A DNA stretch of 64,000 bases from an uncultured Neisseria sp. (GTDB taxonomy: Bacteria; Pseudomonadota; Gammaproteobacteria; Burkholderiales; UBA11063), in contig CAZZAV010000002.1 of assembly GCA_964652705.1 (NCBI GenBank), forward strand, positions 47,306 to 111,305, given 5' to 3'. Position numbers and translations under genes: made by a program. Shown one piece after another: positions 1 through 64,000 of the stretch (positions within the stretch are counted from its first letter, which is position 1; the number at the start of each line of letters is the position of its first letter). Under the pieces are notes generated by a model. It did not search any database, was not told the origin of the DNA, and saw only the letters and a list, made by a program, of their open reading frames with translations.

Positions 1-2
1 AG

Positions 3-401
3 AGTAATGTTTCAATGAAAGACATTGTTAATCTAAAATCGGCAGATACAAGCTTAGTTTTTAATGATGATTCTTTTTTACCAAATCAAAGTGAGAGCCT
101 TTACTATATAGGAATCTGGGGAGTGGCTAATGAAAATAATGTTGATATAAGTGGAAATTTGTTTCCTCTCAGACCTGTTGATGTTAATAAACACTCAATC
201 CAATGGTTATTCTCAATGCCTAATAGGGTTAAAGAGCTTGAGTATTCTTATGCTATATTAAAAGAAAACATTAATTCAAAAGATTTATATATATCTGAAT
301 TAGAGGCGGCTAATCTTGTGTTAAAAGAAAATATTGAGATTAAAAATAAATATATTGAAGAGTTAGAGAATGCTTTAACTTTATGTCGAACTAAAAATTA
401 G
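3..401 (+). CDS. 5'-truncated polysaccharide-locus protein with C-terminal coiled coil
   Basis: The frame is open from the window edge (AGT AAT GTT TCA, then ATG at 15), so the true start is probably upstream. It ends in a heptad-rich tail, LKENINSKDLYISELEAANLVLKENIEIKNKYIEELEN. Confidence 0.6.
   Translation, partial: SNVSMKDIVNLKSADTSLVFNDDSFLPNQSESLYYIGIWGVANENNVDISGNLFPLRPVDVNKHSIQWLFSMPNRVKELEYSYAILKENINSKDLYISELEAANLVLKENIEIKNKYIEELENALTLCRTKN
258..383 (+). repeat. Imperfect 63-bp (21-codon) tandem repeat, 2 copies
   Basis: Units start ttaaaagaaaacatt (258) and ttaaaagaaaatatt (321) and encode LKENINSKDLYISELEAANLV / LKENIEIKNKYIEELENALTL. Confidence 0.75.
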
Positions 402-425
402 TAAATATATATTTTAGGTGTTTGT

Positions 426-1466
426 ATGAGTAAAGAAAATACCATTTTAGAAAAACTATCCCATGTACCATATTATTTAGCCAAAAATTTGTGTCTGGGT
501 AAGTCTATTTTGGATGCCGCTTGTGGGGATGGTGAGACAAGTAATTTATTGCTATCATTTGGTGCGGACAAAGTCACTGGTGTGGATTTAAGTGTCGAGC
601 TTATTAAAAAAGCACAAGATAATAATTTTGATCAAAAATTACAATTTCATGTCGCAAATGTTGAACAACTAGAAAATTTTTTTGAAAATGAGAAATTTGA
701 CGTAATTATTTCAAATCAAACAATTGAGCATGTTGTTGACGTTGACAAATTTATTGCTTCATTAAAGTATTTGATAAAAGAGGATGGAACTATCATTATT
801 TCTTGTCCTAATGAATCAGATTTGACCGAATCGTTATCTTTTGATAATCACCATACTAAGTTTTCATACGAGTCATTTGTTCATAAATTATCAGTAATTC
901 TAGATATGCCTTATGTGATAATTGGCTCTTATCCTATATCTGGCTTAATTAGCCAAAATATTTCAGGTGAAGTTAAACAAATCAGCCGCGCTGCTACCAT
1001 TATTCAAAATTCTTATGATAGCTTTAATCAAACAAATGCTAGGTTGTTTACTGCTGTTTTTTCGCGTAGTATAAATTTTGAACCCTTTATTGACTTGGAT
1101 ATCCATAGCCAAACATCTTGGAGTAGTTTAGTTAAATATGACTATCTGAACGAATTAAAAATCAACCGAGAGATCTTTGAATTAAAGCAACGGTCACTAA
1201 TCTCTGAAGCATTAAGGATTGAATTGGAGTTTTCCAATGATGTAATATGGCGGCTTAATAATGAATGTGACGTCCTTAAAAGTGATCTTGAATCATTGAA
1301 ATATAAATGCTTATCTTTAAAGTATGAATGTGACGTCCTTAAAAGTGATCTTGAATCATTGAAATATAAATGCTTATCTTTAAAGTATTGTATCAAGCAA
1401 GTAATCAAGCTATCTATTAAAAAGATCTTGCCGATCAAAATAATTAATTTCATGAAAAAGTCTTAA
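426..1466 (+). CDS. Class I SAM-dependent methyltransferase with C-terminal coiled coil and basic amphipathic tail (WbdD-like architecture)
   Basis: SAM motif ILDAACGDG, plus VTGVDLS and FDVIISNQTIEHV. The C-terminus is a heptad repeat followed by VIKLSIKKILPIKIINFMKKS. Confidence 0.8.
   Translation: MSKENTILEKLSHVPYYLAKNLCLGKSILDAACGDGETSNLLLSFGADKVTGVDLSVELIKKAQDNNFDQKLQFHVANVEQLENFFENEKFDVIISNQTIEHVVDVDKFIASLKYLIKEDGTIIISCPNESDLTESLSFDNHHTKFSYESFVHKLSVILDMPYVIIGSYPISGLISQNISGEVKQISRAATIIQNSYDSFNQTNARLFTAVFSRSINFEPFIDLDIHSQTSWSSLVKYDYLNELKINREIFELKQRSLISEALRIELEFSNDVIWRLNNECDVLKSDLESLKYKCLSLKYECDVLKSDLESLKYKCLSLKYCIKQVIKLSIKKILPIKIINFMKKS
1261..1388 (+). repeat. Exact 63-bp tandem duplication inside the methyltransferase coiled coil
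   Basis: 1261-1323 is identical to 1324-1386 (plus 2 nt). It encodes ECDVLKSDLESLKYKCLSLKY twice. Confidence 0.97.
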
Positions 1467-1467
1467 G

Positions 1468-3444
1468 ATGAAAGATATTCAACTTTTAAGCTTGTTAAAC
1501 AGAATTCCGCTAGGTCAGCGTGGTGTAGGCGTTTTAGGAGAAAATCTTACCATCTCCACCCTTTCATTAGAGAGGCCAAGTCTTACATTAAAGTTATTGA
1601 GTTCTATTGAAATACATATTAGCGGTTTTAGAGGAAAGATATTAATTGTTGACAATGGGTCAACAAAAGAGACAATTGACATCTTAGAAGAGTATATTAA
1701 AAAAAGCACTCTAAGTATTCGCTTGGTAAAGGCTAAAACAAATCTTGGGGTAGCTGGAGGCAGAAACTATTCTGCTCAATTTGTCGAAACTGATTGGGTC
1801 ATGTTTTTAGATAATGATATTTATATTGAGAATGATTTTTTATCAATACTGCATAATGAAATAGATGTTTTAGGAACTCATTTTATTTCATTGCCCTTGA
1901 AAAATCCTGATGGTACATTTTTTGCTCAGGGTGGAAAAATATTTATTACCAATATTGATGCTAAACAGATTCACATTGGTGGAGGTAATGCAGATTTAGA
2001 GTTAAATCATCCTGAATTATCTTCTTTTTTATTTGGTGGTGCGTCTGTTTTAAATGTACATTCTTTCAAAAAAGTTGGTATGTTCAATCAGGGTATGTTT
2101 ATAGGTTTTGAGGATACAGAATTTTCAATACGACTATGGCAGTTTGGATATAAAGTTGCGACGAGCACAGTTAAATGTTTTATTCATGATCATCCAATTG
2201 CAACAGCAGATGAAGATGTTAATTATGAAAAAAAAAGATTTTCAACAAATCATATTCTTCGGTCAGCAAAAGTTGGAGAATCTAAACACTTTTTTTCTTT
2301 TTTATCACCACATGATATGGAGTGGCTAAACTCTAAACTAGCTAATTATGATGATAATCAGATTGATGGGGCTAAAAATATTCCACATGCGAAAGAAATT
2401 AGTTGTAATAAATTAAAAATAGGTATTGTTCTGGATGTTGTGGACTGGGCATTTGCAAATATTATATTTAATGTTGTTAATTTAAAACAAAGTAAATTTG
2501 AATTTATTGTTGTGCCAGCAAATGATTTTATGTCTTTTGATGGTAATTTAGCTAGAATTATGATGTCTATTGAATCATGCTCAATTGTGCATTTTATGTG
2601 GCGAGCGCATCTTTTTAACTTAGAGGGGATTGTCAAAGATTTTTGCAATTCGAAAAAAATAAGTTATATAGATTTTGAGCTTCGATTTATTAAGTGCAAA
2701 CTTTTTTCAGCTTGTGTTTATGATCATTCGTTAGATCCGAGTGGTGATAAATTTATTTATGATTCATTTGTTAATCTTGTTAAAACTAATTATTATGTTT
2801 CCAGTAATGTGCTTCGCCATAACTATGAACAGATAGATGGTTTACCATCCCCAAGAGCTGTTTGTCCAGATGGTGTTGATCTAAAGCTTTTTAAACCATG
2901 TAATTTATCAAGATTTAATTTACCACAGTTGAATGATCGTGTCATTAAAATTGGCTGGACAGGAAATAGTAAATGGGGAGAAAATGACCATAAAGGTCTT
3001 CATACTATTATTAAGCCTGCAATTGAAAGACTACAATTGGATGGATATTTAGTAAAGCTTGAGATAGCAGATCGAAATATTGTTAAACGTGAACAATATG
3101 ATATGCCTGAGTTTTATAATTCAATTGATATTTATGCTTGTGCTTCGTTAAATGAGGGAACCCCGAATACGGTTCTAGAGTCAATGGCTTGCGGGATTAT
3201 GGTTGTAACCACAGACGTAGGAATAGTACGAGATGCATTAGGACCTAAGCAGCAGCAATATATAGCGGATAGAACAGTTGATGATTTCTATATTAAACTA
3301 AAAACATTATTAGATAATAAAAATCAGTGGTCGGAGTTAGGTAGAGAAAATTTGGAATATATAAAATCATGGGACTGGCCATTAAAAGCACAGCTAATTA
3401 TAGATTATTTTAGTGAATTAGCTCTTTCATTGCAAAAAGGATAA
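1468..3444 (+). CDS. Bifunctional glycosyltransferase (GT2 N-terminal + GT4 C-terminal)
   Basis: GT-A motifs IVDNGS, NLGVAGGRN, FLDND and GFEDTEFS. GT-B motif SLNEGTPNTVLESMACG. Confidence 0.85.
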   Translation: MKDIQLLSLLNRIPLGQRGVGVLGENLTISTLSLERPSLTLKLLSSIEIHISGFRGKILIVDNGSTKETIDILEEYIKKSTLSIRLVKAKTNLGVAGGRNYSAQFVETDWVMFLDNDIYIENDFLSILHNEIDVLGTHFISLPLKNPDGTFFAQGGKIFITNIDAKQIHIGGGNADLELNHPELSSFLFGGASVLNVHSFKKVGMFNQGMFIGFEDTEFSIRLWQFGYKVATSTVKCFIHDHPIATADEDVNYEKKRFSTNHILRSAKVGESKHFFSFLSPHDMEWLNSKLANYDDNQIDGAKNIPHAKEISCNKLKIGIVLDVVDWAFANIIFNVVNLKQSKFEFIVVPANDFMSFDGNLARIMMSIESCSIVHFMWRAHLFNLEGIVKDFCNSKKISYIDFELRFIKCKLFSACVYDHSLDPSGDKFIYDSFVNLVKTNYYVSSNVLRHNYEQIDGLPSPRAVCPDGVDLKLFKPCNLSRFNLPQLNDRVIKIGWTGNSKWGENDHKGLHTIIKPAIERLQLDGYLVKLEIADRNIVKREQYDMPEFYNSIDIYACASLNEGTPNTVLESMACGIMVVTTDVGIVRDALGPKQQQYIADRTVDDFYIKLKTLLDNKNQWSELGRENLEYIKSWDWPLKAQLIIDYFSELALSLQKG

Positions 3445-3447
3445 ATT

Positions 3448-4797
3448 ATGATATTAAAAAATAAATATAAAGTTATTATGCTTGTTATTTGGCTGTTTAT
3501 GGCTTGTTGTTTCTATGCTCTATACTCACCAGGGCTATTATCGCCAGATTCATGGGACCAGTTAAGTCAAGCATTAACTGGAAAATTTAATAATTGGCAA
3601 CCTGCTATTATGCAAATTCTATGGCATTGGTTGATTCCTGTGTTTGGTGTTTCTGCTTTATTGTTGTTTCATGTGGCTCTGTATTTTCTATCATTGATAC
3701 TGTTATCATTTTGGTTTATAAATAGGTTCAGGGTTTTTCCTGTAAGTATTATTTTGTTAGGTCTTTTCCCCACCTCTCTTTATGTGTTAATGTGGGTATG
3801 GAAAGATGTTGGTTTTGCAGTGGTATTGTTTATAATTGTAGTTCAGGTATTGGTTGTTGAAAATAAAAATAAATTTGTACACTGGGTTATATTGTTAATG
3901 TTATTTTGGTATGTGATAAATGTTAGAATTGGGAATTCTTTTGTAGTGTTACCAATTCTATACTATTTAATCAGTAAAAGTTATGTATTTTCAACTGGAG
4001 GTATTAAAAACAGAGTTTATTCATTTTTAACTTCAATAATTATTATCGTATGTAGTCTTGTATTTCAAATGTTAATAAATGCGTACTATGATGTAAAACC
4101 AAATAACGCATCACACCCATATTATATAGATATGGTTGCAACGCTTGTGCAAACTGGAAAACCATCTGCGATTAACGAATTTCCAGATTATTTAATGAAA
4201 GATCCTAAGAAAAAAGATGAGTTGGTAATTTTGTATAAAAAAGATCCCTATTGGGCAGATAATTTTGCTTGGGGTCCCGCTAGTAAGCTGGTTTATCCTA
4301 ATATTGGTTCGAAGGTGGTGGCTCCTTATTTAAGGATTATTTCAGCACACCCGCTAGCATACTTAGAGCACCGTATCTACTTTGGATTTTATTTATTAAT
4401 GACAAAAAGTATTGTTTGGTCTGCTATAAAAACCGAGGATTGTAGCCTAAATGAGTATCAAAAATCAGCGTTAAACAATAATATTAAATATATAAATACT
4501 GAGATACGGGGAAATATGGTAACGGGATTTTTCGATAAATATGTAAACATTTTATCTTTTTTATACATGCCATTAATTCATTTTATATTTGCAGTTATAA
4601 CATTATGCTATTTTACATATAAGAGGCAATTTACCTTAATTAGCGCTATATCAAGTTCGATCTTACTGTATTTTTGTATAATGTTTTTCTTTTGTCCAAT
4701 TATTGGGGAAACTCGTTATTTCTATTGGGTCTATTTATTAAATAATTTTAATATATGGTTATTATATATGCGTTTTAAATATAATATTGCTGTATAG
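3448..4797 (+). CDS. Polytopic membrane protein, probable GT-C glycosyltransferase (GtrX/GtrII-type)
   Basis: Many hydrophobic segments and a first loop SPDSWDQLSQALTG..WQP with acidic residues. It lies directly upstream of GtrA/GtrB homologues. Confidence 0.6.
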   Translation: MILKNKYKVIMLVIWLFMACCFYALYSPGLLSPDSWDQLSQALTGKFNNWQPAIMQILWHWLIPVFGVSALLLFHVALYFLSLILLSFWFINRFRVFPVSIILLGLFPTSLYVLMWVWKDVGFAVVLFIIVVQVLVVENKNKFVHWVILLMLFWYVINVRIGNSFVVLPILYYLISKSYVFSTGGIKNRVYSFLTSIIIIVCSLVFQMLINAYYDVKPNNASHPYYIDMVATLVQTGKPSAINEFPDYLMKDPKKKDELVILYKKDPYWADNFAWGPASKLVYPNIGSKVVAPYLRIISAHPLAYLEHRIYFGFYLLMTKSIVWSAIKTEDCSLNEYQKSALNNNIKYINTEIRGNMVTGFFDKYVNILSFLYMPLIHFIFAVITLCYFTYKRQFTLISAISSSILLYFCIMFFFCPIIGETRYFYWVYLLNNFNIWLLYMRFKYNIAV

Positions 4798-5190
4798 ATG
4801 ACTTATAGTATTTTTAGAGATATCCCAAACTTTATTAAATTTTTATTTATCGGTGGTTTTAATACAGCTGTTTGTATGCTATTATTTTGGCTACTAAATA
4901 GAACTGGCCTGAATTATTTGTTGTCTAGTGGATTGATGAATGTGTTTGGAGTAATCGAGGGTTATATCTTAAATGCTATTCTGCTCTACAAAAGTAAAAT
5001 CAGGTTTAAAGATTTACTGAAATATGGGAATGTGTATTTATTTGCTTTTATTGCAAATTTGTTGCTTATGTACGGATTTGTTACTGGCTTAAATTTGCCG
5101 AAATTGTTTTCTCAGATATTAACTACTGGTTTGTTAACAATAATAAATTATCAAATTATTAAATTATTTGTATTTAAGGTGAAAAACTAA
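4798..5190 (+). CDS. gtrA: GtrA-family undecaprenyl-P-sugar translocase
   Basis: 130 aa with 4 TM segments and FIKFLFIGGFNT at the N-terminus. It is adjacent to the GtrB homologue. Confidence 0.85.
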   Translation: MTYSIFRDIPNFIKFLFIGGFNTAVCMLLFWLLNRTGLNYLLSSGLMNVFGVIEGYILNAILLYKSKIRFKDLLKYGNVYLFAFIANLLLMYGFVTGLNLPKLFSQILTTGLLTIINYQIIKLFVFKVKN

Positions 5191-6143
5191 TGATGAATAA
5201 GAAAAAGATTGCAGTGTTAATTCCTGCTTATAATGAAGAACAAACTATTCGTGATGTTATTATTGATTTTTGGTTATATGGCAAAAAAGATCAATATGAC
5301 TATAAAATTTATGTTGTAGATAATAACTCAAATGACAAGACTAATCAAATAGCCAAGGAAACATTTTTGGAGTTAGGTGTTACAGGTGACGTTATGTTTG
5401 TTCGCCGTCAAGGAAAAGCTAATGCAGTAAAATATGCTTTCCAAAAAATCGATGCCGATGTTTATATTATGATTGATGCTGATTGTACTTATTGGGCAGA
5501 AGATATTGATAAATTTATTGATCCAATTTTAAATGAAGATATGGACATGGTCATAGGCGATAGAATGTCAACAGGGCATTATGCAGATGAAAACAAAAGA
5601 GCTTTTCATGGGTTTGGTAATTCATTAGTTAAAAACATGATTAATTACATATTTAAAGCTAATCTTAAAGATATTATGACTGGATATCGAGGGTTTAGTC
5701 GAAAATTAGTAAAAAACTATCCTATTTTGTGTGAGGGTTTTGAGTTAGAAACTGATATGAGTATATTTTGTTTAGAACATAAATTCAATATTGTAGAAGT
5801 GCCAATTAAGTTTACTGATCGACCAGATGGAAGTTTTTCTAAATTAAATACTTATACAGATGGTATGAAAGTAATCTTCACAATCCTGAATATGTTCAGA
5901 AACTATAAGCCTCTTCAGTTTTTCAGTCTTATTGGTTTCGTATTGCTAATACTCGGGCTTATAGCTGGAGCGTTCCCTATAGCCAACTATATAGAAACTA
6001 AATATGTGCAACAAATTCCTATGGCAATATTGTCTGTTGGATTGGTGATTACATCTATTTTAACTTTTTCAATAGGGTTAATCCTGAGTAGTGTTAGGCG
6101 ATATCAAAATATTAATTTTGAGGTGAGAATACTGAATGAATAA
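5190..6143 (+). CDS. gtrB: GtrB/DPM1-like polyprenol-phosphate glycosyltransferase (GT2)
   Basis: Motifs LIPAYNEE, VVDNNSND, MIDADCTY, DIMTGYRGF and GFELETDM. Two C-terminal TM helices. Confidence 0.85.
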   Translation: MMNKKKIAVLIPAYNEEQTIRDVIIDFWLYGKKDQYDYKIYVVDNNSNDKTNQIAKETFLELGVTGDVMFVRRQGKANAVKYAFQKIDADVYIMIDADCTYWAEDIDKFIDPILNEDMDMVIGDRMSTGHYADENKRAFHGFGNSLVKNMINYIFKANLKDIMTGYRGFSRKLVKNYPILCEGFELETDMSIFCLEHKFNIVEVPIKFTDRPDGSFSKLNTYTDGMKVIFTILNMFRNYKPLQFFSLIGFVLLILGLIAGAFPIANYIETKYVQQIPMAILSVGLVITSILTFSIGLILSSVRRYQNINFEVRILNE

Positions 6144-6362
6144 TTCTGAAATCGGTTTTGACCAAGGTTACAAAATTAAGTTGTTTATGGGGTAGTTTGC
6201 ATGTGTGAATTTTTTATTTAAAGTTAAGTATTTATAATATGTATTTTTTGGCTCTTTCGAGTTTCGTGTGGGTAAGGCTAAAAACTTAACCCACCCATTA
6301 CTAAATAAATTAACGCTTTAAAATGTATATTTAGTTATTTTAATTTTAATGATAATTTAATA

Positions 6363-6815
6363 ATGAGCTCAATATACTATTCATTTTATTTTTTTATTGG
6401 ATTTATACTATTTAAAAATAAGAGGGTTTTGACCTTATTTTTGTCTTCTGTTTATATACCGCTGTTTTTATCTATGTATGCAAGTGCTTTTTTTATTTCA
6501 AATTCTTTCATTAATAATATCGTTATACGTGATCTTCTTACCGGTGTTGGAGCATGTGGTTTTATTTGTATCGCATTAGAAAATAAAATAATAAGAAAAA
6601 TTCTAAGCATAAGTATAATAAATTTTTATGGAAAAATTTCGTATTCATTTTATTTGTTTCATTTACCAATAATGTACTTGGTCTTGTACACTATTAATGG
6701 TGATTTATTGTTTTGTAAGGTATTAATTTTTTTATTAACTTCTTTTGTAGCGTATATAAATTATTTATTAATTGAAGAAAGATTTATTAAAGTTGGTAAG
6801 GTCTTATTTAACTAG
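6363..6815 (+). pseudogene. C-terminal fragment of an acyltransferase-3 (OafA-like) O-acyltransferase
   Basis: GKISYSFYLFHLP and YLLIEERFIKVG match the C-terminus of the full-length paralogue at 30252-31217. The N-terminal half is absent and there is an in-frame stop at 6306-6308. Confidence 0.7.
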
Positions 6816-6862
6816 GCTAGTGTAGATTAAGTTATGCTTTTTACATCGAGGTGTGATATTTG

Positions 6863-8776
6863 ATGAGTACAATATTTATTGATTTTTTTGATACGATAGT
6901 GCATCGTGCTATACCACCAGAAGAGGTTAAGAAGCTTTGGGCTAAAATCTTGGCTGTTGATTTAAAACTAGAAGTGGATATTTACCAGCTACGTTTTAAA
7001 ATTGAGGCACAACTTTGTGCGGATAATTTTATCAAGCATCAAGAGAATGAGTTTCGTTATAATGATATGTGCGCTCTGCTATGGAATGATTTGAAAGGAT
7101 TTACTGATTTAAACTTTGAAAGATTTTTAATAATATGCCGTAGTTTAGAGCTGCGAATAGAAAAACAAGTTCAGTATGTAAATAACGATAATGTTAAATT
7201 TTTAATAGATTCTAAAAATAATGGTAAAAAGATTTATTTAATCAGTGACTTTTATTTTGATTTAGCACTATTTGAAGAGTTACTAAAGTTTCATAATTTG
7301 TCTGAATTGTTTAATGGTGTATTTATTTCTAGTGAATATATTGCGTCTAAGCGTAGTGGTAGGTTGTATCAGAAAGTACAAGAAATATTGAACCTTACCT
7401 CTTTTGATAATTCCCTTATGATCGGTGATAATCAAATTGCCGATGTAGTTAATGCTAAACAGGCTGGGTTAAATGTTCATTGGAGTGACGCATCGGTCAA
7501 GCATAAATATTATAGTACTACCTCAGCGACTGAAAACCTTGCATTATTAATTGGTAAGTTTAATTATGCCTATAATGTCAATCAAAAACTAATTTATCCA
7601 GAGTTAGCTTTATCTTTACATTTATTTATTGTTAAATTGGTGAGTGAATTAAAGATAGCTGGTGCAAAAGATGTTTTATTTATGGCTCGCGAAGGTGAAT
7701 TTTTAAAAAAACTATTTGATCAGTATGTATCTTTCACTGGCGATGCTATTCGTTCACATTATTTTTATGTATCGCGCCGATCAACGTTTTTGCCTTCTTT
7801 ATCTTCGCTAGACCAAGAAGACTTTCATGTTTTATTCCGTCAATATATAAACATTTCACCGCGTGAATTTTTATTAAATCTAAATTTTGAGGATATACAA
7901 ATACGCGAATTGCAAAATGTTATTGATTATGATTTTGCAGCTAGAGTAGATAATTTTCCAGAATCAATTGAGTTTCATCAACTCAAGCTTTGTCGTTTAT
8001 TTGGTGAATTATATGAGGATAATCGATTACAACAGCTTCAAAATTTTAACCATTATTTTTCCAGCTTTAATCTTGATTGCAATGAATTATTTATTGTTGA
8101 TGTCGGTTGGAAGGGAAGTATTCAGGATAATTTAGCAAATATCTTTAAAACGCTAAAAATTAATGGATATTACCTAGGCTTAAATATTGCGACAGGTGAG
8201 ACGACAAAGAGTACTAAAAAAGGTTTATTATTTGATCCATTGACAGCATTTGATATTTCATGTTCTAGTTCAATCTATAATGAATGTACTTCATTGTATG
8301 AAGTTATACTGGGTGCATCACACGGCAGTACCAGCAAGTATTTACCAGACGGTAGTGTGGAGTTGCTTGAAAATGAGATTGAGAGGAATTTATTTCATAA
8401 CACTATTCTACCCATTCAGCAAGAAATGTTAAACTATATACGACTAGTCGGTGGTATTTTTGCTTGGTCAAATAAAACTTCAAATGAAATTGAAAATTTT
8501 ATTGTGCGTAATTATGCCAATTTTATTTTTAATCCATCCGCGAAACAAGTTGAGCTGTTTTCCAGTGTCTATCATGTTGAAAGCTTTGGTGTTCATGAGA
8601 CAACTAAATTTATTTCTGGAGGTGGAAGTTTTTTTTCTAGCCTAAAGAAATTTATTAGAGCTCCAAAGAGGTATATAAAGACTTCTTTTTGGACCGCTCA
8701 AAAATTAACTGTAGAGAAGCTAGGTGTTTTGAAACCAATTTATAAATTTTATCGAATGAGAAAGATAGTTAAATGA
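6863..8776 (+). CDS. HAD phosphatase + phosphoribosyltransferase-like two-domain protein, probable ribofuranosyltransferase
   Basis: N-terminal HAD motifs IDFFDT, LISDFY, KRSG and MIGDN..AD. C-terminal FMAREG, VSRRS and a PRPP-loop-like FIVDVGWKGSIQ. The ATG at 6863 follows a GAGG RBS. Confidence 0.65.
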   Translation: MSTIFIDFFDTIVHRAIPPEEVKKLWAKILAVDLKLEVDIYQLRFKIEAQLCADNFIKHQENEFRYNDMCALLWNDLKGFTDLNFERFLIICRSLELRIEKQVQYVNNDNVKFLIDSKNNGKKIYLISDFYFDLALFEELLKFHNLSELFNGVFISSEYIASKRSGRLYQKVQEILNLTSFDNSLMIGDNQIADVVNAKQAGLNVHWSDASVKHKYYSTTSATENLALLIGKFNYAYNVNQKLIYPELALSLHLFIVKLVSELKIAGAKDVLFMAREGEFLKKLFDQYVSFTGDAIRSHYFYVSRRSTFLPSLSSLDQEDFHVLFRQYINISPREFLLNLNFEDIQIRELQNVIDYDFAARVDNFPESIEFHQLKLCRLFGELYEDNRLQQLQNFNHYFSSFNLDCNELFIVDVGWKGSIQDNLANIFKTLKINGYYLGLNIATGETTKSTKKGLLFDPLTAFDISCSSSIYNECTSLYEVILGASHGSTSKYLPDGSVELLENEIERNLFHNTILPIQQEMLNYIRLVGGIFAWSNKTSNEIENFIVRNYANFIFNPSAKQVELFSSVYHVESFGVHETTKFISGGGSFFSSLKKFIRAPKRYIKTSFWTAQKLTVEKLGVLKPIYKFYRMRKIVK

Positions 8777-9939
8777 AGATAGCATTTACATTAGGGTCTG
8801 AAAAAATCAGTGGTGGTACATATGTGATTTTTGAACATGCAATTAGAATAAATAGACAAGATAATTTTGAAGTAACGATTATCACCGAGCATGTAATTAA
8901 TAAAGATCTTGATTTATCTTGGCATCCAGAAGCTAGAGAGCTAAATTGGGGAACTTATGATTTGTGTAATGATGAATTTGATATATTAATTGGTACCTGG
9001 TGGCGAACTGTTTATGAAATGCCAAGAGTAAGAGCTAAAAATTATTGTTATTTTGTACAGTCTATCGAGTCAAAATTTTATAGTGCGCAAGATGAGAATA
9101 TAATTCGTCAATTAGTTGATTCCACTTATAAATTAGGTATGCCTATAATCACAGAGGCAACTTGGATTAAAGATTATTTATTGGATAATTATAATATTAA
9201 TGCTTACTTAGTTAAAAATGGAATACGTAAAGATGTTTATACCATCATGGGAGAATACATTGTACCGAAACTAGAAAAAGGTAAATTGCGTATTTTAGTA
9301 GAGGGGCCACTTGGAGTTGATTTTAAAAACACTGAAAAAGCTTTAGAGCTAGCACGTAAATCTGATGCGGATGAGATATGGTTAATGACGTCATCTCATA
9401 TTAAAACTCATAAGCTTGCTGATCGAGTATTTTCGCAAGTCCCGATATTTAAAACTCCTGAGATTTACCGTTCTTGTGACTTAGTGTTGAAGTTGAGTTA
9501 TGTGGAGGGTATGTTTGGGCCTCCATTAGAGATGTTTCATTGTGGTGGAACTGCGGTTGTTTACGATGTGACTGGACACGATGAGTATATGGTGCACAAA
9601 TATAATTCTTATGTTGTACATCGAGATAATGAGCAAAAAGTTATTGATTATCTTAATTACCTAAAAAAACATTATAACACCCTTAGTGAGTTAAAATATA
9701 ATGCATCTATTACGGCTGAGAATTGGTATGGCTGGGATGATGCAGCTGAGTGTTTTAAGCAATCATTATTTGATATTATTGAACACGGCACAATCAATCA
9801 AGATATTTTGAAACAAAATTGCACTTTCTTTTTTAATTGGTATGTAATTGCTGAAAATTATCGTCTAGTAAATAATAAAAACTTTAGCGGAAGAGTACGC
9901 GGCAAGCTTAGAAAGCTTAAAGTTAAATTTTTAGGTTAG
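8773..9939 (+). CDS. GT4-type (GT-B) glycosyltransferase, paralogue A
   Basis: ISGGTYVIFEHA, FVQSIESKFY and EGMFGPPLEMFHCG. Overlaps the previous gene by ATGA. Confidence 0.75.
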   Translation: MKIAFTLGSEKISGGTYVIFEHAIRINRQDNFEVTIITEHVINKDLDLSWHPEARELNWGTYDLCNDEFDILIGTWWRTVYEMPRVRAKNYCYFVQSIESKFYSAQDENIIRQLVDSTYKLGMPIITEATWIKDYLLDNYNINAYLVKNGIRKDVYTIMGEYIVPKLEKGKLRILVEGPLGVDFKNTEKALELARKSDADEIWLMTSSHIKTHKLADRVFSQVPIFKTPEIYRSCDLVLKLSYVEGMFGPPLEMFHCGGTAVVYDVTGHDEYMVHKYNSYVVHRDNEQKVIDYLNYLKKHYNTLSELKYNASITAENWYGWDDAAECFKQSLFDIIEHGTINQDILKQNCTFFFNWYVIAENYRLVNNKNFSGRVRGKLRKLKVKFLG

Positions 9940-9974
9940 TATGTTATTTTTCTTAGTTGTATGGGAGATTTATA

Positions 9975-11180
9975 GTGCAGATTGCATTTTTATTACCTCA
10001 GATTGGAATAAATGGTGGTATTTATGTTGTACTAGAGTATGCAACTAGAATAAATGTAAAGCCTAATGTTGAAGTTTTTATTATTACTGAAAAGCCTACA
10101 TTAATTGAAGATTATAGTTGGCATACAAGTGCACATGAGCTTAAATTTATAACTCTTCAAGAGGTAAATTGCTTTAAGTTTGATATCACTTTTGCTACAT
10201 CATGGAGTACTGTATTTTTTTTGCCAAGTGTAAAATCTTTGGTTTATGCTTATTTTGTTCAGTCTATTGAGTCTAGGTTTTTTCTTAATAAAGATCAATT
10301 ATTTCCGCTTATGGCAGATTTTACATACGCCTGCAATATACCGACAATTACTGAAGCAACTTGGATAAAAGAATATCTTTATGACAAATATGGAAGCAGT
10401 TCCTATTTAGTAAAAAATGGTATTCGTAAAGACCTTTATCGTACAGATGGTGCCTTAATTAAGCCACGAGATAGACATATATTAAGAGTGTTGGTTGAGG
10501 GGCCTCTTGGTGTAAGTTTTAAAAATGTGGAAAAAACTTTAACGTTATGTAAAAAATCCTTAGCTGATGAGGTTTGGCTGCTGACATCAAGTAAAACATC
10601 TGATCTATCTTTAGCAGATAGAGTTTTTTCACATATTACCATTGAACAAGTGCCATTAGTTTATCGTTCGTGTGATGTAATTGTAAAGCTTAGTTATGTT
10701 GAAGGTATGTTTGGGCCACCATTAGAGCTTTTTCATTGTGGAGGCACTGCTATTGTTTATGATGTTACTGGTCATGATGAATATATTATTAATAATCATA
10801 ACGGTATCGTAATTGCACCTGACGATGAAATTGGTGTGATAAACGCTATTAATGAGCTTAAGCGTAATCCAGATAAACTAGCGCAGCTTAAATTACATGC
10901 TCTTGAGACAGCCAACGCTTGGCATGATTGGGCGTCAGCCTCAGAAGATTTTTTTAATGCTTCTGAAGAGTTAATTAGTAATGCAAGTAATAATAACAAA
11001 AATAATAAACATCTCCTTGAATTAATTGATAATTTTAAACGCGTTGTGGAGTTGAGAGATGATCATACGATTTTAAACCAGATAATAAACTCTACTAGTT
11101 GGAGGTTAACCAAACCGTTACGTTATTTTAATCAATTACTTAAAAATTTAAAATGGAAATTAAATACGAAGTTTCGATAA
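9975..11180 (+). CDS. GT4-type (GT-B) glycosyltransferase, paralogue B, with C-terminal SWRLTKPLR tail
   Basis: Shares long motif blocks with paralogue A. GTG start at 9975 with GGGAG 7 nt upstream gives MQIAFL, aligning with MKIAFT. Confidence 0.75.
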   Translation: MQIAFLLPQIGINGGIYVVLEYATRINVKPNVEVFIITEKPTLIEDYSWHTSAHELKFITLQEVNCFKFDITFATSWSTVFFLPSVKSLVYAYFVQSIESRFFLNKDQLFPLMADFTYACNIPTITEATWIKEYLYDKYGSSSYLVKNGIRKDLYRTDGALIKPRDRHILRVLVEGPLGVSFKNVEKTLTLCKKSLADEVWLLTSSKTSDLSLADRVFSHITIEQVPLVYRSCDVIVKLSYVEGMFGPPLELFHCGGTAIVYDVTGHDEYIINNHNGIVIAPDDEIGVINAINELKRNPDKLAQLKLHALETANAWHDWASASEDFFNASEELISNASNNNKNNKHLLELIDNFKRVVELRDDHTILNQIINSTSWRLTKPLRYFNQLLKNLKWKLNTKFR

Positions 11181-11231
11181 ATTTAATATTATGTCTTCTA
11201 AGATTTATGCTACAAGCAACCTTCGGATTAA

Positions 11232-12149
11232 ATGAAAAAAATTATGATAAATATGTCAGTCGTTATGGCGACTTATAATGGTGCTAAATATATATCTGAG
11301 CAATTAGATAGTATCATTGCGCAAACCTTAGCTCCTGATGAAATTATCATTGTTGATGATTGTTCAAACGATAATACTTGGTTGGTTTTGAGTGAATATG
11401 CGCAGCGTTATCCGCAAATTAAACTTTATCGCAATGATGCTAATCTTGGGGTTGTTAAGACTTTTGAGGTTGCATTGATGTTATGTACTGGTGAATTTAT
11501 TGCACTTGCGGATCAAGATGATTATTGGTTACCGAATAAGCTTGAACTATTAATGGCGAATATTGGCAGCAACTGGCTAATCCATAGTGATGCTTATATT
11601 GTGGATGAGAGTCTTAATGTTATTAGTGAATCATATAACAGGATTAAACCTTATCATGACAATAGTTTAACTATGTATTTGCTACGTAACAATGTTACAG
11701 GTTGTACTGTATTACTTCATCGCGATTTATTAAAATTGGCATTACCGTTTCCACCCAATGTGATTATGCACGATCATTATTTGGCATTATGCGCTAAATA
11801 TTATGTTAAACTGATTTATTTGAATTTACCGTTATTGAAATATCGTCAACATGCTCAGAATGTAGTTGGCAGTGGAGAATCTCAGAGTTATTCGGCGATG
11901 GTTGCAAATTACCAAAAATACATTTTATTTTTGGATGGTTTATATTTTGCCAAAATTCAATTTGATCATGTTCAACTGGCTTGTGCTAAAAATTATTTTG
12001 TTTCCATTGTGAATGCACGCATGCCACAACTCGCTACGGTTAGAATGGTTAAGCAGTTATTCGGTTTAAAGAATGTTGTTGCATTATTTTTATATACGTT
12101 ATTTGGTAAGCGCTTTGCAAAATCTATGTTTGATAGAAAGAAAAGGTAG
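11232..12149 (+). CDS. GT2 glycosyltransferase (rhamnosyltransferase-like)
   Basis: SVVMATYNG, IVDDCS, ALADQDD, TGCT, MHDHYL and YRQH. Confidence 0.85.
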   Translation: MKKIMINMSVVMATYNGAKYISEQLDSIIAQTLAPDEIIIVDDCSNDNTWLVLSEYAQRYPQIKLYRNDANLGVVKTFEVALMLCTGEFIALADQDDYWLPNKLELLMANIGSNWLIHSDAYIVDESLNVISESYNRIKPYHDNSLTMYLLRNNVTGCTVLLHRDLLKLALPFPPNVIMHDHYLALCAKYYVKLIYLNLPLLKYRQHAQNVVGSGESQSYSAMVANYQKYILFLDGLYFAKIQFDHVQLACAKNYFVSIVNARMPQLATVRMVKQLFGLKNVVALFLYTLFGKRFAKSMFDRKKR

Positions 12150-12212
12150 TTCGATTGCTTATAAATTTTAACATAAGAAATCAATTTAACCAATTTATAA
12201 AAAGGATTTGAT

Positions 12213-12986
12213 ATGAAATGTGTGATCTTAGCAGGCGGTTTAGGTACTCGTTTATCTGAGGAGACGGTCTCGCGTCCAAAGCCGATGGTAGAAATTGGTG
12301 GTAAGCCCATTTTATGGCATATTATGAAACTTTATTCCTATTATGGTGTAAATGAATTTATTATTTGTTTGGGATATAAAGGTTATGTAATCAAAGAGTA
12401 TTTTGCGAATTATTTTTTGCATATGTCGGATGTAACTTTTGATATGTCGAATAATCAGATGACGGTGCATAATCAACATGCTGAGGCATGGAAAGTTACA
12501 TTGGTGGATACAGGTGATGAATCTATGACTGGTGGACGTTTGGCACGAGTAAAAGATTATGTTAAAGATGAAGAAGTTTTTTGCTTTACCTATGGCGATG
12601 GCGTTAGTGATGTAAATATTAATGATTTGATTGCCTATCATCAACAGCATGGTAAATTAGCTACGCTCACTGCTGTTACACCACCAGGTAGATTTGGCGC
12701 ATTAGATATTCAAGCTGGTAAAATTCGTAGTTTTAAAGAAAAGCCTAAAGGTGATGGAGCTTTGATTAACGGTGGGTTCTTTGTGTTATCGCCTAAAGTA
12801 ATTGATTTGATTGATGGTGATAGTTGTGTTTGGGAACAAGGACCTTTAGAGAGCCTCGCAAAAAGCTCTGAGTTAATGGCGTTTGATCATGATGGATTTT
12901 GGCAGCCAATGGATACGCTGCGTGATAAGCATCATTTGGAAGAGTTGTGGAGCTCGAATAAAGCGCCGTGGAAGTTATGGAAATGA
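12213..12986 (+). CDS. rfbF: Glucose-1-phosphate cytidylyltransferase
   Basis: [29 protein letters not shown] and [11 protein letters not shown]. Confidence 0.97.
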
Positions 12987-14056
12987 TAAATTCTCAATTT
13001 TGGCAAGGTAAGAAGGTTTTACTAACTGGTTGCACGGGCTTTAAAGGTAGCTGGATGACTATTTGGTTGAATATGCTGGGTGCTAAAGTGTTCGGTTATT
13101 CATTAGCCGCACCAACTAATCCCTCGATGTGGGAAGATATGCAGCTTGAGGCGCTATGTGCTGAGATGTGTTATGCCGATATTCGTGATTATGCTCGGTT
13201 GGAGAGCTATCTTCAGCAGGTGCAGCCTGAGATTGTTATTCATATGGCGGCGCAGCCGTTGGTGCGTTATTCATACCTACATCCACGTGAAACCTATGAA
13301 GTGAATGTAATGGGCACGGTTAATTTACTTGATGCCATTCGTAATACTGGATTTGGGCGTGCCGTGGTAAATGTGACGACTGATAAATGTTATGAAAATA
13401 AAGAATGGCTATGGGCTTATCGTGAAAATGAACCGATGGGTGGGCATGACCCTTATAGCAATAGTAAAGGTTGTTCTGAATTAGTTACATCAGCGTTTAT
13501 TAATTCGTATTTTGGACATTCAGATAGCCAAACGTTTGTTGCCAGTGGCCGTGCGGGTAATGTAATTGGCGGTGGTGATTGGGCCGAAGACCGCTTAATT
13601 CCTGATATCATTCGTAGCTTTAGCAAAAATGAGCCTGTTAGTATTCGTTTTCCAAATGCGGTGCGTCCTTGGCAACATGTGCTTGAACCACTTTCGGGTT
13701 ATTTATTGTTAGCTGAAAAATTATATAACGACAAACAGTATTATGTTGGCGGCTGGAATTTTGGTCCACTTGATAGCGATACCAAAACAGTTGCACAAAT
13801 TGTGGATCAGATGTGTGCTATTTGGGGCGATGTTGCAAGTTGGAGTCGCGATGGGAATGATAATCCACATGAAGCGAATTTATTACGCCTAGATTGTTCC
13901 AAAGCACGAATGTTGCTGAATTGGCAACCAGCTTGGAATAGTCAAATAACTTTAACTAAATTAACTTTATGGTATAAGGCTTATTTTGCAGGGCAGGATA
14001 TGTTAGATTTGAGTAAACAACAAATTAATGAGTATATGAAGGATATGCAATGCTAG
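12983..14056 (+). CDS. rfbG: CDP-glucose 4,6-dehydratase
   Basis: [35 protein letters not shown] and [14 protein letters not shown] overlap with rfbF. Confidence 0.97.
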
Positions 14057-15360
14057 AACAATTGCAAACAGAAATTTTAGATTTAGTGGGTAAATTTGCA
14101 GAGCAAAAATATGTTGCAAAACCATTTATAGCTGGTGAAACGGTTATTCCTCCAGCTGGTAAAGTTATTGGTGAATTAGAGCTTAAGTATATGGTTGAGG
14201 CTTCGTTAGATGGTTGGTTAACCACTGGGCACTTTAATACTAAGTTTGAACAAGGTTTGGCTAAATATTTGAACGTTAAACATTTAATTACGGTTAATTC
14301 TGGTTCATCAGCAAATTTGGTTGCTTTTAGTACCTTGACCTCGTATAAGCTTGGTGAGCGTGCTATAAAGCCTGGGGATGAAGTGATTTCAGTGGCGGCA
14401 GGATTTCCAACGACAATTAATCCAATTCTTCAACAGGGTGCTGTGCCAGTTTTTTTAGATGTTGATATCCCTACTTATAATATTGACGTAACTAAGTTGG
14501 AAGATGCGATTACTTCTAAAACTAAGGCAGTATTTATTGCGCATACTTTAGGCAATCCATTTAACCTAAAAGCTATCCGTGAGATTTGTGATAAATATAA
14601 GTTGTGGCTAATTGAAGATTGTTGTGATGCTCTTGGTTCAAAATATGATGGTAAACGAGTTGGTACTTTCGGTGATATAGGGACCGTTAGTTTTTATCCA
14701 GCTCATCATATAACTATGGGTGAAGGCGGTGCTGTATTTACGAATAATGATGAATTAAAAGTGATCGCTGAATCATTCCGCGACTGGGGGCGTGATTGTT
14801 ATTGTAATCCTGGTTGTGATAATACCTGTGGTAAACGTTATTGTCAACAGCTCGGTAAATTGCCTTTTGGTTATGATCATAAATATACATATTCTCATTT
14901 AGGTTATAATCTTAAAATTACAGATATGCAAGCTGCATGTGGTTTAGCTCAATTGGAACGCCTAGATGGATTTGTAGAGAAACGTAAAGAGAATTTCGAT
15001 TATTTAAAAAATAAATTACAAGAGTGTGCTGAGTTTTTAGTCCTACCTGAGGCAACTGAGAACTCAGAGCCTTCATGGTTTGGTTTCCCGATTACCATTA
15101 AGGAAAATGCTGGCTTTAAGCGTACCGATTTGTTGAATTACCTTGAAGATAATAAAATTGGCACACGGTTACTTTTTGCAGGAAATGTGACTAAACAGCC
15201 TTATATGCAAGGACGCAATTATCGCGTTGTAGGTGAGTTAATTAATTCTGATCGAATTATGAACCAAACTTTTTGGGTTGGAATTTATCCTGGTTTAACT
15301 GAGGAAATGTTAGACTTCACGGCAGAAACTATCAGCCAATTTTGTGGTGTTGGATTCTGA
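14050..15360 (+). CDS. rfbH: CDP-4-keto-6-deoxyglucose 3-dehydratase (E1)
   Basis: [16 protein letters not shown] and [14 protein letters not shown] (His in place of the PLP Lys). Also [14 protein letters not shown] and [14 protein letters not shown]. Confidence 0.96.
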
Positions 15361-15370
15361 AAGTGAATAA

Positions 15371-17149
15371 ATGAGCAAGATAAAAGCATCTGATTATATT
15401 GTTGAATGGTTTAGTAAAAATGGCGTAGACACTGTTTTTGGTTATCAAGGTGGTATGGTAACACATATTGCGGATTCTATAAATAATCATCCTATGGTTA
15501 GCTTTATACAGGCATATCATGAACAAAGTGCCGCTTTTGCGGCAGTTGGTTATGCACGATATAGGAATAGTATAGGTGTAGCTATTGCCACGAGTGGACC
15601 TGGTGCTACAAATATGATAACTGCTATTGCAGATGCTTTTTTTGATTCTGTTCCTGTGATTTTTATTACTGGTCAGGTAAATGCTTATGAATATAAATAT
15701 GATAGACCGATTAGACAGTTGGGGTTTCAAGAAACTAATGTTGTTGATATGGTTAAACCTATAACAAAATACGCTGCACTAGTTGATAAGGTTGAGGATA
15801 TTCCATTAGCCCTTGATAATGCTTTAAAAATTGCTTTGAGTGGCAGAATGGGTCCAGTTTTATTAGATTTGCCTATGAATGTGCAACGAGAGTTTATTAA
15901 TTTAGATGATGTAAGCCAGTGTGCATTTGTATGTTCTGATGAGCAGTTACCGGTATTCAATATCAATATAGATAATATTTTATCTGTAATAAATGAATCA
16001 AGTAAACCGCTTGTGTTAATAGGTGGTGGGGTATATAAAGACAATTGTGCCAAGGAAGTATTTGACTTTCTTAATAAAAATAATTTGCCTTTTATATCCT
16101 CTTTACATGGTAAAAATTCGTGTGATGAAACATCTGACTTATATCTTGGTACGATCGGTTCTTATGGCAATCGGTGTGCTAATATGGCATTAGGAAGTGC
16201 AGACTTGCTAATTGTATTGGGTGCGAGATTAGATGTTCGTCAAACTGGAGGTCTGCTAACTGGTTTTTTGCCACATGGTCAAATTATTCAAGTTGATATA
16301 GATGCCAATGAATTAAACTATGGTAGGGTAATAAATAAAAAATTAAACATAAATACCAACATAAGAAGTTTTATTGAAGCCTTGGAATCAATAGATTTAT
16401 TTGAATATAATCCTTCTTGGGTAAATTATTTAACCAATCTTAAATGCAAATATAATCAACAAAAAGAGATATTAAGAAATATAGACAATAGCTCTCCATA
16501 TAAACTGATGGAACTACTTAATAATACCGCGGAAGCAAATGATATTTTTTGTGCCGATGTTGGGCAGAATCAAATGTGGGCGATGCAAATGCTAAAGTTA
16601 CAAAAAAATCAACAGTTTCATACCTCTGGTGGCCTCGGTTCAATGGGGAGTTGCCTTCCAATCGCTGTAGGTATAGCGTTTGCAAAAAAAGACTCTTCTA
16701 CAGTATATGCAATTAATGGCGATGGTGGTTTGCATATGTCCTTACAAAGTTTGCTTTTAATTAGTCAATATGATTTACCAATTAAAGTTGTGCTCATCAA
16801 TAATAAAGCTCTTGGTATGATTACTCAGTTTCAGGAGTTATATTTTAATAATCAGATGGTTGGTACAAAGTTATCTGGTGGATATGCAGTTCCAAATTTT
16901 TTAGATATCGCAAGATCATATAACCTAAAGTATATTAAAGTTGATGTGACAAATAATCGCGAATTTAGTAATGATGAGTTTAGAGAGTTTTTTGTATCCA
17001 AAAATTGTATTTTAGAGTACGTTATTGATGATTGCAAGGTGTTTCCTAAGTTAGAATTTAATCAACCTAGTTATAATCCTTCACCAGTTTTACCTGAAGA
17101 CGAACTTTTGGATAATATGTTGATTACATCAGCTGAGGTGAATCAATAA
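15371..17149 (+). CDS. ThDP-dependent acetolactate-synthase-like enzyme, YerE-like (branched-chain sugar biosynthesis)
   Basis: Catalytic HEQSAAFAA, TSGPGATN and the ThDP motif GDGG...NN. It lies 10 nt after rfbH, with no AHAS small subunit nearby. Confidence 0.75.
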   Translation: MSKIKASDYIVEWFSKNGVDTVFGYQGGMVTHIADSINNHPMVSFIQAYHEQSAAFAAVGYARYRNSIGVAIATSGPGATNMITAIADAFFDSVPVIFITGQVNAYEYKYDRPIRQLGFQETNVVDMVKPITKYAALVDKVEDIPLALDNALKIALSGRMGPVLLDLPMNVQREFINLDDVSQCAFVCSDEQLPVFNINIDNILSVINESSKPLVLIGGGVYKDNCAKEVFDFLNKNNLPFISSLHGKNSCDETSDLYLGTIGSYGNRCANMALGSADLLIVLGARLDVRQTGGLLTGFLPHGQIIQVDIDANELNYGRVINKKLNINTNIRSFIEALESIDLFEYNPSWVNYLTNLKCKYNQQKEILRNIDNSSPYKLMELLNNTAEANDIFCADVGQNQMWAMQMLKLQKNQQFHTSGGLGSMGSCLPIAVGIAFAKKDSSTVYAINGDGGLHMSLQSLLLISQYDLPIKVVLINNKALGMITQFQELYFNNQMVGTKLSGGYAVPNFLDIARSYNLKYIKVDVTNNREFSNDEFREFFVSKNCILEYVIDDCKVFPKLEFNQPSYNPSPVLPEDELLDNMLITSAEVNQ

Positions 17150-18165
17150 TGGCATATGATGTAAGTTTAGGTAATATTAATTTGACTTTGCTTGCAAGCA
17201 AAAAGATTTTTATCACTGGTGGGACTGGTTTTTTGGGTAAAAATCTGCTGAAATTTTTAACCGATAATGATATTAATCCACATAATGTGACTATTTTAAC
17301 GCGTAATGAGAAGAAATTTAGGCAACAATTCCCAGAATTATCCAATCAAGAATGGCTAAACTTTGAGCAATCAGATATTAGAGAGCTACAGTGGAACAAT
17401 CATGAGTATGATTACTTTATCCATGCTGCAACAAGCGTTATAGATCAAGCAGATTCTGGAACCTTATTTGATGAAATAGTTATAGGAACCAAACAAGCCT
17501 TGATATTTGCTGAATTAGCTGGTGTTAAGAGTTTTATAAATATAAGCTCAGGAGCTGTTTATCAAACTAATTTTTTACTTAAAGGAATAACTGAAAATTC
17601 TCCATTGGTTCATCAATTAGATAATTACAAAAACACTTATGCAATAGCTAAAATAAGTGGCGAACATTTGGCATACTTATCTACGCATAATAAGACAATG
17701 AAAGTTACTACTCTACGGTGCTTTTGTTTTGCTGGTAGATATTTGGAATCAACTCATTTTGCAATAGGAGATTTTGTACAAAAAGCACTTAATCATGAAG
17801 ATATAATTGTACAGTCGGGTAATGGTGTTTATCGCTCTTATTTAACTGGAGCTGATTTGGCAAGACAAATATTTGAAACGTTGGCTTTATCTGAAATTCG
17901 CGCAAATAATTACGAGGTATTTAACCTTGGGTCTGATATTGCAATAAGCTTACCTGATTTGGCACATAAAGTAGTCGCAGTTTTAGGTGGTAAGTCCAAA
18001 GTTACTATACCAAATATAAACCATACAGATATTAACTATTATGTGCCAAATGTTGATAAGCTGCAACATTTGTTAAACAGTGATGTTAGAGCACTAGATT
18101 TAATTATTTTAGAAACTGCACAGTATTATAGCGAATTGTTTTATCAAGTAGGTAAATGGTGCTAA
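17149..18165 (+). CDS. Extended SDR NAD-dependent epimerase/reductase (YerF-like or 4-ketoreductase)
   Basis: ITGGTGFLG, SSGAVY and YAIAK. Translationally coupled to the ThDP gene (TAATG). Confidence 0.8.
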   Translation: MAYDVSLGNINLTLLASKKIFITGGTGFLGKNLLKFLTDNDINPHNVTILTRNEKKFRQQFPELSNQEWLNFEQSDIRELQWNNHEYDYFIHAATSVIDQADSGTLFDEIVIGTKQALIFAELAGVKSFINISSGAVYQTNFLLKGITENSPLVHQLDNYKNTYAIAKISGEHLAYLSTHNKTMKVTTLRCFCFAGRYLESTHFAIGDFVQKALNHEDIIVQSGNGVYRSYLTGADLARQIFETLALSEIRANNYEVFNLGSDIAISLPDLAHKVVAVLGGKSKVTIPNINHTDINYYVPNVDKLQHLLNSDVRALDLIILETAQYYSELFYQVGKWC

Positions 18166-18235
18166 TTAACATTTGGTGAATTTTATATACTTGATCAGTT
18201 AATAAAGCTGTTGATTTTATGAGAAAGGTTAGTTG

Positions 18236-19528
18236 ATGAAGATGCCAAAAACATTATTGATTGCTTCTGCTGGTTGGTCTAACAGAATTATTGCGGCATC
18301 AGTGCAAATTATTTCGATCCCTATCTTTATTCGGCTATTGGGGTTGGATGGTTATGCTGCATTTTCAGTTGTTTCTGGATTCATCTGTTGGTTTGCTTTA
18401 GCTGAGCTTGGTCTTGGTAGTGTTTTACAAAATGAAATTTCTGCACGCCAAGCGAGACATCAAGCATTAGATGGTGTTATTGAGAGACATCTTTCAATAT
18501 TAATTTTTACCACTATATTTTGTATCTTGCTTTATATCCCATTGAGTTTTTTAGTTAATCATTGGTTATCGAATACCTTCAGTTCATATCAGTATTTATT
18601 ATTGATTGCTGGTTGTTTTTATATGTTTTTATTTAACTCGAATGTAGTTTATAAGATATTTTTTGCTAAGCATTGTGGTTATATTAGTTATATTTTTCAG
18701 AGTATCGGTAATTTATTGTGGTTTGGGATTTTATTGTTGCTTACGTTTTGGAGTAAATTAAAGTTTTCTCCTGAACTGATTATTCTTGTAACCCTAATTC
18801 CTCAGATCTGTGTTTCACTTTTTCTGTATACTCGGCTTGAAATAAATTGGAAGAATGTTTGTAGTTTTCCTTCAGTTACTCTTTTTCAAGAGTACAAATC
18901 CATACTAAAAATGTCTATGAATTTTTTTTGGGTTAGCTTGATGTCCAATTTTGTTTTGGGTGTTGATTATTTTTTTATTGCAAAATTTTTAAACCAACAT
19001 GACATTGTAACCTACAATATTATTAATAAAATATACATTTTTGTTGCTTTTGGTTATAGCGTTTTATTAGCATCATTGTGGCCAATTTTATCCGAGTTAT
19101 ATGTTATTGGCGAAAAGTCTAGCTACAGGAAAGCTAATCGTACTTTAGTCAAATATATATTTTCTGCATTTTTTTACGTAATTTTTGCGTCTTCATTAAT
19201 TATAATATTTCGTGGTTATATCTCTTCAATCTTAGCTAAGTCAGCTATTGAGATATCAGTTCAATTAATTGTTTTATTCTGTGTATACTATTGTATTCGT
19301 GTTATCGTCGATTTCATTTGTGTAGCATTACAAAGTCGTGGTCAAGTGAGGGTTTTAATGGTAACAGCGCCACTACAAGCAATAGCAACCATTTTATTGA
19401 TGAAGGCTTTTGTGAATAAATATGCACTAATGGGAATTATGTATGCTTTAATACTGGGTTTTATTTTAACTGCATTTTGGATCTTACCAGTTTCTTATTT
19501 TCGGGGGAATAACCGTGCAACAGAATAA
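18236..19528 (+). CDS. wzx: Wzx O-unit flippase, RfbX type
   Basis: About 12 TM segments. LGSVLQNEIS, VDYFFIA, LWPILSEL and IRVIVD..LQS recall the Salmonella group B RfbX as I remember it. Confidence 0.8.
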   Translation: MKMPKTLLIASAGWSNRIIAASVQIISIPIFIRLLGLDGYAAFSVVSGFICWFALAELGLGSVLQNEISARQARHQALDGVIERHLSILIFTTIFCILLYIPLSFLVNHWLSNTFSSYQYLLLIAGCFYMFLFNSNVVYKIFFAKHCGYISYIFQSIGNLLWFGILLLLTFWSKLKFSPELIILVTLIPQICVSLFLYTRLEINWKNVCSFPSVTLFQEYKSILKMSMNFFWVSLMSNFVLGVDYFFIAKFLNQHDIVTYNIINKIYIFVAFGYSVLLASLWPILSELYVIGEKSSYRKANRTLVKYIFSAFFYVIFASSLIIIFRGYISSILAKSAIEISVQLIVLFCVYYCIRVIVDFICVALQSRGQVRVLMVTAPLQAIATILLMKAFVNKYALMGIMYALILGFILTAFWILPVSYFRGNNRATE

Positions 19529-20513
19529 AAAAATACTTTCAATTGCTATTCCCACTTACAATCGTAGTCATTATTTGGAGTTATTATTAGCATCGATACT
19601 TAGACAATATGACAGTTGTGCTTCATTAATTGAAATTATCATTTCGGATAATGCTTCAACTGATACAACTAATTTGGTTGTAAATAAGTATATTGAATAC
19701 GGACTAGAGATTCAATATGTACGTAATTCAAATAATTTAGGCGCCGATAGAAATATTGCTCAAGCTTTTATGTTGTCTTCATGTGAGTATGTTTGGGTTA
19801 TGGGTGATGATGATTATTTCTTAGATAAAGCCATTATTACTGTTTTAGATCTTATTCAAAATAATAGTAAAACTCCGCTTGGTATTATTTATCTTAATGC
19901 TACATCAGATAAAGTTGATATTAATTCTCAGGTCGGAGAAATTGAGTTTCAACAAAATATTTCTAGGGATGAGTTTGTAAAAAAAATAAACGTGTTTTTA
20001 ACTTTTATTTCTGGTAATGTGGTTAATAAAAAGATATTTTTGAATAATTATAATATAGAATCAATTAATCAATACATGGATACAAACTTGGTACAGTTGG
20101 GGTGGATATATCGGATAATTATTAATAGTAATAATTTTGCAATAATTGATACAAAGCTTTTATTTGCTCAGGCTGATAATTCTGGTGGATATAACATATT
20201 TAATGTTTTTGCCGTACATCAATCTAAAATTGCTCGTGCTGAGTTAAATAAATTTCCTAAGTATATAGCGTGGATTGAAAAAGGAACTATGTTGAAGTGT
20301 TTTCCTGTCTGGATTTATCTTCATTTATGTGAGGGATTAACTACATTTGATAAGTATGAGGTAGATATCTTTCAGGTTCTACAGCGATCTTACGGGAAGT
20401 ATTATGAGTATTGGATTTTTATTTATCCAATGAAGTTTATGCCAAATGTAATTCGGCGTATATTTAAAAAGATAGTTGTTTCTTTTTGGAATTTTAGTGT
20501 ACGATTCAGATAG
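19515..20513 (+). CDS. GT2 glycosyltransferase, RfbV/WbaV-like (candidate dideoxy/branched-sugar transferase)
   Basis: IAIPTYNR, ISDNASTD, NLGADRN and WVMGDDD. GTG start overlapping wzx. Confidence 0.7.
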   Translation: MQQNKKILSIAIPTYNRSHYLELLLASILRQYDSCASLIEIIISDNASTDTTNLVVNKYIEYGLEIQYVRNSNNLGADRNIAQAFMLSSCEYVWVMGDDDYFLDKAIITVLDLIQNNSKTPLGIIYLNATSDKVDINSQVGEIEFQQNISRDEFVKKINVFLTFISGNVVNKKIFLNNYNIESINQYMDTNLVQLGWIYRIIINSNNFAIIDTKLLFAQADNSGGYNIFNVFAVHQSKIARAELNKFPKYIAWIEKGTMLKCFPVWIYLHLCEGLTTFDKYEVDIFQVLQRSYGKYYEYWIFIYPMKFMPNVIRRIFKKIVVSFWNFSVRFR

Positions 20514-20566
20514 TATTTAGGTTTGTTTGATATGTGGTTTTAAAGATTTATTTATTACATTATTAG

Positions 20567-22849
20567 GTGATAAACTATTTTATGGTAAAAGTATTAAATT
20601 TTTTCAGTATGTTGAAACGAATTGAAAATAAAAAATTTTTATTCAAGATAATTTTAATTGATCTATTTATGGGTAGGCTATTTCAGTTTAAAATATACTA
20701 TAAGACTATTATCTTAAATAACGTCTCTTCATCAATTAGAACGCATAAATTTATTAGCAGTCCAAAAGATGACCGTGTTTTTGCAGGAATTAAGAAAATT
20801 TTCCTAGAGCATAATGGTAAATTATATATTAATTCAGTTGAATTTGGTGGAGCGTTCTCTTACATTCAAAATACATCTAAGAATTTTCCCGCTTTAATTT
20901 TTAATTCTACTGCGACCGATGTGATGCAAACTAATGTTGAATTTATTTTTGCTGAAATTAATCATGTGTTTGCGGTTCATGATCTTGTATCGTTGATTAA
21001 AGAGTTTAATATTTCTAGTTTGATTGTTAATCATTTGATTTGGTCAAGAAATTTCTTGATTGTAGACGAAATTATTCACATTGCTAAAATTATGCGTCTT
21101 GAAGTGTCTGTAATGGTTCATGACTTTTTTTATCTTTGCCCAAGCTTTAATTTATTGAATGATAAGGGGGAGTTTTGTAATTTGCCAGATGAAGCCACAT
21201 GCCGCAATTGTTTAAGTAGGTTGCATTTGGGTAATACATCACCTGATTTAGTTATTTATCGTGATACTATTAGGCTTTATCAAGGGAATCATGTCCTTAC
21301 ACATCATGAATGGAGGGGCAGATTTAATGCATTATTTGACTGTGCTTCAAGTATTATTTTTCCATCAAATTCTGCCCGAAATTTATTTTTAAAGATATTT
21401 GTACAGTTTGCGGACAAAAGTCAAGTCATTCATCATGATTTACGCTACCTTTCTCAGATCAATTCATTAACGACTATTCCAAAATCAGCAACTATGTGCG
21501 TGGCGATGATGGGAGATATTAAATATCACAAGGGGCGAAAAATATTAGAGCAAATCGTGCTTGCCAGTAGTAAGAATAAATTGAAAATTTCATTTTTAAT
21601 TATTGGCAGTTGTGATAGTGGAATAATAGCACGATCAGAAAACACTATTGTGTTAAATAAATATGCAATATCGGACTTAAATTCTATTTTGATTAAGCAT
21701 CAGGTAAGTTTATTTTTATTTTTGAGTATTTGGCCAGAAACTTTTTCATTTGTAATTCATGAGATGATGCGGGTTGAATTACCTATTATTTCCTTTAACT
21801 TGGGTGCTCCTGGTGAGTTCTTGAGTAATTATAAAGATGCTACGTTAATTAATGAGGTGTCATTTCAAGCAATTTATAATGCTTTATTACTCAAGTACTA
21901 TACTTATCAAGCAGGTCTACCCAATCGGGCAGAACTATTTAACTCATTTTCTATTTCAGTTGCAATGGCGACATATAATGGTGAAAAATATATTCAAGAG
22001 CAACTCGAGAGTATTTTGAAACAAACTCTTCCTGCTCAGGAAATTATTATTGTGGATGATTGTTCTACTGATTCAACATGGTCAATCCTTGAGAGTTTTG
22101 CAGCATACCATGAGTGCATTAAGATTTACAAAAATCCCAATAATTATGGTGTAGTAAAAACATTCAATCGGGCTTTGTCTTTGACCAATGGTGAGTATAT
22201 CGCATTAGCTGACCAAGATGATTTTTGGGTTTCGCATAAGTTAGAGGTTTTGATTGCTAATATTGGAGATAATTTATTAATTCATAGTGACGCTTATGTT
22301 GTTAATGATAAATTGCAGATAATTAATTCTTCTTTCTTAGGAACCAAGGCATTTACCAAAAAAATTAGTAATTATTTTGTGTTTAATGATGTACATGGAT
22401 GCACTGCGTTGGTTAGGCGTGAGCTGTTGAATTTAGCTTTGCCAATTCCTGATGGATTTTATTTACATGATCATTATTTGGCTATTTTTGCTGCTGCACT
22501 CAAGAAGATTACTTATATTGATCAGCCATTAATTTATTATCGTCAGCATGAGGCAAATGTGGTTGGAGTTAATAAAATAGACGACTATGAAGATTATCAG
22601 AACCATTTTCGTGTGTTGCATGATAGCTTAACTTTATTATCCCATCCTTCTTTTAAGCAAAGTTTGGAGTTGTCATATGGAGTTGATTTTTATCGTTCAA
22701 ACTTACTAAATACTCCAGCAGGGTTTAGAACTTACTGTTGGTATTTTAAAAATTTTTCATTGGCACGTTCGATATTTTTTGTTGGCAGAACTTGCTTTGG
22801 TCGTAGAATTGGGCGCTTAATTTTTAAGCTTAGAAATAAAATACAATGA
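20567..22849 (+). CDS. Bifunctional glycosyltransferase (GT4-like N-terminal + GT2 C-terminal)
   Basis: N-terminal HDFFYLCP, KG and SIWPETFSFVIHE. C-terminal VAMATYNG, DDCSTD and LADQDD. Confidence 0.8.
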   Translation: MINYFMVKVLNFFSMLKRIENKKFLFKIILIDLFMGRLFQFKIYYKTIILNNVSSSIRTHKFISSPKDDRVFAGIKKIFLEHNGKLYINSVEFGGAFSYIQNTSKNFPALIFNSTATDVMQTNVEFIFAEINHVFAVHDLVSLIKEFNISSLIVNHLIWSRNFLIVDEIIHIAKIMRLEVSVMVHDFFYLCPSFNLLNDKGEFCNLPDEATCRNCLSRLHLGNTSPDLVIYRDTIRLYQGNHVLTHHEWRGRFNALFDCASSIIFPSNSARNLFLKIFVQFADKSQVIHHDLRYLSQINSLTTIPKSATMCVAMMGDIKYHKGRKILEQIVLASSKNKLKISFLIIGSCDSGIIARSENTIVLNKYAISDLNSILIKHQVSLFLFLSIWPETFSFVIHEMMRVELPIISFNLGAPGEFLSNYKDATLINEVSFQAIYNALLLKYYTYQAGLPNRAELFNSFSISVAMATYNGEKYIQEQLESILKQTLPAQEIIIVDDCSTDSTWSILESFAAYHECIKIYKNPNNYGVVKTFNRALSLTNGEYIALADQDDFWVSHKLEVLIANIGDNLLIHSDAYVVNDKLQIINSSFLGTKAFTKKISNYFVFNDVHGCTALVRRELLNLALPIPDGFYLHDHYLAIFAAALKKITYIDQPLIYYRQHEANVVGVNKIDDYEDYQNHFRVLHDSLTLLSHPSFKQSLELSYGVDFYRSNLLNTPAGFRTYCWYFKNFSLARSIFFVGRTCFGRRIGRLIFKLRNKIQ

Positions 22850-23775
22850 TGAGTAATGAGTTGATTATTTCAGTTGCGATGGCAACTTACAATGGTGAAA
22901 AATATCTCAGAGAGCAATTGGATAGTATTCTGGTACAGACTCGTTTGGTTGATCAAATTATTGTTGTTGATGATGGATCTTCTGACAGTACGCTGTTGAT
23001 ATTGGATGAATATAAGCAACGTTATGAAAATATAAAGGTATTTTCAAATAAGATAAATTTAGGCGTTGTCAAAAGTTTTGAACTAGCGATTAGTTTGTGC
23101 TCAGGTGATTATATTGCTTTGTCTGATCAAGATGATGTGTGGTTTCCCAATAAAATTGCAGTGTTATTAGAACAAATAGGTAATAATTTACTCATTCATA
23201 GTGATGATGTTTTAGTTGATGATAGCTTGCAAGTAATTGAATCATCGCATTTTGCTTGGGGGAAACAGGTAGACAAAACTAACTTCTTTGATTATTTGGT
23301 GAATGTAAACGTTACGGGTTGTACTGTGATGTTTTCGCGTGAGTTAGTTAATTTAGCCTTACCATTTAAAAGTTATTCTTTGCCTCACGATTGGTATCTG
23401 ACCTATTATGCCGCATATCTATCAAGAATAAAATTATATTTACAACCTTTGTTGTATTATCGGCAGCATGAAATTAATGTCTCTGGAGCTCGTAAGAAGA
23501 CATTTGCACAATATGTTAGAAATTGTGTAGAAGTTGGTCTTGGGTTAAATGATGTTCTAAAAGATGATTTTTTTAGACGTGATTCTGATTTGATATTAAT
23601 GCGTAATTATAAGCAAGGAGTTGCTAAGCGCTCTTTACTAGGTTATAGAGAAACCTTTCAATTACTTAGAAAAGGTAAAGTTGGTTGTAAATTATTGATA
23701 TTTTATTGGCTGATGACGCTTCCTCCTTTATCGCTTAGTGAGAAAATTTACAATATAATTAGAAAGTATATTTAA
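22846..23775 (+). CDS. GT2 glycosyltransferase (paralogue of 11232-12149)
   Basis: VAMATYNG, VDDGSSD, LSDQDD, TGCT, PHDWYL and YRQH. Confidence 0.85.
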   Translation: MMSNELIISVAMATYNGEKYLREQLDSILVQTRLVDQIIVVDDGSSDSTLLILDEYKQRYENIKVFSNKINLGVVKSFELAISLCSGDYIALSDQDDVWFPNKIAVLLEQIGNNLLIHSDDVLVDDSLQVIESSHFAWGKQVDKTNFFDYLVNVNVTGCTVMFSRELVNLALPFKSYSLPHDWYLTYYAAYLSRIKLYLQPLLYYRQHEINVSGARKKTFAQYVRNCVEVGLGLNDVLKDDFFRRDSDLILMRNYKQGVAKRSLLGYRETFQLLRKGKVGCKLLIFYWLMTLPPLSLSEKIYNIIRKYI

Positions 23776-23784
23776 CAAAACATT

Positions 23785-23793
23785 TGCTACAAT
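23785..23793 (+). promoter_or_regulatory. Extended -10 promoter (TGcTACAAT) for the GT4-wbaP unit
   Basis: TGnTACAAT in the short intergenic gap, 30 nt before ATG 23823. Confidence 0.45.
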
Positions 23794-23822
23794 TTTAAAT
23801 TTATAAAGTGAAGAATATATTT

Positions 23823-24959
23823 ATGAAAATAGCCATAGTTCATGACTGGCTTTACACGTATGCTGGAGCTGAAAAGGTTTTAGAGCAAATTATTCAGTGT
23901 TTTCCAGAAGCAGACTTATTTAGTTTAATCGACTTTATTCCAAATGGTAAGCGTGATTTTATTGCAAATAAAGTTGTGAAAACTTCATTTATTCAGAACT
24001 TGCCATTGGCAAAAACTAAGCATCGCCATTATTTGCCATTGATGCCATTAGCAATTGAACAATTGGATGTAAGTGATTATGATGTGGTTATCAGCAGTTC
24101 ACATGCCGTTGCTAAAGGTGTTTTAACAGGTCCAAATCAATTACATATTTGTTACTGTCATTCACCAATTCGTTATGCTTGGGATATGCAACATCAGTAT
24201 TTACGTGAAGCAGGAATTACGCGAGGTTTTAAATCATGGCTTACACGCTATATTTTACATAAAATTCGGTTGTGGGATTATCGTACAGCTAATGGTGTAG
24301 ATTATTTTGTTGCCAATTCTAATTTTATTGCGCGAAGAATTTTTAAAGTTTATCGCCGTGACGCTAGTGTGATTTACCCAAATGTGGACATTGATAAATT
24401 CACGCTACAAAGTGACAAACAAGATTATTATTTAACCGCATCGCGCTTGGTTCCATATAAAAAAATTGTTTTAATTGCTGAAGCTTTTGCCAAAATGCCA
24501 GATAAACAATTGAAAATTGTTGGTACTGGTCCTGATCAAAAGAAAATTGCAGCTTTGGTGGCAACCGCACCTAATATAGAATATTTGGGATTTGTGGAAG
24601 ATAATGGTCTGGTTAATTTAATGCAAAATGCAAAAGCTTTTGTGTTTGCTGCAGAAGAGGATTTTGGAATTATTCCAGTTGAAGCTCAAGCCTGTGGTAC
24701 ACCAGTCATTGCTTATGGGCGCGGCGGAAGTCTTGAGACTGTAAATGGATTAAACAGTAGTTGCCCAACAGGAGTATTTTTTAATGAACAAAAAATTGAC
24801 AGTATCCTTGCCGCAATATCCCAATTTGAAAATCAGAATGTAATAACTTCTGATAATTGTCGTCAAAATGCGCTACGTTTTTCAGCACCGCGCTTTAGAT
24901 CTGATTTTCAGCAATTTGTGGAGCGTAAATATCAAGAATTTTGTGCGGGTATAAATTAA
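23823..24959 (+). CDS. GT4 glycosyltransferase (WbaZ-like mannosyltransferase)
   Basis: MKIAIVHDWL...GAEKVL, SRLVPYKK and EEDFGIIPVEAQACG. Confidence 0.8.
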   Translation: MKIAIVHDWLYTYAGAEKVLEQIIQCFPEADLFSLIDFIPNGKRDFIANKVVKTSFIQNLPLAKTKHRHYLPLMPLAIEQLDVSDYDVVISSSHAVAKGVLTGPNQLHICYCHSPIRYAWDMQHQYLREAGITRGFKSWLTRYILHKIRLWDYRTANGVDYFVANSNFIARRIFKVYRRDASVIYPNVDIDKFTLQSDKQDYYLTASRLVPYKKIVLIAEAFAKMPDKQLKIVGTGPDQKKIAALVATAPNIEYLGFVEDNGLVNLMQNAKAFVFAAEEDFGIIPVEAQACGTPVIAYGRGGSLETVNGLNSSCPTGVFFNEQKIDSILAAISQFENQNVITSDNCRQNALRFSAPRFRSDFQQFVERKYQEFCAGIN

Positions 24960-26374
24960 TGAAAAAGTTTTTATTACAAAAATGTGCTTTGGTAATGATC
25001 GATTTATTTTCATTGATATTTACTTATTGGCTTAGCATCCAGTTAGCGAATGTCGTTGAGCCAACTAGGGTGCATCGTTTTGATACTGATCACTTGGTAT
25101 TGGTTAAGGCGTTGAATGCGTTGGCAGTTATAGCCTTATTTTGGATTGCGGAGCTGTATGCAAAACGCCGTCCAACTTGGGAAGAGTTACGTATTATTTA
25201 TAAGCAGATTATGTATATTTTGGTGCTTGATTTTGTCGTAATTTCTTTGAGTAGGTCTGAGCATGTAACTTATTTATTTTTCTTTATGTTTTGGGCAATG
25301 CTGTTCATAATTCTACCATTGTTCAGGACATTTGCAATCCGAATTTTGTTACATTATAAATTATGGCAGCGTACTGTGTATATTGTTGGTTGTGGTGAGA
25401 CAGCACTGATGGCATATAATTTGCTTAAAAATCGCCGCTTAATGGGTTATCAGATTGCTGGTTTTGTTAATTTTGACGCGAGTAAAGAAATAACTAATTT
25501 AGAGCTTGATGGTAATTTTGTCCAAGTTTTAAATCTTGAGCAATTATTATCCCGTAGTCGGTATAGTGAAATTGTAGTTGCTTTGGATTCATTAGAGATG
25601 GTTAATAATTTGCAAAAAATTTTTAGTCTACAACGGCATTTTATTTTTGTGAGTTTGGTTCCTGATTTAGAGGGGCTTTCTCTATATGGTATGGAAATTA
25701 CGCATTTTTTTGGTAATGAACAGTTAATGTTGCGCTTGGAGAATAATCTAAATCGGCGCTTAAATAGATTGGTTAAAAAGATATTTGATTATCTAGTAGT
25801 TGTTGCATGTTTACCATTTATTGTGCCAATTATGATACTAATTAGTTTGTTTATTTTCTTAGAAGACAGGGGTAATCCATTTTTTATTCAGCCTCGGATT
25901 GGCAGAAATGGACGAGTGTTTGGTTGCTTTAAATTTCGTAGCATGCATAAAAACGCAGAAAAAATGTTGTTACAGTGGCGAGATGAAAATAATTTAATTT
26001 ATCAAGAGTATGTTGCAAACAATTTTAAATTAGCAAATGATCCGCGAGTAACGAGTATTGGACGGTTTTTACGTAAAACCAGCTTGGATGAGTTGGGGCA
26101 GTTGATCAATGTATTGCGCGGAGAAATGAGCTTAGTTGGTCCGCGTCCGTTGATTGAGCGTGAAATTGTTGATTATAATGATGGATTATTTTATTATAAA
26201 ATGGTGAGCCCTGGTATAACTGGAATGTGGCAAGTTAGTGGACGTAGTAAAACTTCTTTTAGTGATCGTTGCCGTTTGGATAGCTGGTACATCAAAAATT
26301 GGTCTCTTTGGTATGATGTTGTTATCTTGTTGAAAACGTTTGGAGTAGTTTTAAAGCGTGATGGAGCACATTAA
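24959..26374 (+). CDS. wbaP: Undecaprenyl-phosphate hexose-1-P transferase (WbaP-type initiating enzyme)
   Basis: N-terminal TM domain, then [28 protein letters not shown] and [13 protein letters not shown]. Confidence 0.9.
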
Positions 26375-26462
26375 TTGTGGCTTATTTATAAAAATCGTTC
26401 TAGTGATGATTAAATAAGTGTATAATTAAGGTTGAATTTTATTATTTTTTAGGAGTAGTGTC

Positions 26463-26987
26463 ATAAGCACTGAAAAGCAAACCCGTATCAATGGTGCGAT
26501 TAATGTACCCGAGGTTCGTTTAATTATTGATGAAACTAGTGAGCAGCTAGGAGTTGTTAGCATTCGTGAAGCATTGGCTAGGGCTGAAGAACTGCAATTA
26601 GATCTAGTGGAAATTTCTCCCAATGCCAATCCACCTGTATGCAAAATTATGGATTTTGGTAAATTTAAGTACCATGAGCAGAAAAAAGCTCATGCTGCTA
26701 AACAAAATCAAAAGCAGGTGCATGTCAAGGAAATTAAATTTCGCCCCGTGACTGATGATCATGATTATGAGATTAAAATGCGTAACGCAAGGCGTTTTTT
26801 GGAAGATGGCGATAAAGTTAAATTTATTGTACAATTTCGTGGACGTGAGATGGCTCATCAAGAGTTGGGTCTGCGTTACTTATTACGTGCTGAACAAGAT
26901 TTGATTGATTTAGTCGTAGTTGAATCTAAACCAAAAGTCGAAGGTCGTAATGCAATTATGATTGTGGCACCGAAAAAGAAAAAATAA
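26463..26987 (+). CDS. infC: Translation initiation factor IF-3, non-canonical ATA start
   Basis: AGGAG (26451-55) lies 7 nt before ATA at 26463. The continuous frame [21 protein letters not shown]...[11 protein letters not shown] joins the ORF-track protein with KEIKFRP and FRGRE. Confidence 0.95.
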
Positions 26988-26996
26988 GAGAGTAGT

Positions 26997-27869
26997 ATGA
27001 AAGTAAGCGGTTTTACTTTTCTGCGAAATGGAACAATTTTAGGCTATCCCTATGTGGAAAGCCTAAAATCATTATTGGCAGTTTGTGATGAAGTAGTAGT
27101 TGCACTTGGTGATAGTGATGATGACACTTTGGAGCAAGTTAAGGCTATTAATGATCCGCGTCTAAGAGTTATTCAAACTACGTGGAATGAAAATATGCAG
27201 GATCGTGGTTATACTTACGCGCAACAAAAGATGATTGCACAGTTCAATTGTACAGGTGATTGGGCATTTTATCTTGAGGGTGATGAAGTAATTCATGAGC
27301 AAGATTACGCAACGATTCGTGCTGCAATGGAAAAACATCTTGATGATAAGGATGTTGAAGCTCTAGTTTTTGATTACTATCATTTTTACGGTTCACCGAC
27401 TACCTATGCGTATTCTCCGCGTTGGTATCGTCGTGCGCCTCGAATTATTCGTAATAGTGTACGATCTTGGGCACCAGACGGTTTATTTTGGCTGATTATG
27501 AGTGAAAATAAGCGTGGACGTTATCCAAATGCAGCCTTGGTTGGTTGCCATTTGTATCATTATGGTCATGTGCGTTCAGTAGCCAAAATGAATGAAAAAC
27601 ATAAGCGAGTTGCTCATTATTGGGGGCAAAAATTGCCTGAGTTTGAGGGGTATGGCGATATTGACTCACAGAGTATTCTGAATTTTACGCAGACCCACCC
27701 TGCAATTTTAAAGCATTGGCTTGCGAATGATGCAGAGCAGAAGTTTGTTGCTAATATGGATTATCAGCTTTCAAAACGTGACAAAAAACATCGTTTAGTA
27801 AGTAAACTTGAGAAAATTCTTGGCGGTAAAGATTTTACTAAGAAACATTATAAGTTGATTAGAAAATAG
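26997..27869 (+). CDS. GT2-like glycosyltransferase
   Basis: MKVSGFTFLRNG..LGYP, DWAFYLEGDE and HYGHVR. Confidence 0.75.
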   Translation: MKVSGFTFLRNGTILGYPYVESLKSLLAVCDEVVVALGDSDDDTLEQVKAINDPRLRVIQTTWNENMQDRGYTYAQQKMIAQFNCTGDWAFYLEGDEVIHEQDYATIRAAMEKHLDDKDVEALVFDYYHFYGSPTTYAYSPRWYRRAPRIIRNSVRSWAPDGLFWLIMSENKRGRYPNAALVGCHLYHYGHVRSVAKMNEKHKRVAHYWGQKLPEFEGYGDIDSQSILNFTQTHPAILKHWLANDAEQKFVANMDYQLSKRDKKHRLVSKLEKILGGKDFTKKHYKLIRK

Positions 27870-27929
27870 TGTTATTATTAGCTGTATTTGACGCAAGTGG
27901 AGTCAGTTCCTTAAGAAGTAATATTTAAT

Positions 27930-28994
27930 ATGTTTCCTAAACTTAATCAAAGATTTATATTAGATTTTAGCACAAAAATACCTCATCAAATAGAAGAGTT
28001 CCGTCGCAGTGAACCATTCTTCAGTGCATTAAAGCAGACAATTCGTACGTATCGACGTTTTTTTACTTTGTTGTTTTTAAAGCAATTAAACCTTGAGCTA
28101 GATTTAATTCCTGAAAATGCGTCTAAAATACTTTGGCTGAATCCGTCCAGTACCAGTATTGGTGATTCTATTATGGAATTATCGGGGCGTAAGTTGTTAA
28201 ATCATACCAAATTTGAAGTGCATTTGCTAAGTGATCGTAAAAACAGCAGTTTATATTTAGAAGATTTAGTTTTTAGTAAAGTTTTTAATGATCCGTCTCA
28301 AATTGTCGAAACTTACGATTTAATTTTGATGGATGTATATAACACTAAATCGATTAAAATGAAATCTAAATATTTTCCTACTGTGCCATTTTGTGCTCTA
28401 CAGGGGTATTTTTATGGTGCTGATTTTAATCGATTATTATTTAGCTTTCATCGGGTCAATGCACTATTAAATTATCCGTATATTCAGAATGAGGTTGATT
28501 CATTAGCACATAATTATTTATGCATAAATGATTTATCCAAGGAAGATTTTCAAGTGGTAATTGCTGTTGGTGGTGAAGATTATTTACGGACTTACCTGTC
28601 ATGGAATGTGGTTATTGGTGAATTATTAGAGTTAAATCCACATTTGCGAATTTGTTTACTTGGTTCAGAAAATGGTTTAGTTTTTGCTGAAAATATTGTG
28701 GCTGAATTTGGTGATAGAGTTACTAGCCAGGTCGCCAAGTTGAGTCTTCTTGGTACTGCAGGCGTTATCGCCAGAGCTCAAGTTTTTATCGGAGCTGATG
28801 GTGGCTTAATGCATATTGCAACAGCATTTAATTTGAATGGTGTAGCTTTATTTGCAAAGTTTAGACCAGAGCTTCGTTTATCAAAAAATAGTAAAGTTAT
28901 TCCCATATTTTCTTCATCAAATGTTAATCAAATTAAACCATCACAAATTATTGCTGAATTGAAGCAATTAAATTTAGTACGGAGAGATTTATAG
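27930..28994 (+). CDS. GT9 (LPS heptosyltransferase family) protein
   Basis: SIGDSIM and SLLGTAGVIARAQVFIGADGGLMHIATA. Confidence 0.8.
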   Translation: MFPKLNQRFILDFSTKIPHQIEEFRRSEPFFSALKQTIRTYRRFFTLLFLKQLNLELDLIPENASKILWLNPSSTSIGDSIMELSGRKLLNHTKFEVHLLSDRKNSSLYLEDLVFSKVFNDPSQIVETYDLILMDVYNTKSIKMKSKYFPTVPFCALQGYFYGADFNRLLFSFHRVNALLNYPYIQNEVDSLAHNYLCINDLSKEDFQVVIAVGGEDYLRTYLSWNVVIGELLELNPHLRICLLGSENGLVFAENIVAEFGDRVTSQVAKLSLLGTAGVIARAQVFIGADGGLMHIATAFNLNGVALFAKFRPELRLSKNSKVIPIFSSSNVNQIKPSQIIAELKQLNLVRRDL

Positions 28995-28996
28995 TT

Positions 28997-30220
28997 ATGA
29001 ACTCGTGCATCGACAATAAATTAATACCTTTTGCCGCATTATTATTTGGTATTGGGATAGCAACTTCAACTGCTTTGATGTCAGGCAGCTATATTTTATT
29101 AATTGCCTTAGTGTTAATTAGCACTCAAGCTCGTTCTTTAATTGTTGAATCATTTAAAAATAAATTTGTTTTATGTGGTTTTATGTTTTATGTCTTAGTT
29201 TTATTAGGCATGCTTTGGAGTGATGCTGATTTTCATGATCGTAGTAAAATGGCATTGCGGGTAGTTGGTTTTGGATTTTTACCAATTTTTTTTGCTGGGT
29301 TACGAATTAGAAATTCTGCAAAATTATTATTAAAAGCTTTTATTGCTGGGGAAATTCTTAGTGCGGTTATTTCCATCAGTGCATGGGTCTTTAATCACCC
29401 AGTTTTAATGGGTTTGTCTGACGGTGTGACAGAGGGAGCAATTTTTAAATGGGTGGTTTTCCGTGGGCATTTGATTCATGTGGCGTTTTTAGCTATCGCG
29501 GCAAATTTCTTGTTATGGGAGATAATTAATAAATCAAATTCAGATAAAAGAAGATTATTATATGGTTTTTTTTATCTAATTAGTGTTTTTGATTTGATGT
29601 TTTTAGTTCAGGGGCGCACCGGTCAGGTAATGTTCTTAGGAATTACTTTTGTAGTTTTAATTAGTAAATTCAGACTAAAAGGATTACTAAGTTTTATTGT
29701 TATAATAGCCATTGCAGTTCCTGCATTATATAAATTTTCCCCAGCGGTTCGTAATGGCATTTTAGAATACTCCCATGAGCGGGCACAAATGGAGCAGGGT
29801 AATTATAATACAAGTGCTGGTTTAAGAGCACAATTTCATAAAAATAGTTTGATAATGTTTAAGCAAAGTCCATTGATTGGTCATGGTACAGGTAGTTATC
29901 CATCTCACTATAAAGCTTTAGTCGCAGGAACTAATCAGGCGATTAATACTCAGCCACATGGTGATTTATACTTGGTTGCGGTTGAACTTGGAGTTCTTGG
30001 GTTGTTGGCTTTTGTTGCGATGTTGTTGGCAAATGTTTTTGAATTATTTAAAATGAAGAATCGAACCACACAAACTATGGGGTTGGTTTTGTTGACAGGC
30101 TATTTAATTGCTCTAACTCAAAACTCATTTTTCACTGATAATGTAACTGGATTGGCATTTATGCTTTTGATGTTGAGTATTCAAGCAGTTAGCATGAATT
30201 GCTCTAGAACGCTACCATAA
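28997..30220 (+). CDS. waaL: O-antigen ligase family protein
   Basis: About 12 TM segments with GRTG, SAGLR, PLIGHGTGS and PHG.Y....ELG..GL. Confidence 0.8.
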   Translation: MNSCIDNKLIPFAALLFGIGIATSTALMSGSYILLIALVLISTQARSLIVESFKNKFVLCGFMFYVLVLLGMLWSDADFHDRSKMALRVVGFGFLPIFFAGLRIRNSAKLLLKAFIAGEILSAVISISAWVFNHPVLMGLSDGVTEGAIFKWVVFRGHLIHVAFLAIAANFLLWEIINKSNSDKRRLLYGFFYLISVFDLMFLVQGRTGQVMFLGITFVVLISKFRLKGLLSFIVIIAIAVPALYKFSPAVRNGILEYSHERAQMEQGNYNTSAGLRAQFHKNSLIMFKQSPLIGHGTGSYPSHYKALVAGTNQAINTQPHGDLYLVAVELGVLGLLAFVAMLLANVFELFKMKNRTTQTMGLVLLTGYLIALTQNSFFTDNVTGLAFMLLMLSIQAVSMNCSRTLP

Positions 30221-30251
30221 GCAGTTTTATGTTCGGAAGTATATTCTCTTT

Positions 30252-31217
30252 ATGAAAAATAGATTATTTTTTATTGATGTATTGCGTGGAATTGCTGCTT
30301 GTATGGTTATTTTTCAGCATTTGTTTGAGATAAAGTCTGCATGGTTTCATCGCTTTTCTAGTGATTACTTTCAAGCCGGAGTTTTTGGTGTTAGTCTATT
30401 TTTTATAATTAGTGGTTTTGTAATAACTTTATCAATTGAAAAAGCATCATCGTTGGTTGGTTTTTGGATAAAGCGTTTTTTTAGAATTTATCCGCTGTAT
30501 TTATTTTGCTTAGCCTCCGTTGTGTGTCTTGGCCTCAGTAATGGAGAGCATTTTAGTGTCGTAAAGTTGTTACTCAATGTATTGATGGTTAATGAACCAG
30601 CATCAATGCGAATTATTGGTTTATCGTGGACGCTAACTTTTGAAGTGATTTTTTACGTTTTAATTACTGGTTTAGTATTAATAAAATTGCAAGGGAAGTT
30701 ATTGCAGATTAATTGCGGATTAATCATTCTAGCGTTATTGATGGCAATTTTAAAAAATAGTTATGCCGCTGTAGTTTTGATTTATTTTATAAATTTCTTT
30801 GCTGGTGGTATCTGTTATTTATATTATACAAAGCGCTTAAGTCCACAGGTTTTTTATAGTTTTATTGTCTTTTTATTAATTAGCTTTGTCGTAGTTAATT
30901 ATTATGGATTAGCCCATGTAACAGATGCTGCGATTGGTAGTCGAGCATTTCTTCCGCGCACTTCGGCTAATATTTTGGCTTTGATAGTGTTTTGTTTGGC
31001 ATTAAATTTACAAATGAATAAAATAATGCAAAATCGTGTGTTTTTGTATCTGGGTGAGATTAGTTATTCATTGTATTTAATGCAGGCAATAGGTCTTGGT
31101 TTGGCAAGTAATGCATTGGTTGCATTTATCCTAACTTTGATTATTGCAACATTAACTTATTATTTAATTGAAAAACCTTTTATTCGTCTTGGTCATAAAT
31201 TAGCGCATAGTTTTTAA
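30252..31217 (+). CDS. Acyltransferase-3 family O-acyltransferase
   Basis: IDVLRGIAA, GVSLFFIISGF, KRFFRIYP, WTLTFEVIFY and GEISYSLYL. Confidence 0.9.
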   Translation: MKNRLFFIDVLRGIAACMVIFQHLFEIKSAWFHRFSSDYFQAGVFGVSLFFIISGFVITLSIEKASSLVGFWIKRFFRIYPLYLFCLASVVCLGLSNGEHFSVVKLLLNVLMVNEPASMRIIGLSWTLTFEVIFYVLITGLVLIKLQGKLLQINCGLIILALLMAILKNSYAAVVLIYFINFFAGGICYLYYTKRLSPQVFYSFIVFLLISFVVVNYYGLAHVTDAAIGSRAFLPRTSANILALIVFCLALNLQMNKIMQNRVFLYLGEISYSLYLMQAIGLGLASNALVAFILTLIIATLTYYLIEKPFIRLGHKLAHSF

Positions 31218-31260
31218 ATTAATTCGCAAGCACAGATGCTTTATGTTTTTTGGAGATTTT

Positions 31261-32196
31261 ATGCTGGTAAATTCACGCATAGCATTAGTTATTCCTTGTT
31301 ATAACGAAGAAATTACGATTGGTACAGTAATTGATGATGCGAAAAAATATGCACCACAAGCTGAGATTTATGTAATTGATAATAATTCTTCAGATGCTAC
31401 GGCTGAAATTGCTCGAGCACGTGGTGCTAACGTTATTCATGAATATAAAGTTGGTAAAGCATATGCGATTAAAACTGCATTTCGAGTTATTGATGCAGAT
31501 ATTTATGTAATGATTGATGGCGATGATACTTACCCACTTGATCAAATTGACAAAATTATCGAACCAGTTGCCGCTGGTCGTGCGGATATGTCGGTCGGTG
31601 ATCGTCATTCTCTGGGGCATTATAGTGCTGAAAATACCCGTAAATTTCATGGTTTTGGTAATGGCTTAGTAAAAAAGACTATTAATTTGTTTTTTGCTGC
31701 TAAGCTAAATGATATTTTATCTGGTTATCGTGCATTTAGTCGCAGTTTTGTAAAGAATTATCCATTGATTTGTGAGGGATTTGAAATTGAGGCTGATATG
31801 ACGATTCATGCTCTTCATTATGACTATAAAGTGCTAGAAGTTCCAATTACTTTCCAAGAACGCCCGGATGGCTCTGAGTCTAAGTTAAATACCTACAGTG
31901 ATGGAATTAAGATTATGAGTTTAATTGTTGAATTGTATAAAGATAATCGCCCATTAGCGTTCTTTTCAATTTTCTCAGGAATTATCTTTCTTTTTTCATT
32001 GATAAGCGGGGGTGTAGTTATTGATGAGTTTTTAAAAACCCAATACATTACACATGTTCCGTTGGCAATATTGAGTTCTTCGAGCTTTGTTTTAGCGATT
32101 TTGCTTTTTATTAGTGGTTTAATATTAGATACCTTAGTTAAGCAAGATAAGAAAAATCATGCATTACGCTTACTTAGTGACGGTAATGTTCGTTAA
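31261..32196 (+). CDS. gtrB: GtrB/DPM1-like polyprenol-phosphate glycosyltransferase, second copy
   Basis: IPCYNEE, IDNNSSD, IDGDDTY and DILSGYRAF. Strongly similar to 5190-6143. GGAG RBS before ATG 31261. Confidence 0.85.
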   Translation: MLVNSRIALVIPCYNEEITIGTVIDDAKKYAPQAEIYVIDNNSSDATAEIARARGANVIHEYKVGKAYAIKTAFRVIDADIYVMIDGDDTYPLDQIDKIIEPVAAGRADMSVGDRHSLGHYSAENTRKFHGFGNGLVKKTINLFFAAKLNDILSGYRAFSRSFVKNYPLICEGFEIEADMTIHALHYDYKVLEVPITFQERPDGSESKLNTYSDGIKIMSLIVELYKDNRPLAFFSIFSGIIFLFSLISGGVVIDEFLKTQYITHVPLAILSSSSFVLAILLFISGLILDTLVKQDKKNHALRLLSDGNVR

Positions 32197-32587
32197 GTTT
32201 CTGCAATCAAGGTTTTTTAAATTTTTAATCTCCGGTGGTTTAAATACACTAATTTGTCTATTGTTATACTGGATTCTAATTCATAATCAGGTTAATTATA
32301 TTTTTGCAAGTACACTGATGTTTATTTTTGGTGTGATTGAAGGGTATATTCTTAGCGCAATTTTCATTTTTAAACATAAGATAAATTTCTTACATATGGT
32401 GAAGTATACGAGTGTTTATATTAGTTCGTATATTTTAAATATTGCTATTTTAGCGATTGGTGTTGAATTAATTGGACTTAGCCATTTTATGTCGCAGGTG
32501 GTTACTTCGGCATTAGTTGCGGTACTTAATTATTTCTTGGTTAAAATTTTTGTTTTTAAGCAAAAGACAGCAAATGACTTCAAATAA
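32186..32587 (+). CDS. gtrA: GtrA-family translocase, second copy
   Basis: FFKFLISGGLNT and FGVIEGYIL, both shared with 4798-5190. Confidence 0.85.
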   Translation: MFVKFLQSRFFKFLISGGLNTLICLLLYWILIHNQVNYIFASTLMFIFGVIEGYILSAIFIFKHKINFLHMVKYTSVYISSYILNIAILAIGVELIGLSHFMSQVVTSALVAVLNYFLVKIFVFKQKTANDFK

Positions 32588-34682
32588 AATATTTCAATTT
32601 TCATTAATCAAACTCTGGCTTTTATTGAGCATAATTTTAAGCACATTGCTTGTCTCGATTAGCAGTGTTTCAATGCAATTGGAGCGTCTGTCCACCAACC
32701 TACAATCTGGTAATATTAATTACCATTCTAAATCTTTTAATACTGACTCCATTTTTGTTAATTTTGGTTTTAATTTGCCAAATAACGATAAGAATCAATT
32801 GACTACCGACATTGCTTATCCAGAAATTTATGAGATGCGAATTAATCAACTTAAGATTAATACATTGTTTAGCACCAAGCCGTTAATAATTAACTTAAAG
32901 CAAAAGACCCAGTTAATTGAAATACTTAAACTAGATCGCAATTTGACCACTCCTGTTTCTGTGAGCGTCGTTAATAATGACGAATTACCAATTATTGCCG
33001 CTAACCAATTACTACTTGGTGTACTTAAGGTTGTTTTAATTTTTGCTATTTTTGGATTAGTATTGAGTTTATTTAATGGTCTGAGATTTGCTTATTTAAG
33101 ATTTATTCGGTTAGACCCTAAGCTCCTTGAGCTACCTTATAGTAATAAACTTATACTACTTGGTTTAGTCATCGTAAGTGGCTTGTATTCTCTGTGTCGT
33201 GGCCAAGATTTTAATTGGGATTTACAAAATTATCATTTTTACAACCCATATGCTTTTTTAAATAATCGTTTATTATTTGATATTGAACCTGTTGGCGTAC
33301 ATAGTTATTTTAGCCCAATTTTGGATATCTTTAGTTATTTAATTATTCGTAATTTTAATCCAATCTTGAGTGCTTTTACGCTTGGTGCAGCCAGTGGTTT
33401 GTTTGCTTTTGCAGTTTATAAGATTATTCGTCTGATATATACACAAGATATTAAGTTAGCAGCCCTTCGATTAAATAATCCACAATTATACATGGCAAGT
33501 ATTATATTGAGTTTGTTGCTGGCAATTACTGGATTTGCGAATTTAACGCAAATTGGTACGACCATGAATGAAAATTTTGTTGCAATACCAGTTGTTTGGT
33601 CATACTATTATTTGTTGAAATACCAAGATTCAAATACATCAAATTTCCTGTTTTTATCTGGTCTTTTAATTGGAGTCGCATTAGGTTTAAAGTTAACCGC
33701 AATTGTATTTGTGTTATCTTTGGTGATAAGTTTTATTCTTGTTAATCCGCGTAAAGTTTTTCATCATAATGCGGTTGTATTTGGTTTAACCATTATCGCG
33801 GGTTTTTTATTGATCAATGGAATTTGGTTAGTAAAAATGTACCAAGTTTTTGGCAATCCATTTTTTCCAAATTTAGGTAGCTGGTTTAATCCAGATACAG
33901 CTGTGGCATTCGCACCAGATACAACGTTTTTGCCAAAAGATTGGTTACACGGTGTGTTTCTTCCGTTTTACTTATTGTTTCCAAGTCATTTAACCAGTGA
34001 GCAAACAGTTGTTGAGCCACGTTATGCATTGGTATTGCTCTTGTTAGCCTGTGCGGTGTTTAAAACTAAAGATTTTTTTAATAATAAATTATTAAGAGTA
34101 TTACTAATTAATTTGATTGTTGGCTATATTTTATGGGAAATAATCTTTTCAATTCAACGTTATACTGTATCATTAGAAGCATTGTGTGGAATTTTGGGAG
34201 TTGTTTTATTGAATTATTTATTTTATGCAAACGGTAATGCGCATAAAATAATTTTAACTATCAGTATTGTGGTATTGCTAATTTCTAAAGCTGGGAATTT
34301 TAATCACATTGGCTACGCGCATAAGTTTACTGATTTAGGAATTCCAGATACGGAGCTGCCGCATAATGCTTTAGTTATTTATGGTAATTATCCGATGGCA
34401 TATTTATCGGAACCATTAGGATCTAGTAATGTTTATATGAATCGACCTGGCGATAAAGGCTCTAAATTTAATGAAGCACGCAAGCAACAAGCTTTGACAC
34501 AGTTTAGTCGTTCTGGGCGAGATGTGTTTTTAATTGATAAAAACCCAGAAGAAATGCTAGCTGATAACGCTTTATGGTTAGAAGTTTATTCATTAAAAAT
34601 TGGAAAATGCTTAACCTTTAATAACACTCCACGACAAATCATGTGTCGTCTAATTTATACTGATAAATCTAATGTTAAATAA
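32574..34682 (+). CDS. Large polytopic membrane protein, probable GT-C glycosyltransferase with N-terminal extracytoplasmic extension
   Basis: GQDFNWDLQNYHFYNPY acidic loop, GLKLT motif and many TM segments. It follows gtrB-gtrA. Confidence 0.6.
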   Translation: MTSNKIFQFSLIKLWLLLSIILSTLLVSISSVSMQLERLSTNLQSGNINYHSKSFNTDSIFVNFGFNLPNNDKNQLTTDIAYPEIYEMRINQLKINTLFSTKPLIINLKQKTQLIEILKLDRNLTTPVSVSVVNNDELPIIAANQLLLGVLKVVLIFAIFGLVLSLFNGLRFAYLRFIRLDPKLLELPYSNKLILLGLVIVSGLYSLCRGQDFNWDLQNYHFYNPYAFLNNRLLFDIEPVGVHSYFSPILDIFSYLIIRNFNPILSAFTLGAASGLFAFAVYKIIRLIYTQDIKLAALRLNNPQLYMASIILSLLLAITGFANLTQIGTTMNENFVAIPVVWSYYYLLKYQDSNTSNFLFLSGLLIGVALGLKLTAIVFVLSLVISFILVNPRKVFHHNAVVFGLTIIAGFLLINGIWLVKMYQVFGNPFFPNLGSWFNPDTAVAFAPDTTFLPKDWLHGVFLPFYLLFPSHLTSEQTVVEPRYALVLLLLACAVFKTKDFFNNKLLRVLLINLIVGYILWEIIFSIQRYTVSLEALCGILGVVLLNYLFYANGNAHKIILTISIVVLLISKAGNFNHIGYAHKFTDLGIPDTELPHNALVIYGNYPMAYLSEPLGSSNVYMNRPGDKGSKFNEARKQQALTQFSRSGRDVFLIDKNPEEMLADNALWLEVYSLKIGKCLTFNNTPRQIMCRLIYTDKSNVK

Positions 34683-35436
34683 ATTAAGCTTAGTGGTTAT
34701 TACGCATAATGAAGAAATTGCTCTTGAGAGTTGTTTACAATCTTGTGTCGATTTAGTTGATGAAATTATTATTGTGGATAGTGGTAGCACCGATCAGACG
34801 GAATCAATTGCTGAAAAATATAATGCTAAATTTACATATCAAGAGTGGTTGGGTTTTGGACCACAGAAGAATTATGCTGTGAAATTAGCTAAAAATGATT
34901 GGGTGTTATGTCTTGATGCAGATGAATTCTTAACTCCAGAATTAGCGTTGGAAACTCGCAATGAGTTAAATCAGCCACAGGCGAATGCTTACCAGCTGGT
35001 GCGTTGTAATAAATTTCTGGGTAGATATTTACGTAACGGTGCTGGATATCCAGATCGTTCAATTCGCCTATTTAATCGGCAATTTGCCAATTGGTCAAAT
35101 GATTTGGTGCATGAAAAAGTCGAGCTAATCAATAATGGCAAAATTGTTACACTAAAGCACGACTATTTACATAATAGCGGTGAAGATTTTATCAAGTATT
35201 TGCACAAACAAGATCGTTATACGACCACTCAAGCCTTGAGAATGTTTGAATTAAATAAACCAGTTAAACTGCGCAAATTGTTTCTCTCACCATTTGTACA
35301 TTTTATCAAATATTATTTGCTAAAAAGAGGTTTTTTGGATGGGGTAGCCGGGTTTATTCATATTGGAATTGGCTCAATTAATTCATTTCAAAAATATGCT
35401 AAGCTCTATGCCTTGTATCAACAAAGGAAATCATAA
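34672..35436 (+). CDS. GT2 LPS core glycosyltransferase (WaaE/KdtX/LgtF-like)
   Basis: ITHNEE, VDSGSTD, WLGFGPQKN, LDADE and VHEKV. Confidence 0.85.
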   Translation: MLNKLSLVVITHNEEIALESCLQSCVDLVDEIIIVDSGSTDQTESIAEKYNAKFTYQEWLGFGPQKNYAVKLAKNDWVLCLDADEFLTPELALETRNELNQPQANAYQLVRCNKFLGRYLRNGAGYPDRSIRLFNRQFANWSNDLVHEKVELINNGKIVTLKHDYLHNSGEDFIKYLHKQDRYTTTQALRMFELNKPVKLRKLFLSPFVHFIKYYLLKRGFLDGVAGFIHIGIGSINSFQKYAKLYALYQQRKS

Positions 35437-36327
35437 ATGCATTTTGATCATCCAATTATTTATTTTAGGAATCCTGCGCCACGCGAATCCATGTTTTCTA
35501 TTTTAATTCCAAGCTGGAATAATTTGGAGATGCTCAAACTATGTATTGCGAGTATCCAAAAAAATTCAAGTTTCGCCCACCAAATTATTATACATGTTAA
35601 TGATGGGTCAGATGGGACGCTTGAGTGGCTTAAAACTCAAGAATTTAGTTATTCTATTAGTACCGAAAATGTTGGGGTCTGTTATGCTATGAATGCGATG
35701 GCGACCTTGGCAACTACTGATTACTTGCTATATATTAATGATGATATGTATGTTTGTCCTTTGTGGGATAAAATTTTATATGAACAAATTCAAAAAGTAG
35801 GGCACAAATTATTTTATTATTCGGCAACGATGATTGAACCAACTTTTTCACGTAATCAGTGTGCAGTTGCACCACATGATTTTGGGCATTCACCAGGTGA
35901 TTTTAAAGAAGCTGAATTACTGGAATTTGCCACTCAGATTGTTAAAAATGACTGGTATGGTGCGTCATGGCCACCGTCGGTTGTACACCGTGAAACTTGG
36001 GATAAAGTTGGTGGTTTTAGTGTAGAATTCTCCCCTGGTTTTGGGTCTGACCCTGATTTCAGTATGAAGCTTTGGAATCTTGGGGTTAGAGATTTTCGCG
36101 GTTTTGGTAAAAGTTTGGTTTATCATTTTCAATCTAAAAGCACTGGGCGTGTGGTTAAAAATGATGGTCGTCGTGATTTTGCCAAAAAATGGGGGATTAC
36201 CATTCGCTTCTTTTACCGCAAAGTTTTATGCTTTGGCGTAGTTGTTGATGGACGTGAATTGAAATTTACCAAAGGCTTTAATTATTATTTGGCCAGATTT
36301 AAAGCTTGGAAAATTGCGCGTGGCTAA
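35437..36327 (+). CDS. GT2 glycosyltransferase
   Basis: ILIPSWNN, HVNDGSD, YINDDMY and GSDPDF. Confidence 0.8.
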   Translation: MHFDHPIIYFRNPAPRESMFSILIPSWNNLEMLKLCIASIQKNSSFAHQIIIHVNDGSDGTLEWLKTQEFSYSISTENVGVCYAMNAMATLATTDYLLYINDDMYVCPLWDKILYEQIQKVGHKLFYYSATMIEPTFSRNQCAVAPHDFGHSPGDFKEAELLEFATQIVKNDWYGASWPPSVVHRETWDKVGGFSVEFSPGFGSDPDFSMKLWNLGVRDFRGFGKSLVYHFQSKSTGRVVKNDGRRDFAKKWGITIRFFYRKVLCFGVVVDGRELKFTKGFNYYLARFKAWKIARG

Positions 36328-36365
36328 ATATTATAAAGTTAGTTTAAATAGGTAAATTGTTAAAG

Positions 36366-37022
36366 ATGATTCGTCGTTTTATATTTTTATATGTGCTTGG
36401 CATAACAATGTTGTATGCGCAAAATAATATTGAAGGTTTTTATACTGGAGTTGGTACTGGTTTTAATGTGACTTCAAATAGTAATTTAATTAAAACGAAC
36501 GGAGTTGATCAACAAATAAATGGTATTCGTGAGCTAGGCAATCCATCAGGGTATTCATTACCAATTTTAGTTGATGCTGGTTATCGTTTCAACCCCTACC
36601 TTGCCGCTGAGTTTAATTATAGTTATAGTGGTAATCAGCAATATGTTGGACCTGTGGGTGTCTCTGGGGGTAATAATGTATTTTGGGGTTCACAAAATAT
36701 GTTTGGTTTATCTGCAATAGGATATTTACCATTGACGACAGATTTATATTTAAAAGGTCGTTTGGGTTTAGCGTATGCAATGGCGACTATGACCACATAC
36801 ATTGGTGATCCAGGAACTAAAATGATTACTTCTGAATTTGGTGTTGGGTTACAATATTTTATGAGCAAATATTTGTCATTAGATTTTGATTATATTAATT
36901 ATGGATTATTAATGCCGATGCAATTACAGTATAATTCTCCAGGACCAAGCACACCAAATTTAGGTGTAATTGACACAATTAATAATAATCAATTTTTTGT
37001 AAGTTTGACCGTACATTATTGA
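36366..37022 (+). CDS. Outer-membrane beta-barrel protein (OmpA-TM/OMP_b-brl-like)
   Basis: Signal peptide, GYRFNPYLAAEFNY, LPLTTDLYLKGRLGLAY and a C-terminal aromatic residue (SLTVHY). No periplasmic OmpA-C domain. Confidence 0.75.
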   Translation: MIRRFIFLYVLGITMLYAQNNIEGFYTGVGTGFNVTSNSNLIKTNGVDQQINGIRELGNPSGYSLPILVDAGYRFNPYLAAEFNYSYSGNQQYVGPVGVSGGNNVFWGSQNMFGLSAIGYLPLTTDLYLKGRLGLAYAMATMTTYIGDPGTKMITSEFGVGLQYFMSKYLSLDFDYINYGLLMPMQLQYNSPGPSTPNLGVIDTINNNQFFVSLTVHY

Positions 37023-37074
37023 ATTTGTCAGTCTGGGGTTGTTGCTAAAATATTCTCAGTTGTTGATTTAATTA

Positions 37075-37083
37075 TGATATAAT
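37075..37083 (+). promoter_or_regulatory. Extended -10 promoter TGaTATAAT upstream of rpmI
   Basis: Perfect TGnTATAAT about 100 nt upstream of the rpmI start. Confidence 0.6.
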
Positions 37084-37180
37084 CTATCCCTCAAAATGGT
37101 GGGTAGTTAGGTTCCTCAAGTTCTCGTTTATCGAGCACCTTCTATCTGAATTACAACTGCGATTAATACAAGGTTCAAAC

Positions 37181-37378
37181 ATGCCTAAAATGAAATCAAA
37201 GTCTGGTGCTAAAAAACGCTTTATCGTTCAAGGTAGCGGCGGCATCAAACGTTCTAAAGCATTCAAACGTCATATATTGACTAAGAAAACAACTAAAAAC
37301 AAACGTCAATTACGTGGTACAGTACAAATTCACCCTAGCGATATGGGTCATGTACGTAGCATGTTGCCTTACGCATAA
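37181..37378 (+). CDS. rpmI: 50S ribosomal protein L35
   Basis: [14 protein letters not shown]...[10 protein letters not shown]. Confidence 0.98.
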
Positions 37379-37394
37379 ATTAGGGAGTTAAAGA

Positions 37395-37751
37395 ATGCCT
37401 AGAGTAAAACGTGGTGTCGTAGCACGTGCACGTCACAAAAAAATTATCGCTTTAGCTAAAGGCTATCGCGGTCGTCGCAACAACGTATTCCGTGTTGCTA
37501 AAGAAGCGGTGATGAAAGCTGGTCAATATGCTTACCGTGATCGTCGTCAAAGAAAACGTCAATTCCGTAGTCTATGGATTGCGCGGATTAATGCTGGTTG
37601 CCGTGAATTAGGTTTGACTTATAGCCGTTTTATTAACGGTCTATTAAAAGCTGAAGTTGCTGTTGATCGTAAAGTATTGTCTGATTTGGCAATTACTGAT
37701 AAATTAGCATTCGCTAAATTTGTTGAGCTTGCTAAAAGCAAATTAGCGTAA
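37395..37751 (+). CDS. rplT: 50S ribosomal protein L20
   Basis: [15 protein letters not shown]...KGYRG...[22 protein letters not shown]. Confidence 0.99.
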
Positions 37752-37773
37752 TAAAGCCAGTTGCTTTATAATA

Positions 37774-37805
37774 ATGGGGGCTAGAGAATAGTCCTCATTT
37801 TTTTT
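37774..37805 (+). terminator. Intrinsic terminator after rplT
   Basis: Stem ATGGGGGCTA / TAGTCCTCAT (two G-U pairs), loop GAGAA, then a T run. Confidence 0.8.
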
Positions 37806-37816
37806 GCGTGGATTTT

Positions 37817-38500
37817 ATGAATAAAACCTCTATTGGTGATAAAGAATTACAGCAACGGGTAGTGCATTCGTTAGAAAAAGTTTGGGATTTAACCGATGAT
37901 TTAGTTGAGTTTTATCCATCTTATGATAATTATAGTGTTACGGTATTTGGATCTGCTAGGATTAGTGAGAATTCAAGTGCCTATCAAGATGTGATGGAGT
38001 TTGCCAAAAATCTTGCTCGCCTAGAGTGTAATGTAATTAGTGGTGGTGGACCAGGGGTTATGGAAGCTGCTAATCGCGGTGCAATGTCTGGTAAATTGAC
38101 GGATTCACCGATTAAATCTGTAGGGATTAATATTGAGTTGCCATTTGAGCAACGAAACAATCAATATTTAGATGAGTGCTTCCCGCATAAAACTTTTTTT
38201 ACACGGTTACAGCATTTTACGGCAGTTAGTGATTGTTTTGTGGCTTTTTATGGCGGAATTGGCACGGTACTAGAAATTTTAACGGTATTACAATTGATGC
38301 AGGTCAAGCAAATCTCGGATCGCAAATTAATTTTGGTGGGTAGTATGTGGCCTGGTCTAATTAAATGGTTTGAAGCCGAAATGTTAAATGAAGACATGCA
38401 GCTTATTCATAGTGGTGATTTATTAATTCCACATTTGGTGCCTCATTATCAGGATGCTTTAGAAATAATTAAGCAACATAAAATGCAGCTGGATTTATAA
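37817..38500 (+). CDS. LOG-family (Lonely Guy/TIGR00730-type) nucleotide phosphoribohydrolase
   Basis: VTVFGSAR, SGGGPGVMEAANRGA, GINIELPFEQ, FFTR and YGGIGTVLE. Confidence 0.85.
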   Translation: MNKTSIGDKELQQRVVHSLEKVWDLTDDLVEFYPSYDNYSVTVFGSARISENSSAYQDVMEFAKNLARLECNVISGGGPGVMEAANRGAMSGKLTDSPIKSVGINIELPFEQRNNQYLDECFPHKTFFTRLQHFTAVSDCFVAFYGGIGTVLEILTVLQLMQVKQISDRKLILVGSMWPGLIKWFEAEMLNEDMQLIHSGDLLIPHLVPHYQDALEIIKQHKMQLDL

Positions 38501-38515
38501 ACGATTAATTTAAAA

Positions 38516-39529
38516 TTGAAAGAATTAGAGATGGTGGAACAACTTACTCAAGTTTTGGTAACTGCGCTTAGTGAAATGCAAGCAGTTGCTTCTATTCATG
38601 AATTGGAGCAATTCAAGTCGCGTTATGTTGGTAAACAGGGTTTAATTACCGCGTTCATGCAAAAATTAAAAGATTTAGCGCCAGATGAGCGTAAAGCTTT
38701 TGGTGCGCAAGTAAATCAGGTTAAAACTGAATTTGAAGTAGCTTTAAATGAACAGCGTGCTGGGATTATTGCACACGAATTAAATAATAAGTTAGCCACT
38801 GAGACTATTGATGTTACTTTGCCTGGTCGTGGAATTGCAGCTGGAAGTTTGCACCCTGTCACGCTTGCATTAAATCGGATCGTAAAGATTTTTGCTCAAT
38901 TGGGTTTTGCGGTATCAGATGGTCCAGAAATTGAAAATGATTATTATAATTTTAAAGCCTTAAATATTCCTGATAATCATCCAGCTCGTGCGATGCAAGA
39001 TACTTTCTATACTGAAGCTGGTAATGTTTTACGTACGCACACTTCGCCAATTCAGGTTCGTTATGCTGAGACACGTACTCCGCCGATTAAAATTGTAGCA
39101 CCTGGACGTGTCTATCGTGTGGACATGGATGCAACTCATTCTCCTATGTTTCATCAAATGGAATTATTGTGGATTGAAGAAGGAATTAGTTTTGCCAATT
39201 TAAAAGCAATTATCATTGAATTTATGCGTAAATTTTTTGAAGATGATAGCTTGCAAGTACGTTTTAGAGCATCATTTTTCCCATTTACGGAACCTTCAGC
39301 AGAGATTGACATTTTCTTTAGCAAGACTGGTAAATGGCTAGAAGTTGGTGGCTGTGGGATGGTTCATCCAAGAGTGCTTAATTATATGAATATTTCAAGT
39401 CATGAATATACCGGCTTTGCGTTTGGTTTTGGGATTGATCGTTTAGCTATGCTTAAATACGGTATAACTGATTTACGTTTAATGTTCGATAATGATTTAG
39501 ATTTCTTGGCGCAGTTTAAGGGTTTATAA
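38516..39529 (+). CDS. pheS: Phenylalanyl-tRNA synthetase alpha subunit
   Basis: HPARAMQDTFY, LRTHTSPIQ, FRASFFPFTEPSAE and GFAFGFGIDRLAML. Confidence 0.98.
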   Translation: MKELEMVEQLTQVLVTALSEMQAVASIHELEQFKSRYVGKQGLITAFMQKLKDLAPDERKAFGAQVNQVKTEFEVALNEQRAGIIAHELNNKLATETIDVTLPGRGIAAGSLHPVTLALNRIVKIFAQLGFAVSDGPEIENDYYNFKALNIPDNHPARAMQDTFYTEAGNVLRTHTSPIQVRYAETRTPPIKIVAPGRVYRVDMDATHSPMFHQMELLWIEEGISFANLKAIIIEFMRKFFEDDSLQVRFRASFFPFTEPSAEIDIFFSKTGKWLEVGGCGMVHPRVLNYMNISSHEYTGFAFGFGIDRLAMLKYGITDLRLMFDNDLDFLAQFKGL

Positions 39530-39530
39530 G

Positions 39531-41903
39531 ATGAAAATTTCATGGAATCATTTGCAAGGTTTTTTTAGTGAAACCTTGGATAAAAATTTGGTATTAGAGC
39601 GCTTAACGATGGCAGGTTTAGAGGTTGAAGATGATCAACCAGTTGCGCCAGAGTTTAGCGGTATTGTGATTGGTTTGGTGACTGAGTGCATTAAGCATCC
39701 TGATGCAGATAAGCTTTCTTTATGTAAAGTTGATGTTGGCACAGGTGAGGACTTACAAATTATCTGTGGTGCAAGCAATGTTGCTGTTGGGGTTAAAGTT
39801 CCATGTGCTAAAGTTGGTGCCGTTTTACCAGAAAACTTTAAAATAACCGAACGTAAAATGCGTGGAATATTTTCCTATGGAATGTTGTGCAGTGGCGATG
39901 AGTTAGGTTGTCCAAATGATATCGACGGATTGCTACTTTTGCCAGAAGATGCACCAATTGGTGTTGATGTGCGTGAGTATTTAGATTTAAATGATCGCAT
40001 TGTTGAGTTTAAGATTACCCCTAATCGTGGTGACTGCTTATCTTATACTGGTTTGGCACGTGAAATTAGTGCACTAACTGGATTTAAGTTAAAAGAATCA
40101 ACTGATAGTATTAATTACCTTCAGCAAATTAGTTCAAATTTGGCGGTAACAGTTGATGCACCGCAAGATTGTCCGCATTATGTAGGTTTAATTGTTAGTA
40201 ATATTAATAATTCTCAGGCTAGTCCGTCTTGGTTAATTAAGTTGTTAGAACGAAGTGGTGTGCGTACAATTTCTCCAGTTGTAGATATTACTAATTATGT
40301 GATGTTACACCTTGGTCAACCGATGCATGCTTTTGACCTCAATGCAGTACAATTTGGAATTACAGTGCGTATGGCTAATGTTGGTGAACAATTAAAGCTA
40401 TTGGATGGTAAGGTTGCTAATTTAGCGTCAAATACATTGATAATTAGTAATGCAGAAAGTAACCCACTAGCAATTGCTGGTGTAATGGGTGGATTAGACT
40501 CTGGTGTGCAGATAACCACTACATCTTTAGTTTTGGAAAGTGCATTCTTTGCTCCAGCAACAGTTCAAGGCAAAGCTAAGCAGTATGGAGTTAGTTCTGA
40601 TTCGGCTTTCCGTTTTGAGCGCGGTATTGATCCGCAATTACAACATGATGCAATTAATTTGGCAGCGCAATTGCTGGTTGAAATTTGTGGTGGTATGCCA
40701 GCGGATTATTTACATTTTTCAGCACCACAAGCTACGAATCAAGCTCTATCAATTGAGTTAAATTTTAATGAAATTGATAATTTAATTGGTGAAAAAATTG
40801 CGCATGAACAAATAATTAGTATTTTACGTGATTTAGGTTGTCAATTAACTCTTATGGCAGATGGGTTTATTGTAACACCACCAAGTTATCGTTTTGACTT
40901 AAACATTAAGCAAGATTTTATTGAAGAAATTATTCGTGTTTATGGTTATGATAAAATTGAAGCAAAAATGCCTAAATTAACCTATACTTTAAATTCATTA
41001 GATGAGCGCCAAATTCAATTTAATAATTTTAAGCAAACTTTACTTGGGCATGGATTTAATGAAATCGTTAGTTATGCGTTTATTGAAGATAAATATGCCG
41101 ATTTATTTGTCAATCAACAAATTAAAATGGTTAAATTGCAAAATCCAATTGCAGGGTTAAATGTTTTAAGAAACAATTTATTGCCAGGTTTAATTAAGAG
41201 TTTGCAGTATAATTTGAATCGTGGTTATGATCATGCGCGCTTGTTTGAGTTGGCTCGAGTGTTTCATAGTGAAGATGCTAATCAACAGCCATTGCATTTG
41301 GCTGGATTAATTTATGGTAAAATCTCTGCCTTAAATTGGACGCCAATGGCACAGCAAGTTGATTTTTATGATTTACGTTTAGTGGTTGAAGAATTATTGG
41401 CTGGTTATGTTGGATTGACGTTAGTTAAAAGCGATACAACACATCAACTTTGCCATCCAGGACGCAGTGCGTTAATTCAGATTGGTGAGCTTGTAATTGG
41501 TTTTATTGGTCAATTGCATCCAAAATTTGCAAGCGAAATTAATGGCGTTGATTTGCCGTATGTTTTTGAAATTAATTTGGATATCTTACCAAGTTCAAAC
41601 TCATTTAAATTAAAAGCAAGTAGTAAATTTCAGAAAGTATCGCGAGATTTAGCGTTTGTTTTAAATAAAAATGTGCAAGTTGGTACGTTAATGCAACAGA
41701 TTAAACAACTTGAGATTGTTGAATTAATTGATTTGGCTGTATTCGATATTTTTGTCGGTGGGAATTTGGCGGCGAATGAGAAAAGCGTTGCCTTTAATTT
41801 TGTTTTCCAAGCTGAGAAAACCCTAGGTGATGAAGAAATTAACTTATGGTTGAATTCAATCAAATCTTTAGTATGTGATAAATTTGCAGCAAAGCTGCGT
41901 TAA
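39531..41903 (+). CDS. pheT: Phenylalanyl-tRNA synthetase beta subunit
   Basis: HPDADKL, ITPNRGDCLS, SAFRFERG and a C-terminal anticodon-binding domain (SRDLAFV). Confidence 0.97.
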   Translation: MKISWNHLQGFFSETLDKNLVLERLTMAGLEVEDDQPVAPEFSGIVIGLVTECIKHPDADKLSLCKVDVGTGEDLQIICGASNVAVGVKVPCAKVGAVLPENFKITERKMRGIFSYGMLCSGDELGCPNDIDGLLLLPEDAPIGVDVREYLDLNDRIVEFKITPNRGDCLSYTGLAREISALTGFKLKESTDSINYLQQISSNLAVTVDAPQDCPHYVGLIVSNINNSQASPSWLIKLLERSGVRTISPVVDITNYVMLHLGQPMHAFDLNAVQFGITVRMANVGEQLKLLDGKVANLASNTLIISNAESNPLAIAGVMGGLDSGVQITTTSLVLESAFFAPATVQGKAKQYGVSSDSAFRFERGIDPQLQHDAINLAAQLLVEICGGMPADYLHFSAPQATNQALSIELNFNEIDNLIGEKIAHEQIISILRDLGCQLTLMADGFIVTPPSYRFDLNIKQDFIEEIIRVYGYDKIEAKMPKLTYTLNSLDERQIQFNNFKQTLLGHGFNEIVSYAFIEDKYADLFVNQQIKMVKLQNPIAGLNVLRNNLLPGLIKSLQYNLNRGYDHARLFELARVFHSEDANQQPLHLAGLIYGKISALNWTPMAQQVDFYDLRLVVEELLAGYVGLTLVKSDTTHQLCHPGRSALIQIGELVIGFIGQLHPKFASEINGVDLPYVFEINLDILPSSNSFKLKASSKFQKVSRDLAFVLNKNVQVGTLMQQIKQLEIVELIDLAVFDIFVGGNLAANEKSVAFNFVFQAEKTLGDEEINLWLNSIKSLVCDKFAAKLR

Positions 41904-41939
41904 TTTTAAATTTTAATTATTTATTTTTCTGAGGAAAAT

Positions 41940-42239
41940 ATGACAAGTACAGTAACAAAAAATGATTTAATTCAGGTGGTTATGTCTAATTCTGAGTTAA
42001 CGCGTGTTGAGTCATACCGTTTGGTAGAAGACTTCTTTGATGTAATGAGTAAGAGTTTAGAGGATGGGTCAGAGGTTAAAGTTTCTGGTTTTGGTAATTT
42101 CGTATTACGTGACAAAAGCCCACGTGTTGGTCGTAACCCAAAAACTAAAGAAGAGTTTCCAATTAATGCGCGTCGTGTAGTATCTTTTCATACTAGTAAC
42201 TTATTGAAAGAGCAGATAAAAGGATTTAAACCAGAGTAG
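41940..42239 (+). CDS. ihfA: Integration host factor alpha subunit
   Basis: VKVSGFGNF..RDK..R.GRNPKT, directly after pheT. Confidence 0.93.
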   Translation: MTSTVTKNDLIQVVMSNSELTRVESYRLVEDFFDVMSKSLEDGSEVKVSGFGNFVLRDKSPRVGRNPKTKEEFPINARRVVSFHTSNLLKEQIKGFKPE

Positions 42240-42311
42240 TTTACTGGGATAAATCTCCTACTGGTTCAGTGGGTTATAACCACAAAATTAATATGGTGAT
42301 TAGCGGTTTTA

Positions 42312-42320
42312 TGTTAAAAT
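42312..42320 (+). promoter_or_regulatory. Extended -10 promoter TGtTAAAAT for the cyd operon
   Basis: TGnTAAAAT 33 nt upstream of the cydP start. Confidence 0.45.
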
Positions 42321-42352
42321 AACGGCTAGAGAAATCATGAAAGGATTCTACA

Positions 42353-42490
42353 ATGTTTAAACAATATTGGAAAGAGATTTTCTGCTTACTCGTAATAAAG
42401 GCCGTTTTATTAACTGGATTGTGGTACAAGTCATTTCGGACACCTCCGCAATTAGATGATAAAGCTGCTGGTGAGCACATCATTTATTAA
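42353..42490 (+). CDS. cydP: 45-aa single-TM protein, CydP-like cytochrome bd small subunit (not in ORF track)
   Basis: AAAGGA RBS, then MFKQYWKEIFCLLVIKAVLLTGLWYKSFRTPPQLDDKAAGEHIIY*. The EI..L..K..L...W...F pattern matches CydP and the stop is 17 nt before cydA. Confidence 0.7.
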   Translation: MFKQYWKEIFCLLVIKAVLLTGLWYKSFRTPPQLDDKAAGEHIIY

Positions 42491-42507
42491 TTTTTGAGGG
42501 TTAAACT

Positions 42508-44064
42508 ATGGAAACACTAGTTGACTTATCGCGGTTACAATTCGCGATAACTGCGCTATACCATTTTATTTTCGTGCCATTAACTTTGGGCATGACATGG
42601 TTATTAGTAATTATGGAGACTATCTACGTAATTACTGGTAAGCAAATCTATAAGGATATGACTAAATTCTGGGGTAAGCTTTTTGGTATTAACTTTGCAA
42701 TTGGAGTTACCACTGGTCTTACCATGGAATTCCAGTTTGGTACTAATTGGGCGTATTATTCACACTATGTTGGCGATATTTTTGGCGTTCCTTTAGCCAT
42801 TGAAGGCTTGATGGCGTTTTTCTTAGAGTCAACATTCATTGGAATGTTCTTCTTTGCGTGGGATCGCGTATCGAAGAAACAACATTTATTCTTTACAATC
42901 TTAGTTGCTATTGGTTCAAATTTATCTGCATTGTGGATTTTGGTCGCTAATGGCTGGATGCAAGATCCAGTTGGAACAGTTTTTAATCCAATTACTATGC
43001 GTATGGAAATGTCAAGTTTCTACGCGGTGTTATTTAGCCCTGTTGCACAAGCTAAATTTTTCCATACAACCTGTGCTGGTTATGTAACTGCTTCAGTGTT
43101 TGTGATGGGAATCTCTGCTTTCTATTTGTTGAAAAAACAAGATCTACCTTTTGCCCGCCGTTCATTTAAAGTTTCTGCGCTATTCGGTTTTTTTGCTTCA
43201 ATCGCGGTGATTATTATGGGTGATCAGTCTGGTTTATATGTGTATCATGCGCAACCATCAAAATTAGTTGCAATTGAAGGTATTTGGCACACTGAGAAAG
43301 CACCTGTGCCATGGTCATTAGTGGCTTGGCCAGATCAAAAGACTCATTCTAATCTTTTTGATGTTAAAGTTCCATATCTTGGTAGTTTAATCTTAACACA
43401 TGATTTTACGACTGATGTTAAAGGTGCCGATGAGATCATTGCAGAAAATAAAGTTAAGATTGTTAAGGGGCAACAGGTTCTATTACAACTTGAACAATTT
43501 AGAAAAAATCCTCATGATACATCATTGGTCGCACAAATTCAGGCTAATTCTGAATATCTTGGTTATGGATTGTTATTGAAAAAATATACCGAAGATTTAC
43601 ATAATGTTACACCGCAGATGGTTGATCAAGCTGCTGAAAGCACAATTCCTGGTGTTTTACCGTTGTATTATAGCTTTAGAATCATGGCGTTTCTGGGTGC
43701 ATCTTTCTTTATGTTATTTGGTTTAGCTAGTTGGTATTCATTTGGTAAACGTAAATCTTATGAAGCCAAAACTTGGCTACTAAAATGGGCCTTATGGTGG
43801 ATGCCAACTCCGTGGATTGCTTGTTGGGCTGGTTGGATTGTTGCAGAATATGGCCGTCAACCATGGTCAATCTTTGGAATTTTACCAACTTATTTATCTG
43901 CATCAAGTTTAACTAGTGGTGAAGTTATTTTCTCGTTGGTTGGATTTGTGGTAATTTATACCTTATTACTAATTGTTGAATTATGGTTGATGTTTAAGTA
44001 TGCACGCTTAGGTCCATCAAGTCTTGGTACTGGAAAATATCATTTTGAATTAGAGGGGAAATAA
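42508..44064 (+). CDS. cydA: Cytochrome bd ubiquinol oxidase subunit I (long Q-loop)
   Basis: LSRLQFA..ALYHF.FVPLT, MEFQFGTNW, EGLMAFFLES, QPSKL.AIEG and EYGRQPW. Confidence 0.98.
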   Translation: METLVDLSRLQFAITALYHFIFVPLTLGMTWLLVIMETIYVITGKQIYKDMTKFWGKLFGINFAIGVTTGLTMEFQFGTNWAYYSHYVGDIFGVPLAIEGLMAFFLESTFIGMFFFAWDRVSKKQHLFFTILVAIGSNLSALWILVANGWMQDPVGTVFNPITMRMEMSSFYAVLFSPVAQAKFFHTTCAGYVTASVFVMGISAFYLLKKQDLPFARRSFKVSALFGFFASIAVIIMGDQSGLYVYHAQPSKLVAIEGIWHTEKAPVPWSLVAWPDQKTHSNLFDVKVPYLGSLILTHDFTTDVKGADEIIAENKVKIVKGQQVLLQLEQFRKNPHDTSLVAQIQANSEYLGYGLLLKKYTEDLHNVTPQMVDQAAESTIPGVLPLYYSFRIMAFLGASFFMLFGLASWYSFGKRKSYEAKTWLLKWALWWMPTPWIACWAGWIVAEYGRQPWSIFGILPTYLSASSLTSGEVIFSLVGFVVIYTLLLIVELWLMFKYARLGPSSLGTGKYHFELEGK

Positions 44065-44065
44065 C

Positions 44066-45211
44066 ATGGAATATGCAATTCTTCGCGTAATTTGGTGGGT
44101 GCTGGTTGCCGTGTTGATGGTTGGTTTGATGATTATGGATGGTCATGATATGGGGGTTGGAACTTTATCGCCATTTGTAGGTAAAACAGACTCTGAACGC
44201 CGTGCTGCAATTAACTCGGTTGCTCCGCATTGGGATGGAAATCAGGTTTGGTTTATTACTGGTGGTGGTGCAGTTTTTGCTGCGTGGCCACTAGTTTATG
44301 CTGCATCATTTTCAATGCTATATCTTGCGATCTTAGCAGTATTGTGGACATTATTCTTACGTGCTCCTGCATTTGATTATCGTTCTAAGATTGCTAATCC
44401 AACATGGCGTGCAACTTGGGACTGGGTCTTATTTGTTGGTTCTGCAGTTCCGCCATTGTTATTTGGTGTGGCTGTCGGTAATGTCATGCTAGGTATTCCA
44501 TTTCACTTTGATGATAGTATGCGTTTGACGAGTGATGCAACTAATCCAATTTTTGGATTTTTAGGATTACTGTCACCATTTGCATTATTATGTGGCTTGG
44601 TTTCTTTGTGTATGACTATTGCGCATGGCGGGGTTTATTTGTCAATTCGTACTGAAGGTGGTATGCAGTCTCGTGCTAAAAAAGCTGCTACAATATTCTC
44701 GATTTTGGCAATTGTGTTGTTTGCTATTGGTGGTTTAATGGTAGGTCATATTAATGGCTATGTTGCGACTAACTTGGATCCTAGTGCTGCATCAGATCCG
44801 CTGATGAAAACAGTTGAAGTAGTGAAGGGGGCTTGGTTAAATAATTATAAACTGTATCCAATTACTATGTTAGTGCCTGCACTAGGTTTTATTGGGCTAT
44901 TGGGTTCAATGATATTCAATGTTAAAGGAAAATCAGTAATTGCGTTTATTTTTAGTGGCGTTGGGATTGCAGGTATTATTTTAACTGCTGGGGTGTCGAT
45001 GTTCCCATTTATTATGCCATCTAGTACTAACCCGATTAGTAGTTTAACTGCTTGGGATGCTACCTCATCTGAGCACACTTTGCTTTTAATGTTGGTTGCT
45101 GCAATTATTTTTGTGCCAATTATTTTGTGCTATACTAGTTGGGTATACAAAATAATGCGCGGTAAATTAACTGCTGCACGAATTGAAGAAAATTCACATT
45201 CAATGTATTAA
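44066..45211 (+). CDS. cydB: Cytochrome bd ubiquinol oxidase subunit II
   Basis: DGHDMGVG, PHWDGNQVW, FAAWP and SLTAWDATSS..TL. Confidence 0.97.
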   Translation: MEYAILRVIWWVLVAVLMVGLMIMDGHDMGVGTLSPFVGKTDSERRAAINSVAPHWDGNQVWFITGGGAVFAAWPLVYAASFSMLYLAILAVLWTLFLRAPAFDYRSKIANPTWRATWDWVLFVGSAVPPLLFGVAVGNVMLGIPFHFDDSMRLTSDATNPIFGFLGLLSPFALLCGLVSLCMTIAHGGVYLSIRTEGGMQSRAKKAATIFSILAIVLFAIGGLMVGHINGYVATNLDPSAASDPLMKTVEVVKGAWLNNYKLYPITMLVPALGFIGLLGSMIFNVKGKSVIAFIFSGVGIAGIILTAGVSMFPFIMPSSTNPISSLTAWDATSSEHTLLLMLVAAIIFVPIILCYTSWVYKIMRGKLTAARIEENSHSMY

Positions 45212-45221
45212 GGAGAACTAT

Positions 45222-45323
45222 ATGACATTCTTAGTTTGGGCGATTGGCGCCTACATTATAGTACGTATTGTAAGTGATAGCCTAGTTAAGCAAGAACGCG
45301 ATCCAAGTGATTTAGATCGTTAG
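45222..45323 (+). CDS. cydX: 33-aa single-TM protein, divergent CydX-like subunit (not in ORF track)
   Basis: AAGGAG RBS overlapping the cydB stop, then MTFLVWAIGAYIIVRIVSDSLVKQERDPSDLDR*. W6 and G9 are placed as in E. coli CydX. Confidence 0.65.
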   Translation: MTFLVWAIGAYIIVRIVSDSLVKQERDPSDLDR

Positions 45324-45340
45324 TCTCAAAATTTAATTTT

Positions 45341-45377
45341 AATCCCCACTTAGATTTAAAAGTCTAGTGGGGATTTT
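45341..45377 (+). terminator. Intrinsic terminator after the cyd operon
   Basis: AATCCCCACT(T)AGA / TCTAGTGGGGATT stem followed by T residues. Confidence 0.8.
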
Positions 45378-45697
45378 AATTATATAAAGTTCAAATTTAT
45401 GATTTAATGAGGATCTTTATCCTAATTTTTTGTATCGACTGGTCTAGTTTTTCTATGTTATGATACGGTCTTATTAACTTTATATCACAAAATCTTCAAC
45501 TATAGTTTATTTTACTTTCCAATATCCGTATAACTATATACAATTAAATTGTAGAGCTAATTGTTTGGTCTGCTTCAGGTACAGGCAGTTTTTTGATGAA
45601 GAAGTTTATGATATATCGTACTACATGTCATCGCCAAACGTGAAACGTGAGATTGATTTGAAGTTTAAATATATTTAATCCTGTTAAGTAGGGCATT

Positions 45698-46063
45698 ATG
45701 CAAATTTTAAAGTATGTGTTTTTAGGAATTATATCGGTAAGTGCTTTAGTTGGATGTAATCATCAAAAAAGAAATACCCATAAGCTATTAGTTAACCCAG
45801 AATATGTTGGACGTTGGACCGATTCTTCTGGATGTAATCTTGAATTGGCTAATGATAGTAATCACCTGAAATTAGTATCTTTTTCTAATGGACAGCAACA
45901 TTATGCAGATGTCTTTTTAGAAGTTCAAAAAGATGGTATCTTTACGCGTATTCAATCTGAAAGCTCTACAGGTATAGCGTTCTCAGGAATATTCTCTGAA
46001 GGGTTTTTAATGATTGATAATAAGCTATGTAAGCAAGCTTTACATAAAGATAGTAATCAATAG
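45698..46063 (+). CDS. Hypothetical lipoprotein
   Basis: Basic N-terminus, hydrophobic core and lipobox LVGC at residue 20. No family recognised. Confidence 0.65.
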   Translation: MQILKYVFLGIISVSALVGCNHQKRNTHKLLVNPEYVGRWTDSSGCNLELANDSNHLKLVSFSNGQQHYADVFLEVQKDGIFTRIQSESSTGIAFSGIFSEGFLMIDNKLCKQALHKDSNQ

Positions 46064-46108
46064 TGTTGCATATTTGTTAATTTATCAAAATTGATTTTAG
46101 TTAGTCGA

Positions 46109-46122
46109 TTGATAATGAACAA
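46109..46122. promoter_or_regulatory. FNR-box-like site upstream of cyoA
   Basis: TTGAT-aatg-AACAA, 9/10 match to TTGAT-N4-ATCAA. The AT-rich background weakens this. Confidence 0.3.
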
Positions 46123-46317
46123 AAACCTAATTCAGCCATATTTAATTTACTTCGAGTCATTAAAGTTAAGAGAAAGTGTTTGTTTTAATTGTTAATGATT
46201 GATTCATTAATCATAGATTTATTGATTTATTAAACCTAAGTTATATAAATTTTTATGATTTAAGACTTTATACTAGTAAAATTAAGCTTAATAACCTTGT
46301 TGGTACGCAATGGTTAA

Positions 46318-46326
46318 TGATAAAAT
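46318..46326 (+). promoter_or_regulatory. Extended -10 promoter TGaTAAAAT for the cyo operon
   Basis: TGnTAAAAT about 60 nt upstream of cyoA. Confidence 0.45.
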
Positions 46327-46388
46327 CTACGTTTAAATGTGCTTATTAGGTAATTTTAACAACTCATTCATAAGGGATTTTGAAAAAT

Positions 46389-47276
46389 ATGAATAAGAAA
46401 TGGAAAGCTTTCTTATCCGGATGTGCTGCCCTTGGGGTTATGGCATCGCTTAGTGGTTGTAAAGAAGCAGTGCTCATTCACTCTAAAGGTATGATCGGAC
46501 GTGATGAAAGAGATTTAATTTATACGGCATTGATTTTAATGCTTTTAATCGTTGTGCCAGTTATTATCATGGTATTTGTATTTGCTTGGAAGTACCGAGC
46601 TTCAAATACGAATGCACGATATGAACCAGATTGGCATCATAGCAATAAAATTGAGGTGGCTATTTGGGGTATTCCAATTTTAATTATCGTAATTTTAGCA
46701 ACCATTACGTGGAAAACTACCCATGAATTGGATCCATATAAGCCAATTGAAATGAATGGCGTGAAGCCAGTTACCATTCAAGTGGTTGCACTGGATTGGA
46801 AATGGTTATTTATTTACCCAGAGCAAAAAATAGCTACTTTAAACTATGTGGCTTTCCCTGCGAACGTGCCAATTGAATTTAAGGTTACTGCTGATGCTCC
46901 GATGAATTCATTTATGATTCCGCAGCTTGGTGGTCAAATTTATGCAATGGGTGGAATGCAAACTAAATTGCATCTAATTGCTGATGAAGCTGGTGATTAT
47001 GGCGGTCGTTCGGTAAGCTATAGTGGTGGTGGTTTTAATGGTATGATATTTACTGCTCATGTGACAAAATCGCAACAAGATTTTGATGCGTGGGTTGAGC
47101 AAATTAAACAAAATCCAGCTACCCTTGATGGTGCAAAATATCTTGAATTAGTTAAGCCAAGCGAATACAATAAACCGCAATATTTTGGTTCCGTTCAAGA
47201 TAATTTATTCGACGATATTTTGATGAAGTTTATGATGCCTGGTATGGATAATATGCAGGGAATGGATCATAAATAA
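46389..47276 (+). CDS. cyoA: Cytochrome bo3 ubiquinol oxidase subunit II
   Basis: Lipobox LSGC, WHHSNKIE, QVVALDWKWLFIYP and MNSFMIPQLGGQIYAM. No CuA cysteines. Confidence 0.96.
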   Translation: MNKKWKAFLSGCAALGVMASLSGCKEAVLIHSKGMIGRDERDLIYTALILMLLIVVPVIIMVFVFAWKYRASNTNARYEPDWHHSNKIEVAIWGIPILIIVILATITWKTTHELDPYKPIEMNGVKPVTIQVVALDWKWLFIYPEQKIATLNYVAFPANVPIEFKVTADAPMNSFMIPQLGGQIYAMGGMQTKLHLIADEAGDYGGRSVSYSGGGFNGMIFTAHVTKSQQDFDAWVEQIKQNPATLDGAKYLELVKPSEYNKPQYFGSVQDNLFDDILMKFMMPGMDNMQGMDHK

Positions 47277-47316
47277 TCTAGTTTGGTAATTTATTTGTTT
47301 TAAGTTAGGAAGTGTA

Positions 47317-49296
47317 ATGTTTGATTTAATGGGAAGATTGTCATGGGATTCAATACCAATCCATGAACCGCCTGCAATAATTGCGGGTGGTGGTATGGTT
47401 GGTGGTGCAATAGCCCTATTTGCCCTAATTACCTACTTAGGTAAATGGCGTTATTTGTGGACCGAGTGGTTGACGACAGTTGATCATAAAAAAATCGGGG
47501 TCATGTATATCATAGTTGCAATCGTAATGTTATTGCGTGGTTTTGCGGATGCATTATTAATGCGTACTCAGCAGGCGATTTCGGTAGGATCTAATTATGG
47601 ATTCTTACCGCCAAGCCATTATGATCAAATCTTTACAGCGCATGGCGTAATCATGATTTTCTTTATGGCTATGCCGCTAGTAATTGGTCTAATGAATATC
47701 GCGGTGCCATTGCAAATTGGTGCACGTGACGTGGCGTTCCCATTCTTAAACTCATTAAGCTTTTGGCTATTTGTAGTTGGAATGGTCTTGATCATGATTT
47801 CATTGATCGTTGGTGAATTTGGGAAAACTGGTTGGTTGGCATATCCTCCATTATCAGAAACCCAATATAGTCCAGGGGTCGGTGTTGATTATTATTTGTG
47901 GGCACTGCAGATATCAGGTATTGGTACCTTAATTTCGGGGATTAATTTCTTTGTAACAATTATTAAAATGCGTTGTCCTGGTATGACGTTAATGAGAATG
48001 CCTGTGTTTACTTGGGCTTCATTATGTGCAAATATTTTAATTATTATTGCTTTCCCGATTTTAACTGTAACTTTGGGTATGTTGTGTTTAGACCGTTACT
48101 TAGATTTCCATTTCTTTACTAATGATTTTGGTGGAAATCCAATGATGTATATTAATATGATTTGGGCTTGGGGTCATCCTGAAGTTTATATTCTTATTTT
48201 GCCATTGTTTGGGGTTTATTCAGAGATCGTTGCGACATTCTCTAAAAAACGCTTATTTGGCTACACAACAATGGTTTATGCAACAGTATGTATTACTATT
48301 TTATCATTCATCGTTTGGTTGCATCATTTCTTCACGATGGGTGCTGGCGCGAATGTAAATGCATTCTTTGGTATTACAACTATGATTATTGCAATTCCAA
48401 CTGGGGTTAAGATTTTCAACTGGTTGTTTACAATGTATCGTGGACGAATTACCTTTACAGCTCCAATGTATTGGTTAATTGGGTTTATGGTGACATTTAC
48501 AGTTGGTGGTTTAACAGGTGTATTGCTTGCAGTTCCTGGTGCTGACTTCTTATTACATAACAGCTTATTCCTAATTGCCCATTTCCATAATGTTATTATC
48601 GGTGGTGTGGTTTTTGGTTGTATGGCTGGTTTGTCATTTTGGTTTCCAAAAGCCTTTGGTTTTAAATTACATGAAGGTCTAGGTAAAGCGTCTTTCTGGT
48701 GTTGGATTGTTGGATTCTTCGTAGCATTTATGCCGTTGTATATCTTGGGGTTCATGGGCGCTACGCGTCGTTTAAGCCATTATGATGCTTCAACTGGTTG
48801 GCATCCATTCTTTGTAGTTGCGTTCTTTGGTGCTTTAATTATTTTTGCTGGGATTGGTTTCCAATTATTGCAAATCGTAGTTAGTATTATTCAGCGTAAA
48901 CAAAATATGGATTTAACTGGTGATCCATGGGATGGTCGTACATTAGAGTGGTCAACTCATTCACCAACTCCATTCTATAACTTTGCTTTTGTTCCAGAAG
49001 TTAATAGCTTAGAGCCTTTCTGGGATGCTAAACAAGCAGGTATAAAACCTGAAACTCGTCCATATGAAGATATCCATATGCCGAAAAATTCAGGCTTAGG
49101 GGTAATTATTGGTGGGTTTGCCTTTTTATTCGGTTTTGGTTTAGTTTGGTATATGTGGTGGTTAGCAGCAATTGGTGCAGTTGGAATGATTGTTAGCGTT
49201 TTTGCTCGCTCATTTGACTACGACATCGACTACTATGTTAAAGCTGAAGAAGTTGAAAGAATAGAAAATGAATATCTCAAGAGGAAAAATGGATAA
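47317..49296 (+). CDS. cyoB: Cytochrome bo3 ubiquinol oxidase subunit I
   Basis: [26 protein letters not shown] and AHFHNV. Confidence 0.98.
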
Positions 49297-49907
49297 TGGC
49301 AACAAATGCACTTAATAATCATGCCGAACATCATGAACATGATGATCATGGGGCAACCTCGCGAGTAGTATTTGGTTTCTGGATCTATATTATGAGCGAT
49401 TGCATATTGTTTGCATGTATTTTTGCAACTTATGCAGTGTTACATGGCAATACTTATGGTGGACCTGGAGCAAAAGAGCTCTTTGAAATGCCATATGTTT
49501 TGACTGAAACATTTATTTTATTGACTAGTAGCTTTACTTACGGTTTAGCAATGCTTGCTGTACACAAGGGTAATAAAAATCAAGTTTTAGTTTGGTTATT
49601 CGTAACCTTCTTACTTGGTTTCTCTTTCATGTGTATGGAAGTTCACGAGTTCCGCAACTTGATCGCAGAAGGTCATGGTCCGCAACATAGCGCGTTTCTA
49701 TCATCATTTTTCACTTTAGTTGGGACTCATGGTTTGCACGTAACGTGTGGTTTAATTTGGATGGTTTTGATGATGTTACAAGTGTCTAAACATGGCATTA
49801 CTAACGTTACGATTCGCAAATTAACTTGCTTAAGCTTATTCTGGCATTTCTTAGATATCGTGTGGATTTTTGTCTTTACGATTGTATATTTGATGGGAGC
49901 AATGTAA
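49296..49907 (+). CDS. cyoC: Cytochrome bo3 subunit III
   Basis: FGFWIYIMSDCILF, FFTLVGTHGLHV and FWHFLDIVWI. Confidence 0.97.
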   Translation: MATNALNNHAEHHEHDDHGATSRVVFGFWIYIMSDCILFACIFATYAVLHGNTYGGPGAKELFEMPYVLTETFILLTSSFTYGLAMLAVHKGNKNQVLVWLFVTFLLGFSFMCMEVHEFRNLIAEGHGPQHSAFLSSFFTLVGTHGLHVTCGLIWMVLMMLQVSKHGITNVTIRKLTCLSLFWHFLDIVWIFVFTIVYLMGAM

Positions 49908-50245
49908 TGTCTAATCAACATCATATTGATGTCGAAACTGGAGCCGGTCACGGTACGATGAAATCTTATGTGATTGGTTTTATTTTATCGATCTTGTTAA
50001 CTATAATTCCATATCTGATAGTTGTTGACCATATGCTAGTTGGTACTGCATTAGTTGCGTCTATTGTGATTTTGGGTATATTTCAATTGTTGGTTCAATT
50101 AGTGTTTTTCTTACACTTAAGTGCTAAGTCTGAGCAGCGTTGGAATTTATTAACTTTTATTTTTACTTTGGTAATTGTATTGATTTTAGTTGTTGGTTCG
50201 TTATGGATCATGTGGAATCTGAATTATCATATGATGGAACACTAA
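49907..50245 (+). CDS. cyoD: Cytochrome bo3 subunit IV
   Basis: SYVIGFILS..LT.IP, QL.VQLVFFLH and GSLWIMWNLN. ATG overlaps the cyoC stop (TAATG). Confidence 0.95.
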   Translation: MSNQHHIDVETGAGHGTMKSYVIGFILSILLTIIPYLIVVDHMLVGTALVASIVILGIFQLLVQLVFFLHLSAKSEQRWNLLTFIFTLVIVLILVVGSLWIMWNLNYHMMEH

Positions 50246-50273
50246 TCTATTTAAATTAGGACGTTCCTTTGAT

Positions 50274-50330
50274 GGTGGCTAACTCAGCTAAGCGTATAGC
50301 TTAATCCGTTTTGAGTTAGCCATTTTCTTA
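50274..50330 (+). terminator. Long nested hairpin with U-tract between cyoD and cyoE
   Basis: TGGCTAACTCA (50276-86) / TGAGTTAGCCA (50312-22), with an inner TAAGC-gtata-GCTTA stem, then TTTTCTT. Confidence 0.6.
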
Positions 50331-50451
50331 TTTGCATTATTGAACAATTAAGCTGTGGTAAAACTAAGGGTCTATTAACTGATATAAATTGTATCGGTCT
50401 AAGCCATGATGGTAATAGAGTTCATAGTTATTAAAAAGGTATTATATTTTG

Positions 50452-51318
50452 ATGAAGAAATTTATTTCCATTACCAAACCAGGAATTATATTTGGTAATT
50501 TAATCACAGTTGCAGGCGGGTTTGGCTTGGCATCGCAAGGGTCATATAATTTAATTCTACTTTTATCCACCTTAGTGGGAATCTCTTTAATTATTGCATC
50601 TGGTTGTGTATTTAATAATATTATTGATCGTGATATTGATAGCTTGATGGAGCGGACTAAAGAACGCGTAATGGTTAAAGGGCATCTTGGGCCAAAAGTT
50701 GCTTTAGTTTATGGTGTTTTACTTGGCTTTCTAGGTGCTTGGATGTTATACCATTGGGCAAATATTTTGACAGTGTATGTGGCATTAATTGGTTTGTTTT
50801 TTTACGTAGTTGTATATAGTCTGTGGTTCAAGCGTAATTCAATTTATGGAACTTTAATTGGTAGTATTTCTGGATCAATTCCTCCTGTGGTTGGCTATTG
50901 TGCAGTTAGCAATAAATTTGATTTAGGTGCATTAATTTTATTTGTTTTGTTAAGTGTTTGGCAAATGCCACATTCATATGCAATTGCGATTTTTAGATTT
51001 AATGATTATTCGGCAGCAGGAATTCCTGTTCTTCCGGTTAAAAAAGGTATTCAAATAGCCAAGCGCAATATGTTGTTATATGTAGTTGTTTTCATGCTGG
51101 TTTCAAGTTTATTGACAATTTGTGGCTATACAGGGCAATATTATTTAATTGTATCTTTAGCCGTTGGTTTTTGGTGGATTCGTTTGGCTGTTAGTGGTTT
51201 TAGTAAATTAGCCAATGATATTTCTTGGGCGCGTAAAATGTTTGGTTTTTCGATTATAGCGATTACGTTATTATCGGTGATGATGGCGTTAAACTCGACC
51301 TCACATCCATTAATGTAA
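50452..51318 (+). CDS. cyoE: Heme O synthase (protoheme IX farnesyltransferase)
   Basis: [26 protein letters not shown] and [10 protein letters not shown]. Confidence 0.96.
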
Positions 51319-51350
51319 AATTATAATTTACAATTTCACAGAAAATTATT

Positions 51351-52592
51351 ATGAATAAAAGCAATAAAATCTTGTGGATTATTTTTCTAACGATTTTTAT
51401 TGATATGCTTGGAATTGGAATTCTTATTCCGGTTTTTCCGTTATTGATTACTCATGGTTCAGAATTTAGGGTTACGCCTGATAATTGGAGCACTACTCAA
51501 GGTTTTGTAATGGCTGGTTGGTTACTGGCTGCGTATCCATTAGCACAGTTTTTTTGCACACCAATTTTAGGGCAATTGTCTGATCAATTTGGTCGTAAAA
51601 AACTTTTGGGCCTGTCAATTAGCGGTACTGTAATTTCTTATTTATTGTTTGGTGTTGGAATCATTACTAAAAATTTACCTCTACTTTTTTTTGCGCGAGT
51701 TCTGGATGGCATGTCTGGTGGCAATATTTCTATTGCACAGGCTGTGATTGGCGATGTCAGTAGTCCTGAAAATCGAGCCAGAAACTTTGGTCTGATTGGT
51801 GTTTCAATTGGAGTTGGCTTTGTCCTAGGTCCATTTATTGGTGGTAAATTATCGGATCCATCTTTGTCCATTTATTTTAATGCCTCTACGCCATTTTGGT
51901 TTGCGGCTTTGCTCAGTTCAATTAATGTCTTTTGGGTAGTTTATTTTTTGCCTGAAACTTTAAAAATCAGAGCTACCAAAACGTTTAATTTACTACGTCC
52001 ACTACATAATCTGCAGCAAATTTTTAAACATGATTATTTACGTATGGTCATTCCTGCTTTATTTTTATTTAATGCAGGGTTTACTTTTTTTACAACCTTT
52101 TGGGGCATAATTTTGGTTGAGCAATTTGGTTTTAATCAAGGTCAGGTTGGTAATTTTTTTGCTTACTTAGGGATAATGATTATCTTGGCGCAAGGTGGGT
52201 TTGTGCGGCGACTTTCTGGTAAAGTGAGAGATTATAAGGTCTTAAATATCTCGATGTTTTTAACCTCAGCGTGTTTATTCGTGTATTATTTCTTACCAAA
52301 TAATTTTATACTAGGAATTTATTTAGTTCCACCAATATTGGCAATTGGAACTGCATTGACAAAATCATTTAGTAGTGCTGTAATTACACGCTTATCTCCG
52401 TCTGATTCTCTCGGTGAATCAATGGGAGCTAGCTCGAGTGCAAATGCTTTAGCTCAAGTATTGCCTGCCTTATTGGCGGGTTATGTTGCAGCGTTTCATG
52501 CACGCTTGCCTGTTTTGGTTGGCGCAGTAATTGTTAGTTTAGCTGGGTTAATTTTTATCATTTCATTTAGTCAGCGTTACAAACTTAAATAA
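51351..52592 (+). CDS. MFS transporter, DHA1/TetA-like
   Basis: DMLGIGILIPVFP, motif A GQLSDQFGRKK and motif C GFVLGPFIGG. Confidence 0.88.
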   Translation: MNKSNKILWIIFLTIFIDMLGIGILIPVFPLLITHGSEFRVTPDNWSTTQGFVMAGWLLAAYPLAQFFCTPILGQLSDQFGRKKLLGLSISGTVISYLLFGVGIITKNLPLLFFARVLDGMSGGNISIAQAVIGDVSSPENRARNFGLIGVSIGVGFVLGPFIGGKLSDPSLSIYFNASTPFWFAALLSSINVFWVVYFLPETLKIRATKTFNLLRPLHNLQQIFKHDYLRMVIPALFLFNAGFTFFTTFWGIILVEQFGFNQGQVGNFFAYLGIMIILAQGGFVRRLSGKVRDYKVLNISMFLTSACLFVYYFLPNNFILGIYLVPPILAIGTALTKSFSSAVITRLSPSDSLGESMGASSSANALAQVLPALLAGYVAAFHARLPVLVGAVIVSLAGLIFIISFSQRYKLK

Positions 52593-52657
52593 TCACAAAA
52601 GTAATTTGGTTCTAAGATATAATTTTACACTTTATAGCATTTGAGGATAGAATTTAG

Positions 52658-53131
52658 ATGATGTATATAGATAATGTGAAATTTGCCAAAAGTGGTAAAG
52701 AAATTAAGGGTAAACTTGATTTACTTAAGTGTGAACGTATTCAGGAAATTGATAAATTTAGTGGCGAGATTTCTTATAGGTTAGTTGGTTGTGTGGACAC
52801 ACTAAATAGACCTACACTTAAATTATCAATTTATGGTATAATCGGCACTTTATGTCAAAATTGTTTGCAGGATATGGAGCTTGAGCTCGATAATCAGTCA
52901 CGTATAACAGTTTTTTTTAATGAGGAACAGCTTGATGCTGCGTTATTTGCAGAGGAAGATTCCGATGTCGAAGACGGGGTGCTTGCTGAAGCTGAGTTTG
53001 ATGTCATGCAGTTGCTTGAGGATGAAGTAATTATGTTACTTCCTTATGCAAGTAAGCATGAGTCTTGTATTGGGATGAGCTATCATGATAGCGCAGATAA
53101 CCCATTTGATATTTTAAAGAACATTATTTAG
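52658..53131 (+). CDS. yceD: YceD/DUF177 family protein
   Basis: CQNCL and [10 protein letters not shown]. Conserved position before rpmF. Confidence 0.85.
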
Positions 53132-53142
53132 AGGTAATAATC

Positions 53143-53322
53143 ATGGCAGTTCAACAAAATAAAAAATCTCCTTCTAAACGTGGTATGCACCGCTCTCATG
53201 ACGCAATTACTGCGCCATCTACAGCAATTGAAGCAACAACTGGTGAAGTACATTTACGTCATCATATTAGCCCTAACGGTGTTTACCGTGGTAAAAAAGT
53301 TCTTAAAACTAAAGGTGATTAA
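53143..53322 (+). CDS. rpmF: 50S ribosomal protein L32 (59 aa; not in ORF track)
   Basis: GAGG RBS, then [20 protein letters not shown]...[22 protein letters not shown]. Cys-free (non-Zn) type. Confidence 0.97.
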
Positions 53323-53343
53323 TTCTTATAAAGTAGCATAGCT

Positions 53344-54402
53344 ATGGCGATAATTCTTGCAGTAGATGCTATGGGTGGTGATCACGGTGTCAACATTACC
53401 GTACCATCTTGTTTGCGCTTTTTGAATGAAACTCCAGATGTTAATGTAATCTTGGTTGGTGACCGTGATGCAATTTATAAACAAATTGGTGATAAATTAT
53501 CTCAATATAGCGATAGAATAGAAGTTGTCCATGCAACTCAAGTGGTTGGTATGGATGAGGCACCACAAAGTGCCATGCGCACCAAACGCGATTCGTCTAT
53601 GCGAGTTGCAATTAATTTGGTTAAAGAAGGTAAGGCGAATGCGATTGTCTCCGCAGGTAATACTGGGGCGTTAATGGCTATTTCGCGTTATGTTCTACGG
53701 ACAATGGATGGCATTGATCGCCCAGCGATTGCCAAACTGTTACCTACCGTCAAAGGTGAGGTTTGTATGCTGGATCTAGGTGCCAATATTGAATGTTCTC
53801 CAGAGCATTTAGTTCAATTCGGTATCATGGGTGCCCAATTAATGCGTGGTGTGACTGGCAAAGCTTCTCCAAGTGTTGGTATTTTAAATATCGGTAGCGA
53901 AGATATTAAGGGTAATGAAACGGTTAAAAAGGCCGCAGAGTTATTGAAAAAGACTAACCTTAATTTCTACGGTAACGTTGAGGGTGATGATATTTTTAAA
54001 AGTGTGGTTGATGTAGTTGTTACTGATGGCTTTACTGGAAATGTTTCTTTGAAAACTACTGAAGGTGTTGCCAAAATGATTGCGTTCTTTTTAAAAGAAG
54101 AATTTACCAGTAGCTGGCTTACTAAACTAATTGCTTTGATTTCTTATCCAGTTTTAAAGCGTCTTAAGTTGCGTTTAAATCCAAGTAAATATAATGGTGC
54201 GGTTTTACTTGGTTTAAATGGATTAGTTATAAAAAGCCATGGTGGTGCTGATATTGACGGATTTTATTATGCTTTAATGCAAGCTCATCATGAGGTTGAT
54301 GCTGGAGTAATTGGTCTTTTACAAGATTACTTACAAAATAATAAGCATATTGATGATGAGAGTGATGAACTTATTGAGTTTAATGATTTGAAAAGCTTAT
54401 AA
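53344..54402 (+). CDS. plsX: Phosphate acyltransferase
   Basis: AVDAMGGDHG, SAGNTGALM, RPAIA, VTDGFTGN and KSHG. Confidence 0.97.
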   Translation: MAIILAVDAMGGDHGVNITVPSCLRFLNETPDVNVILVGDRDAIYKQIGDKLSQYSDRIEVVHATQVVGMDEAPQSAMRTKRDSSMRVAINLVKEGKANAIVSAGNTGALMAISRYVLRTMDGIDRPAIAKLLPTVKGEVCMLDLGANIECSPEHLVQFGIMGAQLMRGVTGKASPSVGILNIGSEDIKGNETVKKAAELLKKTNLNFYGNVEGDDIFKSVVDVVVTDGFTGNVSLKTTEGVAKMIAFFLKEEFTSSWLTKLIALISYPVLKRLKLRLNPSKYNGAVLLGLNGLVIKSHGGADIDGFYYALMQAHHEVDAGVIGLLQDYLQNNKHIDDESDELIEFNDLKSL

Positions 54403-54478
54403 TTTTTAAAATAAATAGTATATAAATTTAAAAAAGTTGTTTAGTGGTAAATTGTTAATCAAAATAAGGTATAATTTG

Positions 54479-54510
54479 GGCGGGGTTTCAACCCTGCCTT
54501 TTATTTTTTC
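54479..54510 (+). terminator. Terminator-like hairpin between plsX and fabH
   Basis: GGCGGGGT-ttca-ACCCTGCC followed by TTTTATTTTTT. Confidence 0.7.
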
Positions 54511-54529
54511 TTAGGGTAGTAAAGTTAGT

Positions 54530-55489
54530 ATGAAATATTCAAAAGTTATCGCTACCGGAAGTTATTTGCCAGAGAAAGTTTTAACAAATAAAGATTTGGA
54601 ACAATTAGTTGAAACCAATGATGAATGGATTTTCGAACGTACTGGGATTCGTCAGCGGAGAATTGTTGCTGAAGGTGAAAAAACTAGCGATATGGCTTAC
54701 CAGGCTACATTGAATGCTTTAGCAATGGCGCAAATAGAGGTTAGTGAAATTGATTTGATAATTTTTGCAACCAGTACTCCAGATGTGATTTTTCCATCAA
54801 CTGCGTGTATTTTACAAAATAAGTTGGGTATTAAAACCAAGGGTTCATTTGATCTTCAGGCAGCGTGCACGGGATTTATTTACGCATTAACTACTGCAGA
54901 TTGCTATATTCGTTCAGGCATGGCAAAAACAGTTCTAGTAGTTGGTGCTGATTCTATGTCAAGAATTGTGGACTATACTGATCGTGGAACATGTATCTTA
55001 TTTGGCGATGGCGCTGGTGCGGTTATTTTACAAGCGAGTGATGAACCAGGAGTCCTTGGTTGTGATATCCGTGCGGATGGAGAATATAATTCCATCTTAA
55101 CTTGTGATGGACATTTATATAATGGTGAGATTTTGGGTAATCCATATGTGCAGATGGATGGGCAAGCCGTATTTAAATTTGCGGTTCGTGCATTAACTGC
55201 GGTTGCTAAAGATTTGGCCAAAAAAATAGAAATAAATTTGAAGGGTGTGAAATGGGTAATTCCACATCAGGCGAATATTCGCATTTTGGAAGCTACGGCT
55301 AAACTGCTTGGTACTGATATGGATCATGTAGTAACAACAGTTGAGAATCATGGCAATACTTCAGCTGCGTCTATACCATTGGCATTTGATTGTGCTGTGC
55401 GCGATGGTAGAATTAAGCGAGGGGATCTTTTACTGCTCGAAGGGGTTGGTGCAGGGTTCTCGTGGGGTGCTGCGTTTATTAAATTTTAA
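54530..55489 (+). CDS. fabH: 3-oxoacyl-ACP synthase III
   Basis: AACTGF, FGDGAGA, PHQAN and GNTSAAS (C-H-N triad). Confidence 0.97.
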   Translation: MKYSKVIATGSYLPEKVLTNKDLEQLVETNDEWIFERTGIRQRRIVAEGEKTSDMAYQATLNALAMAQIEVSEIDLIIFATSTPDVIFPSTACILQNKLGIKTKGSFDLQAACTGFIYALTTADCYIRSGMAKTVLVVGADSMSRIVDYTDRGTCILFGDGAGAVILQASDEPGVLGCDIRADGEYNSILTCDGHLYNGEILGNPYVQMDGQAVFKFAVRALTAVAKDLAKKIEINLKGVKWVIPHQANIRILEATAKLLGTDMDHVVTTVENHGNTSAASIPLAFDCAVRDGRIKRGDLLLLEGVGAGFSWGAAFIKF

Positions 55490-55507
55490 TTTATGGGAAT
55501 ATCGATT

Positions 55508-56446
55508 ATGACTAAATTTGCATTTGTTTTTCCTGGGCAAGGCTCACAAGCTTTGAAGATGATGGATAATTTAGCAGAGTTTGTTGTGGTTAAACAGACT
55601 TTTGCGGAAGCTTCGGCTGAAATTGGAGTCGATTTATGGGCAATGTTACAAGAAGAGAATGCAGATAATATTAATCAAACTATAAATACTCAGCCTTTGT
55701 TGTTAACGGCAAGTTATGCTACATATTTAGTTTGGTTAGAGCAATCTGGAAATAAAGCCCCTGATTATGTTGCTGGACATAGTTTAGGTGAATATACCGC
55801 TCTAGTAGCTAGTGGTATTCTAAATTTTGTTGATGCAGTTAAATTGGTGCGAAAACGTGCTGAGTTCATGCAAGAAGCAGTTAAACCTGGTGAAGGTGGT
55901 ATGGCGGCAGTTTTGGGACTTGCCGATGAGCTAGTAGTTGAAGGTTGTGCTGAAGTTATGGCTAGTGGTTTTGGTGTGGTGCAAGGTGTTAACTTTAATT
56001 CAGTGGGACAAGTTGTTATTGCAGGTAACAAGGTCGCAGTGGATAAGGCTGCAGAAGTACTTAAAGCTAAAGGTGCACGTAAAGTTATGCCTTTGCCAGT
56101 ATCAGTACCATCACATTGTGATTTAATGAAACCTGCTGCTGAGAAATTAGCGTTAGAATTAAATAGTGTTACGTTTAATTCGGCTAAAATTCCATTGGTA
56201 CAAAATGTAAATGGTGAAGTTGCTAATGATGTGGCAGCAATTAAAGATGGATTGATTAAACAATTATATTCACCAGTTCTTTGGACTAAATCAGTTGCTA
56301 CTTTAGCCGATAATCAAGTTATGATAATTGTGGAGTGTGGTCCAGGTAAAGTTTTGTCTGGATTGAATAAACGTATTCATGAAAGTGCTGCATTGTTTAA
56401 TTTAAATTCTGCTGCTAGTATTGCAACCTTACAAGAGTCTTTGTAA
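55508..56446 (+). CDS. fabD: Malonyl-CoA:ACP transacylase
   Basis: FPGQGSQ, TQP, GHSLGEY and SVPSH. Confidence 0.97.
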   Translation: MTKFAFVFPGQGSQALKMMDNLAEFVVVKQTFAEASAEIGVDLWAMLQEENADNINQTINTQPLLLTASYATYLVWLEQSGNKAPDYVAGHSLGEYTALVASGILNFVDAVKLVRKRAEFMQEAVKPGEGGMAAVLGLADELVVEGCAEVMASGFGVVQGVNFNSVGQVVIAGNKVAVDKAAEVLKAKGARKVMPLPVSVPSHCDLMKPAAEKLALELNSVTFNSAKIPLVQNVNGEVANDVAAIKDGLIKQLYSPVLWTKSVATLADNQVMIIVECGPGKVLSGLNKRIHESAALFNLNSAASIATLQESL

Positions 56447-56453
56447 TTTTAAT

Positions 56454-56966
56454 ATGCTAAGTACAGAGCAACAAATTATTTTAAGGCATATGCTTATTGC
56501 TGTGTTGGTTGTATTAAGTTTAGTTGTATTTTCATGGTGTATACCGTTGAATTTGCCATTTAGTCGACTTTATGTTTTTCTGTTAGCATTAATTTTACCG
56601 ATATTTAGTTATATTATTGGAATTGGACGGATTGCTGGTTTACGCTTTTTTGATGAAAGTGTTAGTAATCCATTAATTGTGATGAATAATAAAAATTTGA
56701 ATGCATTTAAACAATATTTGAGTAATACTCATGAACAGATTTTTTTGGCTGTAGTTGTTTATGTTGTTTTGTCAGTAACTTTGCCATCACAGCAATTATA
56801 TTTACTTTTATTATTTAGCTTATGCTTTGCAATTGGTCGAATTTTGTTTGCACAAGGTTATACACGTGGTGCAAGTGGTCGCAGCTTAGGATTTGCACTT
56901 ACATTTTATTCTAATGTGATTGGGTTTGTTCTTGGTGTTGCGTGGTTAATTAAAGCTATTGTGTAA
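56454..56966 (+). CDS. MAPEG-family membrane protein
   Basis: Four TM segments with YLSNTHEQ, GRILFAQGY and RSLGFALTFY. Starts 7 nt after the fabD stop. Confidence 0.75.
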   Translation: MLSTEQQIILRHMLIAVLVVLSLVVFSWCIPLNLPFSRLYVFLLALILPIFSYIIGIGRIAGLRFFDESVSNPLIVMNNKNLNAFKQYLSNTHEQIFLAVVVYVVLSVTLPSQQLYLLLLFSLCFAIGRILFAQGYTRGASGRSLGFALTFYSNVIGFVLGVAWLIKAIV

Positions 56967-57043
56967 ATGTTAATTTGATTTAAATTTAGAATTATAAGAT
57001 AGTCATAGATAAAATTAATTGGATAATTTATTAGGAGTTATTT

Positions 57044-57778
57044 ATGTCAGAAATTAAAAAAATTGCCTTGGTAACTGGTGCAAGCCGTGGTATTGGTCGT
57101 TCAATTGCAATTACCTTAGCTCAGAGTGGTGTAATTGTAATTGGTACGGCAACTAGTGAAAGTGGTGCTGAAGCGATTACATCGTATTTAAAAGAATTTG
57201 GTGGGCGTGGGGTTGCATTAAACGTAAATGATAAAGATAATATTGACGCGGTAGTTAAAGATATTGCGAGCAATGAAGGTGATTTGACTATCTTGGTAAA
57301 TAATGCGGGAATTACTAAAGATGGCTTATTGATGCGTATGAAAGAAGAAGATTGGGATGCTGTTTTGGATACTAATTTGAAATCAGTGTTTTTATTGGTT
57401 AAAGCAGCAATTCGTGGCATGACCAAAGCGAAATTTGGTCGAATCATTAATGTGGCATCAGTAGTTGGATTTATGGGTAATCCTGGGCAGATAAATTATT
57501 CTGCAGCTAAAGGTGGAATGATTGCAATGACTAAATCATTAGCCAAAGAATTTGGTAGCCGTAATGTGACGGCGAATTGCGTTGCACCTGGTTTTATTCA
57601 AACTGATATGACGGATAAATTGCCTGAAGATGTACGCGATTCATATATTAAAAATATTCCACTTGGACGCTTTGGTCAGGTTGAAGATATTGCTAATGCA
57701 GTGAAGTATTTAGCTAGCGATGAAGCTGGTTATGTGACTGGCTCTACTATTCACGTAAATGGTGGATTATACGTCTAA
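57044..57778 (+). CDS. fabG: 3-oxoacyl-ACP reductase
   Basis: VTGASRGIG, NNAGIT.D.L.MRM, NYSAAK and VAPGFIQTDM. Confidence 0.97.
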   Translation: MSEIKKIALVTGASRGIGRSIAITLAQSGVIVIGTATSESGAEAITSYLKEFGGRGVALNVNDKDNIDAVVKDIASNEGDLTILVNNAGITKDGLLMRMKEEDWDAVLDTNLKSVFLLVKAAIRGMTKAKFGRIINVASVVGFMGNPGQINYSAAKGGMIAMTKSLAKEFGSRNVTANCVAPGFIQTDMTDKLPEDVRDSYIKNIPLGRFGQVEDIANAVKYLASDEAGYVTGSTIHVNGGLYV

Positions 57779-57851
57779 TTTGATTGTAAAGATCTTAATT
57801 TGTAGCTATTATTAAATCAAGTAATATTTATAAATAATCAGTGTAAGTATC

Positions 57852-57896
57852 AATAATGTTGTTTATGGCTATCTTCGATAAATAAACAACATTATT
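57852..57896. repeat. Perfect 15-bp inverted repeat with 15-nt spacer upstream of dabB
   Basis: AATAATGTTGTTTAT (57852-66) and ATAAACAACATTATT (57882-96). Confidence 0.9.
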
Positions 57897-57987
57897 TTAC
57901 ATAATTTGTGCAATCTGTGTGTAACATCAATTAAATAACCAATCAATTCCTCATAGTATTATCGAATAATTTTGTAGAATTTTATAC

Positions 57988-60276
57988 ATGACAGTATTTT
58001 TCATTTTACCGCTTATCCCACTAATTGGTGGGATTTTTACGTTAATTAATTATTTCCGCCAAAAAGACACCAAGTTACTTAGTAATGTTTTTAGTGGACT
58101 TTTGTTTGTATGCGCTTTATTGGCGGCTTTCACCTATAAAACACCACTAGTATTCAATATTAATTTTTTTGAGGGTGCAGATAATATTATTCAAGATATT
58201 AAGCTGCAACTTGAAGGTCTATCATTATTCATGATAGTTTTGGTAAGTTCAATAAGTTATTTTGTGCATCAATTTGCTAGTCGATATTTGAGCTCTGATG
58301 CAAGCCAAGGGCGTTTTATGGCGCAGTTATCATTATTAACTGCCGCAGTGTTATTTCTAGTTATGGGGGGAAATCTCTTAAGCTGCTTTTTAGGGTGGGA
58401 GTTTGTTGGATTAACATTATATTTATTATTAAATCATTATCACTATGATCAAAGAGCGAATCGTGCTGCCAAAAAAGAATTTATTATTAACCGGCTGGGT
58501 GATGCTGCCTTCATGGTTGCAATAATATTATGTTTATTCTATTTTAACTCAAGTGAGTTTAGTGTATTAGCATCAAAACCGGTAATTATCTGGAGTGGGT
58601 TTGGCAGAACATTGTCATTACAAACATTAATAGTGTTTTTAATTTTTATTGCCATAATGACAAAGTCAGCACAATTCCCATTTCATATCTGGTTACCTGA
58701 CACCATGCAAGCTCCAACACCAGTATCAGCAATGATGCATGCTGGAGTAATAAACATCGGTGGATTCTTATTAGCACGGCTTAGTCCATATATTCCACTT
58801 GGTTCGGTATTAAGCGGTTTCATCTATACTATTGGCATGATTTCAATGGTTGCTGCAGCATTTTTTGGACTTAGTCAACACGATATTAAACGTCAACTAG
58901 CGTACTCTACCATGGGACAAATGGGCTATATGATAGTACAAACTGGATTAGGCTTTTTCTCTGCTGCGGTCTTTCATTTAGCTGCGCATGGTTTTTTTAA
59001 AGCTTATTTGTTTTTGTCTGCAGGTAGCACTATCGGTCATAAATATGAAAGCCATGGAGGCTCACTAAGACAAGGTTTAACTGCGATAAAAATCTCCGCG
59101 CTAACCTTCATTATTTTTGCCGAATATAACATCCTAGTTTATCATCATTTTCCAACATCCGTTGCTATTGTTGGAATGTTTGTTTCAATGTCACTTGGAC
59201 AATATATGTCCGAATTAACAATGTTAAGGATATCCAATAATCAAAAAGTTGTTATTTATCTTATCAGCTTAGTATTTTTAACGATCTATGTTTATTTGAT
59301 TAATGGATTGGATGATTATTTAAATTTATCTGTGGTAAATCAAACATCAAATGTCTCTTGGTATAAACTTGTGATTGCAATCTTGGTTATGCTATTACAA
59401 GTTTTTGTTTGGATAAAACCTTTAATCAAAAATGAAATATCCGTTATTGTGACGATTCGCGCATATTATTTCAGTGTGAATAAATTATTTATAGAGGAGT
59501 TTTTTCGTAAATTTATACTACAACCTTACGAGAAACTCTCTATTAAATTAAATGAACTTTGTTTATACCGAGCGTTTAAATTACCATTAGGTGCAGTAAT
59601 ATTTGGTTTTATTTCTGTTATCGTTATGTTACATGGATTGTTTGATTTAACAGGTGATGAGCAGAATAATTTATTAGTACTGCTAATTTTGACATTACTT
59701 GTGATTTCATTAATAACAGCATATAGGGCTAACACTTTAGGTCAAATAAATTATTATCTATTTATAGCTCAAATTAATATGGCAAGTATTGGCTTGTGTA
59801 GTATGACTAGGGGGTTTTTACGAACTCTTTCACTACTACAACTATTGAATGCTACTTTAATTTTTATTGGCATATATTATATCCAAAATTCATACCAGCA
59901 GACTGACCATGAACCGCCAAAAAGTGTTGGTAATAAACTTATTTGGTCAAGTTTTTATTATTGTATTTTAATGTTTTTGTTAGTTGGAGTACCATTTACC
60001 ACAAGCTTCACTTCAGAGTTATACATTCTTAGTGATGTTTTACAAGGTAGTCCATGCTTTGTTGTGATCGTAGCATTATCATTTGTATTTTTGGCTATGG
60101 CAATATTAAATGCATTACAAGAATATGTATTTAATGCTGAATCGATATTGCTGAAGCAAAATACTCAAATTAGCAGAATAGGCCATGTTTTTCTATTAGC
60201 ATGTATTTTTTTTAATATCATAAACGGTTTGGCGCCTAGTTGGTTGGTTCGTCACATTTATCTTTTTGGGGCGTAA
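57988..60276 (+). CDS. dabB: NuoL/ND5-like membrane subunit of a DAB inorganic-carbon pump, with C-terminal NuoM/N-like extension
   Basis: GWEFVG, NRLGD, KSAQFPFHIWLPD.MQAPTPVSAMMHAG, AYSTMGQMG and HGFFKAYLFL. Stand-alone (no other nuo genes) and 2 nt upstream of dabA. Confidence 0.85.
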   Translation: MTVFFILPLIPLIGGIFTLINYFRQKDTKLLSNVFSGLLFVCALLAAFTYKTPLVFNINFFEGADNIIQDIKLQLEGLSLFMIVLVSSISYFVHQFASRYLSSDASQGRFMAQLSLLTAAVLFLVMGGNLLSCFLGWEFVGLTLYLLLNHYHYDQRANRAAKKEFIINRLGDAAFMVAIILCLFYFNSSEFSVLASKPVIIWSGFGRTLSLQTLIVFLIFIAIMTKSAQFPFHIWLPDTMQAPTPVSAMMHAGVINIGGFLLARLSPYIPLGSVLSGFIYTIGMISMVAAAFFGLSQHDIKRQLAYSTMGQMGYMIVQTGLGFFSAAVFHLAAHGFFKAYLFLSAGSTIGHKYESHGGSLRQGLTAIKISALTFIIFAEYNILVYHHFPTSVAIVGMFVSMSLGQYMSELTMLRISNNQKVVIYLISLVFLTIYVYLINGLDDYLNLSVVNQTSNVSWYKLVIAILVMLLQVFVWIKPLIKNEISVIVTIRAYYFSVNKLFIEEFFRKFILQPYEKLSIKLNELCLYRAFKLPLGAVIFGFISVIVMLHGLFDLTGDEQNNLLVLLILTLLVISLITAYRANTLGQINYYLFIAQINMASIGLCSMTRGFLRTLSLLQLLNATLIFIGIYYIQNSYQQTDHEPPKSVGNKLIWSSFYYCILMFLLVGVPFTTSFTSELYILSDVLQGSPCFVVIVALSFVFLAMAILNALQEYVFNAESILLKQNTQISRIGHVFLLACIFFNIINGLAPSWLVRHIYLFGA

Positions 60277-60278
60277 TA

Positions 60279-62606
60279 ATGATTGAAGCTTTGATCAACA
60301 AAATTACAAAGTGCATACCAAGCTACCCACCATTACAGTCATTTAATGCGAGTAATCCTCTAATTGGACTCCATGAGTTACCGTTTGATGAGGCTATCGC
60401 ATCTGTTGCTAAATATGCACCGATATCAGGCACTCTCTCACTACATAAATATCATGCCTTTTGGCAATCTGGTAAAATAAATATCAATGACTTGAGCTTT
60501 GCGATTAAAGACTTTTTGGTTCAACAAAATATTCAAACGATAACTGAAGATACAATTTTAGAACTATTATTAGATAAATCCTTGCAAAGTAAATTTGCTG
60601 ATATTGATAGCAAAGTTAGACGTAATTTTTCGGCACAAATTTCTGGATGGTATGTTCAAAGCAATCAACGTGTATTTAGCTTTGTGGCACGCTTTTTTGA
60701 TATAGGTCAAGCGAAATGGCAAATGCCAGTAAAAAGCAATCAACTCTATTTAGCATGGCTTGAATACGCTAAGGTGAATTACTCTCGATATGCAATAATG
60801 CACCAGATGACAGACAATGTTTATACATCAATCAGAAACATGTTAAATTTAGCAGATATTCATGAAGATAATATTGAAGACTATTTACTTAAAGTGTTAT
60901 TTCAAATAATTGGCTGGGCTAGCTTTGTTCATTGGTTAGAGTTAGTAGAGATTAATCCATATGTTGATAAGCGGGGTAAAGTAGCAGATATTATTGCAAT
61001 TTGGCTTGCTGAGACATCAATTTTACATGGGAAACTTATGGAGTTTCCTGATAGTGTTTTTACCAATGTCGACAGCGAATTTGAAGAGGTTCTTCGTGAA
61101 TATTTCAAAAAATACAATGCCGATGAAGAATGTTTAGTAAAATTAAACCGTCATAATTGGAACTTAATTTGGCAATTGGCACTAGAGCATAATTACCGAG
61201 ATAATCTAGTTCGCCAGATCAAATTAAACAAGCATCGAACGATAGCAAAACCAACTGCACAACTATTATTTTGTGTAGATGTACGTTCTGAAGGATTACG
61301 TAGATATCTTGAAAGTTATAATAATTATCAAACTTTTGGCACTGCTGGTTTTTTTGGAGTTGGATTTGACTTTCATCACCAACATAATGTAACAAGGCAA
61401 AGCCCAGATTGGAGTACATCTCATCATTACTTACATGTCCCGACAAAACGGTTAACTCCATTACATAATGTTTTCAAAAATTTAGTTAATGGCTTATTAC
61501 GAACCAAAAAAAGTTTTTTGGCTCCATTGGTATTATTTGACGTTGTAGGTCTATGGTTTAGCTTAAGAATTATGGCAAATACTCTAATGCCATGGAAGAA
61601 GAAATTAATTGGTAAGCATCACCAATTAGAATATAATAGTTTTGATATTTTTCAAGACAGTAATTATTCGATTCAAGAATTAAGTCAACAAATAGCTAAA
61701 CTTCTCAGAAGCATTGGGCTATGTAACAATTTTTCTGAATTAATAGTGGTATGTGGACATTTAAGTGAGTCAGTAAATAATCCTTTTATTTCGAGTCTTC
61801 ATTGCGGTGCATGTGGTGGTAATAGTGGAGCACCAAATGCAATTGCATTCTGTCAAGCAATCAATGATCCACGAGTGAGAAGTCACCTAAGCCATCATGA
61901 AAATATTCATATTCCTGTTTACGTACAATTTGTTGCGGCTACTCATAATACAACTACTGATCAAGTGGATTATTACTATAATCAACATGTACTAAGTATT
62001 GATAATATCGAAAGATTAGATAGGTTAAAAAGGGATCTTGAGTTAGCAGGGAGAGACTTGTGCAATGAAAGGCAGTTACACATGGATGCCGAGCAAAGCG
62101 TTGATGTGCGTAAAGGTGACTGGGCTGAACTACAGCCTGAATTGGGGCAGGTTAATAATGCAGCATTAGTCATCGGACCGCGCGGAATCACCAGAAATAT
62201 TAATTTACAACGAAGCGTATTTCTTCAATCCTATGATTCTAAATTTGATCTTGATGGATCAATCTTGAATGATATTTTTAATTCAACAGTAAAAGTCGTC
62301 AACATGATAAATAGTCAATATTATTTTTCAACTACTGATCAAAATCTTTTTGGTAGTGGCAATAAAGTATTACATAACATTGTTTCACAATTGGGTGTTA
62401 TGGAAGGCAATAGTTCAGACTTAAAAATTGGCTTCTCACAACAAAGTTTATTTTACAAAGGTGAATCAGTGCATTTACCGCTAAGGTTATGCATCATTGT
62501 ATGTGCCCCTGAAAGTTTAGTAACTGAAACCTTGGCTAAAAATAGGCTATTAACTAAATTAATTGAGGGAAAATGGCTTAACTTTTATCAAATAGATCGC
62601 CAGTAA
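60279..62606 (+). CDS. dabA: DabA (DUF2309/MpsB) beta-carbonic-anhydrase-like subunit
   Basis: PLQSFNASNPL..L...PF, FCVDVRSE, TFGTAGFFG, CGH...NNP...LHCGACGG and GN-K-LHN. The C/D/H/C Zn ligand set is present. Confidence 0.9.
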   Translation: MIEALINKITKCIPSYPPLQSFNASNPLIGLHELPFDEAIASVAKYAPISGTLSLHKYHAFWQSGKININDLSFAIKDFLVQQNIQTITEDTILELLLDKSLQSKFADIDSKVRRNFSAQISGWYVQSNQRVFSFVARFFDIGQAKWQMPVKSNQLYLAWLEYAKVNYSRYAIMHQMTDNVYTSIRNMLNLADIHEDNIEDYLLKVLFQIIGWASFVHWLELVEINPYVDKRGKVADIIAIWLAETSILHGKLMEFPDSVFTNVDSEFEEVLREYFKKYNADEECLVKLNRHNWNLIWQLALEHNYRDNLVRQIKLNKHRTIAKPTAQLLFCVDVRSEGLRRYLESYNNYQTFGTAGFFGVGFDFHHQHNVTRQSPDWSTSHHYLHVPTKRLTPLHNVFKNLVNGLLRTKKSFLAPLVLFDVVGLWFSLRIMANTLMPWKKKLIGKHHQLEYNSFDIFQDSNYSIQELSQQIAKLLRSIGLCNNFSELIVVCGHLSESVNNPFISSLHCGACGGNSGAPNAIAFCQAINDPRVRSHLSHHENIHIPVYVQFVAATHNTTTDQVDYYYNQHVLSIDNIERLDRLKRDLELAGRDLCNERQLHMDAEQSVDVRKGDWAELQPELGQVNNAALVIGPRGITRNINLQRSVFLQSYDSKFDLDGSILNDIFNSTVKVVNMINSQYYFSTTDQNLFGSGNKVLHNIVSQLGVMEGNSSDLKIGFSQQSLFYKGESVHLPLRLCIIVCAPESLVTETLAKNRLLTKLIEGKWLNFYQIDRQ

Positions 62607-62651
62607 GATGTATATAATTATCCAGCATTAAGTGGCGTTATCTTAATATTT

Positions 62652-63896
62652 TTAGTCATTTGATAGTTTTGTAATTGCCCATTTAAATGTGGAGCCTTGA
62701 ATTAAAATTGAAGCTAGAACTACAACGTAGGTAATTGCGACTAGACTGTCAGGAAATTTATCGATAGATAATGCTAGAGCTATTGATAATCCACCGCGAA
62801 TCCCACCCCAAGCTAAAAGAGTACTTTTTTTGTAAGAAAAGCTAGCTTGGCGTTGAAAAAGCATACTTAGTAAAAAGTCAGGCGCCCATACGCTGATTAG
62901 GCGCGCAATAAATACAATAATAATACATACAACTCCAAGTATTATTGCGGCTTGATCAACTTTGATTGTTAGCATCATTAGTCCGATTAGAACAAACAAG
63001 AATGCATTTAATATTTCGTCAATTAACTCCCAAAAGTTATTTAAAACTAAAGTAGTTTCTTTGCGGAAATGCTGTTTTTTAGAGTATCCGCCGATGATTA
63101 ATCCAGCTACAACCATTGTAATTACGCCAGATACATGAAAGCGGTTAGCAACGACATAACCTACGCTTGATGCCGCAATTGAGATTAATGTAGCAACTTC
63201 TGGTGAGCGTGATTTCTTTAGTAAACGGCTGCAAATGACTCCGACAATGATTCCTAATATAATTCCACCACCAGTTTCGTGGATTAAACTTTCTGCTATA
63301 TGTGCAAATGTAATATGCGCATTCTCATAAACCATTTGGCTTAAAATTACTAACATTAAAATGGCACCCGCGTCATTAAATAAACCTTCACCTGTGATTA
63401 GAGTTTTTAGCCGCTGCGGTGGGTTAGGAATTGCTTTAAATGTTCCTAACACAGCAATTGCATCGGTGGGAGAAATTAATGCTCCAAAAATTAAACATTC
63501 GCCTAAAGTAAATGGAACGTTAAATATGTGCGCAATATAATAAAGCATATAGCCTGTTAGAAATGTTGAGATTACGATGCCTAGGCTAGCTAGATAAACA
63601 ACCGGCACAATTTCTTTTTTTAGTTCAATTGAGTTGACGTGTAGACCACTGGCAAAAAGTAGGTAACCAAGCATTACATCTAAGACAGTAGTTTTAAAAT
63701 CAACACTTTTAACCATTAAATATAATGGTCCAGCAAATGTCGGATTACGTGCTGAAATTATACTAACACCAATTGCGATGGTTATACTGATGATGGTAAG
63801 TGCGATAGTTTTTGGGAGGCGTAAATAACGGTCATTGATATAGCTGGCAAGTGCGGTTACCAAAACTAAAGTGGCAAATAATTCATGTAAACTCAT
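62652..63896 (-). CDS. CPA1-family Na+/H+ antiporter (NhaP-like)
   Basis: ISPTDAIAV, GEGLFNDA and WGGIRGGLSIALA. Minus strand, convergent on dabA. Confidence 0.9.
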   Translation of the reverse strand: MSLHELFATLVLVTALASYINDRYLRLPKTIALTIISITIAIGVSIISARNPTFAGPLYLMVKSVDFKTTVLDVMLGYLLFASGLHVNSIELKKEIVPVVYLASLGIVISTFLTGYMLYYIAHIFNVPFTLGECLIFGALISPTDAIAVLGTFKAIPNPPQRLKTLITGEGLFNDAGAILMLVILSQMVYENAHITFAHIAESLIHETGGGIILGIIVGVICSRLLKKSRSPEVATLISIAASSVGYVVANRFHVSGVITMVVAGLIIGGYSKKQHFRKETTLVLNNFWELIDEILNAFLFVLIGLMMLTIKVDQAAIILGVVCIIIVFIARLISVWAPDFLLSMLFQRQASFSYKKSTLLAWGGIRGGLSIALALSIDKFPDSLVAITYVVVLASILIQGSTFKWAITKLSND

Positions 63897-63937
63897 CTGG
63901 TAATTGATCTCCTAAATAATTGATTAATTTAGTGGTT

Positions 63938-63946
63938 ATTATAACA
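63938..63946 (-). promoter_or_regulatory. Extended -10 promoter TGtTATAAT for the antiporter
   Basis: The reverse complement of ATTATAACA is TGTTATAAT, 42 nt upstream of the start codon. Confidence 0.55.
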
Positions 63947-64000
63947 GATTGTGAGTTTTTTAAATGAATTGAAATACAGACCTCCTTTTGTTTTTATCAC

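Follow-up and report, generated by a model that had tools for sequence, protein, structure and literature searches.

A bicarbonate pump gene pair inserted behind fabG in an uncultured Aquella-like bacterium: a lineage-specific adjacency that is most likely incidental

The dabB and dabA genes that follow fabG in an uncultured Aquella-like freshwater betaproteobacterium are best explained, with a probability that we place at about 0.8, as an intact and selectively maintained two-gene cassette for an energy-coupled CO2-hydrating pump of the DAB2/MpsAB-like type, the position beside fabG being an incidental by-product of insertion and the pump not being dedicated to fatty-acid synthesis. The value of this result is mainly negative, as the notion of a pump wired to fatty-acid synthesis rests on one species-specific insertion for which the sister lineages have empty sites, and as pumps of the DAB/MpsAB type had been known from heterotrophs before.

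Layout of the locus

The window, by which we mean the whole stretch of 64,000 nucleotides that was analysed, lies entirely on contig C2 of a 99-contig draft genome that is 99.9% complete. The gene order is plsX-fabH-fabD-MAPEG gene-fabG, followed by a 209-bp gap, dabB, dabA and then a convergent nhaP-like antiporter gene, with the following features:

53344–54402, + strand: plsX, opening the fab cluster after yceD-rpmF (PF02504, E 8e-110; 70–96% identity in congeners)
54530–55489, + strand: fabH (PF08541 and PF08545)
55493–56446, + strand: fabD (TIGR00128, 337 bits, cut-off 261)
56454–56966, + strand: gene for a MAPEG-family membrane protein of 170 aa, between fabD and fabG (PF01124, E 1.4e-11)
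57044–57778, + strand: fabG, final gene of the local fab cluster (NF004197, 365.7 bits; TIGR01830, 334.7 bits, cut-off 297.75)
57779–57987: fabG-dabB gap, 209 bp
57779–62650, + strand: lineage-specific segment of ~4.9 kb (gap, dabB, dabA and 45 bp) between convergent fabG and nhaP
57852–57896, + strand: terminator-like hairpin in the fabG-dabB gap, made of a perfect 15-bp inverted repeat with UUUU behind it
57988–60276, + strand: dabB, 762 aa, NuoL-like proton-path subunit (residues 1 to ~560) with a fused C-terminal module (PF00361, E 2.7e-55, and PF00662)
59539–60273, + strand: C-terminal module of DabB, 245 aa, fused to the NuoL-like part and predicted to be one half of an antiporter-like (NuoM/N) subunit
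60279–62606, + strand: dabA, 775 aa from ATG, beta-carbonic-anhydrase-like catalytic subunit (PF10070)
62652–63896, - strand: nhaP-like gene for a CPA1 cation/proton (Na+/H+) antiporter, convergent (PF00999)

The canonical proteobacterial fab cluster of the E. coli type has the order yceD-rpmF-plsX-fabH-fabD-fabG-acpP-fabF. The cluster studied here shares yceD-(rpmF)-plsX-fabH-fabD-fabG in the canonical order but differs in that a MAPEG gene stands between fabD and fabG, that the cluster stops at fabG and that acpP and fabF lie at distant loci throughout the genus. fabG itself scores above the cut-offs of both NF004197 and TIGR01830 and has a good AGGAG ribosome-binding site. The MAPEG gene between fabD and fabG, overlooked in an earlier note on this DNA, has counterparts of 56–61% identity in some congeners and is missing from others.

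That note had correctly seen that the window holds neither acpP nor fabF; the sole acpP of the genome lies on contig C4 and the sole fabF on C24. Its view that dab sits in the place usually taken by these two genes is wrong for this genus, since neither is found downstream of fabG in any of 20 congeners and since the three loci lie far apart in the closed Aquella genome, so that dab did not replace them. In that genome (G028) the fab cluster, acpP and fabF lie at 0.85, 1.29 and 2.65 Mb, with spacings of 0.4–1.8 Mb, the fab cluster being separated from acpP by 0.44 Mb and from fabF by 1.8 Mb.

An intact dabB-dabA pair

The open reading frames and family scans agree with the earlier placement of dabB-dabA 209 bp after fabG, and the identity then assigned to the two genes is borne out by a full-length PF10070 match, a PF00361 partner 2 bp away and a zinc site that is kept. 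The dabA open reading frame spans 60240–62606 from a TTG, while its start is likely the ATG at 60279, 2 bp past the dabB stop. DabA covers the full PF10070 profile (positions 1–747 of 747, E 1.1e-175), matches DabA2 end to end (9rd0_A, E 3e-79, residues 5–773) and carries the motifs FCVDVRSE and GH...HCGACGG. The DAB2 complex of Halothiobacillus neapolitanus has the zinc ligands Cys351, His524 and Cys539 and an Asp353-Arg355 dyad (10.1101/476713; 10.64898/2026.03.13.711513). The counterparts of DabA2 Cys351, Asp353, Arg355, His524 and Cys539 are C332, D334, R336, H494 and C509, all of which are invariant in an alignment of 11 relatives. DabB matches DabB2 (9rd0_B, E 3e-40), and its structural model aligns to NuoL with Z scores of 27–30 over residues 1–561. 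By these criteria of homology dabB-dabA is evidently an intact, genuine DabB/DabA pair. The two genes are under purifying selection, with 88 synonymous versus 20 non-synonymous codon differences between the two strains in which they have been found behind fabG.

A lineage-specific insertion between fabG and nhaP

The arrangement fabG-dabBA occurs in only one species-level lineage, represented by two independent assemblies. The second of these (L126), from another sample, is 95.4% identical over 13.3 kb and likewise has the order fabH-fabD-MAPEG-fabG-dabB-dabA-nhaP. Homology to dab-less relatives ends at 57777/57778 and restarts at 62651. In two relatives (G002 and G021), whose FabD is 88–89% identical, a convergent nhaP lies 107 bp after fabG, and a convergent nhaP also follows fabG in ten further contigs (L136–L145) from other samples with 79–85% DNA identity. 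The fabG-nhaP interval in relatives measures 100–430 bp or holds unrelated genes, and in other congeners fabG is followed by AstE-like and S51 peptidase genes, ilvC, a LysR gene or GNAT-cmk genes. Judged from these alignments, fabG originally had nhaP as its neighbour in several related lineages, and the fabG-dab adjacency goes back to a single lineage-specific insertion of ~4.9 kb that came to lie between the two convergent genes. Being limited to one species-level lineage, the adjacency is a unique rearrangement, the first of the two things that the earlier note had together held against its proposal, the second being independent transcription.

Although a 99-contig draft could in principle harbour an assembly or binning chimera at this point, we regard this explanation as practically negligible and have rejected it, because the independent assembly, which stems from a different run, shows the identical order of genes over both junctions and differs by scattered SNPs. 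At the flanks of the 4.9-kb segment there are no terminal inverted repeats and no target duplications, and the intergenic sequences of the locus have no repeats elsewhere in the genome. The GC3 of dabB and dabA (0.25–0.26) equals that of the neighbouring genes, so that composition gives no transfer signal. Identity between the two strains is mosaic (86–98%) and patchy on both sides of the dab segment, a pattern that was considered as a sign of recent dab transfer and is not decisive.

The closest dabBA orthologues, with 61–68% identity, are found in four other contexts, namely after a patatin gene (G013), by FUSC/LysR genes, by a metallophosphatase gene and by IS fragments. A survey of 80 diverse DabA loci, covering up to 10 kb on each side, found fabD, fabH, plsX or acpP at none of them, and fab genes stand beside none of 18 dab loci of relatives and not beside the second dab copy of the genome itself (1.5–8 kb on each side). 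The survey of fabG-dab synteny that had been proposed earlier consequently yields no recurrence in ~100 other dab loci. Upstream of dabB the five cassette contexts have nothing in common outside the start codon region. The locus thus shows dabBA to be a self-contained cassette of two genes that travels among Aquella-like bacteria of fresh water.

Host and inorganic-carbon systems

Neither a RuBisCO large chain (PF00016) nor any BMC shell protein (PF00936) turned up in family scans of the whole 99.9%-complete genome, and the earlier observation of missing RuBisCO and carboxysome genes is thereby extended from the window to the genome. The organism shares its GTDB genus with Aquella oligotrophica (G028), an aerobic tap-water isolate. 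Because of the lack of these genes and the cultured aerobic congener, the host is very probably a heterotroph, as had been supposed. A check of the genome for carbonic anhydrases, also proposed in the earlier note, turned up a SulP-STAS-beta-CA (carbonic anhydrase) fusion, and a second dabBA copy is encoded on contig C26. Three inorganic-carbon systems in one small oligotroph would fit a strong pressure for bicarbonate supply at low levels of nutrients and CO2. The bicarbonate users present in the genome include accB and accC (contig C4), Ppc and Sua5; acetyl-CoA carboxylase, rightly named before as a user of bicarbonate, is one known consumer among others.

Comparison with known DAB systems and proposed mechanism

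The pair resembles DAB2 of H. neapolitanus (PDB 9rd0) in being a two-gene dabB/dabA unit with no separate third gene, in the end-to-end alignment of DabA, in the Cys-Asp-Arg-His-Cys active-site set and in its NuoL-like PF00361 DabB. In contrast to DAB2, the gene order is dabB then dabA, the host lacks RuBisCO and a carboxysome, DabA is only ~30% identical, and DabB has 762 aa instead of 551 aa, owing to a half-NuoM-like module fused to its C terminus. With MpsAB of S. aureus and the MpsAB-like system of B. subtilis it shares the presence of a DAB-family pump in a non-autotroph, whereas the Firmicute systems belong to another DabA/DabB clade and the genome studied here holds two DAB pairs and the SulP-carbonic anhydrase fusion. 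MpsAB systems provide the bicarbonate that anabolic carboxylations need at air-level CO2 (PMC6689103; 10.64898/2026.09.08.750065), and by analogy we propose an MpsAB-like bicarbonate supply at air-level CO2 as the candidate role of the pair.

The two-gene dabBA cassette came into the genome of a single uncultured Aquella-like betaproteobacterium from fresh water by settling in the short spacer that separates the convergent genes fabG and nhaP and that holds different unrelated genes in congeners. In the proposed mechanism, CO2 diffusing inward would most likely be hydrated by cytoplasmic DabA at its Cys2-His zinc site, as in DAB2, and cation flow via the NuoL-like DabB would render the hydration one-directional, leading to the accumulation of bicarbonate. 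This bicarbonate would be supplied to all dependent enzymes, that is acetyl-CoA carboxylase, PEP carboxylase and Sua5 and, presumably, carbamoyl-phosphate synthetase and PurK. Both the pump activity of DabAB and its energy coupling are putative and follow from the likeness to characterized systems.

Is the pump linked to fatty-acid synthesis?

The gap between fabG and dabB contains the hairpin at 57852–57896, which has a predicted stability of -14.8 kcal/mol (z -5.8; none of 200 shuffles equally stable) and whose stem is retained in the second strain. Being A+T-rich and followed by only four U, it could act as a weak terminator or simply form a structure within the 5'-UTR. A consensus terminator scan returned two terminator-like sites, both within coding sequence; the hairpin is not listed there because the rule requires three G-C pairs. 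For the stretch from the hairpin to the start of dabB, a consensus promoter scan found no convincing sigma-70 promoter, and the lone promoter-like site on that strand, at 57784–57812, lies upstream of the hairpin. An Rfam scan of 56300–63000 found no riboswitch or known RNA and gave one sub-threshold snoRNA match only. We predict that dabBA is transcribed separately from fabG, although read-through from the fab cluster could occur given the common strand, the 209-bp distance and the lack of a convincing promoter after the hairpin.

[quoted passage not shown] However, persistence in two strains ~5% apart in DNA is compatible with a benefit of the location rather than evidence for one. Moreover, the arrangement is not conserved in any other lineage seen, accABCD lie outside the fab cluster (accB and accC on contig C4), the gap holds a stable hairpin that ends in a U run, the convergent-gene spacer takes up unrelated genes in congeners, and elsewhere the cassette occurs in four contexts that lack fab genes. 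We therefore consider this explanation unlikely, and the coupling suggested in the earlier note is unsupported in view of an adjacency that is unique to one lineage, its lack of recurrence and the terminator-like hairpin in the gap. An extended form, in which the insertion made a new transcription unit with the fab promoter driving the DAB pump and thereby matched bicarbonate capture to membrane-lipid synthesis in one oligotrophic species, is speculative and, to our mind, likewise unlikely.

The neighbouring gene on the other side invites a different explanation, in which DabAB is mainly a cation-translocating or membrane-potential system that, together with NhaP, would serve pH or Na+ homeostasis instead of carbon supply. 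In its favour, DabB is of the NuoL/MrpA-like cation-path type, dabBA adjoins a CPA1 antiporter gene, and MpsAB was originally described as a membrane-potential system, though the same source has it later shown to supply bicarbonate (PMC6689103). We hold this explanation to be very improbable, as DabA retains the full zinc and Asp-Arg catalytic set for CO2 hydration and as nhaP, the ancestral neighbour of fabG, occurs without dab in relatives, which makes the dab-nhaP adjacency incidental. The same applies, most likely, to the fabG-dab adjacency, since the insertion that gave rise to it is specific to one species of freshwater heterotroph and took place where the gene content varies.

The fused C-terminal module of DabB

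The more interesting lead on the construction of DAB pumps is the C-terminal module of DabB. Its structural model (pLDDT 80.5) has its best match in residues 168–492 of 3rko_M (Z 19.5, rmsd 4.7, 224 aligned), the best 25 structural matches are all antiporter-like subunits, and a profile search leads to the C-terminal halves of ~480-aa, NuoM/N-sized proteins (E 1e-8). As modelled, DabB thus carries a fused half-NuoM-like module. In the cited DAB/MpsAB literature we found no description of a two-gene DAB with such a module fused to DabB.

The DAB1 systems of Thermocrinis albus and H. neapolitanus consist of DabA1, DabB1 and DabC (PMC13684180). The DabB module matches DabC in size and half-NuoM fold type, but DabC is a separate protein of 247 aa without significant sequence or profile similarity to the module, DabA1 has ~1040 aa, and the DAB1 operon of Thiobacillus (L133) is set in a RuBisCO/carboxysome locus, neither of which exists in the genome studied here. 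Comparison of the DabB C terminus with DabC gave nothing by BLASTP and an hhalign probability of 0.25%, and searching the PDB sequences with E values up to 10 likewise gave nothing significant for DabC homology. While DabC of DAB1 has hydrophobic residues at the NuoM proton-path positions (PMC13684180), the DabB module retains the invariant glutamate E677, which hhalign sets against a hydrophobic DabC position in an alignment that is itself not significant (probability 0.25%). As conjectural as the new transcription unit considered above, and separate from it, is the idea that the DabB-fused half-NuoM-like module with its conserved glutamate could represent an evolutionary intermediate between DAB2 and the three-subunit DAB1.

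The fabG-dab locus

The earlier note had described a dabB-dabA pair 209 bp after fabG, at the position where acpP and fabF normally follow; its coordinates and gene calls are right, and the MAPEG gene alone was missed.

Genes of the locus (window positions, strand, identity)
5' of plsX, towards the window end; +; ubiA, an MFS gene, yceD, (rpmF)
53344-54402; +; plsX
54530-55489; +; fabH
55493-56446; +; fabD
56454-56966; +; MAPEG-family membrane protein gene, 170 aa, between fabD and fabG
57044-57778; +; fabG
57988-60276; +; dabB, 762 aa, after the 209-bp gap
listed ORF from TTG at 60240, ATG at 60279; +; dabA
62652-63896; −; gene for a CPA1-type Na+/H+ exchanger (nhaP), convergent with dabA, 45 bp apart

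The dabA ATG at 60279 lies 2 bp past the dabB stop and agrees with the N termini of relatives. The MAPEG gene occurs in part of the genus, at 56-61% identity versus 80-88% for its neighbours, and is absent from other close lineages, in which fabD and fabG are spaced by about 50 bp.

The fabG-dabB gap holds a perfect 15-bp inverted repeat (57852-57896; −14.8 kcal/mol, z −5.8) followed by UUUU, which is retained in a second strain; this A+T-rich hairpin resembles an intrinsic terminator of fabG but could instead belong to a leader. Upstream of it lies a weak promoter-like site (57784-57812), with none evident downstream, and an Rfam scan of 56300-63000 matched no known RNA family.

Location of acpP and fabF

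The only acpP of the genome stands alone on another contig (C4; L002:8692-8940, − strand), divergent from DUF3579-aroQ-accB-accC-prmA, so that the carrier gene adjoins acetyl-CoA carboxylase genes rather than fab genes, while fabF lies on a third contig (C24) after ppsA and before a nucleotidyltransferase gene. Neither gene was found 3' of fabG in any of 20 congeners (about 1 to 8 kb fetched, bounded by contig ends), and in all five congeners tested both are at other loci. Aquella oligotrophica, of the same GTDB genus, has a closed genome (a single contig of 2,820,660 bp; FabG, WP_102950773) with fabD at 0.85, acpP at 1.29 and fabF at 2.65 Mb. Dispersal of the canonical cluster is thus an ancestral trait of the genus with no relation to dab, and the proposal that the pump replaced acpP-fabF falls away.

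Origin of the fabG-dab adjacency

In the two closest species representatives (FabD 88-89%, FabG 93-94% and NhaP 89-91% identical), a convergent nhaP is found 107 bp after fabG, with an inverted repeat between them that resembles a two-way terminator. The same empty junction is present in 10 more contigs from other samples, some with the MAPEG gene (82-85% DNA identity) and others without it (79-85%). Homology of these relatives to the window ends at the fabG stop (57777/57778) and restarts at the nhaP stop (62651). Other congeners carry, 3' of fabG, AstE-like and S51 peptidase genes, a hypothetical gene, convergent ilvC-ilvIH, LysR, or GNAT-cmk. The dabBA pair was found at fabG only in the window's species: once in this genome and again in an independently assembled second strain from another run (L126), which is 95.4% identical over 13.3 kb. 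The same gene order across both junctions in L126, which rules out misassembly, together with the empty junctions of the relatives, shows that about 4.9 kb was gained once, in this lineage alone, within a spacer that forms a hot spot of gene turnover. At the insertion in the window, neither terminal repeats nor a target duplication nor any compositional signal was found.

Over 54403-63998 the two strains match in a mosaic pattern (identity over fabH-fabD 86-92%, dabBA-nhaP 97-98%, about 1 kb beyond 89-91%), suggesting that homologous recombination is frequent in the population.

The nearest DabA relatives anywhere are 61-68% identical, each in a different setting; dabB and dabA travel together in every case and no other gene accompanies them.

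Contexts of the nearest dab relatives
after asd-fimV-truA-patatin (G013, a relative's genome)
between a FUSC-type gene and a LysR gene
after a metallophosphatase gene
beside transposase fragments and what remains of a second dab locus

In three loci with DabA relatives (L130:1677-10000; also L131 and L132), a 64%-identical dabBA lies by DDE/rve transposase fragments and a DUF6671 gene, with a truncated 340-aa DabA on the opposite strand, an arrangement suggesting that one dab cassette landed next to what is left of a second, decayed one.

A survey of fabG-dab synteny revealed no recurrence. No fab gene was found near dab in 18 loci of relatives from the same genus or order, nor by the genome's own second dab copy (1.5-8 kb fetched each side in both cases). 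Across 80 loci of DabA relatives from bacteria and archaea (up to 10 kb each side), fabD, fabH, plsX and acpP were absent; seven contain generic short-chain dehydrogenases (24-38% identical to FabG) and one has fabF, about 8 kb off on the other strand. Bicarbonate is consumed by many pathways and DabAB loci recur in apparent heterotrophs, so that a single fortuitous juxtaposition of dab with such a pathway is to be expected.

DabA, DabB and the probable role of the pump

DabA covers the whole of Pfam profile PF10070 (E 1e-175) and can be aligned along its entire length with DabA2 from the Halothiobacillus neapolitanus DAB2 complex, whose structure is solved (9rd0_A, E 3e-79). In DAB2, mutagenesis and cryo-EM assigned zinc binding and water activation to Cys351, His524, Cys539 and the Asp353-Arg355 dyad (10.1101/476713; bioRxiv 10.64898/2026.03.13.711513). 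The counterparts C332, H494, C509, D334 and R336 are invariant across an alignment of 11 relatives. The DabB core is NuoL-type (PF00361/PF00662) and matches DabB2 (9rd0_B, E 3e-40), and in an AlphaFold model of DabB (pLDDT 72.5) residues 1-561 fit NuoL at Z 27-30. Codon differences in dabBA between the two strains (88 synonymous versus 20 non-synonymous) indicate purifying selection.

The 2.46-Mb genome (34.8% G+C, 99.9% complete) contains no RuBisCO large chain, BMC shell protein or alpha-carbonic anhydrase. The absence of RuBisCO and shell genes, and the congener A. oligotrophica, an aerobic Neisseriaceae bacterium from tap water, make heterotrophic life in fresh water very probable for the host, in line with the earlier note's assumption. 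The only carbonic anhydrase domain found in the genome, a beta-type one, is the C-terminal part of a 736-aa SulP-STAS-CA fusion (L124:6784-8994, contig C1, − strand), an anion transporter that constitutes a third inorganic-carbon system. The second dabBA pair, 41% identical to that of the window, lies on contig C26:

3931-11007 of L006 (G000:C26:19000-30691); −; marR-dabB-dabA-DUF6671-sua5-metK

Within the genus, A. oligotrophica included, loci of this type are the more frequent; they have an upstream ORF of similar size (158-163 aa), shown as MarR in this genome only. DUF6671 comes after dab genes in L130-L132 as well.

We consider it probable (about 0.8) that the window's DAB is a general-purpose bicarbonate-trapping pump. 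A single oligotrophic species would have gained it in cassette form, and it would supplement the existing DAB pair and the SulP-CA fusion, the trapped bicarbonate serving all carboxylations; bicarbonate consumers in the genome include accB/accC, PEP carboxylase and Sua5. Coupling of the pump to fatty-acid synthesis by read-through from fabG, as the earlier note had envisaged, is doubtful, as it finds no comparative support and the adjacency is one species' lineage-specific gain. A role in cation homeostasis together with NhaP is unlikely, since nhaP is the ancestral neighbour of fabG and DabA has kept its catalytic set.

A fused C-terminal module in DabB

DabB (762 aa versus 551 aa in DabB2) is longer by about 210 aa and ends in a module of 245 aa:

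59539-60273; DabB C-terminal module, residues 518-762

The module is conserved in 13 orthologues with 30 invariant positions, and its model (pLDDT 80.5) superposes on the C-terminal half of NuoM and relatives (NuoN), the best match being 3rko_M residues 168-492 (Z 19.5, rmsd 4.7 Å, 224 residues aligned). All of the first 25 structural matches are antiporter-like subunits, and Z drops to 10 after them; Foldseek gave E 3e-4 and TM-scores of 0.57-0.68. DabC of DAB1 (PMC13684180) is a separate subunit to which the module is alike in size and fold type, and the module may thus be its fused counterpart. BLASTP and hhalign detected nothing significant between the module and Thiobacillus-type DabC; in the hhalign alignment, itself not significant, the invariant E677 stands opposite a hydrophobic DabC position. 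In a profile search with the module, 47 of the 150 best representatives were 700-799 aa long, with the module C-terminal in those listed, and the profile also matched the C-terminal halves of NuoM/N-sized proteins of about 480 aa (E ~1e-8).

What the first reader, a model, noticed from the sequence alone, without database searches (positions are those of the whole stretch)
59500..60276. DabB carries an extra ~230-aa degenerate NuoM/N-like half-module
Seen: after the ND5 core and a lateral-helix-like stretch (KLFIEEFFRKFILQPY), about 6-7 more TM segments follow. They echo the C-half of antiporter-like subunits: ITAYRANTLGQINYYLFIAQINMASIGL, LLQLLNATL, VGVPFTTSFTSELYIL and GLAPSWL. Most charged residues are lost but the SE glutamate is kept. 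Known, from recall: characterised DabB/MpsA are about 500-550 aa versus 762 aa here. Inference: a fusion variant with an extra ion half-channel or scaffold that could alter coupling ion or stoichiometry.
Basis: partly seen in the sequence, partly recalled or inferred. Interest (0 to 1): 0.62.

Follow-up and report, generated by a model that had tools for sequence, protein, structure and literature searches.

The report
DabB with built-in NuoM-like half-module
The membrane subunit of this bacterium's CO2-trapping DAB pump carries, fused to its end, half of a complex I NuoM-type proton channel; this is a fused, less eroded counterpart of DabC, the separate third subunit recently described in other DAB pumps, and it is shared by a whole subfamily rather than being a one-off.

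Summary
dabB (57988-60276, 762 aa) is one intact ORF directly followed by dabA. After a complete NuoL-like core, a short lateral helix and a TM16-like helix, residues about 560-762 form six more helices. These are homologous to TM9/10-TM14 of NuoM/ND4 (profile-profile E 6e-18; E. coli NuoM residues 294-488, E 1e-8). Glu677 aligns with NuoM Glu407 in the broken TM12.

The extension is not unique to this window. It defines a subfamily of about 58 clusters at 50% identity, all 670-778 aa and always followed by dabA. The subfamily occurs in Coxiellaceae, Legionellales, Neisseriaceae-like and other Pseudomonadota. It is present in 13 of the 104 genomes with DabA in an even sample of 401 genomes of the class. 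This genome holds two such cassettes.

The closest known thing is DabC, the half-size NuoM-like third subunit of DAB1 (PNAS 2026). DabC is encoded in the same slot, between dabB and dabA, and is naturally fused to DabB in Aquificota, Melainabacteria and SAR116.

The extension matches the same NuoM segment as DabC but fails the DabC profile. It keeps polar axis residues (Q595, N621, E677) that DabC lost, and it belongs to a separate DabA clade.

Most likely role: a built-in DabC-like cap and DabA docking surface. An active ion relay is not excluded.

The parts
57988..60276 (+). dabB, 762 aa plus stop: NuoL-like core fused to a NuoM-like half-module
   Evidence: One ORF. PF00361 and PF00662. Homologues of 760-778 aa, each followed by dabA.
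57988..59427 (+). DabB core, residues 1-480: complete 14-TM antiporter-like module. It holds E138, R169, D172, K226, H251, H330, H334 and K338.
   Evidence: TIGR01972 positions 6-468 of 486 and NF006029 positions 58-497 of 520. NuoL/ND5 are the top Foldseek and PDB hits. K226, H251, H330, H334 and K338 are invariant in 57-58 family members.
59359..59640 (+). TM15 (res 458-475), short lateral-helix-like amphipathic helices (res 486-525, with KLFIEEFFRKFILQPY) and a TM16-like linker helix (res 534-551)
   Evidence: Secondary structure of model m4f8a95239bae. NF006029 covers up to residue 514. DabB2 also has a short lateral helix HL.
59665..60273 (+). NuoM/ND4-type C-terminal half-module, residues 560-762 (equivalents of TM9-TM14)
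   Evidence: TIGR01972 positions 304-474 at E 2.4e-7. hhalign against NuoM/N C-halves at E 5.7e-18. E. coli NuoM 294-488. pLDDT mostly 80-97.
59944..60048 (+). Broken TM12-like helix (res 653-687) with the motif GVPFTTSFTSE. Glu677 is the codon at 60016-60018.
   Evidence: Helix break at 667-671 in the model. P669 is in 58/58 members and E677 in 50/58. The motif aligns with E. coli NuoM G397-E407.
60279..62606 (+). dabA, 775 aa from the ATG two bases after the dabB stop: beta-carbonic-anhydrase-like subunit
   Evidence: PF10070 E 1e-175 over positions 1-747. Junction sequence. DabA2 9rd0_A gives 270 bits.

Best explanation
This DabB is a '1.5-module' protein. A complete NuoL-like proton-conducting core (TM1-15) is followed by a short lateral helix and a TM16-like helix. 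These tether a second, partial antiporter module equivalent to TM9-TM14 of NuoM/ND4.

By analogy with complex I and with the solved DAB1 complex, the half-module most likely packs against the TM4-8 face of the core, the face that NuoM covers on NuoL. There it would act as the built-in counterpart of DabC. It would cap and stabilise that face, and its conserved cytoplasmic-side residues (N649, Q711, F715, H733) would help dock the cytoplasmic carbonic-anhydrase subunit DabA.

Shown here: the homology, the architecture, the family-wide conservation and the adjacency to dabA. Inferred: the packing position, the DabA docking and the functional equivalence to DabC.
For: - Homology to the NuoM C-half.
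- Bona fide DabC proteins match the same part of the NuoM model. Positions 272-467 give E 1.4e-6 and positions 221-466 give E 2e-13. hhalign of DabC against NuoM/N gives E 6.9e-15 on the same template columns as the extension.
- In 57 DAB1 loci the order is dabB-dabC-dabA, so the extension occupies DabC's slot.
- DabB-DabC are one ORF in Thermocrinis, Hydrogenobacter, Sulfurihydrogenibium, Melainabacteria and SAR116.
- Direct profile-profile comparison of extension and DabC is collinear over 186 columns, with P 3-5e-4. The motifs R580, P669/F674 and Q711 fall on the conserved R, P..F and Q of DabC.
- The topology parity of the modelled helices fits the native orientation of TM9-14.
- The whole chain is modelled as one body with pTM 0.90.
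- The published DAB1 structure finds DabC aligned with the NuoM helices next to NuoL, required for function, and touching DabA at the membrane surface.
- There is no stand-alone DabC in this genome.
Against: - The DabC HMM does not detect the extension, and the extension HMM does not detect gammaproteobacterial DabC. Both are closer to NuoM than to each other, so a shared 'DabC' ancestor is not shown.
- The DabA partners form a clade separate from DAB1, and the window's DabA lacks the strict DAB1 motif (NNPFISSLHCGACGG).
- Unlike DabC, the extension keeps polar residues at the three central-axis positions, which hints at more than a scaffold.
- No model coordinates were available and no complex model was made, so the packing face and the DabA contact are not verified.
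Confidence: 0.68

Rival explanations
1. The half-module is an active part of the ion path, not only a scaffold. Its retained polar chain (Q595, Q618/N621, E677) would abut the core's TM5/TM7 junction, as NuoM Glu407 abuts NuoL Glu144. It would then form an extra access route or an electrostatic gate that changes gating, proton stoichiometry or ion preference of the pump.
For: - E677 is kept in 50/58 members and N621 in 49/58. Position 595 is Q or E in 36/58 and position 618 is Q, H or Y in 49/58.
- These residues align with NuoM E407, H348, H322 and Q344. DabC has hydrophobic residues at those positions (PMC13684180).
- In the window's own clade the core also has the canonical TM5 Glu (E138) with R169, D172 and K226, which are both NuoL ion pairs. 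DabB2 has Ile at the Glu position, DAB1 DabB has Q/H, and 49 of 58 long DabB proteins have Q.
Against: - His to Gln or Asn changes remove titratable groups, and only one acidic residue remains.
- Most of the subfamily has Gln at the core's TM5 position, so a Glu-Glu relay cannot be general.
- Re-introducing Glu at this position lowered DAB2 activity.
- No structural or functional data exist for this subfamily.
Confidence: 0.2
2. The extension arose by internal duplication of DabB's own C-terminal half, or is a decaying remnant without function.
For: The extension evolves faster than the core: 64% against 81% identity to P0003, and 20-30% against 32-39% to distant members.
Against: - hhalign of the extension against its own core gives P 0.12, against E 5.7e-18 to NuoM/N C-halves.
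- About 20 positions are at least 80% conserved across 58 clusters, including an invariant N649, P669 and F715.
- The extension is kept in both paralogous cassettes of this genome.
Confidence: 0.04
3. The long ORF is an assembly or gene-calling artefact that joins two genes.
For: None found.
Against: - The same uninterrupted ORF of 737-778 aa is found in independent assemblies and genomes.
- The junction region is conserved.
Confidence: 0.01

Closest known systems
DabC, third subunit of DAB1 complexes (H. neapolitanus Hneap_0908; T. albus DAB1 cryo-EM, PNAS 2026, PMC13684180)
   Same: - It is a half-size, NuoM-derived membrane module and matches the same segment of NuoM.
- It is encoded between the DabB core and dabA.
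- It occurs naturally fused to DabB in several phyla.
- It shows weak but collinear profile similarity to the extension, P 3-5e-4.
   Different: - The extension is not found by the DabC HMM.
- The extension keeps E677, N621 and Q595 where DabC is hydrophobic.
- Its partner DabA is short (700-860 aa), lacks the strict NNPYESALDCGACGG motif and forms its own clade.
- The extension is always fused, never a separate gene, in the loci seen here.
DabB2 of the two-subunit DAB2 complex (H. neapolitanus, PDB 9RD0, 551 aa) and MpsA of S. aureus
   Same: A NuoL-like core next to DabA/MpsB, with conserved Lys/His proton-path residues and a short lateral helix.
   Different: - DabB2 ends after the lateral helix and has no half-module. 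The extension profile does not hit 9rd0_B.
- DabB2 has Ile at the TM5 Glu position, whereas the window has Glu138.
NuoM/ND4 (and NuoN, MrpD) antiporter-like subunits of complex I and Mrp
   Same: The extension is homologous to their TM9/10-TM14, including the broken TM12 with GxPGTxxFxxE, and E677 corresponds to E. coli NuoM E407.
   Different: The extension lacks TM1-8 and so has no TM5 Glu or TM7/TM8 Lys of its own. The His residues of TM10 and TM11 are replaced by Gln and Asn. It is covalently joined to a NuoL-like module.
NuoL with its lateral helix HL and TM16
   Same: The core plus TM15, the amphipathic helix and a TM16-like helix reproduce the NuoL layout. Both NuoL ion pairs are present as R169/E138 and K226/D172.
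   Different: The lateral helix is short, about 27-40 residues, and leads into a fused half-module rather than clamping separate subunits.

Membership tests
DabB (PF00361 subunit of DAB/DAC/MpsAB) | NuoL-like PF00361 membrane protein | tested here: met
   PF00361 E 2.7e-55. NF006029 gives 235.7 bits, below its cut-off of 380.
DabB (PF00361 subunit of DAB/DAC/MpsAB) | Encoded next to and co-oriented with a PF10070 DabA gene | tested here: met
   dabA starts 2 bases after the dabB stop. The same arrangement is found in all relatives examined.
DabB (PF00361 subunit of DAB/DAC/MpsAB) | Conserved proton-path Lys/His residues of TM7, TM8 and TM11 | tested here: met
   K226, H251, H330, H334 and K338 are invariant in 57-58 members and in the DAB1 DabB set, where position 226 is K or R.
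DabB (PF00361 subunit of DAB/DAC/MpsAB) | PMF-dependent inorganic-carbon accumulation together with DabA | not testable with these tools
   Needs complementation and uptake assays.
DabC (DAB1 third subunit) | Half-size membrane module homologous to the NuoM helices next to NuoL | tested here: met
   The extension and DabC map to the same NuoM/N columns.
DabC (DAB1 third subunit) | Position between the DabB core and dabA | tested here: met
   The order is dabB-dabC-dabA in 57 loci. Here the module lies between the core and dabA, but it is fused.
DabC (DAB1 third subunit) | Recognised by a DabC sequence profile | tested here: not met
   hmmsearch gives no significant hit. hhalign gives only P 3-5e-4 and probability 32-38%.
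DabC (DAB1 third subunit) | Channel residues replaced by hydrophobic ones | tested here: not met
   The extension has E677, N621 and Q595 at the NuoM E407, H348 and H322 positions. DabC is hydrophobic there.
DabC (DAB1 third subunit) | Partner DabA of DAB1 type (NNPYESALDCGACGG motif, about 1000 aa or more) | tested here: not met
   The window DabA is 775 aa with NNPFISSLHCGACGG and lies in a separate clade.
NuoM/ND4 antiporter-like subunit | Complete 14-TM module with both five-helix repeats | tested here: not met
   Only model positions about 293/304-474 of 486 are matched.
NuoM/ND4 antiporter-like subunit | Broken TM12 carrying Glu or Lys | tested here: met
   Helix break at 667-671. E677 aligns with E407.
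MrpA-type C-terminal extension | MrpB/NuoJ-like C-terminal domain after the NuoL-like part | tested here: not met
   MrpA models match only residues up to about 357. MrpA chains superpose poorly, with TMq 0.46-0.50 and rmsd 18-22 Å.

The most novel reading that the evidence does not exclude
The fused half-module is a working partner of the core. E677 and its polar neighbours would recreate the NuoM-to-NuoL junction of complex I next to the core's E138/R169 and K226/D172 pairs. This DAB subfamily would then have a gated or longer proton route, with a different H+ per CO2 ratio, gating or ion preference from DAB1 and DAB2. It would also show the un-eroded state from which DabC decayed.
Probability: 0.2. 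Interest if true: 0.7.

Novelty: new variant of a known kind. Interest (0 to 1): 0.45.

Why it matters
DAB pumps supply bicarbonate to autotrophs and to many heterotrophs, and how they couple proton flow to one-way CO2 hydration is still being worked out. The role of DabC is the least understood part.

This subfamily shows that a NuoM-type half-module beside DabB is not peculiar to DAB1. It also occurs, permanently fused and with the key TM12 glutamate intact, in a separate DAB clade common in Legionellales, Coxiellaceae and Neisseriaceae-like bacteria.

That gives a natural comparison set for testing whether the half-module is only a scaffold. The set runs from no module in DAB2, through an eroded module in DAB1, to a fused, less eroded module here. 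It also gives annotators a domain boundary for proteins now called 'NADH-quinone oxidoreductase subunit L' or 'hypothetical'.

Tried and rejected
- AlphaFold2 with the shallow 8-sequence alignment gave pLDDT 48 and was discarded.
- Foldseek of the whole good model returns only NuoL/ND5 and says nothing about the extension. The packing face and distances such as E677 to E138 were therefore not measured.
- The extension as a single sequence finds nothing in the PDB. The DAB1 structure (38RH/38RI, deposited September 2026) is not in the libraries used.
- The search for related loci with the diverse extension alignment failed for lack of a conserved stretch. A hand-made degenerate DNA pattern was used instead.
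- My first NuoM/N C-half alignment was contaminated by one truncated long DabB. It was rebuilt without that sequence.
- A tree of half-modules to decide between common and independent origin of the extension and DabC was not attempted. About 200 fast-evolving columns would be dominated by long-branch effects.
- The H. neapolitanus MAG held only DAB1, so no DAB2 locus could be added to the tree.

Full report
**What is there.** The window carries plsX, fabH, fabD, a 181-aa membrane ORF and fabG, then dabB at 57988-60276 (762 aa). dabA follows from the ATG at 60279, two bases after the dabB stop. dabA is a full PF10070 protein (E 1e-175) with the beta-carbonic-anhydrase CxDxR and HCGAC motifs visible in its translation.

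**The core.**
- Residues 1-480 are a complete antiporter-like module: PF00361 E 2.7e-55, NuoM model TIGR01972 positions 6-468 of 486, and the roughly 520-position DabB-type NCBIfam model NF006029 positions 58-497.
- Solved NuoL/ND5 chains are the best sequence and fold matches, and DabB2 of H. neapolitanus (9rd0_B, 551 aa) is also hit.
- The proton-path residues K226, H251, H330, H334 and K338 are invariant in the family.

**The extension is real and is a NuoM-type C-terminal half-module.**
- Residues 505-762 alone hit TIGR01972 at positions 293-474 (E 3.9e-7), and residues 541-762 hit positions 304-474 (E 2.4e-7).
- An HMM of 58 family members hits ordinary ~500-aa NuoM/N proteins at their residues ~270-485, with E 1e-16 to 1e-8.
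- hhalign against an alignment of such C-halves gives E 5.7e-18 over about 200 columns.
- A 22-sequence profile finds P. denitrificans NuoM 286-482 (E 3.4e-13) and E. coli NuoM 294-488 (E 1e-8).
- In that alignment GVPFTTSFTSE lies on G397-E407, so Glu677 corresponds to NuoM Glu407. N621 corresponds to His348 and Q595 to His322.
- The extension is not similar to the core's own C-half (hhalign P 0.12), which argues against a recent internal duplication.

**Predicted structure.** With 8 sequences the model was useless (pLDDT 48). With 57 sequences it reached pLDDT 88.7 and pTM 0.90.
- After TM15 (458-475) come amphipathic helices at 486-525 (lateral-helix-like) and a TM16-like helix at 534-551.
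- Six more helices follow: 560-579, 584-603, 610-638, 653-666/672-687 (broken at GVPFT, like TM12), 689-713 and 730-761.
- Counting from a NuoL-like topology, each of these helices has the membrane orientation of TM9-TM14. This is inference from helix parity.
- I could not obtain coordinates, so the packing of the half-module against the core is inferred, not measured.

**How common it is.**
- A profile of the extension finds 72 clusters (50% identity) among 1.84 billion representatives. About 58 of them are 667-773-aa proteins carrying the extension at the C-terminus, and the rest are mostly fragments.
- Searching with the core alone, 118 of the best 120 relatives are 670-778 aa. The long form is therefore a coherent subfamily, named in databases only as 'proton-conducting transporter membrane subunit', 'NADH-quinone oxidoreductase subunit L' or 'hypothetical'.
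- Named genomes with a long DabB directly followed by dabA include Coxiellaceae, Legionellales, Neisseriaceae/Neisseriales MAGs, Cysteiniphilum halobium and various Gammaproteobacteria.
- In an even sample of 401 genomes of the class, 104 have DabA. Thirteen have this extension, always adjacent to dabA, in open frames that are 737-768 aa in all but one, where the frame is cut short at 376 aa.
- The window's own genome (2.46 Mb, 34.8% GC) has a second cassette. Its 758-aa DabB is 42% identical over the full length.
- DabA proteins partnered with long DabB form one clade (SH-aLRT 100) that is distinct from DAB1 DabA.
- The window's DabA is about equally distant from DabA1 (298 bits) and DabA2 (270 bits).

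**Relation to DabC.**
[quoted passage not shown] It aligns with the NuoM helices next to NuoL, has hydrophobic residues in place of channel residues, is required for function and is judged structural.
- I fetched DAB1 loci through the DabA1 motif. In 57 loci the order is dabB (about 560 aa), dabC (about 250 aa, or 358-441 aa in Nitrospirota and Nitrospinota), dabA. The window's extension therefore sits in DabC's slot.
- DabC proteins match the same part of the NuoM model as the extension (positions 272-467 and 221-466). hhalign of DabC against NuoM/N gives E 6.9e-15 on the same template columns.
- DabB and DabC are a single ORF in Ca. Pampinifervens (755 aa), Thermocrinis sp., Hydrogenobacter and Sulfurihydrogenibium (759-760 aa), Melainabacteria/Obscuribacterales (838-852 aa) and SAR116 (853-855 aa). 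The paper itself once writes 'the T. albus DabBC protein'.
- A DabB with a fused NuoM-like half-module is thus a recurrent architecture.

**How the extension differs from DabC.**
- The DabC HMM does not find the extension, and the extension HMM does not find gammaproteobacterial DabC.
- Profile-profile comparison is collinear over 186 columns but weak (P 3-5e-4). Each is much closer to NuoM than to the other, so common descent from one 'DabC' ancestor is possible but not shown.
- The extension keeps polar residues at the three central-axis positions where DabC is hydrophobic.
- About 20 positions are at least 80% conserved, among them R580, N621, N649, G667, P669, F674, E677, Q711, F715, H733, N743, G747 and P750.
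- By the modelled topology, N649, Q711, F715 and H733 lie at the cytoplasmic ends of TM12-14, the side where DabA sits. This placement is inference.

**A detail of the window's own clade.** The DAB2 paper notes that NuoL has two ion pairs, K229/D178 and R175/E144. DabB2 replaces E144 by Ile, and restoring Glu halves activity. By motif and alignment offset, the window has all four residues: K226, D172, R169 and E138. DAB1 DabB has Q or H at the Glu position, and 49 of 58 long DabB proteins have Q. Glu is limited to the 9 sequences of the window's clade. Together with E677 this recreates, on paper, the NuoM-Glu407 / NuoL-Glu144 junction of complex I.

**Most likely mechanism.** The half-module is a built-in DabC equivalent. 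I infer that it covers the TM4-8 face of DabB that is otherwise exposed to lipid, holds the TM5/TM7 region in shape and contributes to the cytoplasmic docking surface for DabA. Proton flow through the core would then be transmitted to the buried carbonic-anhydrase site (confidence about 0.68). The rival with real weight (about 0.2) is that the retained polar chain makes it an active relay or gate. Internal duplication, decay and artefact are disfavoured, as set out under the rival explanations.

**Verdict.** This is a distinct, undescribed variant of a known kind of subunit, ordinary within its subfamily and not rare. It is of moderate interest to people working on DAB mechanism, mainly as a natural contrast to DabC.

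Noticed in passing
G000 contig C26:27267-29561 (-) and 24895-27225 (-); locus L314:6265-8541 and 3863-6247: The same genome holds a second long-dabB/dabA cassette. Its DabB is 758 aa and 42% identical to the window's, also with the half-module. The window-type copy is the rarer one in the genus.
   Followed up: partly
window 53344-57778 and 57988-62606: dabB-dabA follow plsX-fabH-fabD-(181-aa membrane ORF 56421-56966)-fabG, where acpP-fabF are usually expected.
   Followed up: no
L321:1998-4280; L009:2985-5252; L323-L325; L332, L335, L337, L342, L347, L349; L340, L343, L346: These are natural single-ORF DabB-DabC fusions. They are 755-760 aa in Aquificota, 838-852 aa in Melainabacteria/Obscuribacterales/Cyanobacteria MAGs and 853-855 aa in SAR116 alphaproteobacteria. 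Where the downstream DNA is held, the fused gene is followed by dabA. I did not find this stated in the DAB papers read.
   Followed up: partly
L024, L029, L034, L041, L058, L134 and other Nitrospirota/Nitrospinota loci: DabC is 358-441 aa here instead of about 250 aa. The DabC domain lies in the C-terminal 250 residues and an extra N-terminal part of 110-165 aa precedes it.
   Followed up: partly
window 58399-58401 (Glu138 of DabB): The TM5 position equivalent to NuoL Glu144 is Glu only in the window's clade (9 of 58 long DabB proteins). It is Gln in the other 49, Q or H in most DAB1 DabB and Ile in DabB2.
   Followed up: partly
G000 contig C1:118828-119280 (-): The only beta-carbonic-anhydrase domain (PF00484) in the genome lies in a 747-aa open frame, possibly a transporter-CA fusion. 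No alpha-CA was found.
   Followed up: no
L305, L306, L309, L312 (same-genus genomes): Some genomes of the same genus carry a different DAB type. Its DabA is about 830 aa and dabA lies upstream of dabB. No half-module hit was found in the part of dabB that was held.
   Followed up: no
L245, L247, L279, L287-L289 (Sedimenticola-like and other Gammaproteobacteria): DabA proteins of about 1090-1120 aa lie directly after ~488-aa antiporter-like proteins whose TM12 keeps the canonical GxPGTxxFxxE motif. This may be another DAB membrane-subunit type.
   Followed up: no
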